Shown: positions 1 through 64,000, counted from the first letter of the stretch. The stretch is DNA of 64,000 nt from an uncultured delta proteobacterium (GCA_963727625.1 CAVSHR010000004.1:736001-800000); one strand, 5' to 3'. The notes: generated by a model not told the origin, from the letters alone. Translations and numbers: made by a program.

Positions 1-5
1 ACGAC

Positions 6-587
6 ATGACCGATTCGGACAAGATCCTGGCAATTTCTTCTTATATCGATCAGCGGGTGTCGGTCCTGCCGTTCATGACCCTGTTCGGCCTCCTGGTCAT
101 TGGCTTCACCCTGATCGCGGTCATCAGCTACGCGCATCCGCAGGCCTCGGAAAAGGTCATCAAACAATTTCCTTTGGTCGGCAGCTCAGTGCTAAAGAAT
201 GAACACCTCAAGGAAGGTATCGTCATCCAATCGGTTCGGTCCGGTTATCAAACGATTCAAGGGAATCGCGAGGTGTTCTTGATTACCGGCGTCGCGCTCA
301 ATCAAAACCCGGCGGTGGTGCGGGCGATTCGGTTGTCCGGCGTCGCTTACAATGACGAAGGGAAAGAGCTAGAGCGACAAACGGTTTGGGTCGGCAACAC
401 GATCTCGCCAAAGATCATCCGCGGGATGACCTCCGAAGACATTCCACATTTGCAAAATTTGAAACCGCTCAGGAGTTTCGAGATACCACCCGGCGACTCC
501 GTTCCGTTCACCATCGTGTTTCTCAGATCGGCGAAGAACGCCCGGCAATTCAGTTGCGAGGTGGTGGTTGCCGAGGGCGAAGTTTGA
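6..587 (+). CDS. DUF3426-like membrane-anchored protein, probably 5'-truncated by the window edge
   Basis: One TM helix, then a beta-rich domain (FLITGVALN...IPPGDSVPFTIVF) typical of DUF3426; the frame is open from the window start. Confidence 0.6.
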   Translation: MTDSDKILAISSYIDQRVSVLPFMTLFGLLVIGFTLIAVISYAHPQASEKVIKQFPLVGSSVLKNEHLKEGIVIQSVRSGYQTIQGNREVFLITGVALNQNPAVVRAIRLSGVAYNDEGKELERQTVWVGNTISPKIIRGMTSEDIPHLQNLKPLRSFEIPPGDSVPFTIVFLRSAKNARQFSCEVVVAEGEV

Positions 588-604
588 CCGTTGACGGACC
601 TGTG

Positions 605-784
605 CTAAGGTTCACGGTGATTCTTTTTGGGAGTGATGTCGACTTCGTCTGGCTCGTGCATCGCCTTGCGAAACTTTTTCACGCTTTTGCCGAGACTTTC
701 GCCTAAATCGGGAAGGCGTCGGCTGAACATGACCATGACGATTACGACGATAATCAAAAGTTCGCCAATTCCTAAGCCAAACAT
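605..784 (-). CDS. tatA: Twin-arginine translocase TatA/TatE subunit
   Basis: MFGLGIGELLIIVVIVMVMF..RLPDLGESLGKSVKKFRKA is the TatA TM plus amphipathic helix; GGAGG RBS lies upstream of the ATG at 784. Confidence 0.9.
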   Translation of the reverse strand: MFGLGIGELLIIVVIVMVMFSRRLPDLGESLGKSVKKFRKAMHEPDEVDITPKKNHREP

Positions 785-866
785 GGAACCTCCGGTCACT
801 GTGGCAAGGTGAATTTACAGCGCCGGCCTGGAGTCGCGCCGCTGCAGGATGGATCCATAGTACACG

Positions 867-1670
867 ATGGTGGCGTTCTTAAACATATCCCAGTTGCGAT
901 TTTTCGCCGCCTCCGTCGCGGTCCATGTAGCGACGGTCATGTTGCTCTACCCGGCGCGGCCGGTCCGGACGCCCATCCCGGAAACCATCCCGGTTTCGCT
1001 CTTGAATACACCGGAGCGGGAACCCCCCGCGCCAACTCGGATTCCCCGAGCCGCACCGACGCGCCCAACCAAAGTTCCGGCGGTCATCGCCAAAAAAACT
1101 TCGCCGCCGGCGCCAGCGAAATCGGCGCCGGCTCAAGATCCAAAAACGGCTAGGGACATTGCCCGCGAGAATTTACTCCGGACGGAACCCCCTCCCCCGA
1201 GTTCGTTGCCACCGGCCTCCATTCCGCCCGAAATTGTTCCGGAGCAAAGTGTGATCGCCGAGCGGCGGCTGCCGACGCTCAAAGAACTTTTGCCGCCAGC
1301 CAATTGGGCGGCAATGTCGCGAGCTGACGCGCCGGTGAGCTTGAACACCAGGGACCCGGTCTACGTAACCTATTTCAACAGGATAAAGCAGCTGATCGAA
1401 TCCCGCTGGGAATATCCTGAACTCGCGCTGCGCTACGGTTTGCAGGGCAAGCTTTCATTGGAATTTACCATCGGCGCCAACGGCAAGCTGGAACGATTGC
1501 GTCTAACCCGTTCCTCCGGTTCGCAACTGTTGGACGAAGAAGCCTTGCGCGCGATCAAGAACGCCTCGCCGTTTCCACCCATTCCTCCGTGGATGAAGCC
1601 CAGTCCATTATCGATTTCGGCTTCCATGGAGTATCACGACAATCGCATGAACTATCGCTTCGCCCGCTGA
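867..1670 (+). CDS. TonB family energy transducer
   Basis: N-terminal TM helix with His, Pro-rich spacer, TonB C-terminal motifs (YPELALRYGLQG, SSGSQLLDEEAL, PFPPIP). Confidence 0.85.
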   Translation: MVAFLNISQLRFFAASVAVHVATVMLLYPARPVRTPIPETIPVSLLNTPEREPPAPTRIPRAAPTRPTKVPAVIAKKTSPPAPAKSAPAQDPKTARDIARENLLRTEPPPPSSLPPASIPPEIVPEQSVIAERRLPTLKELLPPANWAAMSRADAPVSLNTRDPVYVTYFNRIKQLIESRWEYPELALRYGLQGKLSLEFTIGANGKLERLRLTRSSGSQLLDEEALRAIKNASPFPPIPPWMKPSPLSISASMEYHDNRMNYRFAR

Positions 1671-1695
1671 CTTGACCGCCGTTCCGGTCCCGAAT

Positions 1696-3192
1696 TCACG
1701 TTTCCGCGTTCATCGCTGGCGGCTCCCAGCGCAACACCGGTTTTCGCGCGGCCCTGGCTTCATCGAGCCGCCGAACCGGTGTCGAGTAGGGTGCGTGCAT
1801 GACCAACTCGGGCTCGTTTTCAGCTTCTTGGGCGATGGCGACCATGGCGTCGATGAAGCCGTCCAAGGTATCCGGCGTTTCGGTCTCCGTGGGTTCGATC
1901 ATCAAGGCGCCGGAAACCACCAGGGGGAAATAAATCGTCGGCGGGTGATAGCCGTAATCCAACAGGCGCTTGGCGATGTCGAGCGTACTCACGCCGTTTC
2001 GCTGCTGCAGGCGATCGATAAAAATGCACTCGTGCATGCATGGCTCGTTGAAGGCAATTTGATAATGTTTTTCCAGCCTCTTTCGAATATAGTTGGCATT
2101 GAGCAATGCCATCCGGCTCGCCTCCGCGAGCCCGTCACTGCCGAGCGCAAGAATATAAGCATAGGCGCGCACGAGCACGCCGAAATTGCCGAAAAAGGAG
2201 CGCACCCGGCCGATGGACTTAGCCGAGTCTTTTTGCAACTCGAAACCATCCGAGGTTTTGACGATGCGCGGCACCGGCAGGTAATCGGCAAGATGGCCCT
2301 TCACCGCCACTGGACCGGCGCCCGGTCCGCCGCCGCCATGGGGCGTAGAAAAAGTTTTGTGCAAATTCATGTGCAAAACATCGACGCCCATGTGGCCCGG
2401 CTTGGCGATTCCCATCAGCGCATTTAAGTTGGCGCCGTCGAGATAAACCATGCCGCCGCGCGCATGCACAACGGCGGCGACCGCTTCGATGTTGGTCTCG
2501 AACAAGCCCAGCGTATTAGGATTGGTGATCATGATCGCGGCGACGTTTTCATCCGCGGCTTTTTCCACCGTCCCGGCGTCAATAACTCCATGCTCGTTGG
2601 AGGACACTTGAATCACGTCGTAACCGCACAAGGTGGAGCTGGCCGGATTGGTGCCATGGGCGGTGTCGGGCACGATAATTTTTTTACGCGGGTTGCCGCG
2701 TTCGGTTAAACAGGCGCGGATCAGCATCAGACCGGTCAGCTCGCCCTGGGCGCCGGCCGACGGCTGCAGGCTCACTCGTTCCATGCCGCTGATTTCGGCG
2801 AGCATGGCTTCGAGATCATGAAGCAACGCAAAGGCTCCTTGCAACAGCGCAACCGGCGCCAACGGGTGGATCTGCGCAAATCCGGGCAAACGCGCCACCA
2901 TCTCGTTGACCTTCGGGTTGTACTTCATCGTGCAAGAGCCCAAGGGGTAGAATTGGCTTTCGATGCCGAAGTTTCTTTGCGACAGCCGGGTAAAATGGCG
3001 CACAGTTTCGAGCTCGCCCAATTCGGGGAAGCCGGCGATATCCCGGCGCAGCAGCGCCGCGGGGATCATATCCGTGACTTCACCCTGTTCGGGCGGCCAC
3101 AGGCAAGCGCTCCTGCCCCCGGAGCCGCTCTCGAAAATCAGCTTCGGTTCGGCCGCCAAGGAACGCTGACTATTCGACGATGGTTGCGACAA
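1696..3192 (-). CDS. gcvPB: Glycine dehydrogenase (decarboxylating) subunit 2
   Basis: YPLGSCTMKYNP and HMNLHKTFSTPHGGGGPG (PLP Lys); TTG start at 3192 chosen from a GAGGAGG RBS (ORF track starts at 3216). Confidence 0.96.
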   Translation of the reverse strand: MSQPSSNSQRSLAAEPKLIFESGSGGRSACLWPPEQGEVTDMIPAALLRRDIAGFPELGELETVRHFTRLSQRNFGIESQFYPLGSCTMKYNPKVNEMVARLPGFAQIHPLAPVALLQGAFALLHDLEAMLAEISGMERVSLQPSAGAQGELTGLMLIRACLTERGNPRKKIIVPDTAHGTNPASSTLCGYDVIQVSSNEHGVIDAGTVEKAADENVAAIMITNPNTLGLFETNIEAVAAVVHARGGMVYLDGANLNALMGIAKPGHMGVDVLHMNLHKTFSTPHGGGGPGAGPVAVKGHLADYLPVPRIVKTSDGFELQKDSAKSIGRVRSFFGNFGVLVRAYAYILALGSDGLAEASRMALLNANYIRKRLEKHYQIAFNEPCMHECIFIDRLQQRNGVSTLDIAKRLLDYGYHPPTIYFPLVVSGALMIEPTETETPDTLDGFIDAMVAIAQEAENEPELVMHAPYSTPVRRLDEARAARKPVLRWEPPAMNAET

Positions 3193-4516
3193 GCCGCTCG
3201 ACCTCCTCGTCCTCATTCATTTCGGTGACGCATACCAAGAAACAATCGCGCAGCTCCGGATACCATTGCGCCAAAACGATTCCTGGCACGATATTGTTCT
3301 TGGCGCAGCTGTCAAAAAGCTTTTCGAGATTTACCGCGCGCAACACGAACTCATTAAAGTAAGGCCCGGAAAATTTCGCCGCCAAGCCAGCGTCACGGGT
3401 CAGTTTCGCTCGCGCGCGATGTGCTCGCGCGACATTGATCTCGGCCATGCGGCGCAGGCCGCTCTTGCCCAGCAGTGACATGAAGACCGTTGCGCCCAGG
3501 GCGCACAGGGTCTGGCTGGTGCAAATATTAGAAGTCGCCTTTTCGCGCCGGATATGCTGCTCGCGGGTGGCCAGTGTGAGAACGAAACCCCGCCGCCCCT
3601 CTGCGTCGACGGTTTCGCCGACCAGCCGGCCGGGAATATTGCGCACGAATTTTTTTTGGCAAGCAAAAAACCCGAACGCCGGACCGCCGAAATTCATCGG
3701 CACGCCCAGACTCTGCCCCTCGCCCACGGCGATATCGACGCCGAAATCGCCGGGAGGTTTGAGCAGACCGAGGGACATGGGCTCCGTCGTCACGGTGATC
3801 AGCTGCGCGCCGCTTTTTGCGCAGGCCGATTGAATCGGCGCCAAATTCTCGATCACGCCGAAGAAATTAGGATAACCGACGAGCACGCACATGGTGCGGT
3901 CATCGAGCCGCTCGGTGAGAGCACCGACATCGGTGGCGCCGCTGCCATCGTAAGCGATTTCTTCGAGGGCGATGTCTTTCAGATTCTTGAGATAAGCGCG
4001 CACGACGGCGCGATATTGCGGGTGCAACGCCTTGGACACCAGAACCCGCCGCCGATGGGTCGCCTGGATGCGGCGCGACATAAGAGCCGCCTCGGCGGCC
4101 GCCGAAGCGCCATCGTAGACCGCGGCATTGGAAACTTCCATGCCCGTGAGCTGGCAGATCAACGTCTGATATTCGAACAGCGCTTGTAATGTCCCCTGGC
4201 TAACCTCCGGTTGGTACGGGGTATAGGAAGTCGAGAACTCGGAACGTGAGATGATCGCGTCCACCGCGGATGGAATAAAATGTTGATAAACACCGCCACC
4301 GACAAACAGACTCCAGTCCCGCGCCGAAGCATTCTGGGCGGCCAAAGCCAACAGACGTTTTTGCACGGCCAATTCGGTCAGCCCGTCCGGCAGATCTATC
4401 CGGGCGCGCTCGCGCAGGGTCGCGGGAACATGGCGATAGAGCGCTTCGAGCGAATCCACGCCGATCGCTTGAAGCATGCGGTCTCGGTCGCTTGCCGTGT
4501 GGGGAGTGTAGCGCAT
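3170..4516 (-). CDS. gcvPA: Glycine dehydrogenase (decarboxylating) subunit 1
   Basis: MRYTPHT, SYTPYQPEVSQG, TREQHIRREKATSNICT motifs; gcv operon context. Confidence 0.96.
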   Translation of the reverse strand: MRYTPHTASDRDRMLQAIGVDSLEALYRHVPATLRERARIDLPDGLTELAVQKRLLALAAQNASARDWSLFVGGGVYQHFIPSAVDAIISRSEFSTSYTPYQPEVSQGTLQALFEYQTLICQLTGMEVSNAAVYDGASAAAEAALMSRRIQATHRRRVLVSKALHPQYRAVVRAYLKNLKDIALEEIAYDGSGATDVGALTERLDDRTMCVLVGYPNFFGVIENLAPIQSACAKSGAQLITVTTEPMSLGLLKPPGDFGVDIAVGEGQSLGVPMNFGGPAFGFFACQKKFVRNIPGRLVGETVDAEGRRGFVLTLATREQHIRREKATSNICTSQTLCALGATVFMSLLGKSGLRRMAEINVARAHRARAKLTRDAGLAAKFSGPYFNEFVLRAVNLEKLFDSCAKNNIVPGIVLAQWYPELRDCFLVCVTEMNEDEEVERLVATIVE

Positions 4517-4525
4517 CAAGCGAGG

Positions 4526-4984
4526 CTACTTCACTTTGTCTTCGTCGTCGTCTTCCTCGTCCTCGTCCGAATCTTCTTCGTCCTCTTCTTCGTCGTCCTC
4601 CTTTTGCTGTTTAACGTACTCGGCATATTCATCCGCGTCCATTAAATCTTTGAGATCATCTCGATCGGACAGCTCGACGCGGATCATCCAGCCGTCGCCG
4701 TAGGGATCGTCGTTGATCGTTTCCGGGTTGTCCGGCAGGATATCGTTGATTTCGAGAACCGCTCCGCTCACCGGCGCATAAACATCCGAAACCGCCTTGA
4801 CCGATTCCACCGCACCGAATGGGTCATCCTTAACCACCTTTTCTCCGACTTCGGGCAATTCCACATAGACGATGTCGCCGAGCTCTTCCTGAGCGTACTC
4901 GGTGATACCGATCGTCGCTGTCTCGCCCTCGACCAGCACCCACTCATGTTCCTTCGAATATTTAAGCCCCTCTGGAAACTCCAT
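4526..4984 (-). CDS. gcvH: Glycine cleavage system H protein with an acidic C-terminal tail
   Basis: LKYSKEHEW, lipoyl motif [18 protein letters not shown]. Confidence 0.97.
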
Positions 4985-4995
4985 GACAAACCTCC

Positions 4996-6105
4996 TTAAA
5001 CCTGTGGCTGCGCCTTGTGGCGATAGAATGGTATCGAAACAATTTGTGCCGGGATTTTACGCCTGCGAATTTCCACGTCGACGACATTGTCGAGCGCGGC
5101 CTGTGCGGCCGCGACATAGCCAAGCGCAATGGCCTTGCCGAGCGACGGTGATTTGGTGCCGCTCGTGACCCGGCCGATGCCCACGCCGTTTTTAGACAAT
5201 GGATAACCGCCGCGCGCGATCCCCGGTTCCAGCATCTCCAGGCCCACCAGCTTGCGCTCGACCCCATGCTTTCTTTGCTGCAACAAAACCGCGCGTCCGA
5301 GAAAATCTCCTTTGGAAAATTTTGTCACCCAGGCCAAGCCCGCTTCCAGCGGCGTGGTCGTTTCGTCGAGCTCATGACCATACAAAGGATAGGCCATCTC
5401 CAGGCGCAAGGTATCGCGCGCGCCCAAACCCACCGGAATCAAACCTTCGGTGGCGCCGGCCTCCAGCAGTGCGGACCAGAGCGACTCAGCCTGCGCGCAC
5501 TTGCAGTAAAGCTCGAAGCCGTCTTCCCCGGTATAACCGGTACGCGCCACCAAGCAGCGAATCGATGCGACGTCGCTAAATTGAAAGCCGAAGCTCTTTA
5601 CTTCGGCCAACGTCAATGCCGTCAGGGGTTGGAGAATTTTTTCGGCGCGCGGCCCTTGCAGCGCCAGCTGCGCATAATCCGCGCTGACGTTCGCCACCGC
5701 CACTCTGCCCGCCGATCGCTCTTCGATCCAGGCAAAATCCTTATCGCTGTTCGAAGCGTTGACACAAATGAAATATTCATCCGGTGCCAGGCGGTATAAA
5801 ATCACGTCGTCGATCACGCCGCCGCGTTCGTTGAGCAACAAATTGTATTGCGCCTGGAAAACTCTCATGCGCGCGACGTCATTGGCAGTGACACGTTGGC
5901 AGAAATCCGTAGCGCCCGCGCCACGGATTTCGATCTCGCCCATGTGACTCACGTCGAAAAGGCCGGCGCTTTTGCGCACGGCCAAATGTTCTTCAATGAC
6001 ACCCTGGTATTGAACCGGCATCTCCCAGCCGGCGAACTCGACCATTTTTGCACCCGCCCGTCGGTGCGCAGAAAATAACCCGGTTCTCTTCATGACCTGC
6101 GCCAC
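4996..6105 (-). CDS. gcvT: Glycine cleavage system aminomethyltransferase T
   Basis: [41 protein letters not shown]. Confidence 0.97.
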
Positions 6106-6129
6106 GGGGGTGGATGCGGTAAGGGACGC

Positions 6130-6990
6130 TTAGCGCTCGCGTTGCAACGAGTCTTTGGCAGCCTTTAACGTGTTGAAGAGCAGCATGCAAATGGTCATGG
6201 GACCGACCCCGCCGGGCACCGGCGTGATCGCCGCAGCGCGATCCTTTGCGGTCTCGAACTCCACGTCGCCGCACAGCTTGCCGCTGGGCAAACGATTGAC
6301 GCCGACGTCGATCACCACCGCGCCGGGCTTGATCCACTCGCCGCGCACCAATCCCGCCTTGCCGATAGCGACGACCAAGATATCGGCCCGGCCCACTTCG
6401 TCTCGCAGACTGGCGGTGCGGGAGTGACAAATCGTCACGGTGGCATGCTTCTCAAGCAGCATCAACGCCACCGGCTTGCCGACGATGTTGCTGCGTCCGA
6501 CCACCACCGCGTTCTTGCCTTTGGGATCGCATTCCGCGGCTTCGAGTAATCTCATGATGCCCATCGGCGTGCAGGGCCGGAAACCATCGGCGCCGAGCAC
6601 CAGCCGGCCCTGGCTGACCGGATGAAAACCGTCGATATCCTTGTGAGGCGAGACCGCCTCGAGTATTTTTTCCGCGTGAATATGCGGCGGCAGCGGCAAT
6701 TGAACCAAAATTCCATGCACGCTTTTGTCTTTGTTGAGCTGCTGCACCAGGGCAAGCAATTCTTTCTCGGAAATCGTCGCCGGCAGCAGATGCTCAAAGG
6801 ATTGGATGCCGACTTCCTTGCAAGCTTTTTCTTTATTGCGCACGTAAATATGCGAAGCTGGATCATCACCGACCAACACCACCGCCAAGCCGGGCACCAT
6901 TCCCCAGCGCCGCTCAAGGCCTTCCACGTCTTCCTTAATTTGTTTTTGGACTTCCTTGGCGACGGCTTTACCGTCGATGATCACGGCCAT
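6130..6990 (-). CDS. folD: Methylenetetrahydrofolate dehydrogenase/cyclohydrolase
   Basis: [41 protein letters not shown]. Confidence 0.98.
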
Positions 6991-7187
6991 ACCTACTCCG
7001 TCATGTGAATGAAAAATTTATACAAGAAATAAGCCCGTTGTAAAGGACTGACGTCCCCTACTTGCATGACATGGTGAAATTTAAACGTCAACACCTCCAG
7101 CGAAGAACGTTGCCGCCGTCATCCAGCCGCGAGCCACCGCTTGGAGGCACCCTGCCAGCGTTGCACCGCGAAACATTTTTCGCCATG

Positions 7188-7216
7188 TTGACAAGGCCAC
7201 AGTGACGCTCTATAGC
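7188..7216 (+). promoter_or_regulatory. Putative sigma70 promoter for the 7341 operon
   Basis: TTGACA-N17-TATAGC, about 125 nt upstream of ATG 7341. Confidence 0.5.
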
Positions 7217-7340
7217 CTGACTTTAGCACGATTGACGTCCGGCAATTGCCCGGTGGAATCGCCGGCTTCCATGTTGGCGCGCGTAAATACTCGGCAGTGG
7301 AAAATGATCCGGAGCAATTTGCGGTACAAGGCTGTGAGCC

Positions 7341-8435
7341 ATGAGCAAACCACGCACGATTGACGAAGTAAAAAACGACATCCGCAAGCGCGTCGGCCGG
7401 CGCGCGCCGTTTCTCCACGCGGACAAAATGGAAGCGGAACAAGCGCTCGCGAAAATGGCTAATTTTGAAGGCGAAAGCTGGGCCGCGGCGTGGAACGACC
7501 TTGGCGAGCAATGGGAAGCTAAAGCCAACGCCGCGAAAAAAAACGGCAACGCCGCGGAAGCGAAAGGCGCCTATCTCAAATCCTACGGCTACTATGGCAT
7601 CGCGCGCCACCCCTTTCCGAGCTCGCCCGGCAAGCAACACGGTTACGCCAAAACCCGCGAGATGTTCTTGGCGGCGTCGAAATACTTCGACGTTCCAGTG
7701 GAGCGGGTGTCGATTCCCTTCGCCGGCAAAAACATCGTCGGTCATCTGCGGCTGCCGAAAAAATTGCCGGCGCCGATGATCCTGCATTGGGGCGGCATCG
7801 ACAACTGGAAAGAAGAGCGCCACTCCTTCGGCGAAACCTTCGTCAGAGAAGGCTGGGGTTGTTTCATCATCGACAGTCCGGGCACGGGGGAGTGCCCGGT
7901 GCCGGCGGGACCGGAGGCACACAAGCTCCATATTGCCGTGCTTGATTATCTGCTCACCCGCCCCGACGTGAATACAAACAAGATTGCCGTCGTCGGTGCG
8001 AGCTTCGGCGGCCACTGGTCGACCAAGCTCGCCCATGTCGCGCCGGAGAAACTGCGCGCCGCGGTTAACTGGGGCGGCGGCATCCATTATTTTTTTCAAC
8101 CCGAGTGGCAGGAGCGCTCGCGCCACGCCGATTCTTATCTATTCGATCTGATCGAAGCCCGTGCCAACTTGTTCGGCAAAAGAACTTTCGATGAGCTCTG
8201 CCAGGTCATGCCGACCTTGTCGCTGCTCGATCAGGGCTGGCTCGACAAGCCCTGCGCGCCGCTATTGATCGTCAACGGCAAGGAAGACAAACAAGTGCCG
8301 CTCGACGATTTTTATTTATTGCTCGAACATGGCAATCCAAAAGCAATCCGGCTCTTTCCCGGCGGCCATATGGGCGCGATCCCGAATATTCTAAAGACCG
8401 TGCTGGCGTGGCTGCACGAGCGATTGGATGGCTAA
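7341..8435 (+). CDS. Alpha/beta hydrolase, FrsA/DUF1100 / 2,6-dihydroxypseudooxynicotine hydrolase-like
   Basis: GGIDNWKEE, DSPGTGE, nucleophile elbow GASFGG, GKED acid, C-terminal GGHMG. Confidence 0.8.
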   Translation: MSKPRTIDEVKNDIRKRVGRRAPFLHADKMEAEQALAKMANFEGESWAAAWNDLGEQWEAKANAAKKNGNAAEAKGAYLKSYGYYGIARHPFPSSPGKQHGYAKTREMFLAASKYFDVPVERVSIPFAGKNIVGHLRLPKKLPAPMILHWGGIDNWKEERHSFGETFVREGWGCFIIDSPGTGECPVPAGPEAHKLHIAVLDYLLTRPDVNTNKIAVVGASFGGHWSTKLAHVAPEKLRAAVNWGGGIHYFFQPEWQERSRHADSYLFDLIEARANLFGKRTFDELCQVMPTLSLLDQGWLDKPCAPLLIVNGKEDKQVPLDDFYLLLEHGNPKAIRLFPGGHMGAIPNILKTVLAWLHERLDG

Positions 8436-8437
8436 GC

Positions 8438-8692
8438 GTGAGCCTCTACCAGCTGCAAAAACTTTTGTACCACGTCAATCGCGACGCCGCGCAGCGCGAG
8501 CGCTACCGGCAGGACCCGGCTGCGTTTATCAAAAACTATGAGTTAACCGAAGCGGAAGCCAAGGCCGCGCTGGAAGTTGACGCGCGCGCTCTCTATTCTC
8601 TCGGGGTTCATTCGCTCTTATTGCGGCCGTTCACGTTGCTGCACAAAGTGTCTAACGAAGATTACGCTCAGGCGTTGAAAGGATTGGACTAG
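8438..8692 (+). CDS. Extradiol ring-cleavage dioxygenase small subunit (LigA-like)
   Basis: MSLYQLQKLL..DPAAF...YELTEAE...LYSLGVH; directly precedes a LigB gene; GTG start at 8438. Confidence 0.8.
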   Translation: MSLYQLQKLLYHVNRDAAQRERYRQDPAAFIKNYELTEAEAKAALEVDARALYSLGVHSLLLRPFTLLHKVSNEDYAQALKGLD

Positions 8693-8694
8693 CC

Positions 8695-9510
8695 ATGCCG
8701 ATGGTGTTTGCCTGCGCAGCCAGCCACGCGCCCGGAATGACCGCCTGGACCGAAGCCGCGCCGAAAGAACAAGCGGATAAGTTTCTCACGAGTTACCGCC
8801 AACTCGGTGAGCGCCTTGCGGAGACGAAGCCGGACGCGATCATCGCTCTCACGGTCGAGCATTGGGCGAATTTTTTTCTCAACGGCATGCCGAGCTTTTG
8901 CATCGGCCGCGCCGCGCACTACGAGGGCCCGATCGAGGAATGGTTGCGCATTCCCAAGGCGCGTGTTCCCGGCGACTCCAGCCTGGCCAAAGAAATCATC
9001 GGCGCATATATGGACGGGGGGTTCGACCCGACTTTTTCCGACGAACTTTTGTTAGACCATGCGACGTTTTTGCCGCTGCATTTTCTAAACCCGAATATGG
9101 CGCTGCCGGTGGTGCCGATCATTATCAACACGCTCACGCCGCCGATGCCGACGGTGAAGCGCTGTTTCAGCTTCGGCGAATTTCTCGGCACGTTGCTCGA
9201 CAAAAGCCCGAAGCGCATCGCTGTAATCGCCACCGGCGGTCTATCCCACTGGCCCGGCGAAGCCAAGCACGGCAAGATCAACGTGTCCTTCGACCAGAGC
9301 TTTTTGGAAGCATTAATTGCCGGCGATCAAACCAAACTTACCGGCTACAGCCACGAAGAAATCAACCGCGAGGCCGGCTCCGGCGGCCATGAGATCCGAA
9401 CCTGGATCGCGCTCGCCGGCGCAACAAAAAACTGGAAAGCCGAGTTGCTCGCCTACGAGCCCGTCGTGCCATGGGCGACGGGATGCGGCCTGGTGACGTT
9501 TTCCAGGTGA
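8695..9510 (+). CDS. Class III extradiol dioxygenase catalytic subunit (LigB family)
   Basis: ASHAP, EHWANFF, LDH, ATGGLSHWPG, GGHEIRTW metal and catalytic motifs. Confidence 0.9.
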   Translation: MPMVFACAASHAPGMTAWTEAAPKEQADKFLTSYRQLGERLAETKPDAIIALTVEHWANFFLNGMPSFCIGRAAHYEGPIEEWLRIPKARVPGDSSLAKEIIGAYMDGGFDPTFSDELLLDHATFLPLHFLNPNMALPVVPIIINTLTPPMPTVKRCFSFGEFLGTLLDKSPKRIAVIATGGLSHWPGEAKHGKINVSFDQSFLEALIAGDQTKLTGYSHEEINREAGSGGHEIRTWIALAGATKNWKAELLAYEPVVPWATGCGLVTFSR

Positions 9511-9572
9511 TCGGGACAGGCGAAGTCTGCAATGACCGCACTGTGGCCTGTTGCCTTCTTTCAGGAGCTTAG

Positions 9573-10565
9573 ATGAAATTCAGCCTTCACAGCGTTCACG
9601 GCGGGGTTAAAAACATCGATGAGATCCACCAGCGCGCCCGACGCGCCGAAGAGCTAGGATACGACGGTGTTTTTCTCGGCGAGAGCCATTTGAGTTCCAT
9701 CGATTCATTTCAAACCTTGGCAAGTTGCGCCATGATCACCCAGCGTTTGCTGCTCGGCATCGCAGTCACCAACATCGTCTTCCGCCACCCGACGGTCATC
9801 GCCGGTGCGGCGGCATCGCTCAACGAAATATCCAAAGGACGGGCAATCATGGGCCTCGGCACCGGCGACGGGCCGGTTTACACTCAGGGATTGAAAGCGA
9901 TGCCGATGAAGCAGTTCGAGGAAGGCGTGCGGCTAATTCGCCTGCTGGTGCAAGGACACCGCGTATCGTTTCCGACCGGCAAGATCGGCATCGGCTTTAC
10001 TATCAACGCGGCAGCGCCCATCTATGTTTCCGCCGAAGGGCCCAAGGGACTCAAACTCGCGGGACGCTCCGCCGACGGCGTCATTCTGGGCACCGGATTT
10101 GATCTAAAGGTGTACGAGTGGGCGAAACAAAAGATCCGCGAGGGCGCCGCCGAGACCGAGCGAAAGGCAAGCGACGTGGCGATCATCGCCGCCGGCATGC
10201 TCTGCGTGCGTGACGATGGCGACGAGGCGCGCAAGATCGTGCGCAATCGCATCGCCAACCGGGCGCATCATAATTTTCGCTTCACCTTTGAAACCGTGCC
10301 GCCGGAAGAACTCGCAGGGGTCAAGAAATTCATGGACGGCTTCGACGTCATGAAGCCGATGGAAGACCGCGTCAACCCGGATCTGGTCAATGATTATCTC
10401 GTGCACCGCTTCTCCATCGCCGGCACCCCGGCGGAATGCATCGAGCGCATCGAGGAGCTAAAAGCCGCCGGCGTCGAGCATTTAATGCTTACCGCCGCGC
10501 GCAAAGTTTATCACGAAAGCGTCGACGCATTTGCGACCAAGGTGATGCCGCATTTTCGCCGCTGA
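9573..10565 (+). CDS. LLM-class flavin/F420-dependent oxidoreductase (Mer-like)
   Basis: AEELGYD, GIAVTN..RHP, GRAIMGLGTGD, AEGPKGLKLAG, AGTPAEC. Confidence 0.85.
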   Translation: MKFSLHSVHGGVKNIDEIHQRARRAEELGYDGVFLGESHLSSIDSFQTLASCAMITQRLLLGIAVTNIVFRHPTVIAGAAASLNEISKGRAIMGLGTGDGPVYTQGLKAMPMKQFEEGVRLIRLLVQGHRVSFPTGKIGIGFTINAAAPIYVSAEGPKGLKLAGRSADGVILGTGFDLKVYEWAKQKIREGAAETERKASDVAIIAAGMLCVRDDGDEARKIVRNRIANRAHHNFRFTFETVPPEELAGVKKFMDGFDVMKPMEDRVNPDLVNDYLVHRFSIAGTPAECIERIEELKAAGVEHLMLTAARKVYHESVDAFATKVMPHFRR

Positions 10566-10627
10566 GCCTCTTGACTCAGCGAATGCGGAATCGAACCCTG
10601 TTTTCGCCTACCGCTTGCGCCAAATAA

Positions 10628-10662
10628 AAGCGCCGCCGGCAGCTTCACTGCCGGCGGCGCTT
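10628..10662. terminator. Hairpin between convergent genes, likely intrinsic terminator
   Basis: AAGCGCCGCCGGCAG-cttca-CTGCCGGCGGCGCTT 15-bp stem; the A-tract on the left gives a U-tail on the minus strand. Confidence 0.75.
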
Positions 10663-10687
10663 GCAGGTCATTCTCGGGATTCAAATC

Positions 10688-11518
10688 TTACGAAGTGATT
10701 TCCCACCAGTTCTTGCTGTTGTCGCTCATCAAAAAATGCGCCCGGCCGTTGGTCTGAATCTCGCGCAGATCCGTGATCCCGAGCGCTTTGCCTTTGGTCG
10801 AGAATTCTTTGTGCGCGGCTTCGACTTCTTCAGGGGTCGCCACCTGCAGCGTGAAGCGGTTGGCCTCCGACAGATAATCTCGGTGCGTGGTCGGCAGCAC
10901 CACGACGTACCAAGGGCCCATATTCGGCACGCTGATATAGGTCGAAGTTCGGCCGCCGCCGATGATATCGAGACCAAGGACGTTGGCGAGAAATTGATCG
11001 CTGGTTTCCTTGTCGTCGCAATTAAGCGTTCCGTGCGTCATCGCCTGCGGCACGTAACCCCGGCCGGGAAATTTTTCTTCCGGCAGCGGCGTCGACCAGT
11101 GCGGCGCGGCGATCCTGCGCCCATGCTTGATCGCGGCGGGATTGTAATACTCGATTTCCAGATCGTTGCCGCCGGGCTCCTTGAAATAAATCGAATAGGC
11201 GTAGTGCGCCTCGTGCGGCTTGGTGACGCTGCGAATGTTGTACTTCGCCTTATGTTCCGAAATATAGGCGTGCGCGTTGGGGATCTCTTTCGAGTTGGCC
11301 ACGCGGAAACCATAATGATTGCTGTGCGGCTTGTTGCCGGCATTGGGGCCGCCCTCGTGGATCACCAGCCGCCAGGTGGTGTTCGGATGCTTGATCACAG
11401 CGTGCTTGTCCTTGCGTTCGACGATTTCGGCCGCCAAGAGATCGGTAAAGATCGGCAACGTTTCATCCAGCAAGCGGCATTCGTAGTGGCCTTCCGTCAA
11501 TCCAATCGGTTTCAGCAT
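10688..11518 (-). CDS. Tandem VOC/glyoxalase-family protein
   Basis: NHYGFRV, SIYFKEPGGNDLEIEY and a second module ending DNSKNWWEI. Confidence 0.75.
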   Translation of the reverse strand: MLKPIGLTEGHYECRLLDETLPIFTDLLAAEIVERKDKHAVIKHPNTTWRLVIHEGGPNAGNKPHSNHYGFRVANSKEIPNAHAYISEHKAKYNIRSVTKPHEAHYAYSIYFKEPGGNDLEIEYYNPAAIKHGRRIAAPHWSTPLPEEKFPGRGYVPQAMTHGTLNCDDKETSDQFLANVLGLDIIGGGRTSTYISVPNMGPWYVVVLPTTHRDYLSEANRFTLQVATPEEVEAAHKEFSTKGKALGITDLREIQTNGRAHFLMSDNSKNWWEITS

Positions 11519-11588
11519 CCTGCTCTCCTCAAGATTTTGGGTTCACCCATAAACCTGTTAATATTATTAAAAAAATCCGCCGCGCTTG

Positions 11589-12689
11589 TCAATTGGCAGG
11601 TTTCCCCACCGGCGGCATCTTCACCTCGGCTCCCGACTTGGCGCATTCTTCTTCGAAGAGTTTCCGTATGGATGGGTCCTCTTCTTCATATTCGATCTGC
11701 CAACCCCCATACGCCAGCGGCACGTCGGACTGAATCTTTCCCGGCTGCAGCTTATACTTGCGGCTGAGAATTTTTAGCGCCAGGTAGCGCGCGGGCTCGG
11801 CACTGGAATTAAAATGCTGGTGGAACCAGCCTTCGGGCGGCACGACGATGGAACCTGGCTTCCAATCGACGCGCTGCATCTCCCTACCCTCGGGCCAGAG
11901 CAAAGAATAACCCGAGCCGGTGAGAATAAAAACATGGGCGCCGGGGCCGTGGCGATGCGCCTTTTTGTAGATGCCTACCGGGAAGCGCGAAACATGGGAG
12001 CCCATCATGCTTTCCGACATTTCAAAAAAGATTGTTGCGTTGCCCTTGCCTCGTTCGGTCCACGCCACCGGCTCGATGTTGATGGCGTCCGCGACAAAAT
12101 TGGTTTCCACCACCCGGTCGCTATACAGTTTGCCGGTGCCGGCGAAGAACCCTGCTTCGCCCTTGAAACGGTCCGTGAAGGAGTATGGATTGTTGACGAC
12201 GAAATCCTCGCAGTGAAAAAGATTGAAAACCAAGGGCGCCGTCGTCACCGCCAGCAGGCGCGCTTCCCTATCGCCCTGGCCGTTGAAGTGCTGATAGCGG
12301 GCGTTCAGCGGTATCGCGAACAAGCTGCCGGTCTGCCACTCGAAGCTCTGCTTGGGGCCGTCGTTCTGCCACACCGACGTCGCACCGCGGCCGTCGAGCA
12401 CGTAGTAGAGCGCCTCGTAGATATGGCGCTGCGGGTTGAGACTCTTCCCCGGCGGGATGCCGACGACGTAGGCATCATCGAGATAACCCGTGCCGTCGAG
12501 CATGATGTAGACGCCGTTGCCGCCCATACGATCCCACCATTTGAGAGGTATCCTGTAGAGGTCGTCGACGAAAAATCCGCGGATGATGTCGATCCCCTGC
12601 GATCCGATCCAGCGATCGTAGGGCGTGTCCATCATCTCGACTTTGCCGTCCACTTTCACATAAGACGGGCGGGTGCCTTCCTCTGTCAT
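11589..12689 (-). CDS. Bicupin protein (gentisate dioxygenase-like fold)
   Basis: Two cupin motifs: QRHIYE..W..GSLFAIPLN.RYQHFN and KAHRHGPG..W..GS.VVPP.GWFHQHFN; GGAGG RBS before ATG 12689. Confidence 0.75.
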   Translation of the reverse strand: MTEEGTRPSYVKVDGKVEMMDTPYDRWIGSQGIDIIRGFFVDDLYRIPLKWWDRMGGNGVYIMLDGTGYLDDAYVVGIPPGKSLNPQRHIYEALYYVLDGRGATSVWQNDGPKQSFEWQTGSLFAIPLNARYQHFNGQGDREARLLAVTTAPLVFNLFHCEDFVVNNPYSFTDRFKGEAGFFAGTGKLYSDRVVETNFVADAINIEPVAWTERGKGNATIFFEMSESMMGSHVSRFPVGIYKKAHRHGPGAHVFILTGSGYSLLWPEGREMQRVDWKPGSIVVPPEGWFHQHFNSSAEPARYLALKILSRKYKLQPGKIQSDVPLAYGGWQIEYEEEDPSIRKLFEEECAKSGAEVKMPPVGKPAN

Positions 12690-12827
12690 CGTTCTACCTC
12701 CGGATTGATTTCTGATTTTTTGTTTACCTTGAAAGCGCAGGCCTGGGCAAGCGCGCCGCAGATCGGTTGACAATCGCGTTGCCGCACCAGATAAACATTT
12801 ATCTGCTTTAGAATGAGGTCATTGAGC

Positions 12828-14090
12828 ATGAGTCAAGAAGCGATGAACAGACTGGTGACGGCGCTCCGGTCGGGCGAGGGGCTAAAGGACGATTTTATTT
12901 ACTCCATGCCCTTTGAAGACTACAAAACTTTTTGCGACCCCTTCCCGCGCACGACGTTTGCCGTGAAAGAAGTTCAGGAAAGCACCCGCCGCTATCCCAA
13001 TCCGGAGAAGCCGGGAGAACTGTTTCGCTGGGAGATCCATGGCCGGCTGTTCACCCCGGCGCAAATCTCCATTCCTGACACCGCGGTGGTCATGATTCAC
13101 GGCGGCGCCGCCAATGAATACGAGTTTATTTTTACGCCGGATGGTCCGGAGGAGTATGCGGATCTTACCCGAACCGATCCCACGCAAGCCCGCGTCGGCG
13201 TAGCGCAGCATGTTGCCTCCCTCGGCATTCCGGTCCTTGCGATTTCCTTGCCGGGGCACTTCAGCCGTAAGGCCTGGGCGCCGATTTCCGAACGCCGCCC
13301 AGAATTCATCATCGGCGAAGTGCCAACCGACAGCGAGCTCAAGAACCGCTTGGCGGTCTACACATTCAGAATGTGCACCGAAGCGATCAAGGTTCTGGTC
13401 GAAAATAATCTAAAAGAATCGATTTTCATGTGGGGCCACTCCACCGGCGGCGAATATTTTTACTTGATGGAGCAGTACGGGCTGATAAACAAACTCATCG
13501 GCGGCCTCGGCTTCGGCACCGGCATGCCGGCCTGGCTGCGCAAGGAATGGGATCTCGCCTGCGCGAAAAAGTCGCCGCAGGAGCGGGCCGCACCGTTTCG
13601 TAATCTGACGGACCTGAGCCGGCGCTCGCCGAAGGGTTACATCAAGAGCGGCTATGTAGGGCCCAATCAACCCTGGGGCAGCGCGGAACAATGGTTTGAG
13701 CTTGAGAACCACCGGCGGCCCCAGTTCAAACCGTTTTTGCAGGATATCGAACACAGCGCTCACGATGTCCTGCTGCCTGAGATCAAAAAACTTTCCGGCC
13801 TCCCAGACGAGGAACTGTTCATCACTTACCAAGCCGAATTGGAACGGCTGCGCGGCAAGAAGCTGCTGCACATCGTCGGCGAGTTCGACAAAGGCCATTG
13901 GATCGAGGGCGGCGAAAAAGGATTGGAATTCCGCCGCGAGGTTTACGCCTTCAAGCGCTTCAGGCCCTTCGCCGATGCGCTGCGGTTGATCGTGGTGCCC
14001 AATCTCACTCACTACGGCCACGTGGAAAGTTACAACGAGCGTTTGGCCAACTTAATGGTCACCGGCTTCAAGGAATATTTTCGCAGTTAA
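12828..14090 (+). CDS. Divergent alpha/beta-hydrolase-fold protein
   Basis: MIHGG oxyanion motif, SLPGH, WGHSTGG nucleophile elbow, GEFD, THYGH. Confidence 0.6.
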   Translation: MSQEAMNRLVTALRSGEGLKDDFIYSMPFEDYKTFCDPFPRTTFAVKEVQESTRRYPNPEKPGELFRWEIHGRLFTPAQISIPDTAVVMIHGGAANEYEFIFTPDGPEEYADLTRTDPTQARVGVAQHVASLGIPVLAISLPGHFSRKAWAPISERRPEFIIGEVPTDSELKNRLAVYTFRMCTEAIKVLVENNLKESIFMWGHSTGGEYFYLMEQYGLINKLIGGLGFGTGMPAWLRKEWDLACAKKSPQERAAPFRNLTDLSRRSPKGYIKSGYVGPNQPWGSAEQWFELENHRRPQFKPFLQDIEHSAHDVLLPEIKKLSGLPDEELFITYQAELERLRGKKLLHIVGEFDKGHWIEGGEKGLEFRREVYAFKRFRPFADALRLIVVPNLTHYGHVESYNERLANLMVTGFKEYFRS

Positions 14091-14156
14091 AATGCCGGTT
14101 CCTCACGCTTTCTCTGTGTATCACCTCGCATGATCAACTTGATTTCGGTGAGACCA

Positions 14157-14315
14157 GCGCGGTCGAGCCGCAACCAAAGGATAAAGCCTATTTCGCCATC
14201 GAGGCGCAGAGGTCGGAGGCGAAAGATGAATGAACTTGGAGAAATTCTTCGCCACGGCGCTCCGGCCTTGGCGTCTTGGCGTGAGATATTCCGAGTTTCA
14301 GTTGCGGCGCAGCCT
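14157..14315. repeat. Composite degenerate intergenic palindrome
   Basis: Outer arms GAGCCGCAAC / GTTGCGGCGC; inner degenerate arms (TTCGCCATCGAGGCGCAGAGG..GGAG / CTCC..CCTTGGCGTCTTGGCGTGAG). Confidence 0.45.
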
Positions 14316-14422
14316 TGCTACGTGATTCGTCGTGATTACCTTTCCGCGCTGAACTCGGAAGAACCAAATGGCAGGGGCGACCCGGCGGTCGTCCCTGGCC
14401 GTTGAATTCACTCCCGTCGCGC

Positions 14423-14800
14423 TTAGCTGCGATGACGACGCCGATCTCTACGGTCGAATCTTCGATCGATGCGGTCGCCGCGACGATCGAGGCGGCGCTC
14501 GATCCGGTCGCCGCGATTGTCCAGACGGTTTTCGATCCGATCGCCGCGGCGATCCAATCGATTCGCTAGCTTGGTCTTGCCCTCGGCCCGCGCCTTTTCC
14601 GCCAGTGCATCGAGGCGCTGGTTAATCCGGTCACCTTTGGCGTCGAGCCTTTCGTTGGCGCGTTCGCCGCGGGCATCGAGCCGGCGATCGATGCGATCGC
14701 CGAGTCGGTCGAAGTAGCCGTCAGCCGCAAACGCCGGTGTCACACTGCCGATTGTCAATACGGCGATGCCGATCATTACAGTTCTTTTCATCTTGGTCAT
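14423..14800 (-). CDS. Secreted protein with 11-residue Asp/Arg repeats
   Basis: Signal peptide ending AFA; repeats of LD[RA]RGDRI[DE]RR; AAGGAG RBS. Confidence 0.75.
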   Translation of the reverse strand: MTKMKRTVMIGIAVLTIGSVTPAFAADGYFDRLGDRIDRRLDARGERANERLDAKGDRINQRLDALAEKARAEGKTKLANRLDRRGDRIENRLDNRGDRIERRLDRRGDRIDRRFDRRDRRRHRS

Positions 14801-15021
14801 TTTCTCCTTTAATTTGCTTATTTCGGGCTGTTGTAGAGTTGGACGCCGGCTCGCCTCTGCGGTTTACACAAGGCTAGAAATTTTTTTGAACATTCGCCGA
14901 TACACATTAAACTCATGTTGTTTTCTGAGCTTGAAGATCCGCGGTCGGTTTTAAGAGCTCAATAAACAGCCTCATTGCTTGACAGGAAAAATAATCTAAC
15001 TTACAGATCGTTCACGGGAAG

Positions 15022-16050
15022 ATGTTTATGAGAAGTGTCCTGCATGCCATTTTGTTCGGTCGCCGGTTGGCTGCCGGCTGGGTCATCGCTGGATTCATTT
15101 TTCTTGGCGCGCCACAGGCCCGCGCCGAATCCCTGCGCATCGCCTACACCTCCATCGCGGTGGTTTACGGTCCCCTGTGGCTGACCAAAGAGGCGGGGCT
15201 GTTCAAAAAATATCACATTGAGGCTGAGTTTATTTACATCGCCGGCGGTCCGCCATCGCTCCAGGCACTCATTGCGGGCGATGTGCAAATTTCTTTTACC
15301 GCCGGCGGAGCCGCCGTCGCCGCCAACTTGCAGGGCTCCGATGTCGTGCTGCTCGGTGCGACCATCGACTCACTGCCTTTTGAATTGTGGTCGTCGCCCA
15401 ACATCAAAGAACCGAGTCAACTGAAAGGAACCCGGCTTGGCGTGAGCCGCATCGGCGCGACGACCGATTTCGTCGCCCGCTATTTACTGAAAAAGTGGAA
15501 CCTCCAACCGGACAAGGATGTGGCTATTTTTCAAACCGGATCGGGATCGCAAGTGTTCGCCGCACTACAGGGCGGCTCGGTGCAGAGCGGCGTGCTTTCC
15601 GCGGGACCGGAAACGCTCAAGGCCGAAGCCGCCGGATATTTTCGCCTCGGCGACGTGTCGAACTATGGCCTGGTCTACCCTTTCGGACCCTTCGCAGCTA
15701 GACAGTCATTTATCAAGAACCATCCCGATTTGGTCGGCCGCTTCGTGAAAGCTTATGTCGAGGGGGTGCACCGATTCAAAACCGACAAGAGCGCAGCCCT
15801 GGCCGTGTTGGAAAAATACACGAAACAAAAGAGCACCGCCGCCACTGAAAAAATCTACGAAGTTTACTCGAGCAAATATTTTAAACGCGTGCCCGAAGCC
15901 ACGGCGGCCGGTATCCAGACAATTCTCGAAGAGCTGTCCGCCAACCGCCCCCTACCCGCCGGTGTCACGCCGCAGCGTTTCACCGATTCGAGATTCGTTC
16001 GCGAGCTCGTAAACAGTGGCTTCGTCGATTCGCTTTATAAGAGCCGTTAA
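15022..16050 (+). CDS. ABC substrate-binding protein, NMT1/THI5/SsuA family
   Basis: Signal peptide, LRIAY, EAGLFKKY, LKGTRLGVSRIG. Confidence 0.85.
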   Translation: MFMRSVLHAILFGRRLAAGWVIAGFIFLGAPQARAESLRIAYTSIAVVYGPLWLTKEAGLFKKYHIEAEFIYIAGGPPSLQALIAGDVQISFTAGGAAVAANLQGSDVVLLGATIDSLPFELWSSPNIKEPSQLKGTRLGVSRIGATTDFVARYLLKKWNLQPDKDVAIFQTGSGSQVFAALQGGSVQSGVLSAGPETLKAEAAGYFRLGDVSNYGLVYPFGPFAARQSFIKNHPDLVGRFVKAYVEGVHRFKTDKSAALAVLEKYTKQKSTAATEKIYEVYSSKYFKRVPEATAAGIQTILEELSANRPLPAGVTPQRFTDSRFVRELVNSGFVDSLYKSR

Positions 16051-16083
16051 ATTTTTCCGAACCGCACGTAGAGGAGCACCACC

Positions 16084-16236
16084 GTGAAAACCTTCAGCCA
16101 GATCCATCTGCCACACGACACCGGCTGGTCGGCGAGCACACTAATCGCCGCAACGGATTTGCTCGTCGCGCTCGGCGCCTGGCCGAAGCCCGCCGTCGGC
16201 AGCAAATCGGTGGACGCGATGATTTACCAATCCTGA
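16084..16236 (+). CDS. Small hypothetical protein (50 aa), not in the ORF track
   Basis: GAGGAG RBS at 16071, GTG start; MKTFSQIHLPHDTGWSASTLIAATDLLVALGAWP...YQS. Confidence 0.35.
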   Translation: MKTFSQIHLPHDTGWSASTLIAATDLLVALGAWPKPAVGSKSVDAMIYQS

Positions 16237-16290
16237 ACAGACGGTTTTCAAACAAAGGAGTACCGAACCATTTCCATCGTCATTGTCGCA

Positions 16291-16827
16291 ATGCCCTACG
16301 GCGTCTTGGACCCGCAACGGCTTTCCCAGGCATCACGAACATCCATCGAGCGGGCGCTGGACTGGTGGCAGAAATCGATGCAGACCTCCAAGCACAAGAC
16401 CTACATCGTGCTGGCGGGCTATGACATCGATCAAGGACAAGAAATAAAACTGCGCCGCGAGCTCGTCGAAGGCTCGGCCCAAGAACTGGAGCTGTTGAGC
16501 AACATCGTCGAGGTCAGTGCGAAAAACGAAGTCGGCCTGGCGCAAAAAATTGCCCGCGTCAGGAGCCTCCTACCGGTGGAGACCATCACGGTCTTCGTCG
16601 AAACCCGCAACGTCATCAGCGTCAAAGCGATCTTCCGAAGAAAATTCGGCAAGACACTGCAAATTCGCAAATTCAAAGCCGAATTCGAATTCAATCATCA
16701 ATGGATCACCACCTCGACGTCGTTCGCCTGGCGGCTACGCAACTGGTTCTTGCGGATTTGGTTCGAGGTGAAGCGGCGGATGGGACGGGGTTTCCGAAAG
16801 AAAATTCGCTACTGGTTCAAATCCTGA
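16291..16827 (+). CDS. Hypothetical protein, possibly a divergent YdcF/DUF218-like fold
   Basis: 178-aa ORF with coding-like codon usage; PYG..LSQAS..SIERA...IVLAG pattern; the start may be ATT at 16270. Confidence 0.55.
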   Translation: MPYGVLDPQRLSQASRTSIERALDWWQKSMQTSKHKTYIVLAGYDIDQGQEIKLRRELVEGSAQELELLSNIVEVSAKNEVGLAQKIARVRSLLPVETITVFVETRNVISVKAIFRRKFGKTLQIRKFKAEFEFNHQWITTSTSFAWRLRNWFLRIWFEVKRRMGRGFRKKIRYWFKS

Positions 16828-16834
16828 AAAATGC

Positions 16835-16911
16835 TGGAGTGCTGGAATAATGGAGCGTTGGAGTGATGGGCGGGGCCCAATACTCCAGTACTCCATCACT
16901 CCAATACTCCA
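16835..16911. repeat. Family A palindrome (8-nt TGGAGTNN x4, then NNACTCCA x4)
   Basis: tggagtgc tggaataa tggagcgt tggagtga ... atactcca gtactcca tcactcca atactcca. Confidence 0.9.
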
Positions 16912-16920
16912 TTTTTAGCA

Positions 16921-17775
16921 TCACGCGACTTTCGACACGCGCTCGGACGCCGTCGAGAATCCCTTCTCCAACCACCAATGCGCCACTTCGCTGCCGGTGG
17001 CGAACCAGACACCCTTGTGCGATTTCATATAGCCGATGATTTCCGAGAGAATCTTGGCTCTGCCGGGCCGGCTGGAAATGTACGGATGAAATTGGAACGG
17101 GCAGAAGGTCGGCGCGGTGCCCGACTCTTCGTAAAACTGATCGAACATCCCTTTCCAAACCACCAGCGTGTCATTGGGATTGCCCGAATCGCGATGGCCG
17201 TAGGTGCGCCCGTCGCCGAACGGCTGGCGCGGCAACTCGACCAGTTTCTTTTTGCCGTTCTGCCAAACGAACGGCAGATCATGCGAGAAAGAATTGCTGT
17301 TCCACAGGTAGCCTTGCTCCAGGAGCAGTTCCAAGCTGTTAGGACTCTGGGTGCAGGAGCGCCAACCGAACGGCCGCTTTTGGGCTCGATTGAGTATCAT
17401 GTCCGTGGTTCGCTTGATGACATCGCGCTCTTCATCTTTGGCGAGATCGCGCGCCACTTCGTGATGGTAGCCGTGGCCGGCGACCTCATGTCCCTGGGCG
17501 ATAATCGCCGTCACCGCTTCGGGATAGCGTTCCGCAATGCCGCCACATGTGAGGAACGTGGCTTTGACTTCGTGCGAAGCAAGAATCCGCAAAATCCGCC
17601 AGATTCCGGTATTGGGTCCGTATTCGGCCTGGGTGTACTCCTCGTGATTAATCTTGCCGTTCTTATCGGGTCTAACGTCTTCGCCTCCTTGAAAATCGAA
17701 GCTCAAAAGAACCGCGATGCGCGAGTCGCCTGGCCAATGAATCTTCCCGCCGGAGTGCAGTTCTTGAAGCGCCAT
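16921..17775 (-). CDS. Polysaccharide deacetylase family (PuuE/allantoinase-like)
   Basis: WPGDSRIAVLLSFD, EYGPNTGIWRIL, GHEVAGHGYHH, FHPYISSRP, VWFAT. Confidence 0.85.
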   Translation of the reverse strand: MALQELHSGGKIHWPGDSRIAVLLSFDFQGGEDVRPDKNGKINHEEYTQAEYGPNTGIWRILRILASHEVKATFLTCGGIAERYPEAVTAIIAQGHEVAGHGYHHEVARDLAKDEERDVIKRTTDMILNRAQKRPFGWRSCTQSPNSLELLLEQGYLWNSNSFSHDLPFVWQNGKKKLVELPRQPFGDGRTYGHRDSGNPNDTLVVWKGMFDQFYEESGTAPTFCPFQFHPYISSRPGRAKILSEIIGYMKSHKGVWFATGSEVAHWWLEKGFSTASERVSKVA

Positions 17776-17960
17776 GATGAACCTCCTTAGGTAAACAATA
17801 TTTAGGATGAGCTTGAAGCAACCTCGCCTGCGCTGCTAAGAGCCAGCCCACTGATTGATAGTCCAGCGACTCGCGACTTGCAAGTTAAATTTCGGATTCA
17901 CATTGTGACTCTGGAGAAAAAATTGTATAGAGGGCCGAACGTGCTCTTCGGAGGTCATCG

Positions 17961-19184
17961 ATGTCGGGGGCAAACGGCAAATTCAATGTCGGCGGCGTGC
18001 TGTTAAATCAACCCTTCAAAATCCGCCGGCTCGGCCATTTCGGTTTCAATCTTTCCAACATGGAAGCGGGCGTGCATTTCTACGTAGATTTGCTCGGCTT
18101 TCGCATTTCCGACGTCATAGACTACTCACGCCGCGCCAAGGATCCGGCACAGATGAAGGGACTCGGCGACCCCAACGGCTATTTCACCCGTTACGGAACC
18201 GATCATCACGCCATGGTGCTGTTCCCCGAGCGCGTGCGCGACGCGCTCGGCAGGCACGAACAACCCGGAATCACCGTGAATCAGATCACCTGGCAAGTCG
18301 GCAGCTTGAGCGAAGTCAGCAACGCGATCAAATGGTTTGGCCAGCGCGGCATCAAGCAACAACGCTCGGGCCGCGACATGCCCGGGTCGAATTGGCACAC
18401 TTATCTTTACGATCCCGACGGCCAGAGCAATGAGCTTTATTACGGCATCGAGCAAATCGGCTGGAACGGCCACAGCAAACCGAAAGCGATGTACGAACGC
18501 GGCTTCGACAAGCCGCCCGAGCTGCCGCAGATTTCGGAATTCGCCGAAGTCGAACAAGCACGCGCCAAGGGCATCGACATTTCCTCCGGCTATCGTTACC
18601 TCGACAAACTACCGGCGACCTACGACGTGGACGGGACTCTGCTGCCGCGCCCCTTCAAGATCGTTCGCCTCGGTCCGGTTTACTTGTTCGTTGACGACCT
18701 CGACAAAGCCGCGGAATTTTATTGCGACAGCCTGGGGTTTACTGTCAGCGAAGAAGTTCTTTACAAAAACCAGCGCTGCCAGTTCTTGCGTTGCAATACC
18801 GAGCACCACTCCGTCGGCCTGCTGCCGTTGCCGTTACGCGACAGCCTCGGTTTGAGTCCCCATTCCAAGTGCGCTGCCTTCGGCCTTCAGCTCGCCAATT
18901 ACCGCCAGTTGAAAGACGCGGTGAAGTATTTTCGCGACAACGGCGTCGAGGTGGCCGAATCGATCCCGCCCGAACTGCACCCGGGCATCGAATACTCCGC
19001 GACGGTGCGCGACCCGGACGGTCACACGATCCAACTTTATTATGCCATGGAACAGATCGGCTGGAACGGCAAACCGAGGCCGCAGAATTTGCGCCATGCG
19101 CGCAAGCTCAATGATTGGCCGGAAGCTTTGGAGCATGACACCAATGCCTATCTCGGCGAACCATTTTACGGTCCGTGGGGATAA
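17961..19184 (+). CDS. Tandem VOC-family (extradiol dioxygenase-like) protein
   Basis: Internal duplication RPFKI.RLG; GTDHH and NTEHH; DPDG motifs in both halves. Confidence 0.8.
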   Translation: MSGANGKFNVGGVLLNQPFKIRRLGHFGFNLSNMEAGVHFYVDLLGFRISDVIDYSRRAKDPAQMKGLGDPNGYFTRYGTDHHAMVLFPERVRDALGRHEQPGITVNQITWQVGSLSEVSNAIKWFGQRGIKQQRSGRDMPGSNWHTYLYDPDGQSNELYYGIEQIGWNGHSKPKAMYERGFDKPPELPQISEFAEVEQARAKGIDISSGYRYLDKLPATYDVDGTLLPRPFKIVRLGPVYLFVDDLDKAAEFYCDSLGFTVSEEVLYKNQRCQFLRCNTEHHSVGLLPLPLRDSLGLSPHSKCAAFGLQLANYRQLKDAVKYFRDNGVEVAESIPPELHPGIEYSATVRDPDGHTIQLYYAMEQIGWNGKPRPQNLRHARKLNDWPEALEHDTNAYLGEPFYGPWG

Positions 19185-19292
19185 TGCACACAGACAACGA
19201 TCTCTCGCTTGCGCGCTATCGTTTCGAAACGCGGCGAGCGATTCAAACCCGCCCAATCGAGCGCGACGAACCAACGGTGAGGACCAAACGAG

Positions 19293-20168
19293 ATGGAAGA
19301 ACCAATTAATTTCCAGTCGGACGGACTTAAAATCGCCGGCATCATCGACACTCCGCCCAATTACAAGTCCGGAGAACGCAGGCCGGCCTTTATCGTCCTG
19401 CACGGCTTTGGCGGCAACAAGAACGGCCTCGGCCAAACCGTTGTTGCCAAGCAGTTTACCCAATGGGGATACGTGACCCTGCGTATCGATTTTCGCGGCT
19501 GCGGCGAGAGCGAAGGGGAGCACGGCAGGATTATCTGCCTCGACCAAGTCGCCGATACGCGCAACGCGATTTCTTTTTTGGCGAGCCGCCCCCAAGTCGA
19601 ACCGCAAAGAATTGCCTTGGTCGGCAGCAGCTTCGGCGCGGCGGTAGCGGTTTTTACCGGCGGCGCCGACCGGCGCGCGGCGGCGGTGATCTCGTGCGGC
19701 GGGTGGGGTGACGGCGAGCGCAAGTTCCGCGGCCAGCATACGACGCCGGAGGCTTGGGCAAAATTCACCGACATGCTCGAAGAGGGCAAGCGCCATCGCG
19801 AGCGCACCGGCAAGTCGCTCATGGTACCGCGCTACGACATCGTGCCGATCCCGGAAAAGCTGCGCAACCGCATGAGCCGCGGCTCGATCATGGAGTTTCC
19901 GGCGGAAACCGCGCAGAGCATGAACGACTTTCGCGCCGATGATCAGGTCGGCAACATTTCGCCGCGGCCGCTGTTGCTCTTGCACAGCGCCAAGGACTCG
20001 GTAACGCCCACTTACGAGTCGATTGAAATGTTCAAGAAGGCCGGCCAGCCGGCCGAGCTCCACCTGCTCTCGGACATCGACCATTTCACCTTCACCGAGG
20101 AAAACCCGCGCTTGACGAATATCGTTCACGAATGGCTCGGGAAATATTTTCCCGTGGAGAGGCGTTAG
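19293..20168 (+). CDS. Alpha/beta hydrolase (S9/S15-like)
   Basis: LHGFGG, DFRGCGESEG, GSSFG, HSAKD, DHF. Confidence 0.85.
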   Translation: MEEPINFQSDGLKIAGIIDTPPNYKSGERRPAFIVLHGFGGNKNGLGQTVVAKQFTQWGYVTLRIDFRGCGESEGEHGRIICLDQVADTRNAISFLASRPQVEPQRIALVGSSFGAAVAVFTGGADRRAAAVISCGGWGDGERKFRGQHTTPEAWAKFTDMLEEGKRHRERTGKSLMVPRYDIVPIPEKLRNRMSRGSIMEFPAETAQSMNDFRADDQVGNISPRPLLLLHSAKDSVTPTYESIEMFKKAGQPAELHLLSDIDHFTFTEENPRLTNIVHEWLGKYFPVERR

Positions 20169-20189
20169 AAATTCGACGAAGATCGTTAA

Positions 20190-20267
20190 CACCACGAAAG
20201 CACGAAGATCACAAAGGTTCGGAAATCAGTTTTCTTTAACGTCGTGCCGCGCTGTGTCTTTCGTGGT
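20190..20267. repeat. Family B palindrome (about 9-nt CACGAAG units), degenerate
   Basis: accacgaaagcacgaagatcacaaag ... ctttcgtggt. Confidence 0.7.
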
Positions 20268-20301
20268 AAATGAATAATCTCTTTTTAGATTAGGATTTAT
20301 T

Positions 20302-21354
20302 GTGCCGAAGCTCGACCACCGAGAACTCTCAAGATTCTGCAGCCAGCTTCTTTCCGCCGGCGGCATTCCGGCCGACGACGCCAAGCTCGTTGCGGAATTG
20401 CTCGTCAAAGCCGATTTACGGGGCTATTCCGGCCATGGGGTAACCCGAGTCAATCAATATTTGGCGTTCGTCCGAAACAAGACCTACGATCTCAGCGCGA
20501 AGCCCGTAATCGAACGCGAAGGCAAAGTCACCGCGATCATCGACGCCAAACACTCTATCGGCCAAGTCGCCGCACATATGGCGATCGAGCTGGCCATAAA
20601 AAAAGCCAAAGAACATGGCACCGGCATCGTCTGTTTGCGCCGCGCCGGTCACACTGGACGATTGGCCGATTACATGGAAATGGCGGCTGCGGAAGGGCTG
20701 ATTGGCATGGGCGCGGTGAGCGTCGGTTCGGCGACCACGACACTTTATGGCGGCATGAAGCCGGTTATGGGAACCAACCCGATGGCATTCGGCATTCCGG
20801 CCCGCGACGGCCGGCAAATCATCCTCGACTTCGCCACCGCATCCATGAGCATGGGCGAAATCCAGAAACGCGTGGCGCGCAAAGAGCCGCTTCCCGCAGG
20901 CGTGCTCCTAGACGGCCACGGCCAACCCACGAACGACTTCAGAACTTTTCGCGGGCCGCCACGCGGCGTGTTTTTACCTTTCGGCGGTTATAAAGGTTCG
21001 GGCATAGCCCTGATAACGGAAATCCTCGGCGGCCTCCTGTCCGGCAACGGCCTGGGCAAACAGTGGTGGAACAAGGGCGGCCACGGCGTCAACGGGGTTT
21101 TTCTCCTGGCCTTCGCGGTCGAAGAGTTTCAGGAGCTAGAGAGTTTTTACGACCGAGTCGACGAATTAATCGCGTTCATCAAATCTACCCAATGCGCGCC
21201 AGGCTTCGCGGAAATCTTGCTGCCCGGCGAGTCGGGTCGGCGTCGCGAAGCCGAGCAGAAATCCGCCGGTGTCGCCGTCGGCGACAGTACCTGGTCGGAG
21301 CTCATCGAATTAGCCGCAGAATTAGGGGTAAGTGAAGTGCCCGCCTGCGGTTGA
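20302..21354 (+). CDS. Ldh_2 family oxidoreductase (malate/L-sulfolactate/ureidoglycolate dehydrogenase type)
   Basis: ADLRG.SGHG, HTGRL, GTNPMAF, LDFAT, PFGGYKGSG, LPGE. Confidence 0.9.
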   Translation: MPKLDHRELSRFCSQLLSAGGIPADDAKLVAELLVKADLRGYSGHGVTRVNQYLAFVRNKTYDLSAKPVIEREGKVTAIIDAKHSIGQVAAHMAIELAIKKAKEHGTGIVCLRRAGHTGRLADYMEMAAAEGLIGMGAVSVGSATTTLYGGMKPVMGTNPMAFGIPARDGRQIILDFATASMSMGEIQKRVARKEPLPAGVLLDGHGQPTNDFRTFRGPPRGVFLPFGGYKGSGIALITEILGGLLSGNGLGKQWWNKGGHGVNGVFLLAFAVEEFQELESFYDRVDELIAFIKSTQCAPGFAEILLPGESGRRREAEQKSAGVAVGDSTWSELIELAAELGVSEVPACG

Positions 21355-21399
21355 CCGAAGCGCGGAATCGTCGCAGTCTAGAAAAAAGGAGGCAACAAA

Positions 21400-22221
21400 A
21401 TGGTCATACGAGAACTCAAAGACGGACGCTGTTACGCGGCTCTGCAGGAAGATCACGCCGAGCTTGCGGCGCAATTCGCCGCGCACTGGGGCAACGCGCG
21501 CTTCTCCAAGCTTCGCCCCTATCAGACTATGGTCCTCGCCACGACCTATCACGACAGCGGCTATCGCGAATGGGAAGGAACCCCGCCGATGAACGTTGCC
21601 AAAGGGCGTCCCTACGCGCACCGCGAGGATGTGCCGAATTTCGAAGCGACCGAGCTGAAAGCCTACGCGAAAAATGTCGATTGGCTGAGCGCGCAGGACC
21701 CCTACGCCGCCCTGCTCGTCTCCATGCACCGCACCGGGCTATGGCACAATCGCTACAACATTTTTACCGAACCGGCGGGCAGATTGCGCGAGCGCAGCCA
21801 AGCGATCAAAGACGCCAAGATCAAACTGGAGACCCAGCAGGCCGAGGTCAAGCGCAAATTGATGGAGTTGGAACCCGGATTCGAGAACGAGCTTGCGTAC
21901 AATTACATGGCACTGCAGATTTTCGATCTGCTGTCGCTCTATTTCTGCTGTGACGGCTACGCCTCAGAAGATCAGTTCAAGGAATACACGATAGCGCCGG
22001 TGCGCCTCAGTTACGAAAGCGATGAAGCAGTCAAGCTCACGCTCCGCCCCAATGGCGCCGGCTCGGTGATCATCGATCCCTATCCGTTCGATGCGAGCTC
22101 GCTAAAGTTCTCCGCCCGCGCCCGCGTCGTCGCCCCGCCGGCGGAAAAATCCGAAGCTGCCTGCATCGACGCGTACCACAAGGCAGCGCGGCAAATGATC
22201 ACGTTCGAAGTCTCGGCCTGA
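21400..22221 (+). CDS. DUF3891 family protein
   Basis: Q.DHA.LA.QFA.HWGN, HD.G..EWE, PYAALLVSMH, DLLSLYFC, DPYPF. Confidence 0.75.
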   Translation: MVIRELKDGRCYAALQEDHAELAAQFAAHWGNARFSKLRPYQTMVLATTYHDSGYREWEGTPPMNVAKGRPYAHREDVPNFEATELKAYAKNVDWLSAQDPYAALLVSMHRTGLWHNRYNIFTEPAGRLRERSQAIKDAKIKLETQQAEVKRKLMELEPGFENELAYNYMALQIFDLLSLYFCCDGYASEDQFKEYTIAPVRLSYESDEAVKLTLRPNGAGSVIIDPYPFDASSLKFSARARVVAPPAEKSEAACIDAYHKAARQMITFEVSA

Positions 22222-22240
22222 TTCAAGCGACAGATGATCC

Positions 22241-22320
22241 CACCACGAAGGTCACGGAGCACACGAAGGTTTAGGACACAAGTTCTCAAAAACTTCGTGA
22301 TCTTCGTGCGCTTCGTGGTG
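22241..22320. repeat. Family B palindrome (9-nt units)
   Basis: cac cacgaaggt cacggagca cacgaaggt ... acttcgtg atcttcgtg cgcttcgtg gtg, between convergent genes. Confidence 0.85.
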
Positions 22321-22330
22321 AGTCCGATCC

Positions 22331-22969
22331 TCACTCATCGTAAATCTCCACGCGGATCGCCTGTCCTCTTCCCGACTCCGGACAGGCGCTCGCCGCCACC
22401 AACAAATCCATTTCGGCGCGCAAGTCGACATGCGCTTCGTCTTTCGGCCGAATCATCGTGTCGTACATGACGCCGGTGTCGGCATCGATGCGCATGCACT
22501 GAAAAATGTTGAACGGGCTCGGCACGTTGTCAGGCGCGATTTTCCACGGCTTAACCGCATTGCTTAGATTCTCCCAGCAGCCGTGATCGGGAATCTCTTC
22601 CGCCTTCTTGGGATTGATATCGACGCCCTCGGCGAAGACCCGTTTCGATTGCCCCTGCGCGACCATCTCGAAGCGCTTGCGGCTGCACATGCCCTTCTGC
22701 AAATCATGCCTCCCCTCGATGAAGCTATCTTCTACGATCGTCAGCATGGAATTATTTCTCTTTGAGTAAAGAACATCGCCGGAGCTGATGAAAATTTTCA
22801 CCTGATTGGTTTTGGTCCGCGCCTGATCGAAGCGCTCGGTCAAATCGTGCAGATTAAACGCCACGAAATCGACGATGCTCTTCCCTGCAATCCGAATTCT
22901 CTGCCCCTTTTTCAACTCAAACGCTGCGCCGGAATTCTTCGGTACGACTTCACTCGTTACGATCGCCAT
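22331..22969 (-). CDS. Urea carboxylase-associated family protein (DUF1989)
   Basis: KGQRIRI, VDFVAFN, HD....CS, GCWENL, PFNIF, LRAEMDLLVAASACP; AAGGAG RBS. Confidence 0.85.
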   Translation of the reverse strand: MAIVTSEVVPKNSGAAFELKKGQRIRIAGKSIVDFVAFNLHDLTERFDQARTKTNQVKIFISSGDVLYSKRNNSMLTIVEDSFIEGRHDLQKGMCSRKRFEMVAQGQSKRVFAEGVDINPKKAEEIPDHGCWENLSNAVKPWKIAPDNVPSPFNIFQCMRIDADTGVMYDTMIRPKDEAHVDLRAEMDLLVAASACPESGRGQAIRVEIYDE

Positions 22970-23273
22970 TGGGTCTCCTTGCAATGACAGGCTTGCCAAG
23001 CGGGATGATTCTTTCACCGCAAAATGACTGCTGTCAATCGGATGACATTTGCTCGAGCGGAACCGCAACCTTTCCAATGTTATTGGTGATCGGGTTAAGG
23101 CAGGCCATGGCCCCCGGCGGACAACAAATGCCCGGAGTTTTACTGTTTAGGTGAAATCTACCGGGCGAAAAAGGCCGTTGGGCCGCGAAAAGGAAGCGCC
23201 TCGCTGATCTCCGGTGAAAACCACTTTGCGCGGCGTGTTCGCCGCGCTTCGATCGCAATTTAGCACAAATTCG

Positions 23274-24176
23274 CTATTGTTGCGTGCCGAAGATGGAAAT
23301 TTGCTGGACTTCGAACTCTCCGCCTTTATTGATGAAGGCAAAACCATCGAACGGATCGCTGTAAGCTCGGTCAACCGTACGGATGACTTCCTTGGCGTCC
23401 AAGAGCACTACCATTTCGCCGTCGCCGCTTCGGCGCCACTCAAATGTGTGCGGAACACCGTCGTCAAGGACGATTTCTTGACCGACTCGCTCGATGACAG
23501 ACGAACGGTTTGACCCAAAACGAAGCAACGACAAAGACGGAGCGCTTCCAGACTCATAGGCCAGCCGGTATCCCGAGCTTCGGTCTTGGCCCTGATATGG
23601 ACCAAATTCTAACCGGTTGGTTCGGTCGCCATAGTTCTTTGAGTCAATCTTAAGCTTGAGCGCAAAAGCATTGCTGATCCCGACCCGGGTAATGATCTCA
23701 GCTTCGGGTTTTGCGCCCGTTTGCGCTTCACCGGCTGTCTGTTCGCGGTTTCCGAGCAAAATGTCGGTCAATACGTCCAAAGCGGGGCTGTCGCTTCCAC
23801 GGTCCGATGTACGGTACCTTCCGGACGAAGGCAGTTCTAAATAAGTCCCGAGCCCTCCCCCCCGCCGCACCCAAAATTCCCCGCGGTTTACCGTCCAACG
23901 CGGATTGTAGGTATAATCGCCGTCACGAAAGTCATCGTAAAGAAGCGAAACTCTCCAAGGCCAATCGTACCGGCGAACCAGATCCTTTAGCTGCCTGGTT
24001 ATAGAGAAACTGGATCGCCGGTCATGTTCCGCTCCGCGAATCACGTCCTTCAAAAGATCCACCAACTCCTGCGTCCGACTGCCTGAGACCTGCTCCTGAT
24101 CCATTTGGGCCCGGACAGCCGAAGCCGAAACGATCGTAAAAAACATCGCAAGCAAGACGACTCGGCTTGTATTCAT
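23274..24176 (-). CDS. Secreted hypothetical protein with a beta-sandwich (laminin-G/ConA-like) C-terminal domain
   Basis: Signal peptide ending VRA; DDFRDGDY..NPRW and beta-strand-rich sequence; lower GC than flanks. Confidence 0.6.
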   Translation of the reverse strand: MNTSRVVLLAMFFTIVSASAVRAQMDQEQVSGSRTQELVDLLKDVIRGAEHDRRSSFSITRQLKDLVRRYDWPWRVSLLYDDFRDGDYTYNPRWTVNRGEFWVRRGGGLGTYLELPSSGRYRTSDRGSDSPALDVLTDILLGNREQTAGEAQTGAKPEAEIITRVGISNAFALKLKIDSKNYGDRTNRLEFGPYQGQDRSSGYRLAYESGSAPSLSLLRFGSNRSSVIERVGQEIVLDDGVPHTFEWRRSGDGEMVVLLDAKEVIRTVDRAYSDPFDGFAFINKGGEFEVQQISIFGTQQ

Positions 24177-24504
24177 CTTTCCACCTGCACTTTCTCGGTT
24201 CAACATTTATTGAACTCGGCTGATTTTCTATTTCCACTCGGGAGACCTAAGCAAGGCGCATACCGCCCCTTCGCACCGTCGAATCACTCACATTCAAGGA
24301 AATTCGTGGAATTGTCAGAATTTCAAAGAACTAAATTCTGTGAGAAAGGAACGAAAATGTACGCGGTCGGAAGGCTAAGTTTTGCTTGGCCCGCCAAGGC
24401 AGTCGCGTTCTCGCCGCGGTAAAAAGCTCACTTAAGACAATTCATTGCGGCTGGCGGATACGAAGGATGACAACGTGAGTTCCGTACGCCCCGGGCAATG
24501 AACG

Positions 24505-24592
24505 TCGCCGCGATCGGAAGTTGCTGCCCCTTCTTCACCTCAAACGCGGCGCCGAAATTTTTCGGCACGATTTCGCTCTTCACAATAGCCAT
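24505..24592 (-). pseudogene. Truncated paralog of the DUF1989 gene (first about 28 codons)
   Basis: MAIVKSEIVPKNFGAAFEVKKGQQLPIA versus MAIVTSEVVPKNSGAAFELKKGQRIRIA at 22969; same AAGGAG RBS; similarity then stops. Confidence 0.8.
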
Positions 24593-24853
24593 AGGGGCTC
24601 CTTTACACGTCCGCAAAGCGGGACAATTCTTTTGATCAGGGCACAAGACGTATCAAGTCCTGTGGACGGAAACGAAAATATTTTTGGGGGCAGTTTGCAG
24701 ACTGAGCAGCTCTTGCCCGGCTCGTAAGCCCGGTCTGTTGAGGTCTACTTGTTGCAAGGGCGTGGAGGCACGCGATTCGGGATCGAAGCCCGCTTCGGTG
24801 AGCGCGCGTTTATGGCACCGGTAGGCGAATCGATGATGCGGGTCGCTCGGTTT

Positions 24854-25861
24854 TCATGACATGCCGCGCTGTGAGTTTCCAGGCGGTAGGTTTCCAAAAT
24901 CCTGGAGCCTCCCGTCGGGAGTTCTAACGACATGTTTTAGAGGCGCGCCCGAAAGATAACGTCGCGTGTTGTCGCGGATAAGTTCGCTCATCCGACGCCA
25001 CAATTCCGGCCCGCCCTGCCCGCCCACATGGGGTGTCATCAGCACGTTGGGGAGATCCCAGAGCGGACTCGCCACCGGCAATGGTTCTTGGGCGAAGGCG
25101 TCGAGGCCGGCCCCCATGATGCGCCCCTCGGTGAGAGCCCGTACCAGTGCCGCCTCATCCACCACCTTGCCTCGGGAAATGTTCACGAGGATCGCCGTCT
25201 CTTTCATGAGCGCGATCCTTTCGGCGCTCATGAATCCCCGGGTGACGCTGTCGAGCGGCATCGCCACCATCACCACGTCGGCAGTGGGAAGCACCTCGGC
25301 GACTTTTTCCCGGGACACCACACGGTCGATCTCGGGCGCGGCGGGGGCGGGTGCGCGGGTGACGCAGATCACCTCCATGTCGAATGCCTTAGCCTTTCGC
25401 GCGATGTCCTGACCGATGCGGCCCATGCCGAGAATCACCATGCGCGCTCCATCGGGCGCGGCCATGTGGTCGGACATGGCCTGCCGCGCCCAAACCCGTT
25501 GCGCGCGGCAGGCCTCGAACCGGTGAAAGCCGCGCATGACACCTAGCATCAGGGCGATGGCGTGGCCGGCCAGCACCCGCTGGCTGACGCCGCCGGAGTT
25601 CGTTACCCAGACACCGTCGGGCAGCCCCGCCCTCAACGCAACATCGATACCGACAGTGGTGAACTGGATCCACTTGAGAGCGCGCCCCTTGTCGCGCACC
25701 AGTTTCGCGAACTCGGGGGTGAAAGCGGAGTTGTAGACAACAAGGACTTCCGCGCCGTCGAGCGCTCCGGCCAGAGACTCCAAGCTATCGGCCTTGACTG
25801 CTTCGACCTCGGGAAATTCCTGCAGAAAGTCTTCGTCCACCACATCGTGAGTAGCGCGCAC
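24854..25861 (-). CDS. D-2-hydroxyacid dehydrogenase; 5' end possibly frameshifted
   Basis: ILGMGRIG, VNISRGKVVDE, GAGLDAF..EPLP, TPHVGG. Confidence 0.85.
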   Translation of the reverse strand: MRATHDVVDEDFLQEFPEVEAVKADSLESLAGALDGAEVLVVYNSAFTPEFAKLVRDKGRALKWIQFTTVGIDVALRAGLPDGVWVTNSGGVSQRVLAGHAIALMLGVMRGFHRFEACRAQRVWARQAMSDHMAAPDGARMVILGMGRIGQDIARKAKAFDMEVICVTRAPAPAAPEIDRVVSREKVAEVLPTADVVMVAMPLDSVTRGFMSAERIALMKETAILVNISRGKVVDEAALVRALTEGRIMGAGLDAFAQEPLPVASPLWDLPNVLMTPHVGGQGGPELWRRMSELIRDNTRRYLSGAPLKHVVRTPDGRLQDFGNLPPGNSQRGMS

Positions 25862-26175
25862 AACTGGGCAACACGAACTGTCACGCCGTCCCTTTCTGAC
25901 CTAGGCACGCCGATGCGCGCGGTCGCGGATAAGAATTTTAAGCACCACTTTTTTCTAACTGGAGGTTTATCGACAAACCCTTGGGTCGTCGGGCGGCACA
26001 ACCTTAATCTCCAAGATAGCCTTAGGATTTCCTTAACACGCCTGCCAAGCGACCAAATTCTTTCATCGTCCGATAGAGCTGTCAAACAAACTAGCCGCAA
26101 ATCCTTCCGGCCACGTTAGATCAAATCGATAGCCCAAAGATTACACACCTACTGGAAATACCGCGTGTGATTATT

Positions 26176-26280
26176 GTGCTCGGTGACACGGGCATGGGTC
26201 TCACCGGAAGCGAGATCGGCCGTTACCTTCGCGAATGTGGCCTCGCCGACCGTAATCCGGCGATTACGCTATGGCGGGAG
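26176..26280 (+). pseudogene. Fragment resembling the N-terminus of TIGR02391-family proteins
   Basis: VLGDTGMGLTGSEIGRYLRECGLADRNPAITLW, downstream of a GTTAGAT core at 26115; family match recalled, not searched. Confidence 0.5.
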
Positions 26281-26862
26281 ACACCACGATCCCTATGGAG
26301 GATAGGCAAACGATCGTAGGGGCGCTTGTTTTGGCGATTCGCCGGGACCTATTACGCCGCAAGTTAGTGCGACAAACCAGCCTTCAGCCGAAAGACTACG
26401 TGCACGTGTCGCCGGGAAAATAGCGGCGCCCAACAAAGTCTTGCAGCAGACCGCCCCGAGGGGGCTTGGGTGTCCCTCGTTGCTTCGCGCCTAGCGGCTG
26501 AAGGCGAATGTTGTATGCAGATAATTAATGCAACCCGAATCGGAGACGCTGTTCGTGCCGCTGAGATGGGCATTGGAACCATCGACAGGAGTGATAACCA
26601 TGACTCACCGAATGCCTCAGTCCGGCCGGGGCACCGGTCAGCCCGTTAGGAGTAGTGGCGGCCACAGAACAGCCCACACAAGACACGAACGCCACACGCC
26701 GCGGGACACAACAGCAAACAGTGGGAAGGAATCGGGACCTTCCGAAATCCTACGGCCCTTGCGGCTCGGATATCATGGACAATCACAGAGCAGGATGCTC
26801 TCGATATGATGACGGTCGCCTCGTTGCCGCATCGGAGACTTGATGAGGCGGTAAAAACGGGC

Positions 26863-26930
26863 GCTTAACAAACGGCTTGAGACGGATCTTCGGACCCGCT
26901 CGCTTCGCTCGCCAGTCTTCGTCCGTTCAG
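26863..26930 (+). mobile_element. Truncated attC-like site
   Basis: GCTTAAC-aaac-GGCTTGAGA...CGCTCGCTTCGCTCG...; closely resembles the attC at 55864 but has lost R'. Confidence 0.65.
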
Positions 26931-27200
26931 AGAAGGGAAACGATTGAAGGTCCAAGGCGTGGTTGCGCAGAGGTTGGTTCAATTTCGCGTTACAACGGAC
27001 AATTGCACTGATTTCCCTAACTGTCCGATACCGAGAAAGGCGACCAGTAAGTGTTACGGCTACGACACCAAACACGACGCAGCCCGGTCGCGTACGGACT
27101 TCTTATTCCTGCCATCGCTTGACGTAAGCACCACTCGGTAAAGATTTGAATTTACCGCCGCCAGCCCATATGATTTCTCCTCGATTGGAGAAAAACATCT

Positions 27201-28658
27201 ATGGACACGATTCGATTTGTCGATACCACGATTCGTGACGGGCATCAGAGTTTGTGGGCGGAAAATATGACCACGGGCATGATGCTGCCGATCGCCAAGA
27301 ATTTGGACGACGCGGGATTTGAAGGCATCGAGCTGATCTCGGGATCGCATCTTAAAAAAACCGTGCGCGAACTCAGAGAAGATCCCTGGGAGCGCGTGCG
27401 GCTGGTGTCGAAAATTATCACCAAGACGCCGCTCAGGCTCATCGCCGGCCGGGTGAATACATTTGAATACAATCCGCCCGCCATGTACCGGCTGTTCGTC
27501 GAGCGCATGGCCGCCAACGGCATCCGCGAGGCGCGCATCTCGGACGAGTGGAACGATTACGAAGGCTGGAAGTTCCGCGTCGGCGAATGCCATAGAGCCG
27601 GTCTCAAATCGATTTTGAATCTGATCTATTCAGTGTCGCCCAAGCATAGCGACGAATACTTCGCCGACCGCACGCGCCAGGCGGCGTCCCTCAAACCCTA
27701 TCGCCTCTGCCTCAAAGACCCCGGCGGTTTGCTCACGCCGGAGCGCATGGAGACTCTGGTGCCGATCATTTTCAAGAATGCCAACGGAGTTCCGGTCGAG
27801 CTGCATACCCATTGCACCACCGGATTAGGTCCGCTTTGCTGCATCAAGGCCATGGAGCTCGGCATCCGCTCGATCAACACGGCGCTGCCGCCGCTGGCCG
27901 ACGATTCCTCGAATCCGTCTCTGTTCAACGTCGCAAAGAACGCCCGCGCGCTCGGTTACGCCACGGCCATCGACGAAGAGCTCTTACAGCCGGTTTCGCG
28001 CCATTTCACCGCCATCGCCAAGCGCGAAGGCTTCACCATCGGTGCGCCGGTGGAGTACGACTACAGCCAGTACCAGCATCAAGTTCCGGGCGGCATGTTG
28101 TCGAATCTACGCTTCCAACTGCGCAAGGTCGGCCTGGAAGATAGATTTCCCGAGGCCCTGGAAGAAACCATCCGCGTTCGCGCCGAGTTCGGCTATCCGA
28201 TCATGGTGACGCCCTTGTCGCAGTTCGTCGGCAGCCAGGCGGCGATCAACGTCATCGTCGGCGAGCGCTACAAAGAAGTGACGGACCAGGTAATCAAATT
28301 CGCCCTCGGCCATGCCGGCGCCGAAGGCGCGCGCGATATGGATCCAAACGTGAAAGACAAAATCTTAAACCGGCCGCGCGCCAAGGAGTGGGCAAAATGG
28401 ACGCCCGACAAACCGACGCCCGATGAGATGCGCCGTCGGCTGGGCGCGGAAGGGACTTCGGACGAAGAGCTGCTGCTGCGCTGGATCGTCGGCAAGGACG
28501 ATATCGACGCCATGCGCGCCAATCCGCGGCCGCTGGAATATTTGAACTCCGAGCAGCCGCTGGTCAATCTCTTGCAGGAGTTATCCAAGCGCACCAAGAA
28601 CCGCCAGATTCATGTTCAGACACCGGGATTTTCGGTAACGCTGGAACGCCGCGCATAG
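27201..28658 (+). CDS. Pyruvate/oxaloacetate carboxyltransferase-family subunit (PycB/OadA-like, no biotinyl domain), paralog 1
   Basis: DTTIRDGHQS, LCLKDPGG, ELHTHCTTG, HQVPGGM, GYPIMVTPLSQFVG. Confidence 0.9.
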   Translation: MDTIRFVDTTIRDGHQSLWAENMTTGMMLPIAKNLDDAGFEGIELISGSHLKKTVRELREDPWERVRLVSKIITKTPLRLIAGRVNTFEYNPPAMYRLFVERMAANGIREARISDEWNDYEGWKFRVGECHRAGLKSILNLIYSVSPKHSDEYFADRTRQAASLKPYRLCLKDPGGLLTPERMETLVPIIFKNANGVPVELHTHCTTGLGPLCCIKAMELGIRSINTALPPLADDSSNPSLFNVAKNARALGYATAIDEELLQPVSRHFTAIAKREGFTIGAPVEYDYSQYQHQVPGGMLSNLRFQLRKVGLEDRFPEALEETIRVRAEFGYPIMVTPLSQFVGSQAAINVIVGERYKEVTDQVIKFALGHAGAEGARDMDPNVKDKILNRPRAKEWAKWTPDKPTPDEMRRRLGAEGTSDEELLLRWIVGKDDIDAMRANPRPLEYLNSEQPLVNLLQELSKRTKNRQIHVQTPGFSVTLERRA

Positions 28659-28828
28659 CGCGGCGTTCCGTTCAAAAGTTCAACGTTCAAGCGTTCAAAG
28701 TGCCGGATTAGGAATACAAGCTTATGCCAACAGACTTTGCCAGTGCTGCTGGCAGTTACGACGGGACCGATGAAAACATTGAACCTTGAACATGGAACGT
28801 TGAACCAGGCGGTCGCGCCGCCTTGAAC
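28643..28828. repeat. Perfect hairpin over the stop codon plus family C palindrome (GTTCAA / TTGAAC units)
   Basis: GGAACGCCGCGC-ata-GCGCGGCGTTCC, then GTTCAA x4 (28670-28698) and T[TG]GAAC x4-5 (28779-28828). Confidence 0.75.
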
Positions 28829-28881
28829 AAAATTTCCCGGAGTGCAATAACCAAAGAAACTTGACGAGGAGGCCCGAGACT

Positions 28882-29739
28882 ATGGCAAGAGATATTGTCG
28901 CAATCGACGTTCACGTCCACTTATCCGATGAGGTGACTCAGAAAGCCAAGGGCGATCGCACCGCACAGATGGCAAAATACTTTGGCCGTGCAAGACCGCC
29001 GGTATCCATCGACGAGATGGCGGATCAATACCGCGCGCGCAAGATGATGGCCGTGATCATGAACACGCGCGACGAAACCGTGACCGGGTTGACTCCCGTA
29101 CCCAACGATTATGTCGCCGCGGCGGTAAAAAAACATCCGGACGTGTTCTTGGCCTTCGGCGCCATCGATCCTTGGACCGGCAAGCTCGCGTTGGACGAAA
29201 TTAAACGCTGCAAAGACCTGGGTCTGACCGGCATGGGCGAGCTCAATCCGGCGCGCCAACACTTTTTTGCCAACGACGTTCGCTTCTACCCGCTCTGGGA
29301 ACAATGCGCCAAGCTCAATATGCCTATTCTGTTTCACGGCGGGATGGCGGCTGCCGGCGCCGGCACGCCCGGTGGCATGGGTATTAAATTGAAATACAGC
29401 CAACCGATTCATCTCGACGAAGTCGCCGCGGATTTCCCCGAGTTAAAAATCATCAGCGCCCATCCGACCTGGCCATGGACCGCGGAAAGCCTCGCCGTCG
29501 CGCGTCACAAAGCCAACTATTTCATCGACCTCTCCGGCTGGGCGCCCAAGTATTTTCCGGCGGAGCTGGTTCACAATGTCAACACGCTACTGCAGGACAA
29601 GGCGATGTTCGGCTCCGATTGGCCGGCCATCGGCGTCGAGCGCTGGCTGGAAGAATTCCAGCAGGTCAACATGAAGCCGGAAGTGCGAAAAAAGATCATG
29701 CTCGACAACGCTTTGAAGTTCTTTGGCATAACGCTGTAG
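28882..29739 (+). CDS. Amidohydrolase_2 family, CouO-like beta-ketoacyl-CoA hydrolase
   Basis: IDVHVH, GAG.PGG.GIKLKYS.P, DEVAADFP, AHP.WPW, IDLSGW.PKYF, FGSDWP; GAGGAGG RBS. Confidence 0.85.
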   Translation: MARDIVAIDVHVHLSDEVTQKAKGDRTAQMAKYFGRARPPVSIDEMADQYRARKMMAVIMNTRDETVTGLTPVPNDYVAAAVKKHPDVFLAFGAIDPWTGKLALDEIKRCKDLGLTGMGELNPARQHFFANDVRFYPLWEQCAKLNMPILFHGGMAAAGAGTPGGMGIKLKYSQPIHLDEVAADFPELKIISAHPTWPWTAESLAVARHKANYFIDLSGWAPKYFPAELVHNVNTLLQDKAMFGSDWPAIGVERWLEEFQQVNMKPEVRKKIMLDNALKFFGITL

Positions 29740-29833
29740 GAGAGTTGGAGTGATGGAATACCGGAGTATTGGGGCAGTGGTCTCGGACAACTCGAAACCC
29801 ATTATTCCACCACTCCATCACTCCGGTATTCGA
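29738..29833. repeat. Family A palindrome
   Basis: tggagtga tggaatac cggagtat tggggcag ... ttattcca ccactcca tcactccg. Confidence 0.85.
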
Positions 29834-29847
29834 ATGATGAATTCGTA

Positions 29848-31320
29848 ATGACCACCGACGGCATCCGTTTCGTCGACACCACCATCCGCGACGGGCATCA
29901 GAGCTTGTGGGCGGAGAACATGACCACCGGCATGATGTTGCCGGTAGCCGAAGCGATGGATCGGGCCGGTTTTGACGCCATCGAATTAATTTCCAGCTCG
30001 CATCTTAAAAAATGCGTGCGCGAGCTTAAGGAAGATCCGTGGGCGCGAGTCAAGCTCGTCAGCCAGCGCATCACGCGCACGCCGTTGCGACTGAACGCCG
30101 GCCGCTTTAGCGCCTTCGATCTCACGCCGCGCTCCATGTACCGGCTCTTCATGGAGCGCATGGCCGCCAACGGCATCCGCGAGGCGCGCATATCGGAAGA
30201 ATGGAACGAGCTCGAAGGCTGGGCTTGGAAGGTTGCCGTCGCCCGCGACGTCGGCATCAATCCGGTGCCGAATATTATTTATTCTGTCTCGCCGAAACAC
30301 ACCGACGAATATTTCGCCGAGCGCACTCGTAAGGCGGCATCGCTCAAAGTCAATCGCCTCTGTCTCAAAGATCCCGGCGGTCTGCTCACACCCGAGCGTA
30401 TCCGCACGCTGGTGCCGATCATGTTCGCCAATGCCAGCGGTATTCGACTGGAGCTGCACACCCACTGCACCACCGGCCTCGGGCCGCTGTGCTGCCTGGA
30501 AGCGGTCAAGCTCGGTATCAAGATCATCAATACAGCCCTGCCGCCGCTGGCCGACGGCTCGTCGAATCCGTCATTGTTCAATGTCGCGCGAAATCTCCGC
30601 GCCCTCGGCTATCAAACGCTTATCGACGAAGAGGTTCTCAAGCCCGTGTCGGATCACTTCACCTACATCGCCAAGCGCGAAGGTTTCCCCATCGGCGCGC
30701 CGTTGGAGTACGACTATTCTCAGTACCAGCATCAGGTGCCCGGCGGCATGATTTCCAACCTGCGCTTCCAATTGCGCAAAGTCGGCATGGAGAGCAAAAT
30801 CGACCAGGCCCTCGAGGAAACCATGCGCGTGCGCGCCGAGCTCGGTTATCCGATCATGGTCACGCCGCTGTCGCAATTCGTCGGCAGCCAAGCCGCGATC
30901 AACGTCATCGTCGGCGAGCGCTACAAGGAAGTGACGGATCAAATCATTCAATACGCGCTCGGCTACTGGGGCAAGGAAGGCGCGGAGCTGATGGACCCAA
31001 AGGTCAAAGCGAAGATTTTGGATCGCCCGCGCGCCAAAGAATGGGCCGGGTGGCAGCCCCCTGAGCCGACCATCCCCGAGCTGCGCAAGAAAATGAACGC
31101 CGAGAGCGTCTCCGACGAGGAATTTTTGCTCCGCTGGAATTTAAACGTAGATGAGATACAAGCGATGCGCGCGACCGGCGCGCCCAAGGAATATCTGACC
31201 TCGCGCCAGCCCCTGGTGAATCTGCTCGACGCCCTGGCCAAGCGCGGCGACTACCGCCAGATCGTCATTCAGAAAGGCGACATGGTCGTGTCACTCAACC
31301 GCAGTGCGCCGGAGGCGTGA
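29848..31320 (+). CDS. Pyruvate/oxaloacetate carboxyltransferase-family subunit, paralog 2
   Basis: Same motifs as the 27201 gene, with long identical stretches (IRFVDTTIRDGHQSLWAENMTTGMMLP; GYPIMVTPLSQFVGSQAAINVIVGERYKEVTDQ). Confidence 0.9.
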   Translation: MTTDGIRFVDTTIRDGHQSLWAENMTTGMMLPVAEAMDRAGFDAIELISSSHLKKCVRELKEDPWARVKLVSQRITRTPLRLNAGRFSAFDLTPRSMYRLFMERMAANGIREARISEEWNELEGWAWKVAVARDVGINPVPNIIYSVSPKHTDEYFAERTRKAASLKVNRLCLKDPGGLLTPERIRTLVPIMFANASGIRLELHTHCTTGLGPLCCLEAVKLGIKIINTALPPLADGSSNPSLFNVARNLRALGYQTLIDEEVLKPVSDHFTYIAKREGFPIGAPLEYDYSQYQHQVPGGMISNLRFQLRKVGMESKIDQALEETMRVRAELGYPIMVTPLSQFVGSQAAINVIVGERYKEVTDQIIQYALGYWGKEGAELMDPKVKAKILDRPRAKEWAGWQPPEPTIPELRKKMNAESVSDEEFLLRWNLNVDEIQAMRATGAPKEYLTSRQPLVNLLDALAKRGDYRQIVIQKGDMVVSLNRSAPEA

Positions 31321-31377
31321 ACGCGCCGCCGTGATTCCAAGCACGCCCACGATCACGATCGCGAAATTATAAATAAA

Positions 31378-31743
31378 ATGGATCGCTTTTTTTTCACCGC
31401 TGGAGCCGTGATGGCCTTTCTCGCCGTCGGCCTCGGCGCCTTCGGCGCCCACGCCCTGAAAGACCGTCTCACGCCCGACATGCTCAACATCTTCGAAGTC
31501 GGCGTGCGCTATCACATGTATCACGCGCTCGCGCTGCTCGCGGTCGGCTGGGCTTCGTCGCGCTGGCCGGAGAGCAACCTCAATACCGCCGGCTGGGCGT
31601 TTATCGTCGGCATCATCATCTTTTCCGGCAGCCTCTATATCCTCAGCATTTTCGGCATCCGCTGGCTCGGCGCCATTACGCCGCTCGGCGGTCTCGCCTT
31701 TCTGCTCGGCTGGGCCATCCTCGTTTGGTCCCTCGGACGGTGA
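31378..31743 (+). CDS. DUF423 (YgdD/TMEM256) membrane protein
   Basis: GAFGAHAL, YHMYHA, IFSGSLY, GAITPLGG. Confidence 0.92.
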   Translation: MDRFFFTAGAVMAFLAVGLGAFGAHALKDRLTPDMLNIFEVGVRYHMYHALALLAVGWASSRWPESNLNTAGWAFIVGIIIFSGSLYILSIFGIRWLGAITPLGGLAFLLGWAILVWSLGR

Positions 31744-31757
31744 CAAATAAACAAAGT

Positions 31758-31821
31758 TGGAGTAACGGAGCGCTGGAGTATCGGGAAATTCGACCCAGCA
31801 CTCCAATGGTCCATTACTCCG
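31758..31821. repeat. Family A palindrome
   Basis: tggagtaa cggagcgc tggagtat ... gcactcca atggtcca ttactccg. Confidence 0.8.
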
Positions 31822-31865
31822 ATTATGCTTTTGCGTTTTCCCATCCCATCGTTTAGCCTTTTTCT

Positions 31866-32984
31866 ATGATTATCGGCGTGCCGAAGGAAATCAAAACCGA
31901 AGAGAACCGCGTCGCGGTCACGCCCACCGGCGTCGCCGGCTTTGTCGCACACGATCATCAGGTGCTGATCCAAAAAGACGCGGGAGCCGGCAGCGGGCTT
32001 AGCGATCGGGCTTACGAGCGCGCCGGCGCAACCATCGTGGAATCAGCGGAATCGATCTGGCGACAAGCCGACATGATCATGAAAGTGAAGGAGCCGCAGG
32101 AGTCCGAGTTTGCGCTCATGGGTGCGGGACTCATTCTCTTTACCTATCTGCATCTCGCCGCCAACGAAACCGTTACCCGTGCGCTGCTCGAGCGAAAAGT
32201 CACGGCGATCGGGTACGAAACGATCCAGATCGACGACGGCTCGCTGCCGCTCTTGGCGCCGATGAGTGAGATCGCCGGACGGCTATCCATCCAGGTTGGA
32301 GCCTGGTGTTTGCAAGCCGAAAATGGCGGCCGCGGGATTTTGCTCGGCGGCGCGTCCGGCGTTCGTCCCGCGAAAGTGGTGATTCTCGGTGCCGGCATGT
32401 CGGGAACCGCCGCATGCCAAGTCGCGACCGGCATGGGCGCCCATGTCGGCATTCTCGACGTCAATCCTTCCAAGCTCCGCTACGTGCACGACATTCTCGG
32501 CGGACGGTTGACCACCTTGATGTCCAACCGCGCCAATGTCGAAGAAGAAGTCGTTGATGCGGATTTGGTGATCGGCTCGGTCTTGATTCCCGGCGCCCAG
32601 GCGCCCAAGCTGATTTCTCGCGCGCTCGTACGACGCATGAAGCCCGGCGCAGCCTTCGTCGACATCTCCATCGACCAGGGCGGCTGCGCGGAAACTTCCC
32701 GTCCGACCAACCACCGCGCGCCCATCTATCTTGAAGAAGAAGTCGTGCATTATTGCGTGACCAACATGCCGGCGATCGTGCCCAACACATCGACCTATGC
32801 ATTGACCAACTCGACGCTCTCCTACGGCTTGCAGCTCGCCAACCGCGGCTTTCCGCAGGCGCTGGCGCGAAACAGCGCCCTCGCCAGAGGGCTCAACACC
32901 TACGACGGCAAAGTCACCCATGAAGGGGTGGCCAATGCTTTCAACTTGCCGTGGACCCCGATCGAGGAGGTGATCCACTCATGA
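31866..32984 (+). CDS. ald: Alanine dehydrogenase
   Basis: MIIGVPKEIK.EENRV, FTYLHLA, LLAPMSEIAGR, IDQGGC.ETS, YCVTNMP. Confidence 0.95.
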   Translation: MIIGVPKEIKTEENRVAVTPTGVAGFVAHDHQVLIQKDAGAGSGLSDRAYERAGATIVESAESIWRQADMIMKVKEPQESEFALMGAGLILFTYLHLAANETVTRALLERKVTAIGYETIQIDDGSLPLLAPMSEIAGRLSIQVGAWCLQAENGGRGILLGGASGVRPAKVVILGAGMSGTAACQVATGMGAHVGILDVNPSKLRYVHDILGGRLTTLMSNRANVEEEVVDADLVIGSVLIPGAQAPKLISRALVRRMKPGAAFVDISIDQGGCAETSRPTNHRAPIYLEEEVVHYCVTNMPAIVPNTSTYALTNSTLSYGLQLANRGFPQALARNSALARGLNTYDGKVTHEGVANAFNLPWTPIEEVIHS

Positions 32985-33937
32985 GACTGGTCACTCGCGC
33001 GGATTTCGACGGCCTGGTCTGCGGCGCGCTCGTCACCAAGTTTGAAAACATCGACGATTATCTATTCGTCGAGCCGAAGTTCATGCAGGACGGCCTGGTG
33101 AATATCCGCACAGGCGACATCATCACCAACCTGCCCTACCACCCCAACTGCACGCTCTGGTTCGACCACCACATCACCAATACCACGCCGGACTTTCCCC
33201 AGCCGATCATGCTCGGCAAAGGCGGCTTTCGTCTGGCGCCAAGCGCGGCGCGGGTGGTTTATGAATACTATACGCAAATAGGCAGTAGGCGTGAGGCAAC
33301 AGGCAATAGTAAGAGTTGGCCCGAGGAGATACTTCCATTTTTGAATAGCGAGCGGATTGTATATCTGCTGCACGAGGCGGATCGGATCGACGCCGGCAAG
33401 CTCGAACAATCAGACGTGCTCGATCCGCAGGGCTACGTTTTGATTTCCATGACCACGGACGGGAGAAACGCCGGCGACGAGTCCTACTGGCTAAAGATCA
33501 TCGATCTGCTGCGCGATCAGACATTGGAAGAAACGCTCAACGATCCCCAAGTCAAACGGCGCTGCCAGCAGATCCGCGACGAACAGGGAAAACTACGAAA
33601 GCTCTTACTGGAACGCGCCGAGCTAAGAGCAAACGTCGTCTACGTCGACTTGCGCGGCGTCAAAGAGATCCCCGACGGCAACCGGTTTTTGATCTTTACG
33701 CTGTTTCCTCAAGGCAACATCCAGGTGAAAGTTGCTCACGACACCCAGCGTGAAAACACCACGGCAATTTCCGTCGGCTACAATATTTTCAACCCGACTT
33801 CCAATGTCAACGTCGGCGAACTGCTGGCGAACTACGGCGGCGGCGGCCACAAAGTCGTTGGCTCCAGCCGCGTGCCCAACGACAAGGCGGAGCAGGCGAT
33901 TAAAGAAATCGTCGAAGCGGTGACTGAAAAGGCATGA
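32981..33937 (+). CDS. DHH-family phosphoesterase (exopolyphosphatase-like/nanoRNase type)
   Basis: RLVTRADFDGLVC, PKFMQDG, FDHH, GNRF, YGGGGH. Confidence 0.85.
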   Translation: MRLVTRADFDGLVCGALVTKFENIDDYLFVEPKFMQDGLVNIRTGDIITNLPYHPNCTLWFDHHITNTTPDFPQPIMLGKGGFRLAPSAARVVYEYYTQIGSRREATGNSKSWPEEILPFLNSERIVYLLHEADRIDAGKLEQSDVLDPQGYVLISMTTDGRNAGDESYWLKIIDLLRDQTLEETLNDPQVKRRCQQIRDEQGKLRKLLLERAELRANVVYVDLRGVKEIPDGNRFLIFTLFPQGNIQVKVAHDTQRENTTAISVGYNIFNPTSNVNVGELLANYGGGGHKVVGSSRVPNDKAEQAIKEIVEAVTEKA

Positions 33938-34007
33938 GGCGACAGGCGTGAGGCACGAGTCCGAAAATCTTGCTGTTGCCTCACGCCTCGTGCCTCGCGC
34001 CTAGCCT
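33930..34007. repeat. Family D palindrome (7-nt AGGCNNN x4, then NNNGCCT x4-5)
   Basis: aggcatg aggcgac aggcgtg aggcacg ... gttgcct cacgcct cgtgcct cgcgcct agcct. Confidence 0.88.
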
Positions 34008-34009
34008 AT

Positions 34010-34342
34010 ATGAAAGTCCTAAAGATCCGTCAGGCACTCAAAAGACTCAAGAAGCTCAACGAGGAAATCTATTACGCCGATTGCTTCTCCGAAAAACAAT
34101 TCACCAGCGGCCTGATCGCCTTCCGGCCGACGAAACATTCGAGCCCCAATCAGATCAATCACGCCGACAAAGACGTCGTCTGCCATGTCGTCAAAGGCAG
34201 CGGCCGGCTGCGGGTTGACGGCAAGCGTATTGCGCTAAAGCCGGGAATGGTTTGTCACATCCCGAAGAGAACCCCGCATGATTTTACCGCGGGGAAAAGC
34301 GGTGATCTGATTTTGTTCTATTCGTTGATTAAAACGGCCTAG
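34010..34342 (+). CDS. Cupin domain protein
   Basis: H.DKD..CHVVKGSG...LKPG.VCHIP..TPH. Confidence 0.75.
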   Translation: MKVLKIRQALKRLKKLNEEIYYADCFSEKQFTSGLIAFRPTKHSSPNQINHADKDVVCHVVKGSGRLRVDGKRIALKPGMVCHIPKRTPHDFTAGKSGDLILFYSLIKTA

Positions 34343-34530
34343 CTCGTAACCGACCCGGACGGTCGTGAGTTTTTGACATCGGCGCGAGCGGCGATTTTCG
34401 CGCCGATCCAATCTAACGATCCAGTCATCCCGAACGGGGACGCGGGGGATGCAAGTTTTCTCGCTCCGCTCGAAATGACACGATGATTAAACTCCAAATA
34501 TTTTTTACCTGATCAGCGATGGCACTCCCC

Positions 34531-35730
34531 TCACCACCACTTCGTCGGCTCGTATTTCGCTTTTAAAAACCCGTCCCACACGGCCGAGGCCGGCTTGGGC
34601 CGGCGATCGCTGGTCTGCATGCCAACGTAAGCCCAGAGTTTTGCCAGGTCGGCAAGCGGCGGGCGAAGGCGAGCGACCAGGCGATCGGAATCGGTGGTGG
34701 CAAAATTGATGACGAATTCGTAGCCGTCGCGGGCGGCGGTTTTGAGCAGATACTCGGTGAACTCGGCCTGGTCGTTTTGGGAGCCATAAAGCGTGGTGTT
34801 GTAAGACTTCAGATCGACGCTTCGCGAGGTCATGCCGCTTTCGGAAATCGCGATGCCTTTCTTGAAGCGCGTGGCAAAATCGAGAAAGCGCGGCGGCACC
34901 GGCCGCTGCATTTCCGCGCTCATGTGCGGGTAAAAGCTCATGGCGAACAGATCGCTGTAGCGCATCATGTCCGCCACTTCTTTCTCCTGATTCTTGCCCT
35001 TGGCCTCTCGCGTCAGGCGCCGGTAGTGCAGCACCTCGGTGGTAAAAAACACCGGCAGCGAGCGGTAGATTTTCTTGACTGCGTTATAGGTATCGCGATG
35101 CAGCTCTTTGAGCTGCCGCCATTTGGATTGATCCCGCGACAGCAATACATTGGATTCGACGCCGATCGCAAGATAATCGGGCCGCATCGCTTGCACCGCC
35201 CGCAGGACGAAATTGAGATAGGCCCGCTTTACCCGAGGGCTGTTGAGCGCCTCGGTGCTCCAAGGCCGCGGCAGGGGCAGGTTGTCGGTCTCGCCCCAGT
35301 AGGGCGCCAAGCCCCGTTTGTCCTTGTTGAGCGGCGAGATCGACAGAAACAATTTTTTCCCAGGCCCCGGGCGGTAGCTCAGATTTTCTTGGACGTCTTT
35401 CGAAAAAGGCTTGCCAGCAAGCGCTTCAGGCCAAGGAATGCCGCCGATAAACATCACTGAAACGATGTCGCCGTGGGTTTGCGCGTAGTCGCGCGCGGTT
35501 GCGACACCCTCTTCGTTTAAGTCGGCGGGCCAAAGCGTAAAGCCCATGTAGAACGGTCGGGTTGTCGGGCCGCGATACTGCGGTAGAGGCGCCAGCGCAG
35601 GCGGCTGCGGCGCAGCCGGCGCGGCATCCCGGCGCTGGCGCGCGGGACCCATAAAGCCGTCTCCGGCACAAGCGGCGAGAGTTAAGAGTGCCAGCAAAAC
35701 CACCGACCACCGGGAAATGCGAATTGCCAT
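34531..35730 (-). CDS. Lipoprotein with a glycoside hydrolase TIM-barrel-like domain
   Basis: Lipobox LAAC; YLAIGVESN, AMSFYP and IAISESG suggest clan-A type Glu residues. Confidence 0.6.
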   Translation of the reverse strand: MAIRISRWSVVLLALLTLAACAGDGFMGPARQRRDAAPAAPQPPALAPLPQYRGPTTRPFYMGFTLWPADLNEEGVATARDYAQTHGDIVSVMFIGGIPWPEALAGKPFSKDVQENLSYRPGPGKKLFLSISPLNKDKRGLAPYWGETDNLPLPRPWSTEALNSPRVKRAYLNFVLRAVQAMRPDYLAIGVESNVLLSRDQSKWRQLKELHRDTYNAVKKIYRSLPVFFTTEVLHYRRLTREAKGKNQEKEVADMMRYSDLFAMSFYPHMSAEMQRPVPPRFLDFATRFKKGIAISESGMTSRSVDLKSYNTTLYGSQNDQAEFTEYLLKTAARDGYEFVINFATTDSDRLVARLRPPLADLAKLWAYVGMQTSDRRPKPASAVWDGFLKAKYEPTKWW

Positions 35731-35888
35731 AAGGGTCAATATTAAGCTATCGATATCAAGGGTCAAGCAATCGCGAAGGCGTCCCTTCCCTTGACTTAGC
35801 AAGAAATTCTCGGAGAATGAGGGAAACTTCAGAGGGCAGCTGAGCGCTCCATGGCACCATCCACGACTCGGTTGGGCGAACAAACATT

Positions 35889-36815
35889 TTGCAATTCGCG
35901 CAACGAATAAAACCGCTCGGCCTCGGCGTCATGTTCGCGCTGGGTATGGTTTCGTTCGCCGCCTGCTCTTCGCGTTCTGTTTCACCTGAGACGCGCTATG
36001 CCCCGGCGGGCGACCTTCTCGACATCGTGAAAGATTTTCAACGCTTGGCCAGGGAGGACAGCTATCGTTTCCCGATTCCTAAGGATATCACCGGGATCAA
36101 CATCATGAAGGCCACGCTGGTGCGCTTGGACGATTACGAGCGCAAAAATCCCAATCAGTACAGCGACATCGTCCAGTTCAACAAAGCCTTGGCCCTGCAA
36201 CGGTTGAGAGAATACGATCAAGCTGCGGCGCTCTTCCGCAAGGTGGCGGACAATGGCGGCCGCCTCGGCGCCGAGGCGGCCAAGAACGCCGAGATTCTCG
36301 ATGATTTCCTGCGTATCTTCGATCGCGCCGTGCCGACCGACGACCCGTTCAAATACATCGCCGGTCTCGACCAGAAAGTCGCCGCCTGGAATCAGCTCAT
36401 TCAAAAACACAAGGGCACACCCTACGAGTTTCTTGCGCGCGAAGAAGAAGAACGGATCGACCGGGCCAAGGTCGCTTTCGTCGAGGCCAATCGCTACCGC
36501 CTGAAGGAAGGCAACCAGCTGACCATCGTCGGCTTCAGCCAGCTGGTCACCAAACATCAGCAAAGCAAGAATATTTACCGCTATCTCATCGACTTCGGCG
36601 ACTTTTACATGCGACTTGCAAATGAGTATGCATCTCAGTACGATCCCGAGGGATTAATCTTCAATTTCAAGCTTTTGGACCAGTTTGTCAAATCGGCGCT
36701 TAAGCTTTACTCCGAAGTCGCCCAGGTCGACGGCATATTGGAAAAAATCGAGGCCCAGGGAAAGATCGAAGCGGCCCGCGGTTTTTTGGAAAAAATGACG
36801 AGACTCAATCGATGA
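35889..36815 (+). CDS. Helical/TPR-like lipoprotein of unknown function
   Basis: Lipobox FAAC; TPR-like segment FNKALALQRLREYDQAAALFRKV; start uncertain (35889 or 35931). Confidence 0.65.
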   Translation: MQFAQRIKPLGLGVMFALGMVSFAACSSRSVSPETRYAPAGDLLDIVKDFQRLAREDSYRFPIPKDITGINIMKATLVRLDDYERKNPNQYSDIVQFNKALALQRLREYDQAAALFRKVADNGGRLGAEAAKNAEILDDFLRIFDRAVPTDDPFKYIAGLDQKVAAWNQLIQKHKGTPYEFLAREEEERIDRAKVAFVEANRYRLKEGNQLTIVGFSQLVTKHQQSKNIYRYLIDFGDFYMRLANEYASQYDPEGLIFNFKLLDQFVKSALKLYSEVAQVDGILEKIEAQGKIEAARGFLEKMTRLNR

Positions 36816-39322
36816 AAATTAAAGCGCTCTTCGTGGGAATCGTGGTTTGGCTCTCCGGCTTTGGCGCTGTGATTGCGGCGGCTCACGCCAATGAGCTGGC
36901 CCTGGAAAAGATTCTCAACCCGGTCGCCGATTACGATCCCTTCGAGGCGCCCGCCGCCGCGGCGCCGAAATACTTTCCCGATGAGGTCGATCGCCGCACG
37001 CGCGATCTGTTGATCGACGCTTTGACCGATCGGAAAGACGCCCTGGCCGACCATCTGCGCTTTTTCCAAAAAGAAGACGCCCGGCTGCAGAAACAAAGCG
37101 GCTCCGTCACCGGCTTGAGCGAGCATGCGCAAGATCTCCTCAACAACACGATTGAGGACCGGGAACGTTACCTCGCGGCGCAGAAGCAAGCGATCAAAAA
37201 CGCCTCGACGCCGGTGCGCAAGAAATATCTCGAAGCCATCGTCAACAACGACGACATGAACCAGTCCGAACAATTGATGCGGCAAAGTTCGACCAATTTC
37301 TGGGGTGGCATGTTCAACCGCATGCTGAGCTCCGTGGACCTCGTCGGCGTGGCTTCAGGCAACTACATCGGTGCCGCCGCCGAGACCACGATCAACCAGC
37401 TTTATGCCCTGATGGACCGGGACATGCCTGTTGAAGAACGGCGCGCCCTCGCCCGCGACCTCGCCCACTTGAAGCGTTTTCCCGACGATCCGCGCAACGC
37501 GGAGATTCGCAAACAGGTCAAAGCTCTCGTCAAAAAGAAAAAGGATGCGTTGACGCGCAAGCAAGTCGCTAAAGCCGATGAAGCCTTGGGCAAGGGTGAA
37601 CCGGAGAAGGCGCTGTTTTTCATCGACATGGCGACGTTCATCGATCCGCAGTCCAAAGCGTTCGACGCTCTCCGCGAGCAAGCGACCAAGGCGCTGCGGG
37701 AGCTTGAACAGGCGCGCCAAAAAACCCTGGTGGCGCGACCGGATAGCAAAACCAGCGCCGAGCAGCGAGCCGACGTCAAGCTGCTGCTCGAGGCCCTGAC
37801 GCTGCGCGACAGCAATCATTTGCAGCGGGTCGCCATCGATATCGATAAAAAATATTCGGGCATGCCGCTGGCCGATGCCGCGCGCGACGCCGAAGCGGTG
37901 GCGCTGGAAATGAAAGGCTGGCGCGAGGCGGCGAAAAAAGCCATAGAGCAATTGGCCAAGTCTTCGTCGAATCCGGAAACCAAAAAACGCGTTGCCGCGC
38001 TGCTCACAAGCCCGGAGTACAACCTGCTTACGCCCTTTCAAGAAGCGCGCACCGAACGCCGCCTGCAATCGGCCAAATATGTTTTGTTCGGCGAAGACTT
38101 TCTCAAAAGAAATTTGCTTTTCGCTGCCGGCGCGATGGCGGCAGCCGGCCCCGGAGCAGTGGCAACCCTGGGCATGGCCAACGCCCTCATGGTGAGCAAC
38201 AATCTTTATCAGGTGATGACCCATAATCCGGTTTCGGCTCAGCCGGTGATCGATGCCGGCGTCGCCTATGTGCGCAACCATCCCAATTCGGAAAATGCCC
38301 GGGATGTCTACAAGGTTCTCGCCGACGCTTATGAAGATCGCGGCATGCTCGATCGTGCGATCAGCTACCATGAGCTGGCCGGTTCGCCGAAGGAAAAGAT
38401 CGACGAGCTGAAAGACAAAGCGGCGAAGAATTATCTCATCGCCGCGAGCAAGACCAAGGCACGCGCCAGCCGGGAATATTATCTGACCCAGGCGGTGGAT
38501 CAGAATCCCGACAGCCCAACCGCCGCCGAAGCCATCAAAAAACTCGCGCAATTGGCCAAGGACGAAAACCAAGGGCTGCGCATGAGCAAACAGTTTCTGA
38601 TCGAGAACCCCGAACTCTTCGGACCGCGGGGGCTAGGGCTAAAGGCTTCGTTGTTCGACGGCACTCCGAAAAATATGGAGATCGCAGAGCGCGGTGTGAA
38701 CTTGTTAAGCGACAACGAGATTTTGGTTTATTATCAGACACCCTGGGGGGTGAAGAGCCAGAGCTACCCGCTGGCCAAACCGATCTCTGAAAGCTTCTTC
38801 ATCACGCTGCGCGAGAAGAACCAACAAGTCGCTCTGGCCGACGTCAACCGGCGCGCCAAGGACAGCGTCGGCGGCATCAAAGATCTACCCGCGTCGATCG
38901 TCAAAGCCGAACGGGAGCGGCGCCGCGCCGCAGGCGAGGAGCGCGGCGAGGACACGACTTTTACACTGGTGCGCGAGGCCGGGGGATCGAGCGGCAATTA
39001 CCGGAAAGTTTTAGACTTCGATCTGCTGACCGAAAACGAACGCGATCCCGGCAGCAAGTATAAATTGCCGCCGATAGCGGGCAGCATCTCGGCCAGCCGC
39101 TTCAGCATGACCGGCGCGCTGCCCACCGGTTTGTGGGGCAGCCAAGTCGCCGTGGGCGGCGACAGCAGGAGCCCGTTCGCCGGGGTTCAAACGCCGATTC
39201 CGCTGCTCGAGGGCTTTATTCCCCTCGATTTTCTGATACAAGGTCGTCCCGGCGGCATTTCGGTCTATCCGAGAATTCACAGCACAGCAGATAACGGCGA
39301 AGATCCGGAACTTTATCGCTAG
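36812..39322 (+). CDS. Large exported helical-repeat protein of unknown function (836 aa)
   Basis: Signal peptide ending AHA; TPR-like segments; beta-rich C-terminus; ATGA overlap with the upstream gene. Confidence 0.7.
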   Translation: MKIKALFVGIVVWLSGFGAVIAAAHANELALEKILNPVADYDPFEAPAAAAPKYFPDEVDRRTRDLLIDALTDRKDALADHLRFFQKEDARLQKQSGSVTGLSEHAQDLLNNTIEDRERYLAAQKQAIKNASTPVRKKYLEAIVNNDDMNQSEQLMRQSSTNFWGGMFNRMLSSVDLVGVASGNYIGAAAETTINQLYALMDRDMPVEERRALARDLAHLKRFPDDPRNAEIRKQVKALVKKKKDALTRKQVAKADEALGKGEPEKALFFIDMATFIDPQSKAFDALREQATKALRELEQARQKTLVARPDSKTSAEQRADVKLLLEALTLRDSNHLQRVAIDIDKKYSGMPLADAARDAEAVALEMKGWREAAKKAIEQLAKSSSNPETKKRVAALLTSPEYNLLTPFQEARTERRLQSAKYVLFGEDFLKRNLLFAAGAMAAAGPGAVATLGMANALMVSNNLYQVMTHNPVSAQPVIDAGVAYVRNHPNSENARDVYKVLADAYEDRGMLDRAISYHELAGSPKEKIDELKDKAAKNYLIAASKTKARASREYYLTQAVDQNPDSPTAAEAIKKLAQLAKDENQGLRMSKQFLIENPELFGPRGLGLKASLFDGTPKNMEIAERGVNLLSDNEILVYYQTPWGVKSQSYPLAKPISESFFITLREKNQQVALADVNRRAKDSVGGIKDLPASIVKAERERRRAAGEERGEDTTFTLVREAGGSSGNYRKVLDFDLLTENERDPGSKYKLPPIAGSISASRFSMTGALPTGLWGSQVAVGGDSRSPFAGVQTPIPLLEGFIPLDFLIQGRPGGISVYPRIHSTADNGEDPELYR

Positions 39323-39334
39323 GAGCAAACTCAG

Positions 39335-40093
39335 GTGAAAAAAGAATTACTACGCGGTATCATTTCCATCGTCGCCGGCCTGGTGATCTGGGAGTTCCTA
39401 GCCAGGCTGCTACTCGACAACGAACTCCTGATCCCGCCGCCGAGCAGCGTGCTTCGCTCTCTCTGGAGCCTTACGGTCGAAGGTAAATTGGGCCATCACC
39501 TGGCTGCCACGCTCTTGGAATTTTCCTACGGCTTCACCACCGCGTGCGTGATCGGCGTCATTTTGGGTTATCTGATGGGCAGGTACAAATGGGTCGATGA
39601 GCTGATGGACCCTTGGATCGCCACGCTTTATTCGATTCCGATCATTGCCGTCGTTCCGATCATTATTATCTGGTTCGGCATCGGGATGGTTTCCAAAATT
39701 ATCGTCGTGTTCAAAATTACCGTCGTCGCGATCATGCTCAACACCGCGGCTGGAATCAAGTCCCTGGACCCGGTCTGGCTCGAGCTGGCCAAATCAATGC
39801 GGCTCAGTTCCTGGGAAACGACCTACAAAATTCGCTTACCCGCGGCGTTCCCCCATATCATTACCGGTATGCGTTTGGGGGTTGGGCGGGCGCTTCTAGG
39901 CGTCATCGTGGCGGAACTGATGGCCGCCAATGCCGGCTTGGGCTACATGCTGAGAGACGCTTCTGAGACCTGGGACAGCCCTAAACTTTTTGTCACGGTC
40001 ATCCTCTTGGCCGCCATGGGGCTCATCAGCTTTAATCTGATCAAACGAATTGAACACCGAATCGCTCCTTGGCGCCAGTCCGCGGAGTGGTAG
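39335..40093 (+). CDS. NitT/TauT ABC transporter permease
   Basis: PPPS, P.IIIWFGIG, EAA-like loop, VAEL..ANAGLG. Confidence 0.92.
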   Translation: MKKELLRGIISIVAGLVIWEFLARLLLDNELLIPPPSSVLRSLWSLTVEGKLGHHLAATLLEFSYGFTTACVIGVILGYLMGRYKWVDELMDPWIATLYSIPIIAVVPIIIIWFGIGMVSKIIVVFKITVVAIMLNTAAGIKSLDPVWLELAKSMRLSSWETTYKIRLPAAFPHIITGMRLGVGRALLGVIVAELMAANAGLGYMLRDASETWDSPKLFVTVILLAAMGLISFNLIKRIEHRIAPWRQSAEW

Positions 40094-40146
40094 ATCACCG
40101 AGTCGCCGGTTGTTGCGCTTCACAATGATTTATCCAGGATGAGATT

Positions 40147-40929
40147 ATGACTCTGATGCCAAATGTTTCATCTTCCATGATAAAAGTCGGATCGATTCTG
40201 GCCGGTTTGGTCGCCTGGCATGTGATATCCGATGTCATCATCCAGGATACGAGTTTAATCGTTTCACCGATAACCGTGCTCCGCACCGGTTACGACATGA
40301 CGTTCGTTACAGGAGAGCTCTATCCCCATTTAATTGCCAGCTCATGGATTTTCTTCTACGGGTTTTCGCTTGCCATCGTCGCCGGCGCAGGGCTGGGCTT
40401 CTTAATGGCGCTCAGCCCCTTGATCCGCGATTACATCAATCCTTGGATGGCCACCCTTTACTCGACCCCGCGAATCGCTTTTGCGCCGATTCTCCTTTTG
40501 TGGTTTGGCATCGGCGGCGGTTCTAAAGTCGCCATCGTGTTCCTCGGTTGCGTTTTTCCGATTCTCATCAATTGCTTTTATGGCATGCGCGTGGTCAACC
40601 GGGAATTCGTCGAATTGGCGCGTTCCTTTCGTTTAGGGAGATGGGCGTTGTTCTTTAAGATTTTGCTGCCGGCTTCCGTGCCGTTTATGCTGGCTGGAAT
40701 TCGTCTGGCGGTTGGTCGCGGCCTCACCGGCGTCGCCATCGCCGAGTGGTTCGGCGCCACGGAGGGCTTGGGTTATCTAATCTTTTTCGCCGGGCAAACT
40801 CTGAACATACCCATCTTGTTTGTCGGCGTGACTGCGTTCGGCATCCTCGGCGTCGCCGGATTTGAAGCGGTCAAGATCGTCGAGCACTACGCGACCCCTT
40901 GGCGGAATGGCTTGGAGGTCGGAGATTAG
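40147..40929 (+). CDS. NitT/TauT ABC transporter permease
   Basis: PRIAFAPILLLWFGIG, LAGIRLAVGR, IAEWFGATEGLG. Confidence 0.92.
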   Translation: MTLMPNVSSSMIKVGSILAGLVAWHVISDVIIQDTSLIVSPITVLRTGYDMTFVTGELYPHLIASSWIFFYGFSLAIVAGAGLGFLMALSPLIRDYINPWMATLYSTPRIAFAPILLLWFGIGGGSKVAIVFLGCVFPILINCFYGMRVVNREFVELARSFRLGRWALFFKILLPASVPFMLAGIRLAVGRGLTGVAIAEWFGATEGLGYLIFFAGQTLNIPILFVGVTAFGILGVAGFEAVKIVEHYATPWRNGLEVGD

Positions 40930-40930
40930 C

Positions 40931-41731
40931 ATGGCGGGGGCGGTACTTGAGCTGAGAAATTTGACGAAGGAGATTCTTCGGCCGGGGCGGGACCCTTTCG
41001 TTATTTTTCAAAATATCAATCTCAGCGTCCAGGACGGCGAGTTTGTCAGTATCGTCGGACCTAGCGGCTGTGGCAAAACGACCTTGCTTCGAGTGATCAA
41101 CGGGCTTTTGCCCTACTCCGGCGGCGAAATTTATGTCGACGGCAAGCACGCCAAAGACGTTGACAGCGACCTTTTAATGGGATTCGTGTTTCAAGGAGCG
41201 TCGCTGCTGCCTTGGCGCACGAGTTTGAAAAACGTTCTTCTCGGTCTAGAAGGAAGAAATCACCGCCGCAGGGATTCCGAGAGTCTTGCGCGAAAATTCC
41301 TCGAGCTGGTTGGCCTGGCCGGATTTGAAAATCACTACCCGCACGAATTGTCCGGTGGTATGCAACAGCGGGTCAATCTCGCCCGCGCGTTGGCGATCAA
41401 TCCGCGAATTCTTCTAATGGACGAGCCTTTTGCCGCGCTCGATGCGCAGACGCGAAATTTCATGCAGATCGAGTTGCTGCGCATATGGAGAGAGGCACAA
41501 AAGACGGTCATTTTCGTCACCCACATGATTTCCGAAGCGATCTTGCTTTCCGATCGCGTCATAGTCATTAGTCATCGGCCGGGGACGGTTCGATCGGAGT
41601 TTCAAGTGCGCCTACCGCGTCCGCGAACCATCGAAGTACGATCCAACCCCCGTTTCGTTGAATTGGAAAACATCGTCTGGAAACAAATAGAGGAAGAGGT
41701 CAACGCCACCGGCGGTTTTGCAAAGCTTTAA
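40931..41731 (+). CDS. NitT/TauT ABC transporter ATP-binding protein
   Basis: Walker A GPSGCGKT, signature LSGGMQQR, Walker B LLMDEPF. Confidence 0.95.
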   Translation: MAGAVLELRNLTKEILRPGRDPFVIFQNINLSVQDGEFVSIVGPSGCGKTTLLRVINGLLPYSGGEIYVDGKHAKDVDSDLLMGFVFQGASLLPWRTSLKNVLLGLEGRNHRRRDSESLARKFLELVGLAGFENHYPHELSGGMQQRVNLARALAINPRILLMDEPFAALDAQTRNFMQIELLRIWREAQKTVIFVTHMISEAILLSDRVIVISHRPGTVRSEFQVRLPRPRTIEVRSNPRFVELENIVWKQIEEEVNATGGFAKL

Positions 41732-41757
41732 TTGTTCCAATCTGAGAGGAGGATTTT

Positions 41758-42765
41758 ATGATTAGATTACAACTGAAAAAACCGGTCTTGGCTCTGGTGC
41801 TGCTTTCGCTGGTTCTGCTCCCAGCATCGCTGTTCGCCGGAGACTCTTTGTCGAAGTTTCGCCTTGTGCAAAGCGGTCACACCGCGATGAGTTGGCCTAT
41901 TTATGTCGCCAAAGATCAAAAGATCTTCGAGAAAAACGGTCTTGATTTTGAAGAAATCATCATTCGCGGCGCAACCAACACGACACGCGCGGTACTGAGC
42001 AACTCTGTCGGGATCGGACGCATCAATCCTGACTATGTCGTCACGGCGATGGAAAAAGGCGCCAAGGTAAAAATTGTCGCCGGATCGCTCGATAAAATCC
42101 CTTATAACCTCATGGCGCGCCCCGAAATCAAATCCGGCGCGCAACTGAAGGGGAAAACGATCGGCGTCAGTTCCCTCACCGGCGGAACGACTCTCATGCT
42201 GCATGAAGTCATGGAAAAAGCCTTCAAGCTCAAAGAAACCGATTACAAGTTGCTCGTGGTCGGAACCTCCCCGGACCGTTACGCCGCCTTGAAAGGCGGA
42301 TCAGTCCAGGCGACCTTTATGGGACCTCCTTTCAATATTCGTGCAAAAAAGGAAGGTTTCACGGACCTGGCGGTCTGGCATGATTATCTCGGTCCCATCC
42401 AGTTTGTGGTGACTTTCGCGCACAACGATTATCTCAAGAGCCACCGCAAAGAAACCGTGGCGTACCTGAAGAGTATTATTCAGGCCACGCAATGGCTCTA
42501 TGATCCGAAAAACAAGGAGAAAGCGATCGCCCTGCACATGAAAATTCTCAAGAGCAAGCCGGACGTCGCGCAAAGCGACTACAAATACGTCGTCGAAGAG
42601 TTCAAGCCGTTTTCGCCGGAAGGCATGGTGAGCGATGAAGGTATGAAAAAGACTTTCGCGCTGAGGGTCGCCGCCGGCATGTACCAAGGCAAAAAGGTGC
42701 CATCGTATAAGGAGTACGTCGACACCTCTTATGGCGAACAGGCCAAGAAAGAGCTCGGACTTTAG
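41758..42765 (+). CDS. ABC substrate-binding protein, NMT1/THI5 family
   Basis: Signal peptide, LKGKTIGVSS, operon context. Confidence 0.88.
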   Translation: MIRLQLKKPVLALVLLSLVLLPASLFAGDSLSKFRLVQSGHTAMSWPIYVAKDQKIFEKNGLDFEEIIIRGATNTTRAVLSNSVGIGRINPDYVVTAMEKGAKVKIVAGSLDKIPYNLMARPEIKSGAQLKGKTIGVSSLTGGTTLMLHEVMEKAFKLKETDYKLLVVGTSPDRYAALKGGSVQATFMGPPFNIRAKKEGFTDLAVWHDYLGPIQFVVTFAHNDYLKSHRKETVAYLKSIIQATQWLYDPKNKEKAIALHMKILKSKPDVAQSDYKYVVEEFKPFSPEGMVSDEGMKKTFALRVAAGMYQGKKVPSYKEYVDTSYGEQAKKELGL

Positions 42766-42780
42766 TCATCTACCGCCTCA

Positions 42781-42833
42781 GCCAGCGAATCGACGAGTCA
42801 AAAACCGTCGATTCGCTGGCATGCCTGCTTTTT
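42781..42833 (+). terminator. Strong hairpin after the ABC operon
   Basis: 15-bp stem GCCAGCGAATCGACG / CGTCGATTCGCTGGC, T-run a few nt downstream. Confidence 0.65.
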
Positions 42834-43084
42834 GACTCACCCTGAGGTCAGCGCACGTTTATCGGAGTGTTTTTCACTGCTTTTTGTATTATGCGCGGCC
42901 ACGCATGGTCAGGGTCATAGCAATCCACGCCGATGGGTAAATTCGCGCCGCATCGATCGTATTTGAAATTCGTTGGAAATGTGAAATATTTGCCCTCTCG
43001 GATCTGCTTTCCGGGATCCTGGAGGTTCTCTTTACGCTCGACAGATTTGATTGATCCGGTATGACAAAAAGAAAGGCAGCGGGT

Positions 43085-44083
43085 ATGAAATTCGTTATGC
43101 GATTCATGTTAGCAATCCTGTTGATTGGCGGGACGGCCAGCGCCCCGGTTTGCGCCCAGGCGCTAAAGAAGATTCGCATCGGTTATCCATCCTTGAGCTT
43201 TCGCCAGTCCAATGTCTGGGTGGCGAAGGAGATGGGTTTATTCAACAAGTACGGACTCGAAGTGGAACCGATTTTTCTCCGCGGCGGCCAGATGGCTACC
43301 CAGGCGCTGGTCGCGGGCGATCCGCCCATCGTTAACATCGGTACGGTGGTGCAAGCGAGCCTTCGCGGTCACAACCTGGTGCTCGTGGCCGCGGTTGAAA
43401 CCAAGTACGATCAAATCGTCTTCGCCCGTCCCAACATCACGAAGCTCGAGCAGCTCAAGGGCAAAACCTTCGGGGTGAGCGGCTTTGGCTCCGCGACCCA
43501 TTACGCCTCGGCCATTCTGATCAAACATCTTAAGCTGGATCCCAAAGATTTGGCGATTATCCCAACTGGCGCCGACGCCGAGCGGCTGGCTGCGCTCAGT
43601 ACCGGAAAAATCGACGCGACTTTTTTCAGCTCTTCCGCGGCCCCGGTGGCTCGGAAGGCCGGCTTTAACGAGCTTTTGCAGATCGCCGACCTCGGCGTCG
43701 AAGTTCAGGGCAACGGCTTTGCGACGTCGAAAGCCTATATCCAGAGTAATCGTGAGACCGTCAAAAATGCCCTCAAAGGATTTATCGAGGCAATCTATTT
43801 TGTTTACGCCAACAAGAAAGACGCCCAAAAGGTGTTTGCAAAATACATGCGCACCAACGACCCCGCCGTCCTCGAGGAATCCTACGAGGGCTACATCAAG
43901 ATGATTCCCAAGAAGCCTTACCCTACCCTCAAGGGAATTCAGTTCATGCTGGACATGCTGGCGCCGACGATGCCCGAAGCGAAGAGCGCCAAACCCGAGC
44001 AGTTTGTCGATCTGAGCTTTTTACATGAACTCGAGAAAGAAGGCTTCTTCAACGAGATGGCGAAACGGTACCCAACGAAATAA
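43085..44083 (+). CDS. ABC substrate-binding protein, NMT1/THI5 family
   Basis: Signal peptide, KIRIGYP, GLFNKYGL, LKGKTFGVS; start at 43061 or 43085. Confidence 0.88.
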   Translation: MKFVMRFMLAILLIGGTASAPVCAQALKKIRIGYPSLSFRQSNVWVAKEMGLFNKYGLEVEPIFLRGGQMATQALVAGDPPIVNIGTVVQASLRGHNLVLVAAVETKYDQIVFARPNITKLEQLKGKTFGVSGFGSATHYASAILIKHLKLDPKDLAIIPTGADAERLAALSTGKIDATFFSSSAAPVARKAGFNELLQIADLGVEVQGNGFATSKAYIQSNRETVKNALKGFIEAIYFVYANKKDAQKVFAKYMRTNDPAVLEESYEGYIKMIPKKPYPTLKGIQFMLDMLAPTMPEAKSAKPEQFVDLSFLHELEKEGFFNEMAKRYPTK

Positions 44084-44084
44084 C

Positions 44085-44162
44085 TGGAGCGATGGAGTAC
44101 CGGAGTTTTGGAGTGTTGGGTTTTTCCGAAGCACCCCGTTACTCCAGCCCTCCAAGACTTCA
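44085..44162. repeat. Family A palindrome
   Basis: tggagcga tggagtac cggagttt tggagtgt ... ttactcca gccctcca agacttca. Confidence 0.8.
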
Positions 44163-44188
44163 TCAACCCAATCTTGAAGGAGGCGTTC

Positions 44189-44578
44189 ATGGCACGCAAA
44201 ACCATCCAACCCAAAACTCTCAACGATCCCCGGCCGCGCTACTCTCAAGGAATTCAAACCCGCGGCGGCAAGCTCGTGTTTGTCGCCGGACAAACGGCGT
44301 CGGACAAGGACGGCAAGGTCGTCGGCAAGGGCAACATCAGGGCCCAGACTGAACAGGTTTTCGCCAATCTCAGAGCGGTTTTGAAGGCGGCCGGCGGCAC
44401 ACTGGATAATCTCGTGATGACGACGACCTATATCGTCGATCGTAAATACCGCGAAGGCTATAACGAGGTGCGCCGCGGGCAGTATAAAAAGGACCCGGCG
44501 ACCAGCACGCTGGTGATCGTCAAGGGCCTCGCCCATCCCGATTATCTGATCGAGATCTCCGGCATCGCCGTCATTTGA
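44189..44578 (+). CDS. RidA/YjgF family protein
   Basis: YSQG, FVAGQ, QTEQVFANL, PATST....LA.P..LIEI; AGGAGG RBS. Confidence 0.9.
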   Translation: MARKTIQPKTLNDPRPRYSQGIQTRGGKLVFVAGQTASDKDGKVVGKGNIRAQTEQVFANLRAVLKAAGGTLDNLVMTTTYIVDRKYREGYNEVRRGQYKKDPATSTLVIVKGLAHPDYLIEISGIAVI

Positions 44579-44580
44579 AC

Positions 44581-45549
44581 ATGAAAATCACGGTCCTCGA
44601 CGATTATCAGCGCGCCTTCGATAGCACCGACGCGATCCGGCGCCTGCGACAGAAAGCCGACGTCCGCATCATCACCGAGAAGCTGCCGTCGGACACCGCC
44701 GTCGCGGCAGCGCTCAACGGCTCGCAAGCGATCATACCGGTGCGCGAGCGCACCAAGTTCACCGCATCGCTGCTCAGCGCGCTGCCGGATCTCGAACTTA
44801 TTTCTCAAACCGGCAATCACGTCTATCACGTCGACCTGGAAGCGGCGACCAAACAAGGCATCGTCGTCAGCCTGGCGCCGGGCGGTAACAGCACGACGGA
44901 ATTGGCCTTCGCTTTGATGCTCGCCGTCATGCGGCGAATTTCACAAAGCGACCGCGCCATGCGCCGCGGCGAATGGCCGATGGTGCTCGGCTACGTGCTC
45001 AAGGGAAAAACTCTCGGGATCTTGGGGCTCGGGAAAATCGGCACCGAGGTCGCCGCCATCGCCCGCGCCTTCGGCATGAAGGTGATCGCCTGGGGACCGA
45101 CGCTCACCGCCGAACGCGCGGCCAAATCCGAAGCAAGGTTTTTGCCCTTGGAAGAAGTTCTCAAGTCGTCCGACGTCGTATCGGTGCACCTCGCGCTTTC
45201 TGATCAGAGCAAAAACTTGCTCAATGAAGCGCGCCTGCGCTTGATGAAACCATCCGCCTATCTGATCAACACTGCCCGCGGTGCCATCGTCGACGAGCCC
45301 GCCCTGATCCAGCTCTTGAAAGAAAACGCCATCGGCGGCGCCGCCCTCGACGTCTTCGTCGAAGAGCCGCTGCCGAAGAATCATCCCCTCCTCGACCTCG
45401 ACAACGTCGTGCTGGCTCCCCATCTCGGCTGGCCCACCGACTCGGGCTTCGCCGGCTTTGCCGAAAAGGCTGTCGAGAACATCCTCGACTATATGAACGG
45501 CAAGCTCACCCGCGCCCTCAATCCCGAAGCGCTCAAACACCGCCGCTAA
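44581..45549 (+). CDS. D-2-hydroxyacid dehydrogenase family protein
   Basis: MKITVLDDYQ, RERT, GILGLGKIG, INTARG, ALDVF..EPLP, PHLG. Confidence 0.92.
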   Translation: MKITVLDDYQRAFDSTDAIRRLRQKADVRIITEKLPSDTAVAAALNGSQAIIPVRERTKFTASLLSALPDLELISQTGNHVYHVDLEAATKQGIVVSLAPGGNSTTELAFALMLAVMRRISQSDRAMRRGEWPMVLGYVLKGKTLGILGLGKIGTEVAAIARAFGMKVIAWGPTLTAERAAKSEARFLPLEEVLKSSDVVSVHLALSDQSKNLLNEARLRLMKPSAYLINTARGAIVDEPALIQLLKENAIGGAALDVFVEEPLPKNHPLLDLDNVVLAPHLGWPTDSGFAGFAEKAVENILDYMNGKLTRALNPEALKHRR

Positions 45550-45655
45550 CCGGACGCGGCGTCGGTCCAGCCACCGGACCAATCGATTCTATCATATTCG
45601 GTTATCGTCGCACGAAAACCGCCGAGGAATCAGCATCTGCACTCCCTTTGAATGT

Positions 45656-45755
45656 CTTACTCAACACAGTGAAGCATCTGCTTTTTCCGGCCCGGCTTTC
45701 TTTCTCGGGCGAAAATTCCAAAAGCAGATTCCTCGGCTGCGCCTCGGAATGACAG
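45656..45755. repeat. TGTC/GTCAT-type REP-like element (family E); related half-copies at about 34425-34480 and 57817-57847
   Basis: TGTC...CATCTGCTTT / AAAGCAGATTCCTCGGCTGCGCCTCGGAATGACA. Confidence 0.6.
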
Positions 45756-45833
45756 TCTGCCAGCGGCTCCCTATTCAAGAGATTTATATCGGCAGGAAAT
45801 CCGGAGTCCGAGCTTGGACTCGCGTCGGATCGA

Positions 45834-47117
45834 TCATGCCCTCAGCCTCGTGCTGTGAAACACACGGTTGTCCTGATCAATGAATTCCAACAGGGCGTGA
45901 TTGGGATCGGCTTTGGGGTCGATGGTGATCTTTGCGAAATTAAAATCTTCCGCCAGATAGTATTCAAAGCGCCGCGCTGATCCGTCGGTGATTCGATTGA
46001 GCGGCGCGCCTAAGGGCCCCGCGGTGATGTCCTTGAGCCCGCGGGACTTGGGAATTTTAGTGATCGCCGCGTAGTGCATATCCGCGCTGAGAAAATAAAC
46101 GCCGCGGATTTTGTTTTGATTGATGAAGCGCAGGATCTGCGCCCGCTCTTTGGGAAAACCGTCCCATCGATCGCTGCCGCCGCCGGCCATCGTCACCGAG
46201 GTGGCGATGAATTTGAAGGTCGCTGTGGAACTCGCAACGCGGTCGAAGAGCCACGCCTTTTGCGCCTCACCTAACATCGTGCCGCTCTTGAGATCGCGGT
46301 ACTGGCGCGTGTCGAGAATAAAAAGCTCCGCCGCCCGGCCCCAGCGAAACGAACGGTAAATTCGCCGCGGATCGCTCGCCGGACAGCGCACCGGCCAATA
46401 ATCGAGAAACGCTTTCCACCCGATGGGAGCCAAAGCGTCACCGGGCAAAAAATCATCTGCGACTTCGTGATCGTCCCAGACGACATAGAGGCCAGTGTTT
46501 TGCATACAGGCTTGCGTCGCATAGTCGTCACGGTTGACACGGTATTTGGCCCAGAACTCCGCTAACTGCCGCGCGCTGCCGTTTTTGTCGGCGTAGATCG
46601 TATCGCCCAGGTTCAGGAAAAAATCCGGCCGCTGCGCAGCCACGGCGCTCATGACGGTGAACGGTTTGTAGCTTTCGCGGGTGTCGCCGCTGAAGCAAAA
46701 CGTCACCTTCGCGGCATCGTCCGGATGCGGCGCGGTCACGAAGCTCCCGACCGGCCCCGGAAATTTGCCGCTGACCGCGGCGCGATAATAGTAGCGGCTC
46801 GCCGGCTTCAAACCACTGAGGGAAATTTTTACGGTGTAATCCGACGCCGAATCCACTGGAAACACCCGGGTGGAGGCATATTTGACGAGACGCGGATGCC
46901 CGCCGTATTGCAAGGCAACCCGGCTGCCGGCCTCGGCGCGCAGCCAGACCAGTGCGCTCGTGTCGGTCACATCGCCGGCGACACAGTAAAGCGACAACCC
47001 TGTGGCCGGATCGGGCGGAGTGAACACCGTGGCGCACCCGGATTGGCCCAAAAAAAACGGCGCGCCTAGACCGGCTGCCGCTACGGCTTTGAGAAATTGT
47101 CTGCGACGCATCGTCAT
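45834..47117 (-). CDS. phoD: Alkaline phosphatase D family protein, Tat-exported
   Basis: Tat motif RRRQFLK; AGDVT, LGDTIYAD, WDDHEV, LDTRQYR, D.WDGF, LSADMH. Confidence 0.9.
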   Translation of the reverse strand: MTMRRRQFLKAVAAAGLGAPFFLGQSGCATVFTPPDPATGLSLYCVAGDVTDTSALVWLRAEAGSRVALQYGGHPRLVKYASTRVFPVDSASDYTVKISLSGLKPASRYYYRAAVSGKFPGPVGSFVTAPHPDDAAKVTFCFSGDTRESYKPFTVMSAVAAQRPDFFLNLGDTIYADKNGSARQLAEFWAKYRVNRDDYATQACMQNTGLYVVWDDHEVADDFLPGDALAPIGWKAFLDYWPVRCPASDPRRIYRSFRWGRAAELFILDTRQYRDLKSGTMLGEAQKAWLFDRVASSTATFKFIATSVTMAGGGSDRWDGFPKERAQILRFINQNKIRGVYFLSADMHYAAITKIPKSRGLKDITAGPLGAPLNRITDGSARRFEYYLAEDFNFAKITIDPKADPNHALLEFIDQDNRVFHSTRLRA

Positions 47118-47618
47118 TCAAACATAAAATTTATTCCAGAGGATCTCGCACAGCCAGCCGGCGATCAGGGGAAAGAGCAGGCTCACGGTCAGACGTACCG
47201 CGACAACCTTCGGACCCAAAAAGGGGATCTCCCACATGATGATGCGTTGCATGCCGAACAACGACCACGCCGTCAGGTACGCCACCAAGGGCCCGATACC
47301 GACCCCCATCTTGTAAAACGAAGCGATCACCGGGAAGTGAGTCATCGGTCCGCCCGGGGTGACACCGCCCAAGGTCATGCCGACGAGAAGACCCCGAAAG
47401 CCCGTCCCATGGCCCATCCATTCGACGATCAGTTCTTTGGGCACGATCGCTTGGAACAACCCCGCCAGCAAAAATGCCGCGATCATGCGCGGGGTGATTT
47501 CAAGAATCAACGAGCCGGTCGCGTTGAGCCCTTTTTGAGCGGCTTCCGGCGACTTATAGTAAACCGCGGCGAGCATGACCAGCGCCGCCGCCATCATGAC
47601 GACTGTCGATGTGTCCAT
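47118..47618 (-). CDS. Predicted permease (DUF318/ArsP-like half-size membrane protein)
   Basis: Multiple TM helices; GGVTPGGP, LVAYLTAWS; AGGAG RBS. Confidence 0.75.
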   Translation of the reverse strand: MDTSTVVMMAAALVMLAAVYYKSPEAAQKGLNATGSLILEITPRMIAAFLLAGLFQAIVPKELIVEWMGHGTGFRGLLVGMTLGGVTPGGPMTHFPVIASFYKMGVGIGPLVAYLTAWSLFGMQRIIMWEIPFLGPKVVAVRLTVSLLFPLIAGWLCEILWNKFYV

Positions 47619-47805
47619 GGATCTCCTGAAGATAAGATTGGTTAACTTTCGCGGGGGCATCGGATGTACTGCAGCGAACCGTGAGCGTAGATTTGAACTG
47701 TAAAGAGCGCCGGGTGAATTTGCAAACCGGCGGCTCAAGAGGCTCGTTTGACTTGCCCCGGACGCTATAGTTACCTGGAGGCGATCATTTTACGCGGAGG
47801 AATGA

Positions 47806-49089
47806 ATGGCTCTCGATCAGGAATTGGCAAATAAAGTCATCGATCAAATCGACCGCGACGAATTGGCTCGGCTCGGCTGCGATCTCACCGGCATCCCGAG
47901 CCCCACTGGCCAGGAAAAAGCGATCGGCGAATTCATTTTGAGCTGGTTCGAGTCCAACGGCATCAAAGCGGTCAGACAAGACGTCGAATTCGACCGGCCC
48001 AACGCCGTCGGGGTGGTCAAAGGCGACGGCACAGGGTTGAGCCTCGGCTTCAACGGCCATACGGATACGAGTTTCACCGGCACCGAGGAAGACCGCCGCA
48101 TGGTCGCCGACATGGAGCCCGAGTCGGAGCTCAAGGGAAAGATCGTCGGCGATAAAGTTCGAGGCCTCGGCATCTCCAACATGAAGGGCGGCGTCGCGGC
48201 GTTCATGATCGCCGGCAAGGCGCTCAAAAAATGCGGCGTGAAGTTGAAAGGCGACGTGGTTCTCGCCGCCGTGGTCGGCGAGATCTCGCGCACCCCCGTG
48301 GGCCCCTGGCAGACCAAGGAATATCGCGGCGAAGGCGCCGGCACGCGCCATCTGTTGACCCACGGCATGCATTCGGACTACGCGGTCTGCTGCGACGGCT
48401 CCGACATGAACATCGTCTGGACCCAGAACGGCGTCGTGCAGGTGAAGATTCAAACCTTCGGCAAGGCCGAGGCCGCCTGGGGCTCCAATCGCGAAACCCA
48501 TCCGATGGTAAAGATGAACGCCATCGTCAAAATGACCAAGATCATCGACGCCATCGAGCGCTGGGGCGCGGAGTTCGAAGCGAAATATGTTTACCAATCC
48601 CCCACCGGCCCGCTCTATCCCAAGGTCAACATCGGCGGCATCGAAGGCGGCGCGCCCTACCGGCCCAACTACTATCCCGGCGTCTGCTCGATCTACGTCG
48701 ACATTCGCATGCCGCCGCAAATCCGGCCGGTGCAGATCCAGCACGAGCTGGAAAAGAGGTTGAATGCGACCGGCCTCGAATACCAAATGGATATTTACAA
48801 ATCGTTGCTCGGCCACGAGGGCAAGAACGTCGAGCCGTTGGTCAAGTCGGCCGAAGAGGTTTTCCAGCATCTGTTCGGCGCCAATATCAAGCACGAAGCT
48901 CCCGACCGCGCCAGCATCTGGACGGACACCAACGTGTACAACGAGCTCGGCATCCCCGCGATCAAGATCGGCCCGCGCGGCCGCCGCATCGGCCCGCGCA
49001 ACGAGGAAATCGAGATCGAGACGATGGTCGACGCGGCGAAGCTCTACGCGCTCATGGCGCTCGATATCTGCACGAGGCCAAGAGCCTAG
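47806..49089 (+). CDS. M20/ArgE-DapE family metallo-amidohydrolase
   Basis: SPTGQE, FNGHTDT, GLG..NMKGG, VVGE. Confidence 0.85.
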   Translation: MALDQELANKVIDQIDRDELARLGCDLTGIPSPTGQEKAIGEFILSWFESNGIKAVRQDVEFDRPNAVGVVKGDGTGLSLGFNGHTDTSFTGTEEDRRMVADMEPESELKGKIVGDKVRGLGISNMKGGVAAFMIAGKALKKCGVKLKGDVVLAAVVGEISRTPVGPWQTKEYRGEGAGTRHLLTHGMHSDYAVCCDGSDMNIVWTQNGVVQVKIQTFGKAEAAWGSNRETHPMVKMNAIVKMTKIIDAIERWGAEFEAKYVYQSPTGPLYPKVNIGGIEGGAPYRPNYYPGVCSIYVDIRMPPQIRPVQIQHELEKRLNATGLEYQMDIYKSLLGHEGKNVEPLVKSAEEVFQHLFGANIKHEAPDRASIWTDTNVYNELGIPAIKIGPRGRRIGPRNEEIEIETMVDAAKLYALMALDICTRPRA

Positions 49090-49300
49090 TAGTAAAGGAG
49101 TTCGCAGTCCGGCTGACCTCTTAGAATCTGGACGGCTAAAATAATACTATGCCGTCCCCATACGCAGCCTTCTGCAGCCGAGAAAGAGATGTGGAATGGG
49201 ATCGTAAGCGTATGACATATCGAGAAAATTGCTGCTGTCGCAAGAATCTAATCGAGCAGTGTTATACCGACCGGCATATTCATAGTTTGAGCATACTACT

Positions 49301-49328
49301 TTGACACGGCATAAATTTTGGCTATAAT
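49301..49328 (+). promoter_or_regulatory. Consensus sigma70 promoter of the TA module with an overlapping operator-like inverted repeat
   Basis: TTGACA-N16-TATAAT; TGGCTA-taatc-TGGCCA spans the -10; the ATG is 9 nt after the -10. Confidence 0.8.
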
Positions 49329-49337
49329 CTGGCCAGA

Positions 49338-49631
49338 ATGCGCTTTGAGATCATTTTGGCTCCGGAGGCGGTGGAAGATTTTCGCGCTTTGAAGGCCAAT
49401 GTTCGATCGACCGTCCGCGATGCTCTTGAAACGCATCTTCGGCACGAACCCATGAAATCGAGCCGGAGCCGGATCAAGCGGCTGCGAGGCCTGGCGCGAC
49501 CACAGTATCGACTTCGTATCGGTGAGGTTCGAATATTTTACGACGTATTAGCCGAGTCCGTTGAGGTCTTGGCTATCGTGCCCAAATCGGAGGCGGCAAT
49601 ATGGCGGGAGCAGTTCGGAAAGCCCGAATAA
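49338..49631 (+). CDS. Type II toxin, RelE/ParE family
   Basis: I.LAPEA.ED, IKRLRG, YRLRIGEVRIFYDV. Confidence 0.9.
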   Translation: MRFEIILAPEAVEDFRALKANVRSTVRDALETHLRHEPMKSSRSRIKRLRGLARPQYRLRIGEVRIFYDVLAESVEVLAIVPKSEAAIWREQFGKPE

Positions 49632-49873
49632 AAGAAGTCCCTTTATCTGAGATCAAAGACGATCTTTCACGATTTCTGCGTGAGGCGGAGAAGCAGGAGA
49701 TTGTCATAACTCGGCACGGAAAGGCTGCCGGTGTCTTGATCGGATTCGAGTCAGAGGACGACTGGTTTGACTATCGGCTTGAGAACGACTCGCGTTTCCT
49801 CGAGCGGGTCGAACGGGCTCGAAGAAGCTTAAAAGCCGGGCGGGGTATCCGGTTAGAAGATATGCCGAAGTAA
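49601..49873 (+). CDS. Type II antitoxin, Phd/YefM family
   Basis: LSEIK..LS..L..AE..EIVITRHGKAAGVL; overlaps the toxin 3' end. Confidence 0.9.
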   Translation: MAGAVRKARIKEVPLSEIKDDLSRFLREAEKQEIVITRHGKAAGVLIGFESEDDWFDYRLENDSRFLERVERARRSLKAGRGIRLEDMPK

Positions 49874-50101
49874 GCGAGTGTTCTAACCGGCGGCTTGATA
49901 AAGCCGCTTCGCGCTTCTTAGCCTTCGCGCTGCTCGTTCCCGTGGCTAAAAGTCTTGCCAAACAACAGCGTATTGACGACCGATCTTTGGCGTAGTCGTC
50001 CAGCGAGCGCAGACAAACCGCTTAGGGACTTGCTTCCGCACGTTCCTAGGCTCCGCGCTATACTTGAGAACGCTCGGCGCGGTCAGGTGCGCGAAATTTC
50101 T

Positions 50102-50160
50102 GGCTAACCATCGGGTGGAAATGTCGCGCCAAACCGTGCCTCTCACCCAAAACGTTCGGC
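50102..50160 (+). mobile_element. attC site (59 bp)
   Basis: R'' GGCTAAC, inner arms GGGTG(G)A / TCACCC, R' GTTCGGC. Confidence 0.75.
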
Positions 50161-50222
50161 CGCACATCGCCCGAGTGACACAACCTCGCTTTCGTTACGG
50201 AGTTCAGAACAAAGGAGAATTT

Positions 50223-50798
50223 ATGTCACGCATTCGCCCTACAAAGTTCGCCCATGTTGTTTACCGCACGCGCCGTTTCGAGCAGATGGTGCATTGGTAT
50301 GAGACCGTGTTCGACGCCAAGGTCCAGTACCAGAACCCCGTGCTGGCATTCTTGACCTACGACGACGAACACCACCGCATTGCGTTGATCAACCTGTCGG
50401 TGCTTCAGCCGGACGGTACCGAAACCGAGCGTCATGGCTTGATCGGTGTCGACCACGTGGCGTACACGTATGCGTCTTTGAACGACCTGTTCGAAAATTA
50501 TGTGCAGCTCAAGGAGAAGGGAATCCGGCCGTACTGGTGTGTCCATCACGGTATCACGGTGTCGATGTACTACGCCGATCCTGACGGCAATCAGATGGAA
50601 TTTCAGATCGATAGCTATGGGTCGAGTGAAGAGGCCAATGCCTTTATCAACGGGCATTTCACGGTCAATCCCGTTGGCGTTGAGTATGACCCCGAAGATT
50701 GGCTGGTCCGGCTGCGGGCCGGAACACCGGTGTCGGACTTTCTGGTGCGCCGGGTTCACGAACCGGTGTCCCCGGTACGGGGATCGATCGCAGGTTAG
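50223..50798 (+). CDS. VOC family protein (BphC-like single module), cassette-borne
   Basis: FAHVVYRT, FLTYDDEHHRIA, DHVAYTY, HG.T.SMYYADPDGNQME; AAGGAG RBS. Confidence 0.88.
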   Translation: MSRIRPTKFAHVVYRTRRFEQMVHWYETVFDAKVQYQNPVLAFLTYDDEHHRIALINLSVLQPDGTETERHGLIGVDHVAYTYASLNDLFENYVQLKEKGIRPYWCVHHGITVSMYYADPDGNQMEFQIDSYGSSEEANAFINGHFTVNPVGVEYDPEDWLVRLRAGTPVSDFLVRRVHEPVSPVRGSIAG

Positions 50799-50916
50799 TC
50801 GCGGCGAGTTGACGGCGGCTGCTCAATCGGGCTGGTTGCGTTGGTCCACGCTGCCGTTGTCGCCGTTTCATCCGCCTGAGACTCTGCGCTGTAAAGGTTT
50901 CGATTCCGAAGGCCCA

Positions 50917-51010
50917 GCCGAACAAGCGAATCAACCGGAGCGCACGCAGCTTAGTCCGTCTGCCACTGCATGGTAACTTCGCGCGCGCCCGATTATCCTT
51001 GTCGTTACAC
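50917..51010 (+). mobile_element. attC site
   Basis: R'' GCCGAAC, arms CGGAGCGCACGC / GCGCGCGCCCG, R' GTTACAC, 4 nt before the next ATG. Confidence 0.7.
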
Positions 51011-51014
51011 CTCC

Positions 51015-51446
51015 ATGAAAAGTTACAAAATAGCGTTTTTGACAAGTGTAATTTTGATGTCCCTGCCAAGTGCGATGCTGGTTGTGGTTGGCGTAGTGAA
51101 TCTCAGCGCTTCGCACATCCTTTTTTGGGCAGGGATGCTGTTTCTGCCTTGGTTGGTGTATAGGAATCTGGTTCGGGAAGCTAAGCGGTCTTTTGGCGTT
51201 AGTTTTCTGCTCATTAACTTGCTTTGGTGGCCGTTGCTGGCGAGAACCGTGCAACGAGTAATTTTTGCCGTAGAAAATGGGGGCATAGAACGAGCTGACG
51301 GATACGGCTCGCCGCTCGCGTTCCTGATCGGCATGATAGGTGAACAAGCTTATTTCCTTCCAATGACGGTTACATTATTATTCGGTTGCAGGGTGCTTTT
51401 GACATCTAACAACCGACTCGATGAGCCGCAAAAACCGCACGCTTGA
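51015..51446 (+). CDS. Cassette-borne 4-TM membrane protein
   Basis: Starts just after an attC core; its 3' end runs through a degenerate attC (ATCTAAC, encoding SNNRL). Confidence 0.6.
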   Translation: MKSYKIAFLTSVILMSLPSAMLVVVGVVNLSASHILFWAGMLFLPWLVYRNLVREAKRSFGVSFLLINLLWWPLLARTVQRVIFAVENGGIERADGYGSPLAFLIGMIGEQAYFLPMTVTLLFGCRVLLTSNNRLDEPQKPHA

Positions 51447-51669
51447 GTTGATTCATCGTACTGCAAAGAGCAAATCGAACCGCACGATCCCGTACCAAGA
51501 CTGAAGTAAAGCCGTCAAACCTCGATCCCGCGCTCGCCGAATCGCGCAATATCATGAAGCTCTATGCCGCGATGCTCTCAAACCAGATTAATCCAACCAT
51601 GAGTATGAACGTAAGATCGACTCGCCGCGATTATTCTGTTCGCAACTTCAGTCTTAACCACTCGACGGC

Positions 51670-52056
51670 ATGAAACGAAATCGCAAGGCACTTGGGTTGT
51701 TGATGATCGGCGTTTTTCTTGGCATGGCGATCTGGTTTTTCTCGCCCTGGCTTACCGGGAAGGTCGAACCCTGGGACTCGGACGCGCCGATTTGGTCTCT
51801 GTCTTGGTTGGTGGTCGCGCTTTTCGGCGGCGTCACGGGCCATGTTTGCGGCGTGTGCTTGCCGATCGGTTACGCGCTGGGCCGGATGCTGGTCACAATC
51901 CGGTCTGTCTTCTTTGGGCCGTTTGGAGCATTGGGCTGGCTGTTCATAGCAGGCTATGCGATGGCTGCTGTAATTGTCACGTTGGCTCTTGTCGGTGCAA
52001 CGACAACGCTAAAATGGGCTTGGCGCACGCGGAGCGGCAAGGTCGTTGGCGTGTAA
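51670..52056 (+). CDS. Cassette-type membrane protein
   Basis: Four hydrophobic helices; EPWD motif. Confidence 0.6.
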   Translation: MKRNRKALGLLMIGVFLGMAIWFFSPWLTGKVEPWDSDAPIWSLSWLVVALFGGVTGHVCGVCLPIGYALGRMLVTIRSVFFGPFGALGWLFIAGYAMAAVIVTLALVGATTTLKWAWRTRSGKVVGV

Positions 52057-52211
52057 TTCCTCCATCGAACCAAGGTTTTAAAATATTCAACCCCCGAGTA
52101 GAATGGCCGACAAATCATTGTTATCGTAAGTGCTCAACCACCCGTACCAAACCGACCAAAATGTTCTAAATTAGTTCCGATTTTTTGTCGACCAACTATT
52201 AAGGAGGACTC

Positions 52212-52664
52212 ATGTTTCGTTCCCTGCCCTTTCTATTAGCGTCGCTCTTAACAGTATAATCAGCGGCCTTTGGCGCCGATGGTCTGATCTCGGTCAAGAG
52301 CCCCTTTCCAGTGAAAGAAACGATGAACCGGTTCGAGCAATTAGCCAAGAAACGCGGTCTCAATATCTTCGCGCGTGTCGACCACGCAGCCGGCGCGGCA
52401 AAGGTGGGCAAGACGTTGCGGCCCACGGAGGTAATCATCTTCGGTAATCCGCAAGGCGGCACGCCATTCATGGAATGCGCGCAGTCCGTCGGCATCGATC
52501 TGCCGCTCAAGGCGCTTGTCTGGGAGGACGCTCAGGGTCAGGTGTGGCTCGGCTACAACGACCCGGCGTTCCTGGCTAAGCGTCATGGCGCGCCTCAGTG
52601 TCCTGCGGTGGGCGGTTTGACCAAGGCGTTGGCCGGTCTTGCTAAGGCGACGATTGCTCGATGA
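52212..52664 (+). pseudogene. DUF302 family gene with an in-frame TAA in the signal peptide
   Basis: AAGGAGG RBS; MFRSLPFLLASLLTV*SAAFGADGL... continues in frame into ARVDHA, IFGNP.GGTP, GIDLPLK. Confidence 0.8.
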
Positions 52665-52845
52665 GCCGAGAACGCAGGCTACATTACTTCGAGGGATTCG
52701 CACGGGTAGGGCCTGCAGGGAGCGAGCAATTCGTAGAGAGGATCGAAAGGTTAACGGGCCGTCAGCTGGGGATGCGAAAAGCAGGGCGTCCACTTAAGCG
52801 CACCTCGTAAGAAATTGGAATTGTGTCCCCGGAATACCCGTGTAG

Positions 52846-53301
52846 ATGATGAAAGCACACATCTTGCTTGTCCAGTTGGCTTTGGTCGCCTGTTTGCCGG
52901 CATATGTAGCTTCCGCGCAACCGGACTCGTGCGAGTACTTTTTCTCGGCTTTGAGATCAGTTCCACACGAAAAGTTAACCCGCATTGAAGGAGCGCACAA
53001 GTCTCTTTGGGATGGAAAGAAGTATACTGGATGCGAGGTTAAGTTCGTAACCAACGACAAATTGCTTTCTGGCAGAAGGGTCCCAGATTTTGATCCTATT
53101 AAAGACTCAGAGATGCATCGTAAGGGCTGGCGGATGAACAACTCGTTTGTGGCCGATGGACCAGGTACAGGTGTATTTGGAATCGAAAAAGAGTCTGTTC
53201 TATGCCTTGTCAGGCATGAGCAACCAGCCCATCTGGATGATCACGGCAATATTATGCAAAGCGAGACGCTGAGTGTTACGGTTCAATGTAGGTACAGGTA
53301 A
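52846..53301 (+). CDS. Cassette-borne secreted hypothetical protein
   Basis: Signal peptide, Cys residues, ADGP.G motif; followed immediately by an attC. Confidence 0.7.
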   Translation: MMKAHILLVQLALVACLPAYVASAQPDSCEYFFSALRSVPHEKLTRIEGAHKSLWDGKKYTGCEVKFVTNDKLLSGRRVPDFDPIKDSEMHRKGWRMNNSFVADGPGTGVFGIEKESVLCLVRHEQPAHLDDHGNIMQSETLSVTVQCRYR

Positions 53302-53302
53302 A

Positions 53303-53382
53303 GCATAACCCTTGGCTTGAGACAGACCCTCGTCCCGCCACTTGATGGGCGGGGACCCCGCTTCTCAGCCTGAACGTTAGAT
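53303..53382 (+). mobile_element. attC site
   Basis: R'' GCATAAC, L arms GGCT(T)GAGA / TCTCAGCC, R' GTTAGAT. Confidence 0.85.
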
Positions 53383-53440
53383 ATCGAGGGTTCTCAGCGT
53401 CGTGGTTGGTAGGTAGCAAAACTAGAACCGGAGGGAAGGA

Positions 53441-53638
53441 ATGTCTTCTCGCGCCTATCTGGTCATCTCTGGTGTCATCTTCGGAATTGTCGCAGTTCTT
53501 CATTTGCTTCGCCTTGTCAACGGCTGGGCGTTAGAGCTCGGTCCGTGGTCCGCGCCAATATGGCTGTCTTGGTTGGGCGCGGTGGTTCCGGCTCTTCTCT
53601 GCATCTGGGCCTTTCGTTTGGCAAGACAATCGCTTTGA
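53441..53638 (+). CDS. Small two-TM membrane protein
   Basis: IF.IVA.LHLLRL..GW...GP...P.W.SW; GGAGG RBS. Confidence 0.7.
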   Translation: MSSRAYLVISGVIFGIVAVLHLLRLVNGWALELGPWSAPIWLSWLGAVVPALLCIWAFRLARQSL

Positions 53639-53752
53639 GAATGGATTGCGGGTGAGGTACGATTAGCCCGTTTCGCGGGCGCTTGAGCCCGGAAATTACG
53701 GCGGTGTGGGCCGCTGATTAAGCTAACGTTAGAACTCTACCGCCTGTATGCC

Positions 53753-54223
53753 ATGATCTCGATCGACATTCCCGGCTTCCGCAAGCTTGAGCTGGCACAC
53801 CTCGTATCTGACTACAACGGCACACTGGCTCTCGACGGCAAACTGTTGCCTGGCGTTGCGGAGGCACTGTCCGACCTCGCACCCAAACTTCACATTCACG
53901 TCATCACAGCGGACACCTTCGGCTTTGCCAAGGCACAACTCGCAGCGCTTCCTGTTAAGCTGAAAATCATACCGGTCGAATCGCAAGCCGAGGCTAAACT
54001 GCAGTTTTTGTCCGAATTGGGAGCCGATACGGTCGTTGCCATCGGCAATGGCCGCAACGATCGCAAAATGTTGAAGGCCGCCGCCCTGGGCATCGCCCTC
54101 GTTCAAACCGAAGGCGGCGCGGCAGAAACTCTCGCAAGCGCCGATGTCGCCAGCACGAGCATCCTCGACGCGCTGGAGCTTCTGCGCAATCCAAAGCGCC
54201 TCGTCGCCACGCTGAGATCATGA
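53753..54223 (+). CDS. HAD-family soluble P-type-ATPase-like phosphatase
   Basis: DYNGTL, TADTFG, AIGNGRND..ML; preceded by a GTTAGAA core at 53728. Confidence 0.9.
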   Translation: MISIDIPGFRKLELAHLVSDYNGTLALDGKLLPGVAEALSDLAPKLHIHVITADTFGFAKAQLAALPVKLKIIPVESQAEAKLQFLSELGADTVVAIGNGRNDRKMLKAAALGIALVQTEGGAAETLASADVASTSILDALELLRNPKRLVATLRS

Positions 54224-54409
54224 AATGGTAAGTCTCAGCCGCTTGATAGACGAGAAAGATCCGAATTGTCTCAGACGCCTGTGATAGCGGTTGAAACTCT
54301 TCGCTGCTCGAAAATGTGGTTTGCCCACGTGGTGATGTCGCTTGACCGACCTGCCTATTTAGGAATATAGGTTGCAAAACCTCCGGAGACATGGTCGAGG
54401 AAAACGCCC

Positions 54410-54586
54410 ATGGCAAATCCCACCGAAAGACTTTCTTCTCACCTCTCCAGCCGTGCCGGCACCGGAGCAATTCCCGCGCTCAGCGTTCCGGTATGGACGG
54501 CGCAAGAACTGCTTGGGCACCGCCATGTGGACACCACGATGATATACACGCATATTCTAAACCGCGGTGGCAAAGGGGTTCAATGA
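54410..54586 (+). pseudogene. intI: Integron integrase remnant (box II / C-terminus only)
   Basis: ...[29 protein letters not shown] matches the IntI consensus TVQELLGHxDVxTTMIYTHVLNRGGxGV. Confidence 0.85.
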
Positions 54587-55029
54587 AGAAACTCCTCATC
54601 TTGGCGCTCGCCGCAATTGGCGCGGCCACAATTCTCGGTGGCGTAGCGTTTTTCGTTTTTGGCCCGGGGTTTCTGTATTTTGGTATGGCTGGTGGGTCCG
54701 ACTACAAAATTGAGAAGACCGTGCCTTCACCGAGCGGCGCGTATGTAGCGACGCTTTACACTGGCATGGGCGGCGGTGCGGCTGGATCGTGCTCTCAAGT
54801 TATCTCGATCAATACCGTCTCCGAACCACTTTCTTTAGAAGTGGAGAAGAGTTCGGGGCAATACCAGGTATTTCGCGCCAGTTGCAGCGCTAAGGTCACC
54901 TTTCAATGGCTCTCGAATTCAGCCCTTCAGATCGGCTTCGCTGGAACAGACCAAGGCGGTCTGTCCCTTTACTTAAAGCCAATGGATTACTCCGGTCAAG
55001 TCACCTTCGAGTATAGCCTTGGCGCCTAA
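54583..55029 (+). CDS. Cassette-borne membrane-anchored hypothetical protein
   Basis: MKKLLIL N-terminal TM; SPSG.Y.A motif; the stop codon lies in the attC R'' (GCCTAAC). Confidence 0.7.
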
Positions 55030-55149
55030 CCAATCGCTCCACCGTGCCGGTTCAGCGCTAGTCAGCGCGCGCGTCCGTGCGTACTCGACAGTTTGCGCCG
55101 GCCGCGCGCCTCGAACGTTGCCACCGGCCGGTGAGCTCAATCGTTCGCC
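55024..55149 (+). mobile_element. attC site
   Basis: R'' GCCTAAC, arms GCTC(C)ACCG / CGGTGAGC, R' GTTCGCC. Confidence 0.85.
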
Positions 55150-55155
55150 CGCTAA

Positions 55156-55860
55156 ATGGACACGCTAGACACCATAGTTTTAGCATTCCAGGTTGTGTTC
55201 TACGGGATTGGTTTAGCTCTTCTGATCGGAATTGTTCTGGCATGGCGAAGACGTTCGCGAGTTGTGTTCATCAGCCTTATAGTCGGAATAGTTTTCTACT
55301 ATGCCGGCGGACTCGAAATATCGGCTCTGCCTGGATCCACTCAGTACCAGCATCTTCGGATGGCGTGGATGCTGGTGGGTCGTCCCTTCCTACTCGGTTC
55401 ACCTGTGTTCGCTTTCGACTCTGAACGTGCGTTCAATGGAGACGGATATTCGATTTATCGGTACAATCTTCCAGCGTCGATCGCGGAAGGCTTGCAGCGG
55501 CCGCCCGAAACGTTTTTCACGACGCTTCCCAAGAAGCCTTCGTACCGTTCGGAGTGGAAAACGAAATATTGGCGTCGTACACCCGTCGATCAGAGTGAGC
55601 AGGAGTTCGTGCAGTTTGCAGCGCCCATGGGAAATTTTTCCAATGGGATGAGAAGTGAACCGGGGTTTGTGGAGCTTGGTGATGCGGCGAGAAGAGAAGC
55701 CGAATTTTTGCAACAGCTTCTTCGCGAAGAGGATAACTACTACGCTTATTTTTATTTTATGGCGGGTCCGTGGAACGGTATTACTTGGCCCGGGGATATC
55801 GATTTTTTCGTTTTAAATCCACGGAGGCGAGTGCTCTACGTCATTAACAACAACACCTGA
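55156..55860 (+). CDS. Cassette-borne membrane-anchored hypothetical protein
   Basis: Two N-terminal TM helices; fills the space between two attC sites. Confidence 0.75.
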   Translation: MDTLDTIVLAFQVVFYGIGLALLIGIVLAWRRRSRVVFISLIVGIVFYYAGGLEISALPGSTQYQHLRMAWMLVGRPFLLGSPVFAFDSERAFNGDGYSIYRYNLPASIAEGLQRPPETFFTTLPKKPSYRSEWKTKYWRRTPVDQSEQEFVQFAAPMGNFSNGMRSEPGFVELGDAARREAEFLQQLLREEDNYYAYFYFMAGPWNGITWPGDIDFFVLNPRRRVLYVINNNT

Positions 55861-55863
55861 ACG

Positions 55864-55944
55864 GGCTAACAACCGGCTTGAGAAGGGTCTTCGACCCGCT
55901 CGGTACACTCGCTGGTCTCGCCCTCTCAGCCTGAATCGTTCGCC
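55864..55944 (+). mobile_element. attC site
   Basis: R'' GGCTAAC, arms GGCT(T)GAGA / TCTCAGCC, R' GTTCGCC. Confidence 0.85.
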
Positions 55945-56000
55945 CGACCTCAGATGGTCGTGCGAACGGGTCGGCGGAATTAATACGAGAGGAGAAATAC

Positions 56001-56369
56001 ATGATAGAACACACCCTCGACGCTGAGAATTCCATTCTGTATCTTCGACCAAAGTCCGCGCTCGCGCGAGACGACTTCGTGCAACTCGCGAAAGCGGTTG
56101 ACCCATACATTGAGAAAACCGGGGGACTCGACGGTCTAATCATTGAGGCTACTACGTTTCCCGGATGGGAGAGTCTTGGAGCAATGGCGGCCCACCTCCG
56201 CTTCGTGCGAGATCATCACAAGCGTATCAAGAAGATTGGCCTCGTAACCGATTCTGCCTTGGGAAATGTCGCAGAACATCTGGCATCACACTTTGTGTCA
56301 GCCGAGATCAGGCATTTTTCTGCGGGGGAGATTGAGGCTGCAAAGCAATGGATCATGGACCGCAGTTGA
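56001..56369 (+). CDS. SpoIIAA-like (STAS/SEC14) protein
   Basis: L...DF, FPGWE, H.RF..DHH..IKKI..VTD, F......A..WI; GAGGAG RBS. Confidence 0.85.
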   Translation: MIEHTLDAENSILYLRPKSALARDDFVQLAKAVDPYIEKTGGLDGLIIEATTFPGWESLGAMAAHLRFVRDHHKRIKKIGLVTDSALGNVAEHLASHFVSAEIRHFSAGEIEAAKQWIMDRS

Positions 56370-56372
56370 TTC

Positions 56373-56442
56373 GCCTAACACGACGCTCCACCCGCCTGCT
56401 CACCGCTACGCGGTTCGCAGCGGGTAAGCTTAGTCGCTACGC
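56373..56442 (+). mobile_element. Terminal attC site with a mutated core (GCT instead of GTT)
   Basis: R'' GCCTAAC, arms GCTCCACCCGC / GCGGGTAAGC, R' GCTACGC. Confidence 0.7.
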
Positions 56443-56465
56443 TTGGACCGGATGTCCCAACGAAC

Positions 56466-57725
56466 TCAGCAAGCCTTCCGCAGTGCACGTGGTCGGGAAA
56501 TTTTGCTCGACAAGATAACTGGAACCACCCCATCGATATACATAAAAAACCGCCCTACGGCTTGATGATCAGCGACGACTGCTCTTCTTCCTTCTTCTGC
56601 CTTTTCCTGCGACATGAAGTAAGCGAAGCTCTTCTGCACAAGGCCGGTGAGAAAAGACACGTCGAGCGGGCCGGGGTCGCCTTCGCCGACTTGCAAACCG
56701 ACGGCAAGGGAGAGCTTCGCCTGCTCCGGCCGCTGGGTTTCGAAGAAATAGAGCGCCATGTCTTCCATGCGCCGCTTGAAAGCCTTGCCGTTGTCCCCGC
56801 TGCAAAGCGCTTTAACCGCTTCGCGCACGATGGCGGATAGGCGCTCTTCTTTTTGCAGCGGATTGAGCACCAGCCGGCTGGTCTGCGCTTCTTGGATCTG
56901 CGGCAAATAGGCTTGGACCCAGTCGTCGGTCAAAATCCAGTAGCGCAGCTCGGGCTCGTCGAGCAGGCGGCGCGACAGTTCCCGCCAGGCGCCGTCGCGC
57001 GCTTCTTCCGCGGCTAACTTTTCATAGATCGGGTGGCTGACCTCTTTGGGCTTGCCGGTGGCGATGACCGAGCGAATCTCGTGAAAGTTTTCCAGGCCGC
57101 TCTGGCCGCGCGCCTTGGCGTGCTCGTAGCCCTCGTACATTATTTGATCGGCGTATTCCCAGGGAATCGAGATCATGCTGACTTCATGTTGCCGCTTGAT
57201 CTCGTCGGCCATATTGCGCAGCTCTTTGCGCCGCATCTGCATGCCGCCGACGCGCAGCAATCCTTCACGGTCATGCAGCATCGCTTGAATGACTCGTAAT
57301 CCATGGCTCGGCTGCGCCCTGGCGATCCAGATCAGCCGCCCGCCGCCGCCGTCCACCGCCGACATATAGGCTTCGATCTCCGGGCCATGGCTAAATAGCG
57401 GCGCGGCGGATGTCGCTTCACCCGCCGCAGGCTGGGGCACCGCGAAGCCGCGCTGCGCCAATTTAAAAAGTGCGCGCTTGATTTCTTTCTTGATCTCCTT
57501 GCCGGCCATCTGCCGCTCGATCTCGCCGAGCGCCTGCACCGCTGCCGCATCAGCGATTTTACCCAATGAAAATACCACCGCCAGATCCGTTTCCCGGCCC
57601 TTGCCCAACTGTTCCCGCAGTCTAGCGACGAGGGTCGGGGAGTCGGCAGCGAAGTCCACGCCTGCTTTGGCGAGCTCGTCCATGCCGCGGCGGATCGTCT
57701 CGTCGATATTTTTCTTCTTGGCCAA
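56466..57725 (-). CDS. Hypothetical protein with an N-terminal HEAT-like segment; C-terminus probably frameshifted
   Basis: LGKI...A..AL, KEIKRALFKL, S.VDG.G.R; an alternate frame gives ...SSLIIKP* ending at 56555. Confidence 0.7.
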   Translation of the reverse strand: MAKKKNIDETIRRGMDELAKAGVDFAADSPTLVARLREQLGKGRETDLAVVFSLGKIADAAAVQALGEIERQMAGKEIKKEIKRALFKLAQRGFAVPQPAAGEATSAAPLFSHGPEIEAYMSAVDGGGGRLIWIARAQPSHGLRVIQAMLHDREGLLRVGGMQMRRKELRNMADEIKRQHEVSMISIPWEYADQIMYEGYEHAKARGQSGLENFHEIRSVIATGKPKEVSHPIYEKLAAEEARDGAWRELSRRLLDEPELRYWILTDDWVQAYLPQIQEAQTSRLVLNPLQKEERLSAIVREAVKALCSGDNGKAFKRRMEDMALYFFETQRPEQAKLSLAVGLQVGEGDPGPLDVSFLTGLVQKSFAYFMSQEKAEEGRRAVVADHQAVGRFFMYIDGVVPVILSSKISRPRALRKAC

Positions 57726-57903
57726 ACTCTCGTATCCTATGATTCACGAACGGAACAAACTTAGACTCTTAACTGTAACACTAGCTGAATACTGCTTCCG
57801 AACGTCAATCGAGTCGCCTAGATCGCGCGCTAGGCTCGGGATGACATACACGAAGCGAGGCAGCTTGCTTCAAGTCGATTTGAAATCAAATTTACGCCGG
57901 CTC

Positions 57904-58845
57904 CTACAGTCTCGACAGATCCGTGATCTTCCCCTGCCTGCCGGCGAAGGCGAAGTTCGGCCACTCTTCCACCTGCGCGTCGCGATAGTTGTCGCGATAC
58001 CATTGGGCGACTTCACCGGCGGTGGCGAACCAGACCTTGCCATGCTTCTTGGCGTAGCGAATAAACTCGCGCAACAGCAGCGCGCGAAACGGCCGGCCAC
58101 CGACGAACGGATGGTTGCCCCACATCATGAACTTCGGATCGGTGGCGCCTTCTTCGTAAAGACAATCGAAGCAATCCTTCCACATCTGCAACAGATCGCG
58201 CGGCGTGCGCCCGGCGCGCTGGTAGCTGGAATAGTCGTTCAAGTCCTGGAAGTATGCGAGCACCGTCAGCTCTTTACGCTTAACTTTTAAAGTATAGGGC
58301 GTTTCTTGATGCTGTGGGTCCATCCAGTACCTATAACCCAGCTCCAAAATAATCTCAGGGGTCACGGCGCTCGGCGCCACGCCGGTCGAAAGATAACCCA
58401 CCGGCGCCTTACCGATGACTTTTTTCACCGCGGCGACGGTTTTTTGCAGATCTTTTTTCTCGGTCGCGCGCCTTTTCATGTAGCTGTAATCATGAATCCA
58501 GGTTTCCGTGCCGATCTCGTGCCCATATTCGGCGGCTTCTTTAAAAATCTCCGGATAATTTTGCACGGTGATGCCGGTGGGGAAAAAGCTGGTACGGATC
58601 TTCTCTTTTTCGAAGACTTCGAGCATGCGATAAATGCCCACCCGCTCGCCGAATTCACGGTCAGTGATGATCGCCAGATTTTTCTTGGTGACTGCGTTTC
58701 TTGGGAAGCTCCGCCGATTTTCCTGTTGCAGCGTATTCGGCCCGCCGAGATCCTCCGGCCAAGTTTCGAAAGCCACGCAGGGCGTGATCGCGATGCGCGC
58801 GCCATTGGGCCATTTGATCGGTTTTCGCTTCGGTCTGACTTTCAT
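57904..58845 (-). CDS. Polysaccharide deacetylase family (PuuE-like)
   Basis: WPNGARIA, EFGERVGIYRML, GHEIG, HPFVGGRPFR, VWFAT. Confidence 0.85.
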   Translation of the reverse strand: MKVRPKRKPIKWPNGARIAITPCVAFETWPEDLGGPNTLQQENRRSFPRNAVTKKNLAIITDREFGERVGIYRMLEVFEKEKIRTSFFPTGITVQNYPEIFKEAAEYGHEIGTETWIHDYSYMKRRATEKKDLQKTVAAVKKVIGKAPVGYLSTGVAPSAVTPEIILELGYRYWMDPQHQETPYTLKVKRKELTVLAYFQDLNDYSSYQRAGRTPRDLLQMWKDCFDCLYEEGATDPKFMMWGNHPFVGGRPFRALLLREFIRYAKKHGKVWFATAGEVAQWYRDNYRDAQVEEWPNFAFAGRQGKITDLSRL

Positions 58846-59100
58846 ACTGCCTCCTTCGGCTGGTGAATTTTTCTAGTCATGCCATGTTTCGATGGTCTTG
58901 CCAACCGACTTCCGCCATTCGCGGCGAACTTCTCGGATTCACCGGATAGGTTCCCTCCGGGGCCCTAGACCGCAATTTTGAACCTTAACATTCCAATGTT
59001 TTTTCGCTGATTTGCATTGTCTACGCCGGTGCCGTGCTATTGACTTGCGCGGGGATGCCAGCTAATTCATTTAATTGATTTTGAACGAGGAGGCTGAGCC

Positions 59101-59892
59101 ATGGCAGATGCAAAAATGATCGAATACCGTGTCGATAACGGCGTGGCGGTGCTGGAAATTAACCGGCCGCCGGTCAACAGTTATAACACTGAATTATTGA
59201 AGGAATTGGACGCGACGATACTCGACGCGCGCTTCGACGAAAACGTCCACGCGATCGTCATCACCGGCAAAGTCGAGAAGTTCTTCTCCGCCGGCGCCGA
59301 TATCAACATGCTGTCCAAGCAGTCGCTCGCTTTCAAAAACAACTTCGCGCTGCACGGCCATGAAGTGTTGATGCGGCTGGAAAACACCCCGAAGATCGTC
59401 ATCGCCGCGATCAACGGCCACGCCGTCGGCGGCGGCCTGGAAATTGCCATGGCCTGCGACATCCGCATCGCCAGGAAAGAAGGCGGCCGAGTCGGCCTGG
59501 CCGAGATCAATCTCGGCGTCATGCCTGGGATGGGCGGCACCCAGCGCCTGCCGCGCTTGGTCGGCAAAGCGCGCGCCCTGGAGCTCTGCGCCACCGGCAA
59601 GACCATCGCCTTCGAGGAAGCGCTCGACATGGGACTGGTCCACTACATCTACGAAAAAGATAATTTCATGGAGCAAGTGCTGGACTACGCCAAGCAGTTC
59701 ACCGTTCCCAACAAGAGCAGCCTAGCGGTCGGCAAAGTGAAGCGCGCCATCCAAACCGGACTCGAACTGTCTTTACCCGACGGTCTGGCGTTCGAGCGCG
59801 AGCTTTTGGCCCAAACCTTCGGCAGCGAAGACGGTCAGGAAGGCGTCAAAGCCTATCTCGAAAAACGCACGGCGCAGTTCAAAGGCAAGTAA
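59101..59892 (+). CDS. Enoyl-CoA hydratase/isomerase
   Basis: FSAGADI, AINGHAVGGGLEIAMACD, E..LGVMPG.GGTQRL. Confidence 0.95.
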   Translation: MADAKMIEYRVDNGVAVLEINRPPVNSYNTELLKELDATILDARFDENVHAIVITGKVEKFFSAGADINMLSKQSLAFKNNFALHGHEVLMRLENTPKIVIAAINGHAVGGGLEIAMACDIRIARKEGGRVGLAEINLGVMPGMGGTQRLPRLVGKARALELCATGKTIAFEEALDMGLVHYIYEKDNFMEQVLDYAKQFTVPNKSSLAVGKVKRAIQTGLELSLPDGLAFERELLAQTFGSEDGQEGVKAYLEKRTAQFKGK

Positions 59893-59909
59893 CCGGCGCT
59901 GCTATTCCC

Positions 59910-59973
59910 CGTTTACACGTTCCAATCCGTTTAAACGTTTTGAACGGCTTGAACGATTGGAACGTCTGGAACT
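59910..59973. repeat. Family C palindrome (CGTTCCAA / TTGAACG units)
   Basis: cgtttaca cgttccaat ccgtttaaa ... ttgaacggc ttgaacgat tggaacgtc tggaac. Confidence 0.7.
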
Positions 59974-59997
59974 TTTTTAATTCATGGAGGTCAGCTA

Positions 59998-61461
59998 ATG
60001 GCAAAAATGTTGATTGGCGGCGAGTCCGTCGACTCGGTCACTAAAAACACCACCGAAGTGCGCAATCCGGCGACCGGGGCAACGGTCGACACAGTGCCGC
60101 AAGGCAGCGACAAGGACGTGCAGCAGGCGATCCAGGCCGCCGAGGACGCCTTCAAGGTTTGGTCCGACGTTTCGCCCGAAGATCGCGGCAACGCGCTCAT
60201 GAACGCCGGCGAGCTGATCAAGAAAAACTCGGGCGAGATCGCCCAACTGCTCACTCAAGAACAGGGCAAGACGCTCTTCGAAGCCGGGTTAGAAATTCAT
60301 CATCTGGTGCACGGTTTGGAATTTTACGCCGGCCTGGCCTCGAAAGTGCGCGGCTCCCACGTGCCGCTGCCGCAAAAAAACGCCTACGGCATGGTCGTGC
60401 GCCAGCCGATCGGCGTGTGCGGCGGCATCGTCCCGTGGAACTTTCCGCTGACCTTGATGGGCACAAAGCTCGGACCCGCGCTCGCCGCCGGCAACACGAT
60501 CATCATCAAGCCGGCGAGCACCACTCCCCTCGCGACGATTAAAGTTATCGAACTGATCGCTCAGGCGACCTTCGGCGAAGGCAAGGCGCAAAAGAGCTTG
60601 CCCAAGGGAACGGTGAATATCGTCACCGGCCCCGGCGGCAGCGTCGGCGAAGAGCTGCTGCGCAACCCGCGCGTCCGGCGCATCGCTTTTACCGGCTCGA
60701 CGCCGGTGGGACGCCATGTCATGGAAGTGGCAGGCCGCGAGATCAAGCGCGTGACTTTGGAATTGGGCGGCAGCGATCCGATGATCGTGATGGAAGACGC
60801 CAATCTGGATTTGGCCGTGAAAATGGCCGACGTCGGCCGCTACTTCAATTGCGGTCAGATGTGTCTCGGCGTCAAGCGATTGTTCTTGCAGGAATCCATC
60901 GCCGATAATTTTGTCGGCGGGCTGGCGGAAATTCTCAAGAAGAAGACCGTTGGTAACGGCATGAGCAAAGAAACCCGCATGGGCCCGATCCACATCGGCT
61001 CACAGCGCCAGGAGGTCGAAGAGCAGGTGGAAGATGCCAAGGCGCGCGGCGCCAAGGTGCTGTTCGGCGGCGAGCGTCCCAAGGGCGGCGACTTCGACAA
61101 GGGCTTCTTCTATCTGCCGACTCTGATGACCAACGTGCCCGACGACGCGCGCATGACCAAGGAAGAAGTCTTCGGTCCGGCTCTGCCCGTCTACACCTTC
61201 AAGACCCTCGACGAAGCTTTGGAAAAAGCCAACTCGTCGGAGTTTGGCCTTGGCTCGTCGATCTGGACGCGCAATTTGTTAAACGCCAACAAAGCCATCG
61301 ACAAGCTCCAAGCCGGCAACGTGTGGGTCAACTCCCTTCACTACGGCTACGACGAACTCCCCTTCGGCGGCGTAAAATCGAGCGGCGTCGGCCGCGAGCA
61401 TGGCCCCGAGGCCTTGGATTACTACCTCGAGCCCAAGGGCGTCGTGGTCGTCAACGTCTGA
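59998..61461 (+). CDS. NAD(P)-dependent aldehyde dehydrogenase
   Basis: PWNFP, FTGST, LELGG, NCGQMC, EEVFGP, PFGGVK.SG.GRE. Confidence 0.96.
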   Translation: MAKMLIGGESVDSVTKNTTEVRNPATGATVDTVPQGSDKDVQQAIQAAEDAFKVWSDVSPEDRGNALMNAGELIKKNSGEIAQLLTQEQGKTLFEAGLEIHHLVHGLEFYAGLASKVRGSHVPLPQKNAYGMVVRQPIGVCGGIVPWNFPLTLMGTKLGPALAAGNTIIIKPASTTPLATIKVIELIAQATFGEGKAQKSLPKGTVNIVTGPGGSVGEELLRNPRVRRIAFTGSTPVGRHVMEVAGREIKRVTLELGGSDPMIVMEDANLDLAVKMADVGRYFNCGQMCLGVKRLFLQESIADNFVGGLAEILKKKTVGNGMSKETRMGPIHIGSQRQEVEEQVEDAKARGAKVLFGGERPKGGDFDKGFFYLPTLMTNVPDDARMTKEEVFGPALPVYTFKTLDEALEKANSSEFGLGSSIWTRNLLNANKAIDKLQAGNVWVNSLHYGYDELPFGGVKSSGVGREHGPEALDYYLEPKGVVVVNV

Positions 61462-61478
61462 GAACCGATCGTAAGAAT

Positions 61479-61559
61479 TGGAGTGATGGAATACTGGAGT
61501 AGTGGAGTATTGTAAACTCCGAACCCAATATTTCATCACTCCAATACTCCACCACTCCG
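61479..61559. repeat. Family A palindrome
   Basis: tggagtga tggaatac tggagtag tggagtat ... atatttca tcactcca atactcca ccactccg. Confidence 0.88.
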
Positions 61560-61651
61560 ATCTTCCCGCTTTCTTCCCGCTTTCTTCGGTTGACAACTCG
61601 CTGTTCCTTCCACTAGTTTAGAGCCAATCTAAAATTCCAAGGAGGGCGCTC

Positions 61652-62455
61652 ATGTTTGCACAAATGCGGCATATGGCGATCGTTACCAGCAATGCGAATA
61701 CCGAAGGTGATTTTTATCGGGACGTTTTCGGCATGCGGCGCTCGACCCTGCAGCGCGCCGGCGGTGCCGTGGTCGTCGGTGACGGCTACGTCGGGCTGAA
61801 CCTCAATCCGCGCGCGCCGGGGCGGCAGGCTGGGTTCGATCACTTCGGCTTTGAGGTTCAAGACACCGAGGTCGTATTCGCCCGGCTCAAAGACAAATAT
61901 CCAAAAATCCAAGTGCTCCATCGGCCGAGCAACCGCCCCTTCGCCGGCATCAGCATGCACGACCCGGCCGGCAACGTTTTCGATCTGTCGCAGTCGAACA
62001 TGGAAAATCGCCGCGATCTTTATACGGACAAGGTTGAAGAGCGCAAGCGCCGCATTGGCCATTTCGGCCTGCGCTGCGTCGAGCCTGAGGAATGCGCCGA
62101 GTTTTATCGCAACGTTTTCGAATTGACGGAGATGGAAAAACCTTCCGGCGATCCGAACCACTATTTATCCGACGGCAAAGTCACCTTGGCGGTTATGCCG
62201 TGGAAGATATCCGACTTCTCCGGCTCCGGCATCGAGCGGCCGGCGCTGGACCATATCGGCTTTAAAGTCGAAAGTATGGCCGCCTTCAAAGCCGACTTAG
62301 AAAAGCACGCACATATGCTCGACGCGATCAAAGACGATCGTCCCGAGAAAAACCCCGAGCGCGAAATCAGGCAAAAGCTGCTCGCCTCCTGCTGCTTTGG
62401 TCAGTTACAGATGTCCGATCCCGACGGCGTTTTGATCGACGTGTCGGAGAGCTAA
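61652..62455 (+). CDS. Tandem VOC-family protein
   Basis: RHMAI, DHFGFEV, DPAGNVFDL, DHIGFKV, DPDGVLIDV. Confidence 0.85.
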   Translation: MFAQMRHMAIVTSNANTEGDFYRDVFGMRRSTLQRAGGAVVVGDGYVGLNLNPRAPGRQAGFDHFGFEVQDTEVVFARLKDKYPKIQVLHRPSNRPFAGISMHDPAGNVFDLSQSNMENRRDLYTDKVEERKRRIGHFGLRCVEPEECAEFYRNVFELTEMEKPSGDPNHYLSDGKVTLAVMPWKISDFSGSGIERPALDHIGFKVESMAAFKADLEKHAHMLDAIKDDRPEKNPEREIRQKLLASCCFGQLQMSDPDGVLIDVSES

Positions 62456-62485
62456 GTCCGGCGCTTTCACGACTTCGTCACACTC

Positions 62486-62513
62486 ATAGGGGCGCGGCAT
62501 GCCGCGCCCCTAT
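62486..62513. terminator. Perfect 28-bp palindrome between convergent genes (terminator or GTAG-type REP-like)
   Basis: ATAGGGGCGCGGCA-TGCCGCGCCCCTAT followed by TTATTTT. Confidence 0.7.
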
Positions 62514-62538
62514 TTATTTTGAATCGCGCCAAGCGATA

Positions 62539-63525
62539 TCAGGCGGATATTTTACGCCGCTTGCTCCACCGCCCCGCTCCCAAGCCCAATGCGATGAGCC
62601 CGACAAAGAGCGCCAGCGCCGGCGCGATTGAGCGCGCCTCCGGTTCGACGCCGGTCACGTCGACCACCTGCTCGTTGCGCAACGGCGCCTCGCCGGGGAT
62701 TTGGACAAGCGTCCTAACCCGATAGCGTGCTCCGTCGGTGAAGTGAAATCTCACCGTAAATTCCCGGGCCACGGGAACCCGATCGATCGCGAAGGCGAGC
62801 TTTTCCTTCTCTAGATGCTCGATGGTCAGCGTCAGCAGCGCGGTCAAAGGAACCGATGAGGGCTCATTACCTCGCGACCAGCGCACCAGGGTGAGCTTTC
62901 CCACGGTGGCCGGCTCGACCTGCAAAATCGCCTTGCCCTCGACTTTACCTTCCTGCGCGCGGGTGTTCGGTGCGCTGGCTGATAAGAGCGCCAGCACACC
63001 GAGGGCCACGATCGCCGTTTTTGATCCGGTAAATATTCTCCCGGCGAGGAAGCCGAGCAGAAACAGCCCGAAAGAAAAGCCGCCCAGGATCAGCCACTTT
63101 TTTTTATGCTCCCGAATCGTAAAATTGAAGGTCTTACTCGCCTTGCGGCCGTCGCTCATGCTTACGTCGACAGAGAGCCGGTACTCGCCGCGAATCGGCA
63201 AGAGTAATTTCCAATTCGCCTTGCCCTGGCGAAGCGGCAAGCGCATCTCGCTCAAGCGCGTGCCCTCGACCCGAGGAAAGTCGGTCGAGAAAATAGACTC
63301 CGGCTTAGGCGCGTCAAGGCGAATTTCGACGCTACCCTGCCCGACCGGCCTGCCGTCCGCGCCGGTGACCAGCAACGCCAGATCGGCCGGATCATGGAAG
63401 GGTCGCAGCAACTCGACCCCCGGCGTGGTCTTGAAATAAACGTTCAGATCACCGGCGCCGAGCGCGGCGCTGAAAGACGCGAGGAGAAAAAAAGAGACAA
63501 ACGAAGGGAGCAGTTTTAGTGACAA
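62539..63525 (-). CDS. Membrane protein with two extracytoplasmic beta domains
   Basis: Signal peptide, Ig-like domain, TM pair, second domain, C-terminal TM; probable TTG start overlapping the upstream peptide (ORF track over-extends to 63975). Confidence 0.6.
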   Translation of the reverse strand: MSLKLLPSFVSFFLLASFSAALGAGDLNVYFKTTPGVELLRPFHDPADLALLVTGADGRPVGQGSVEIRLDAPKPESIFSTDFPRVEGTRLSEMRLPLRQGKANWKLLLPIRGEYRLSVDVSMSDGRKASKTFNFTIREHKKKWLILGGFSFGLFLLGFLAGRIFTGSKTAIVALGVLALLSASAPNTRAQEGKVEGKAILQVEPATVGKLTLVRWSRGNEPSSVPLTALLTLTIEHLEKEKLAFAIDRVPVAREFTVRFHFTDGARYRVRTLVQIPGEAPLRNEQVVDVTGVEPEARSIAPALALFVGLIALGLGAGRWSKRRKISA

Positions 63526-63704
63526 GGAACCACGGCAAGGGCGTGACGCACATGATGCAAGGTGTCGTGAACTGCGGGATAACTTGCGGCTAACGCGACA
63601 AACAAAGTGGCGCCGCAGATGGACAGGAAAATTGCCGACTTGATGAGAAACGAGGCTTGCTCCGAGATCGCTATTCCCAACCATGCGCTGACCATTCGTT
63701 CCAT
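63516..63704 (-). CDS. CbtB-like cobalt transporter small subunit
   Basis: One TM helix, then VHDTLHHVRHALAVVPCH, matching the CbtB HDxxHDxRH...PCH motif. Confidence 0.75.
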   Translation of the reverse strand: MERMVSAWLGIAISEQASFLIKSAIFLSICGATLFVALAASYPAVHDTLHHVRHALAVVPCH

Positions 63705-63843
63705 AGGATTGTCCCCCGCTAAGTTGACGCCATATTCCTACCGATCGCCTGCCACTGTCAAGAGAATTTGGTCTAATGGCTGTTGCCTTTCCGGGTTTGC
63801 TTTCGTATTGCTGGAAACAACTTCGAAACTGCGGGAGGTCACC

Positions 63844-64000
63844 ATGCCGGTCGTCCAGATATATATGTATGCGGGAAGAACCAAGGAACAGAAAAACCAG
63901 ATGGTCCATCGCATTTCCAAAGACTTCGAAGAAGTCTTTGGCGTCAAATCCGAGTCTCTCAACATACTGTTTCACGACATGGACAAGAGCGATTGGGGCA
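63844..64000 (+). CDS. 4-oxalocrotonate tautomerase family protein (runs off the window)
   Basis: M-PVVQIYMYAGRTKEQK...DWG with catalytic Pro1 and GRT.EQK; GGAGG RBS; not in the ORF track. Confidence 0.88.
   Translation, partial: MPVVQIYMYAGRTKEQKNQMVHRISKDFEEVFGVKSESLNILFHDMDKSDWG

Follow-up and report, generated by a model that had tools for sequence, protein, structure and literature searches.

How a cluster of integron recombination sites comes to stand in a chromosome with no working integrase beside it is the question raised by the segment that lies between an M20 peptidase gene (47806-49089) and a convergent ORF of 419 aa (56466-57725, - strand) in the window, that is, in the whole stretch of 64,000 nucleotides that was analysed. 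A sequence-only reading had placed there an immobilised, CALIN-like cassette array of about 11 co-oriented ORFs with lower GC. The co-orientation holds, with the count corrected to 12 cargo ORFs, all on the + strand, to which one integrase remnant ORF and one short fragment are added, and the drop in GC is real but small (0.539 in the array vs 0.571 in the remaining window). The locus is a genuine integron gene-cassette array whose own integrase genes have shrunk to two small remnants, and it is a decayed integron, probably two of them in tandem.

Results

attC sites

The sites were searched with a covariance model (R2) trained on 12 attC sites, none of them from the window and most of them neighbours of the only intact integron integrase in the genome; the search, with filters off, covered the whole window, giving 28 matches at E<=10, and a second search covered the 7.6 kb of 49000-56600. 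Six attC sites had been proposed from the sequence, and all six are recovered to the nucleotide, on the + strand and at full model length, with the E values given here for the window and the region searches:

55864-55944, + strand, attC, the best site: 6e-13 and 7e-14
53303-53382, + strand, attC ending in GTTAGAT: 2.8e-6 and 3e-7
50102-50160, + strand, attC: 2.1e-4 and 2.5e-5
55024-55149, + strand, attC, L box with one bulged base: 0.42 and 0.05
50917-51010, + strand, attC candidate, bottom strand pairing end to end: 5.2 and 0.61, noise level
56373-56442, + strand, attC candidate, bottom strand folding end to end (z -2.2): 6.7 and 0.79, noise level

Since the last two stand at the level of noise, and a decoy on the - strand (52561-52638) equals the 50917 site in the region search, the argument for these two comes from their position and pairing, and the model backs four of the six. 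In those four the R and L pairing and a single bulge are visible, both in the cmsearch alignments and in the bottom-strand folds. R2 is biased toward similar sites, its training set being this genome's own attC family; another model (R1), also made without window sequence, gave 12 sites at E<0.001 in the whole genome, three of them in the window. Sites that match the 55864 attC at 84-91% identity occur in the resident integron and in six further genomes of the genus. Four further sites that had been taken as eroded (49881, 51404, 52749-52813 and 53728) receive no support from R2, whose best match there is 49769-49935 at E 6.8, although comparison bears out the one at 49881: in the genome G012 the corresponding toxin-antitoxin cassette is followed by an intact attC. 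At least five ORF junctions of the region have no attC detectable by R2, so that many cassette boundaries have to be inferred.

The attC sites of mobile integrons, such as that of aadA7, run canonically from an R'' of the form RYYYAAC to an R' of the form GTTRRRY. The same layout is found here: R'', a 5-nt spacer, an L'' of 8 nt with one extra base, a variable centre, an L' of 7 nt, a spacer of 5-7 nt, and R'. As in canonical sites, where the stop codon often falls inside R'', two of the six stops do so (the TAA of GSCTAAC at 50105 and 55027); of the other four, three come 2-4 nt ahead of R'' and one 118 nt ahead of it. The first reading had placed stops in or beside R'' and ATGs after R', and the start codons are found 5-63 nt past R'. 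Two differences from the canonical form are observed: R' reads GTTCGSC, with C at the fourth position, in three of the six window sites (50154, 55143 and 55938), as it does in three of the nine beside the resident intI, and it pairs with an R'' GSCGAAC or mismatches GSCTAAC; and the extra base of L'' is T in two sites, whereas canonical sites have C on the top strand. The GTTCG cores that had been remarked on are present, and they are not a product of erosion, the same variant adjoining the intact intI.

Cassettes and their cargo

The units between the two flanking genes, named A before the second integrase remnant and B after it, are these:

49286-49942, + strand, cassette A1 (toxin-antitoxin), with a promoter at 49301-49328 and a degenerate attC at about 49880-49942 that R2 did not find
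49338-49631, + strand, ParE-like toxin of A1: Pfam ParE_toxin, E 8e-7, 30 bits (cut-off 23)
49601-49873, + strand, Phd/YefM-like antitoxin of A1: PhdYeFM_antitox, E 2e-10, 40.8 bits (cut-off 29.8); TIGR01552, 31 bits (cut-off 20.8)
49936-50160, + strand, cassette A2: no convincing gene, a 50-aa ORF at 49955-50107, ending in attC 50102-50160
50155-51010, + strand, cassette A3: glyoxalase/VOC-family protein at 50223-50798 (Pfam Glyoxalase, E 7e-10), attC candidate 50917-51010
51011-53382, + strand, fused or eroded cassette block: membrane ORFs at 51015-51446 and 51670-52056, attC 53303-53382 at its end
52212-52664, + strand, DUF302 gene (E 2e-23), with an in-frame TAA at codon 16, in the signal peptide
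52661-52810, + strand, possible transposase-like fragment (E 2e-4, 12/27 identities)
52846-53301, + strand, secreted-looking ORF, followed by attC 53303-53382
53441-53638, + strand, small membrane ORF, in the segment 53383-54297
about 53655-53734 and 54233-54294, + strand, attC-like palindromes that R2 does not support
53753-54223, + strand, HAD-like hydrolase: Pfam Hydrolase, E 2e-5, below cut-off; Hydrolase_3, 22 bits (cut-off 20.9)
54582-55149, + strand, cassette B1: ORF at 54583-55029, ending in attC 55024-55149, with the stop inside R''
55144-55944, + strand, cassette B2: ORF at 55156-55860, 234 aa, no family, ending in attC 55864-55944
55939-56442, + strand, cassette B3: 5' hairpin at 55937-55968, SpoIIAA-like protein at 56001-56369 (Pfam, E 1e-15), terminal attC 56373-56442

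In A1 the toxin gene comes first and overlaps that of the antitoxin by 31 nt, and by the family models the pair is a predicted type II toxin-antitoxin system; its promoter matches 12 of 12 consensus positions. For the glyoxalase/VOC protein of A3 the Fos-family matches fall far short of the cut-offs. R2 detected no attC between the ORFs of the block 51011-53382. The B1 ORF has no match in Pfam or NCBIfam, and the look-alikes of the B2 protein are all labelled hypothetical; about half of the cargo belongs to no known family according to the Pfam and NCBIfam profile searches and a look-alike search, in agreement with the first reading, which had recognised no family for about five of the proteins.

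Integrase remnants and a putative attI region

Three further elements lie before array A and before array B (slashes mark breakpoints):

49094-49144, + strand, integrase remnant 1: the last 16 codons of intI, KGVRSPADLLESGRLK, and their stop, abutting the M20 stop
49145-49285, + strand, putative attI region, with a proposed crossover between G49285 and T49286 (CATAG/TT)
54298-54586, + strand, integrase remnant 2: intI promoter and 5' region, then a 58-codon ORF at 54410-54586

Homology to intI begins at 49092, 2 nt past the M20 stop codon, and the first 16 of 16 nt are identical to the 3' end of the intI gene in G005, opening an alignment that covers 49092-49287; the GVRSP.D motif of remnant 1 is also found at the C-terminal end of the resident IntI. 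The homology to the sequence that follows intI in G005 stops exactly at CATAGTT (window 49287), and homology to the copy of cassette A1 in G012 starts at the same GTT, a breakpoint at which attI would recombine. Among the 30 other genomes of the genus, the attI region was found in G005 only.

The ORF of remnant 2 joins the first ~25 codons of the gene to its last ~31 conserved codons, ~288 codons having been deleted in frame, and its 3' end is cut at GGGG/TTC. It matches positions 280-309 of TIGR02249 (window 54494-54583) at E 3.6e-9, scoring 34-36 bits where the cut-off is 265; the G005 intI aligns with it over 54298-54489 and 54503-54581, and by tblastn it corresponds to residues 340-370 of the resident IntI and to residues 19-80 and 357-387 of that of G005. 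Of the G005 gene, 12 nt are represented in both remnants, which differ at 2 of these 12 positions, both of them third codon positions, and it is from this short overlap with its two differences that the history of two platforms is drawn.

The resident integron and the genus

An intact intI was sought elsewhere in the genome and one exists, at C4:370957-371898, about 413 kb from the array, with 467.8 bits to TIGR02249 (cut-off 265). Downstream of it nine attC sites were read by eye on the strand of intI, with R' cores GTTAGGC, GTTCGCA, GTTCGGC, GTTCGCC and similar; co-oriented attC arrays stand on both sides of this gene, as they do of remnant 2. Single attC sites and small clusters are also scattered through the genome (window 26863, C4:849901-851024, C4:1358084, C11:65984 and elsewhere). 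Public reads, with a depth of only 2-6 in short contigs, showed no excision junction. At 80 related IntI loci the model matches attC at 12 and finds none at 68, and in nine of the 12 the sites lie downstream of intI and on its strand; the co-orientation of intI and attC is typical for this IntI clade.

In G013, G014 and G004 the M20 and 419-aa genes are about 100-200 nt apart with no attC at the locus, so that the block is an insertion, and in G017 and G006 the site is otherwise occupied. In G005, which is unpublished, an intact intI of 398 aa follows M20 directly, at the same chromosomal position, and three pieces of the window align with that gene: one with the promoter and 5' part, one with the 3' part, and one with the final 50 nt and the region downstream. 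The platform is at this site in G005 alone, all comparisons being between species. This single draft genome, whose contig ends 143 nt past the attI core, underlies the assignment of attI, the reading of the N-terminal half of remnant 2 and the argument from orthologous position. Another contig of G005 carries the intI 5' region a second time, in diverged form, which argues for more than one intI lineage in the genus.

The gene order of the array occurs in none of the 30 other genomes, whereas individual cassettes recur on different contigs across the genus, some flanked by attC and never in the order of the window. The A1 copy in G012 is 88% identical, has attC on both sides and is homologous from the GTT onward; the A2 homolog in G013 (79%) spans 49933-50156 and ends in attC; the A3 glyoxalase has homologs of 81-84% in G014 and G041 and one of 67% in G037, there flanked by attC; the DUF302 homolog of G017 has an attC directly downstream; and the HAD homolog of G006 (75%) lies ~600 nt downstream of M20. 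A covariance model that found no sites, or the same order kept as a fixed block in relatives, would have spoken against the cassette-array reading; the sites do match, the locus is variable, with three empty sites, and the reading was right.

Discussion

What stands between the convergent M20 and 419-aa genes is, in our view, the remains of chromosomal integrons, most likely two co-oriented platforms in tandem. The most distant of the other explanations, an ordinary genomic island whose intergenic palindromes would be REP-like repeats or terminators, might call upon the bottom-strand folding energies, which against shuffles (z +1.0 to -2.2) do not set even the best sites apart, upon the several ORF junctions that have no attC, and upon the one fragment that is faintly transposase-like. 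It is nevertheless judged refuted, and we give it next to no credence: a model from sites beside a bona fide IntI matches down to E 6e-13, the R and L boxes falling in register together with the single bulge, homology to other genomes breaks exactly at GTT cores, terminator-like sites are not enriched (8 observed vs 9.8 expected), and there is no match to Rfam. It is also highly improbable that this is a true CALIN which never had an integrase of its own, its cassettes having been inserted at secondary genomic sites by an IntI acting in trans and its integrase pieces being fortuitous or captured. A bioRxiv preprint (10.1101/2022.09.11.507474) deals with insertion outside att sites, and the scattered attC sites of this genome would agree with such an origin; however, in remnant 2 a run of 192 nt from the promoter and 5' region and one of 79 nt from the 3' coding part are collinear with a real intI, this remnant is significantly similar to TIGR02249, remnant 1 and the attI region are collinear with the end of the same gene, and G005 has an intact intI at the same position, so that the origin without an integrase is already disfavoured.

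A closer competitor, unlikely as we hold it to be, starts from a single ancestral integron, of which a segment comprising the intI 3' end, attI and the A cassettes was excised by integrase-mediated recombination at secondary GTT sites and reinserted ahead of the integrase promoter, on the side of M20. A GTT (GGGG/TTCAAT) does mark the place where remnant 2 joins cassette B1, the displaced piece would begin 9 nt ahead of a GTTCGCA that recurs as an R' core in the resident integron, and every part is in direct orientation; yet a clean cut-and-paste leaves no overlap, let alone one of 12 nt with two differences, remnant 1 agrees with intI, not with the M20 flank, over the 9 nt that precede its GTT, and the genus has more than one intI lineage. 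Bolder, and rather more doubtful, is the idea that the integrase platform (promoter and intI) is itself a movable unit within arrays. Remnant 2 starts a few bases past an attC-like palindrome (54233-54294) ending in G/TTGAAA, and ends at a GTT within the conserved part of its reading frame that encodes GGxGVRSP; the sequence there is GTTCGCA, which this genome also uses as an R' core. Were this in-gene GTT to function as a secondary site, a single step would let the integrase cut short its own gene and remove attI; it could also travel like a cassette into another array. Integrase loss and tandem integrons would then both have a route built into the system.

The history that two tandem platforms would imply takes in the observed elements (attC sites, remnants, attI breakpoint, empty sites in relatives, and the same cassettes flanked by attC elsewhere) as follows. 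Each platform would have had the order intI, attI, cassettes, with the integrase pointing the same way as the cassettes. The first would have lost its integrase gene except for the last 16 codons, keeping attI and some eight cassette units (49286-54297); the second would have kept the promoter and a 58-codon in-frame derivative of intI, losing the end of the gene and attI at a GTT, with three cassettes after it (54582-56442). The cassettes would have entered singly, by IntI-catalysed recombination of a folded single-stranded attC with attI, and the toxin-antitoxin cassette in first position, with its own consensus promoter, may drive transcription into the array and penalise its loss. After the local decay of the integrase some attC sites would have eroded and some genes decayed, as the in-frame stop of DUF302 suggests. 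The four well-kept attC share their family with the sites of the intact integron, whose IntI, encoded ~413 kb away, could still cut them, and excision in trans is thus plausible; to call the array immobilised was too strong, only some cores being broken, such as that of the terminal attC of B3, where R' reads GCT in place of GTT (56436).

By the definition of Cury et al. (2016), of at least two clustered attC and no intI within 4 kb, the locus is a CALIN, with four to six attC in 6.4 kb by our own covariance model, and no intact intI in the window; of intI it has only the 16-codon and 58-codon remnants. The earlier label was correct as to the missing integrase and undersells the rest, since a putative attI and two intI remnants make this a decayed complete integron and not an attC cluster of unclear origin. 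In Cury et al. (2016; PMC4889954), intI pseudogenes are given near 15 of 279 CALIN, 95% having no recognisable one nearby, and half of all CALIN lie in genomes that encode IntI. The window shares with CALIN that have an intI pseudogene at least two attC, no intact intI within 4 kb and an IntI encoded elsewhere in the genome; it differs in keeping a putative attI and in having, in a relative, an intact orthologous platform at the same site for comparison.

Every attC and each of the two remnants lies on the + strand, and array A is preceded by remnant 1 and the putative attI, array B by remnant 2; the arrangement is that of the inverted integron-integrases, which is described in PMC3607928 and PMC4889954, the latter calling the group paraphyletic. 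With the sedentary chromosomal integrons of this group, of the Treponema denticola type, the window array has in common a lineage-specific attC family, a cargo mostly of unknown function, and a toxin-antitoxin cassette. In contrast to that type, its integrase genes have been destroyed, it is short, with ~11 cassette units, and erosion has reached half of its attC; and the named IntI relatives are MAGs labelled Acidobacteriota, Binatia, Elusimicrobiota and others, not spirochaetes.

The decay is of an ordinary and already known kind, well documented here, and it leaves the current picture of integrons unchanged. The R' variant GTTCGSC is hereby documented in a co-oriented integron lineage outside the Proteobacteria. 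The locus is a well-resolved case of how a CALIN originates, in which remnants, the putative attI, relatives with empty sites and a relative with an intact platform can all be compared, and it bears on the origin of many attC clusters that have no integrase; as its remnants fall below the 50%-coverage criterion of Cury et al. (2016) and would be missed, decay of this kind may be under-counted.

The cassette block and its boundaries

The locus is a decayed integron of the known co-oriented type, probably two in tandem, and the genome that carries it keeps one complete integron as well as several scattered attC sites. It is a 7.3-kb run of short ORFs that share the + strand, with a GC content of 0.539 as against 0.571 in the remaining window, bounded by two genes:

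47806-49089, +, M20 peptidase gene (Pfam Peptidase_M20)
56466-57725, -, convergent 419-aa ORF

In three related genomes (G013, G014 and G004) the stop codons of these two genes lie ~100-200 nt apart and synteny continues on both sides; judged from sequence, the block is an insertion. Among the cargo ORFs, those assignable to a family encode a toxin and an antitoxin (ParE-like and Phd/YefM), a VOC protein of the glyoxalase kind, a DUF302 protein, a HAD-like hydrolase and a SpoIIAA-like protein, while six further ORFs gave no Pfam or NCBIfam family; for the largest protein of this second group (234 aa) the look-alikes in the protein atlas (scores 0.90-0.93) were solely 'hypothetical protein'. 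The toxin-antitoxin cassette contains a promoter at 49301-49328 (TTGACA, 16 nt, TATAAT; 12/12 consensus match), which is kept in another genome of the genus, G012.

Two observations concern single genes of the region. After the DUF302 gene, a 49-aa ORF (52661-52810, +) shows a faint likeness to the C-terminus of a 237-aa transposase-like ORF, which lies at the far end of the array of the resident integron (12/27 identities, E 2e-4, in one comparison); its DNA has matches in G012 and G017, and it is possibly a gene fragment. At the right border, the homology of the 419-aa gene to its relatives ends at 56551-56557, where another frame reads SSLIIKP and a stop, as in the relatives, followed by a terminator-like hairpin (56563-56547); the ORF as listed continues in a different frame to 56466 (56466-56560, -), which points either to an ORF extended too far or to a frameshift close to the C-terminus.

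Recognition of the attC sites

As Rfam gave no match at E<=1 against 48500-57000, and thus no family for these sites, attC covariance models were built solely from sites outside the window. Alignments of whole sites by MAFFT misplaced the L boxes, and RNAalifold gave just 5 R-box pairs, so a seed of four near-identical sites with a hand-set R/L structure was used (model R1), followed by realignment, in that model R2 was made from 12 non-window sites aligned by R1. A hand-written R/L-box scanner proved far too permissive, matching the window 51 times on the + strand and 67 times on the - strand, and was abandoned.

Run over the whole window with filters off, R2 returned 28 matches at E<=10, and it recovered all six attC sites that the sequence-only reading had proposed, with identical coordinates, on the + strand and over the full model length:

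55864-55944, +, attC, R2 E 6e-13 in the window, 7e-14 in 49000-56600
53303-53382, +, attC, R2 E 2.8e-6 in the window, 3e-7 in 49000-56600
50102-50160, +, attC, R2 E 2.1e-4 in the window, 2.5e-5 in 49000-56600
55024-55149, +, attC, R2 E 0.42 in the window, 0.05 in 49000-56600
50917-51010, +, attC, R2 E 5.2 in the window, 0.61 in 49000-56600
56373-56442, +, attC, R2 E 6.7 in the window, 0.79 in 49000-56600

The array noticed in that reading is therefore borne out by the model, with matches to 6e-13, and four of the six sites are supported by it. A decoy on the - strand scored the same as the 50917 site (R2, 49000-56600); the 50917 and 56373 sites are plausibly attC by position and end-to-end pairing only. 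None of the four sites that had been regarded as eroded was detected by R2. The bottom strands of 12 real and candidate sites, folded as DNA, had z values from +1.1 to -2.2, and these energies did not separate model-supported from unsupported sites; fold stability told nothing even about the best sites and was no longer used to judge them.

An additional attC lies outside the array, at 26863-26931 (+; R2 E 7.8e-8, R1 E 1.5e-12), in 1.3 kb that contain no convincing gene and are bordered by a dehydrogenase-like ORF (24854-25861, -) and a 485-aa ORF (27201-28658, +), with a weak second R2 match nearby (26081-26121, E 1.7). The site has the look of a cassette that stands alone or has degraded.

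The resident integron and the orientation of its integrase

In the source genome (6.6 Mb, 15 contigs), one gene exceeds the cut-off of TIGR02249 (467.8 bits vs 265), at 370957-371898 on the - strand of the same contig (C4, where the window occupies 736001-800000), and this is an intact intI, the resident IntI being encoded at C4:370924-372081; the same search gave a 30-residue match inside the array, at window 54494-54583. Nine attC sites, read by eye, follow the intact intI downstream on its own strand. In all nine, R'' is GSCTAAC or GSCGAAC, with a 5-nt spacer and an 8-nt L'' that has one extra base, then a variable centre, a 7-nt L', a 5-7-nt spacer and R'. The R' cores are GTTAGGC three times and GTTAGAC, GTTAGGG, GTTGGCC, GTTCGCA, GTTCGGC and GTTCGCC once each. 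The GTTCG cores of the array had been taken as deviant, but since the same variant stands in three of nine cores beside an intact intI, it is an ordinary form of the attC family of this genome and not erosion.

The strand of the resident intI also carries attC matches upstream of the gene (E 1e-7, 0.05, 0.12 and 0.4), with HigA-like and HicB-like ORFs between them, so that the intact gene too has co-oriented arrays on both sides:

C4:376053-378277 (locus L010, 6054-8278), -, upstream attC cluster of the resident intI

A hairpin with a 13-bp stem (55937-55968; CGTTCGCCCGACC ... GGTCGTGCGAACG) starts at the R' core of attC 55864-55944. A repeat of some 40 nt of it stands at C4:366874-366913, directly 3' of a resident-integron attC and before a different cassette gene, making two copies in the genome; G014 has DNA matches of 85-95% to the hairpin at four places.

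Further attC sites are scattered in the source genome, in a list that is a lower bound (150 of 4286 first-look candidates scored):

C4:849901-849960, attC, R1 E 2.8e-5
C4:850960-851024, attC, R1 E 2e-4
C4:1358084-1358164, attC, R1 E 2.5e-27
C11:65984-66064, attC, R1 E 3e-18
C5:614853-614935, attC, R1 E 0.41
C4:1358798-1358882, attC, found by regular expression

In the resident integron and in both integrase remnants of the array, the integrase is co-oriented with the cassettes, an arrangement ('inverted integrase') that is known from passages in PMC4889954 and PMC3607928. Relatives of the resident IntI (55-77% identity) are encoded at 80 loci, those with names coming from MAGs labelled Acidobacteriota, Binatia, Elusimicrobiota, Eisenbacteria, Planctomycetia and others. 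R2, which is biased toward the attC family of the source genome, matched 12 of these loci at E<=0.01 and gave no attC match at the other 68. The attC lie downstream of intI on its strand at nine of the 12, upstream on the opposite strand at two, both labelled Betaproteobacteria, and upstream on the same strand at one (L066, a named MAG; E 3.6e-4 and 1.4e-3), whose layout fits neither the classical nor the co-oriented arrangement.

Integrase remnants: one platform or two

What is said here of remnants and attI draws partly on an unpublished genome, G005, in which M20 is directly followed by a 398-aa intI ORF of the same strand. Alignment of the window with it gives three pieces:

54298-54489, piece 1, intI promoter, 5' leader and first ~25 codons
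54503-54581, piece 2, 3' part of intI, 82% identical, ending GGGGTTC
49092-49287, piece 3, last 50 nt of intI and 145 nt downstream, ending exactly CATAGTT

Piece 3 (with remnant 1) starts 2 nt past the M20 stop and translates as KGVRSPADLLESGRLK and a stop; its GVRSP.D motif is also found at the C-terminus of the resident IntI. Pieces 1 and 2 form one 58-codon ORF (remnant 2, 54410-54586), with ~288 codons missing in frame and a stop that overlaps the ATG of the next ORF. This ORF matches positions 280-309 of TIGR02249 (E 3.6e-9) and residues 340-370 of the resident IntI, both comparisons being made without G005.

To the left of the end of piece 3 the source genome and G005 are homologous, and to the right the source genome carries the toxin-antitoxin cassette; in G012 the homology of this cassette starts at the same GTT, where an attC lies to its left instead. 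The putative attI was placed at this point because both homologies meet at one GTT, the classical signature of a cassette in first position.

The main rival to two tandem platforms is a single integron that was rearranged. If one gene had been split by insertion no overlap would be expected, yet pieces 2 and 3 share 12 nt of the G005 gene, and two of these 12 differ, both at third codon positions. Moreover, the intI 5' region occurs twice in G005; the second copy is diverged and lies on a different contig, in ordinary chromosomal surroundings. The overlap with its differences and this second copy lead us to favor two tandem platforms once present here. The first would have suffered a deletion from the M20 stop into the last intI codons, and the second an internal in-frame deletion of intI, with loss of its 3' end and attI at a GTT. 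This GTT, at the end of remnant 2, falls within the GGxGVRS codons; both G005 and remnant 1 have GTTCGCA there, and the in-gene GTTCGCA is identical to one resident R' core. We infer that an integrase-mediated deletion, from such a secondary GTT site to an attI or attC, would have produced the junction GGGG/TTCAAT.

Other loci of the genus carry additional integrase genes or remnants: a near full-length intI copy with a change of frame (L134, G015:C213), a C-terminal remnant of ~90 aa with a frame change and a co-oriented attC downstream (L136, G032:C34), and, where a contig begins, a C-terminal piece followed by two co-oriented attC matches (L135, G008:C39).

Cassettes and insertion site in relatives

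A DNA search of 30 other genomes of the genus found none with the gene order of the array, which had been considered as a possible fixed block; single cassettes recur on other contigs:

Toxin-antitoxin pair, homologs in G012 (88%) and G005 (88% and 80%)
A2 unit of the array, homolog in G013 (79%)
Glyoxalase gene, homologs in G014 and G041 (81-84%), G018 and G037 (67%)
DUF302 gene, homologs in six genomes (69-76%)

The attC at 55864 has counterparts of 84-91% identity in the resident integron as well as in six other genomes of the genus, and for seven cargo ORFs the 30 genomes gave no DNA match. By R2, the G012 toxin-antitoxin pair and the G037 glyoxalase gene each have attC on both sides, the A2 unit of G013 ends in one, and the DUF302 gene of G017 has one downstream; the glyoxalase loci of G014 and G041 gave none.

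At the M20/419-aa loci of G004, G005, G006, G007, G013, G014 and G017, R2 gave no attC at E<=1, and at that of G008 two weak matches (E 0.29 and 0.74). G017 has a different insert of ~3.1 kb at the same spot (L026, G017:C46:296001-306500), with no attC match; on its flanks stand duplicated 3' ends of both neighbouring genes, 188 nt of M20 and 367 nt of the 419-aa gene. This intergenic spot seems to be an insertion hotspot. In G006 (L018, G006:C330:1-3816) the M20 gene is followed by an NTF2-like 135-aa ORF and a 75% homolog of the HAD-like cassette gene, with no attC match and no intI up to the contig end.

Decay and possible mobility

The DUF302 gene has a TAA at codon 16, within the signal peptide; at least five ORF junctions have no attC detectable by R2 in 49000-56600; the R' of the terminal attC reads GCT, at 56436, where GTT is expected, and, compared with G012, the toxin-antitoxin cassette has a diverged attC. 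By contrast, four attC sites remain intact and belong to the resident family, so that the resident IntI could plausibly excise cassettes in trans.

Seven runs of public reads each contained <=8% of the sampled words, and four of them, once assembled, gave only contigs of 151-294 nt at depth 2-6 that match the stretch over the whole length of the contig, and no excision junctions, some contigs spanning the junctions M20/remnant 1 and attI/A1 (A1 being a cassette of the array) and the right end, with 0-3 differences. They are not independent support, as the runs may include the source sample.

The earlier description of the locus as CALIN-like was right in kind, in that it is a cassette array, and incomplete, in that a putative attI and two integrase remnants are retained. 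In a passage of PMC4889954, 15 of 279 CALIN are reported to have an intI pseudogene nearby, and half of all CALIN to lie in genomes with an IntI encoded elsewhere. The locus adds an example to the known co-oriented type of integron, and no new class.
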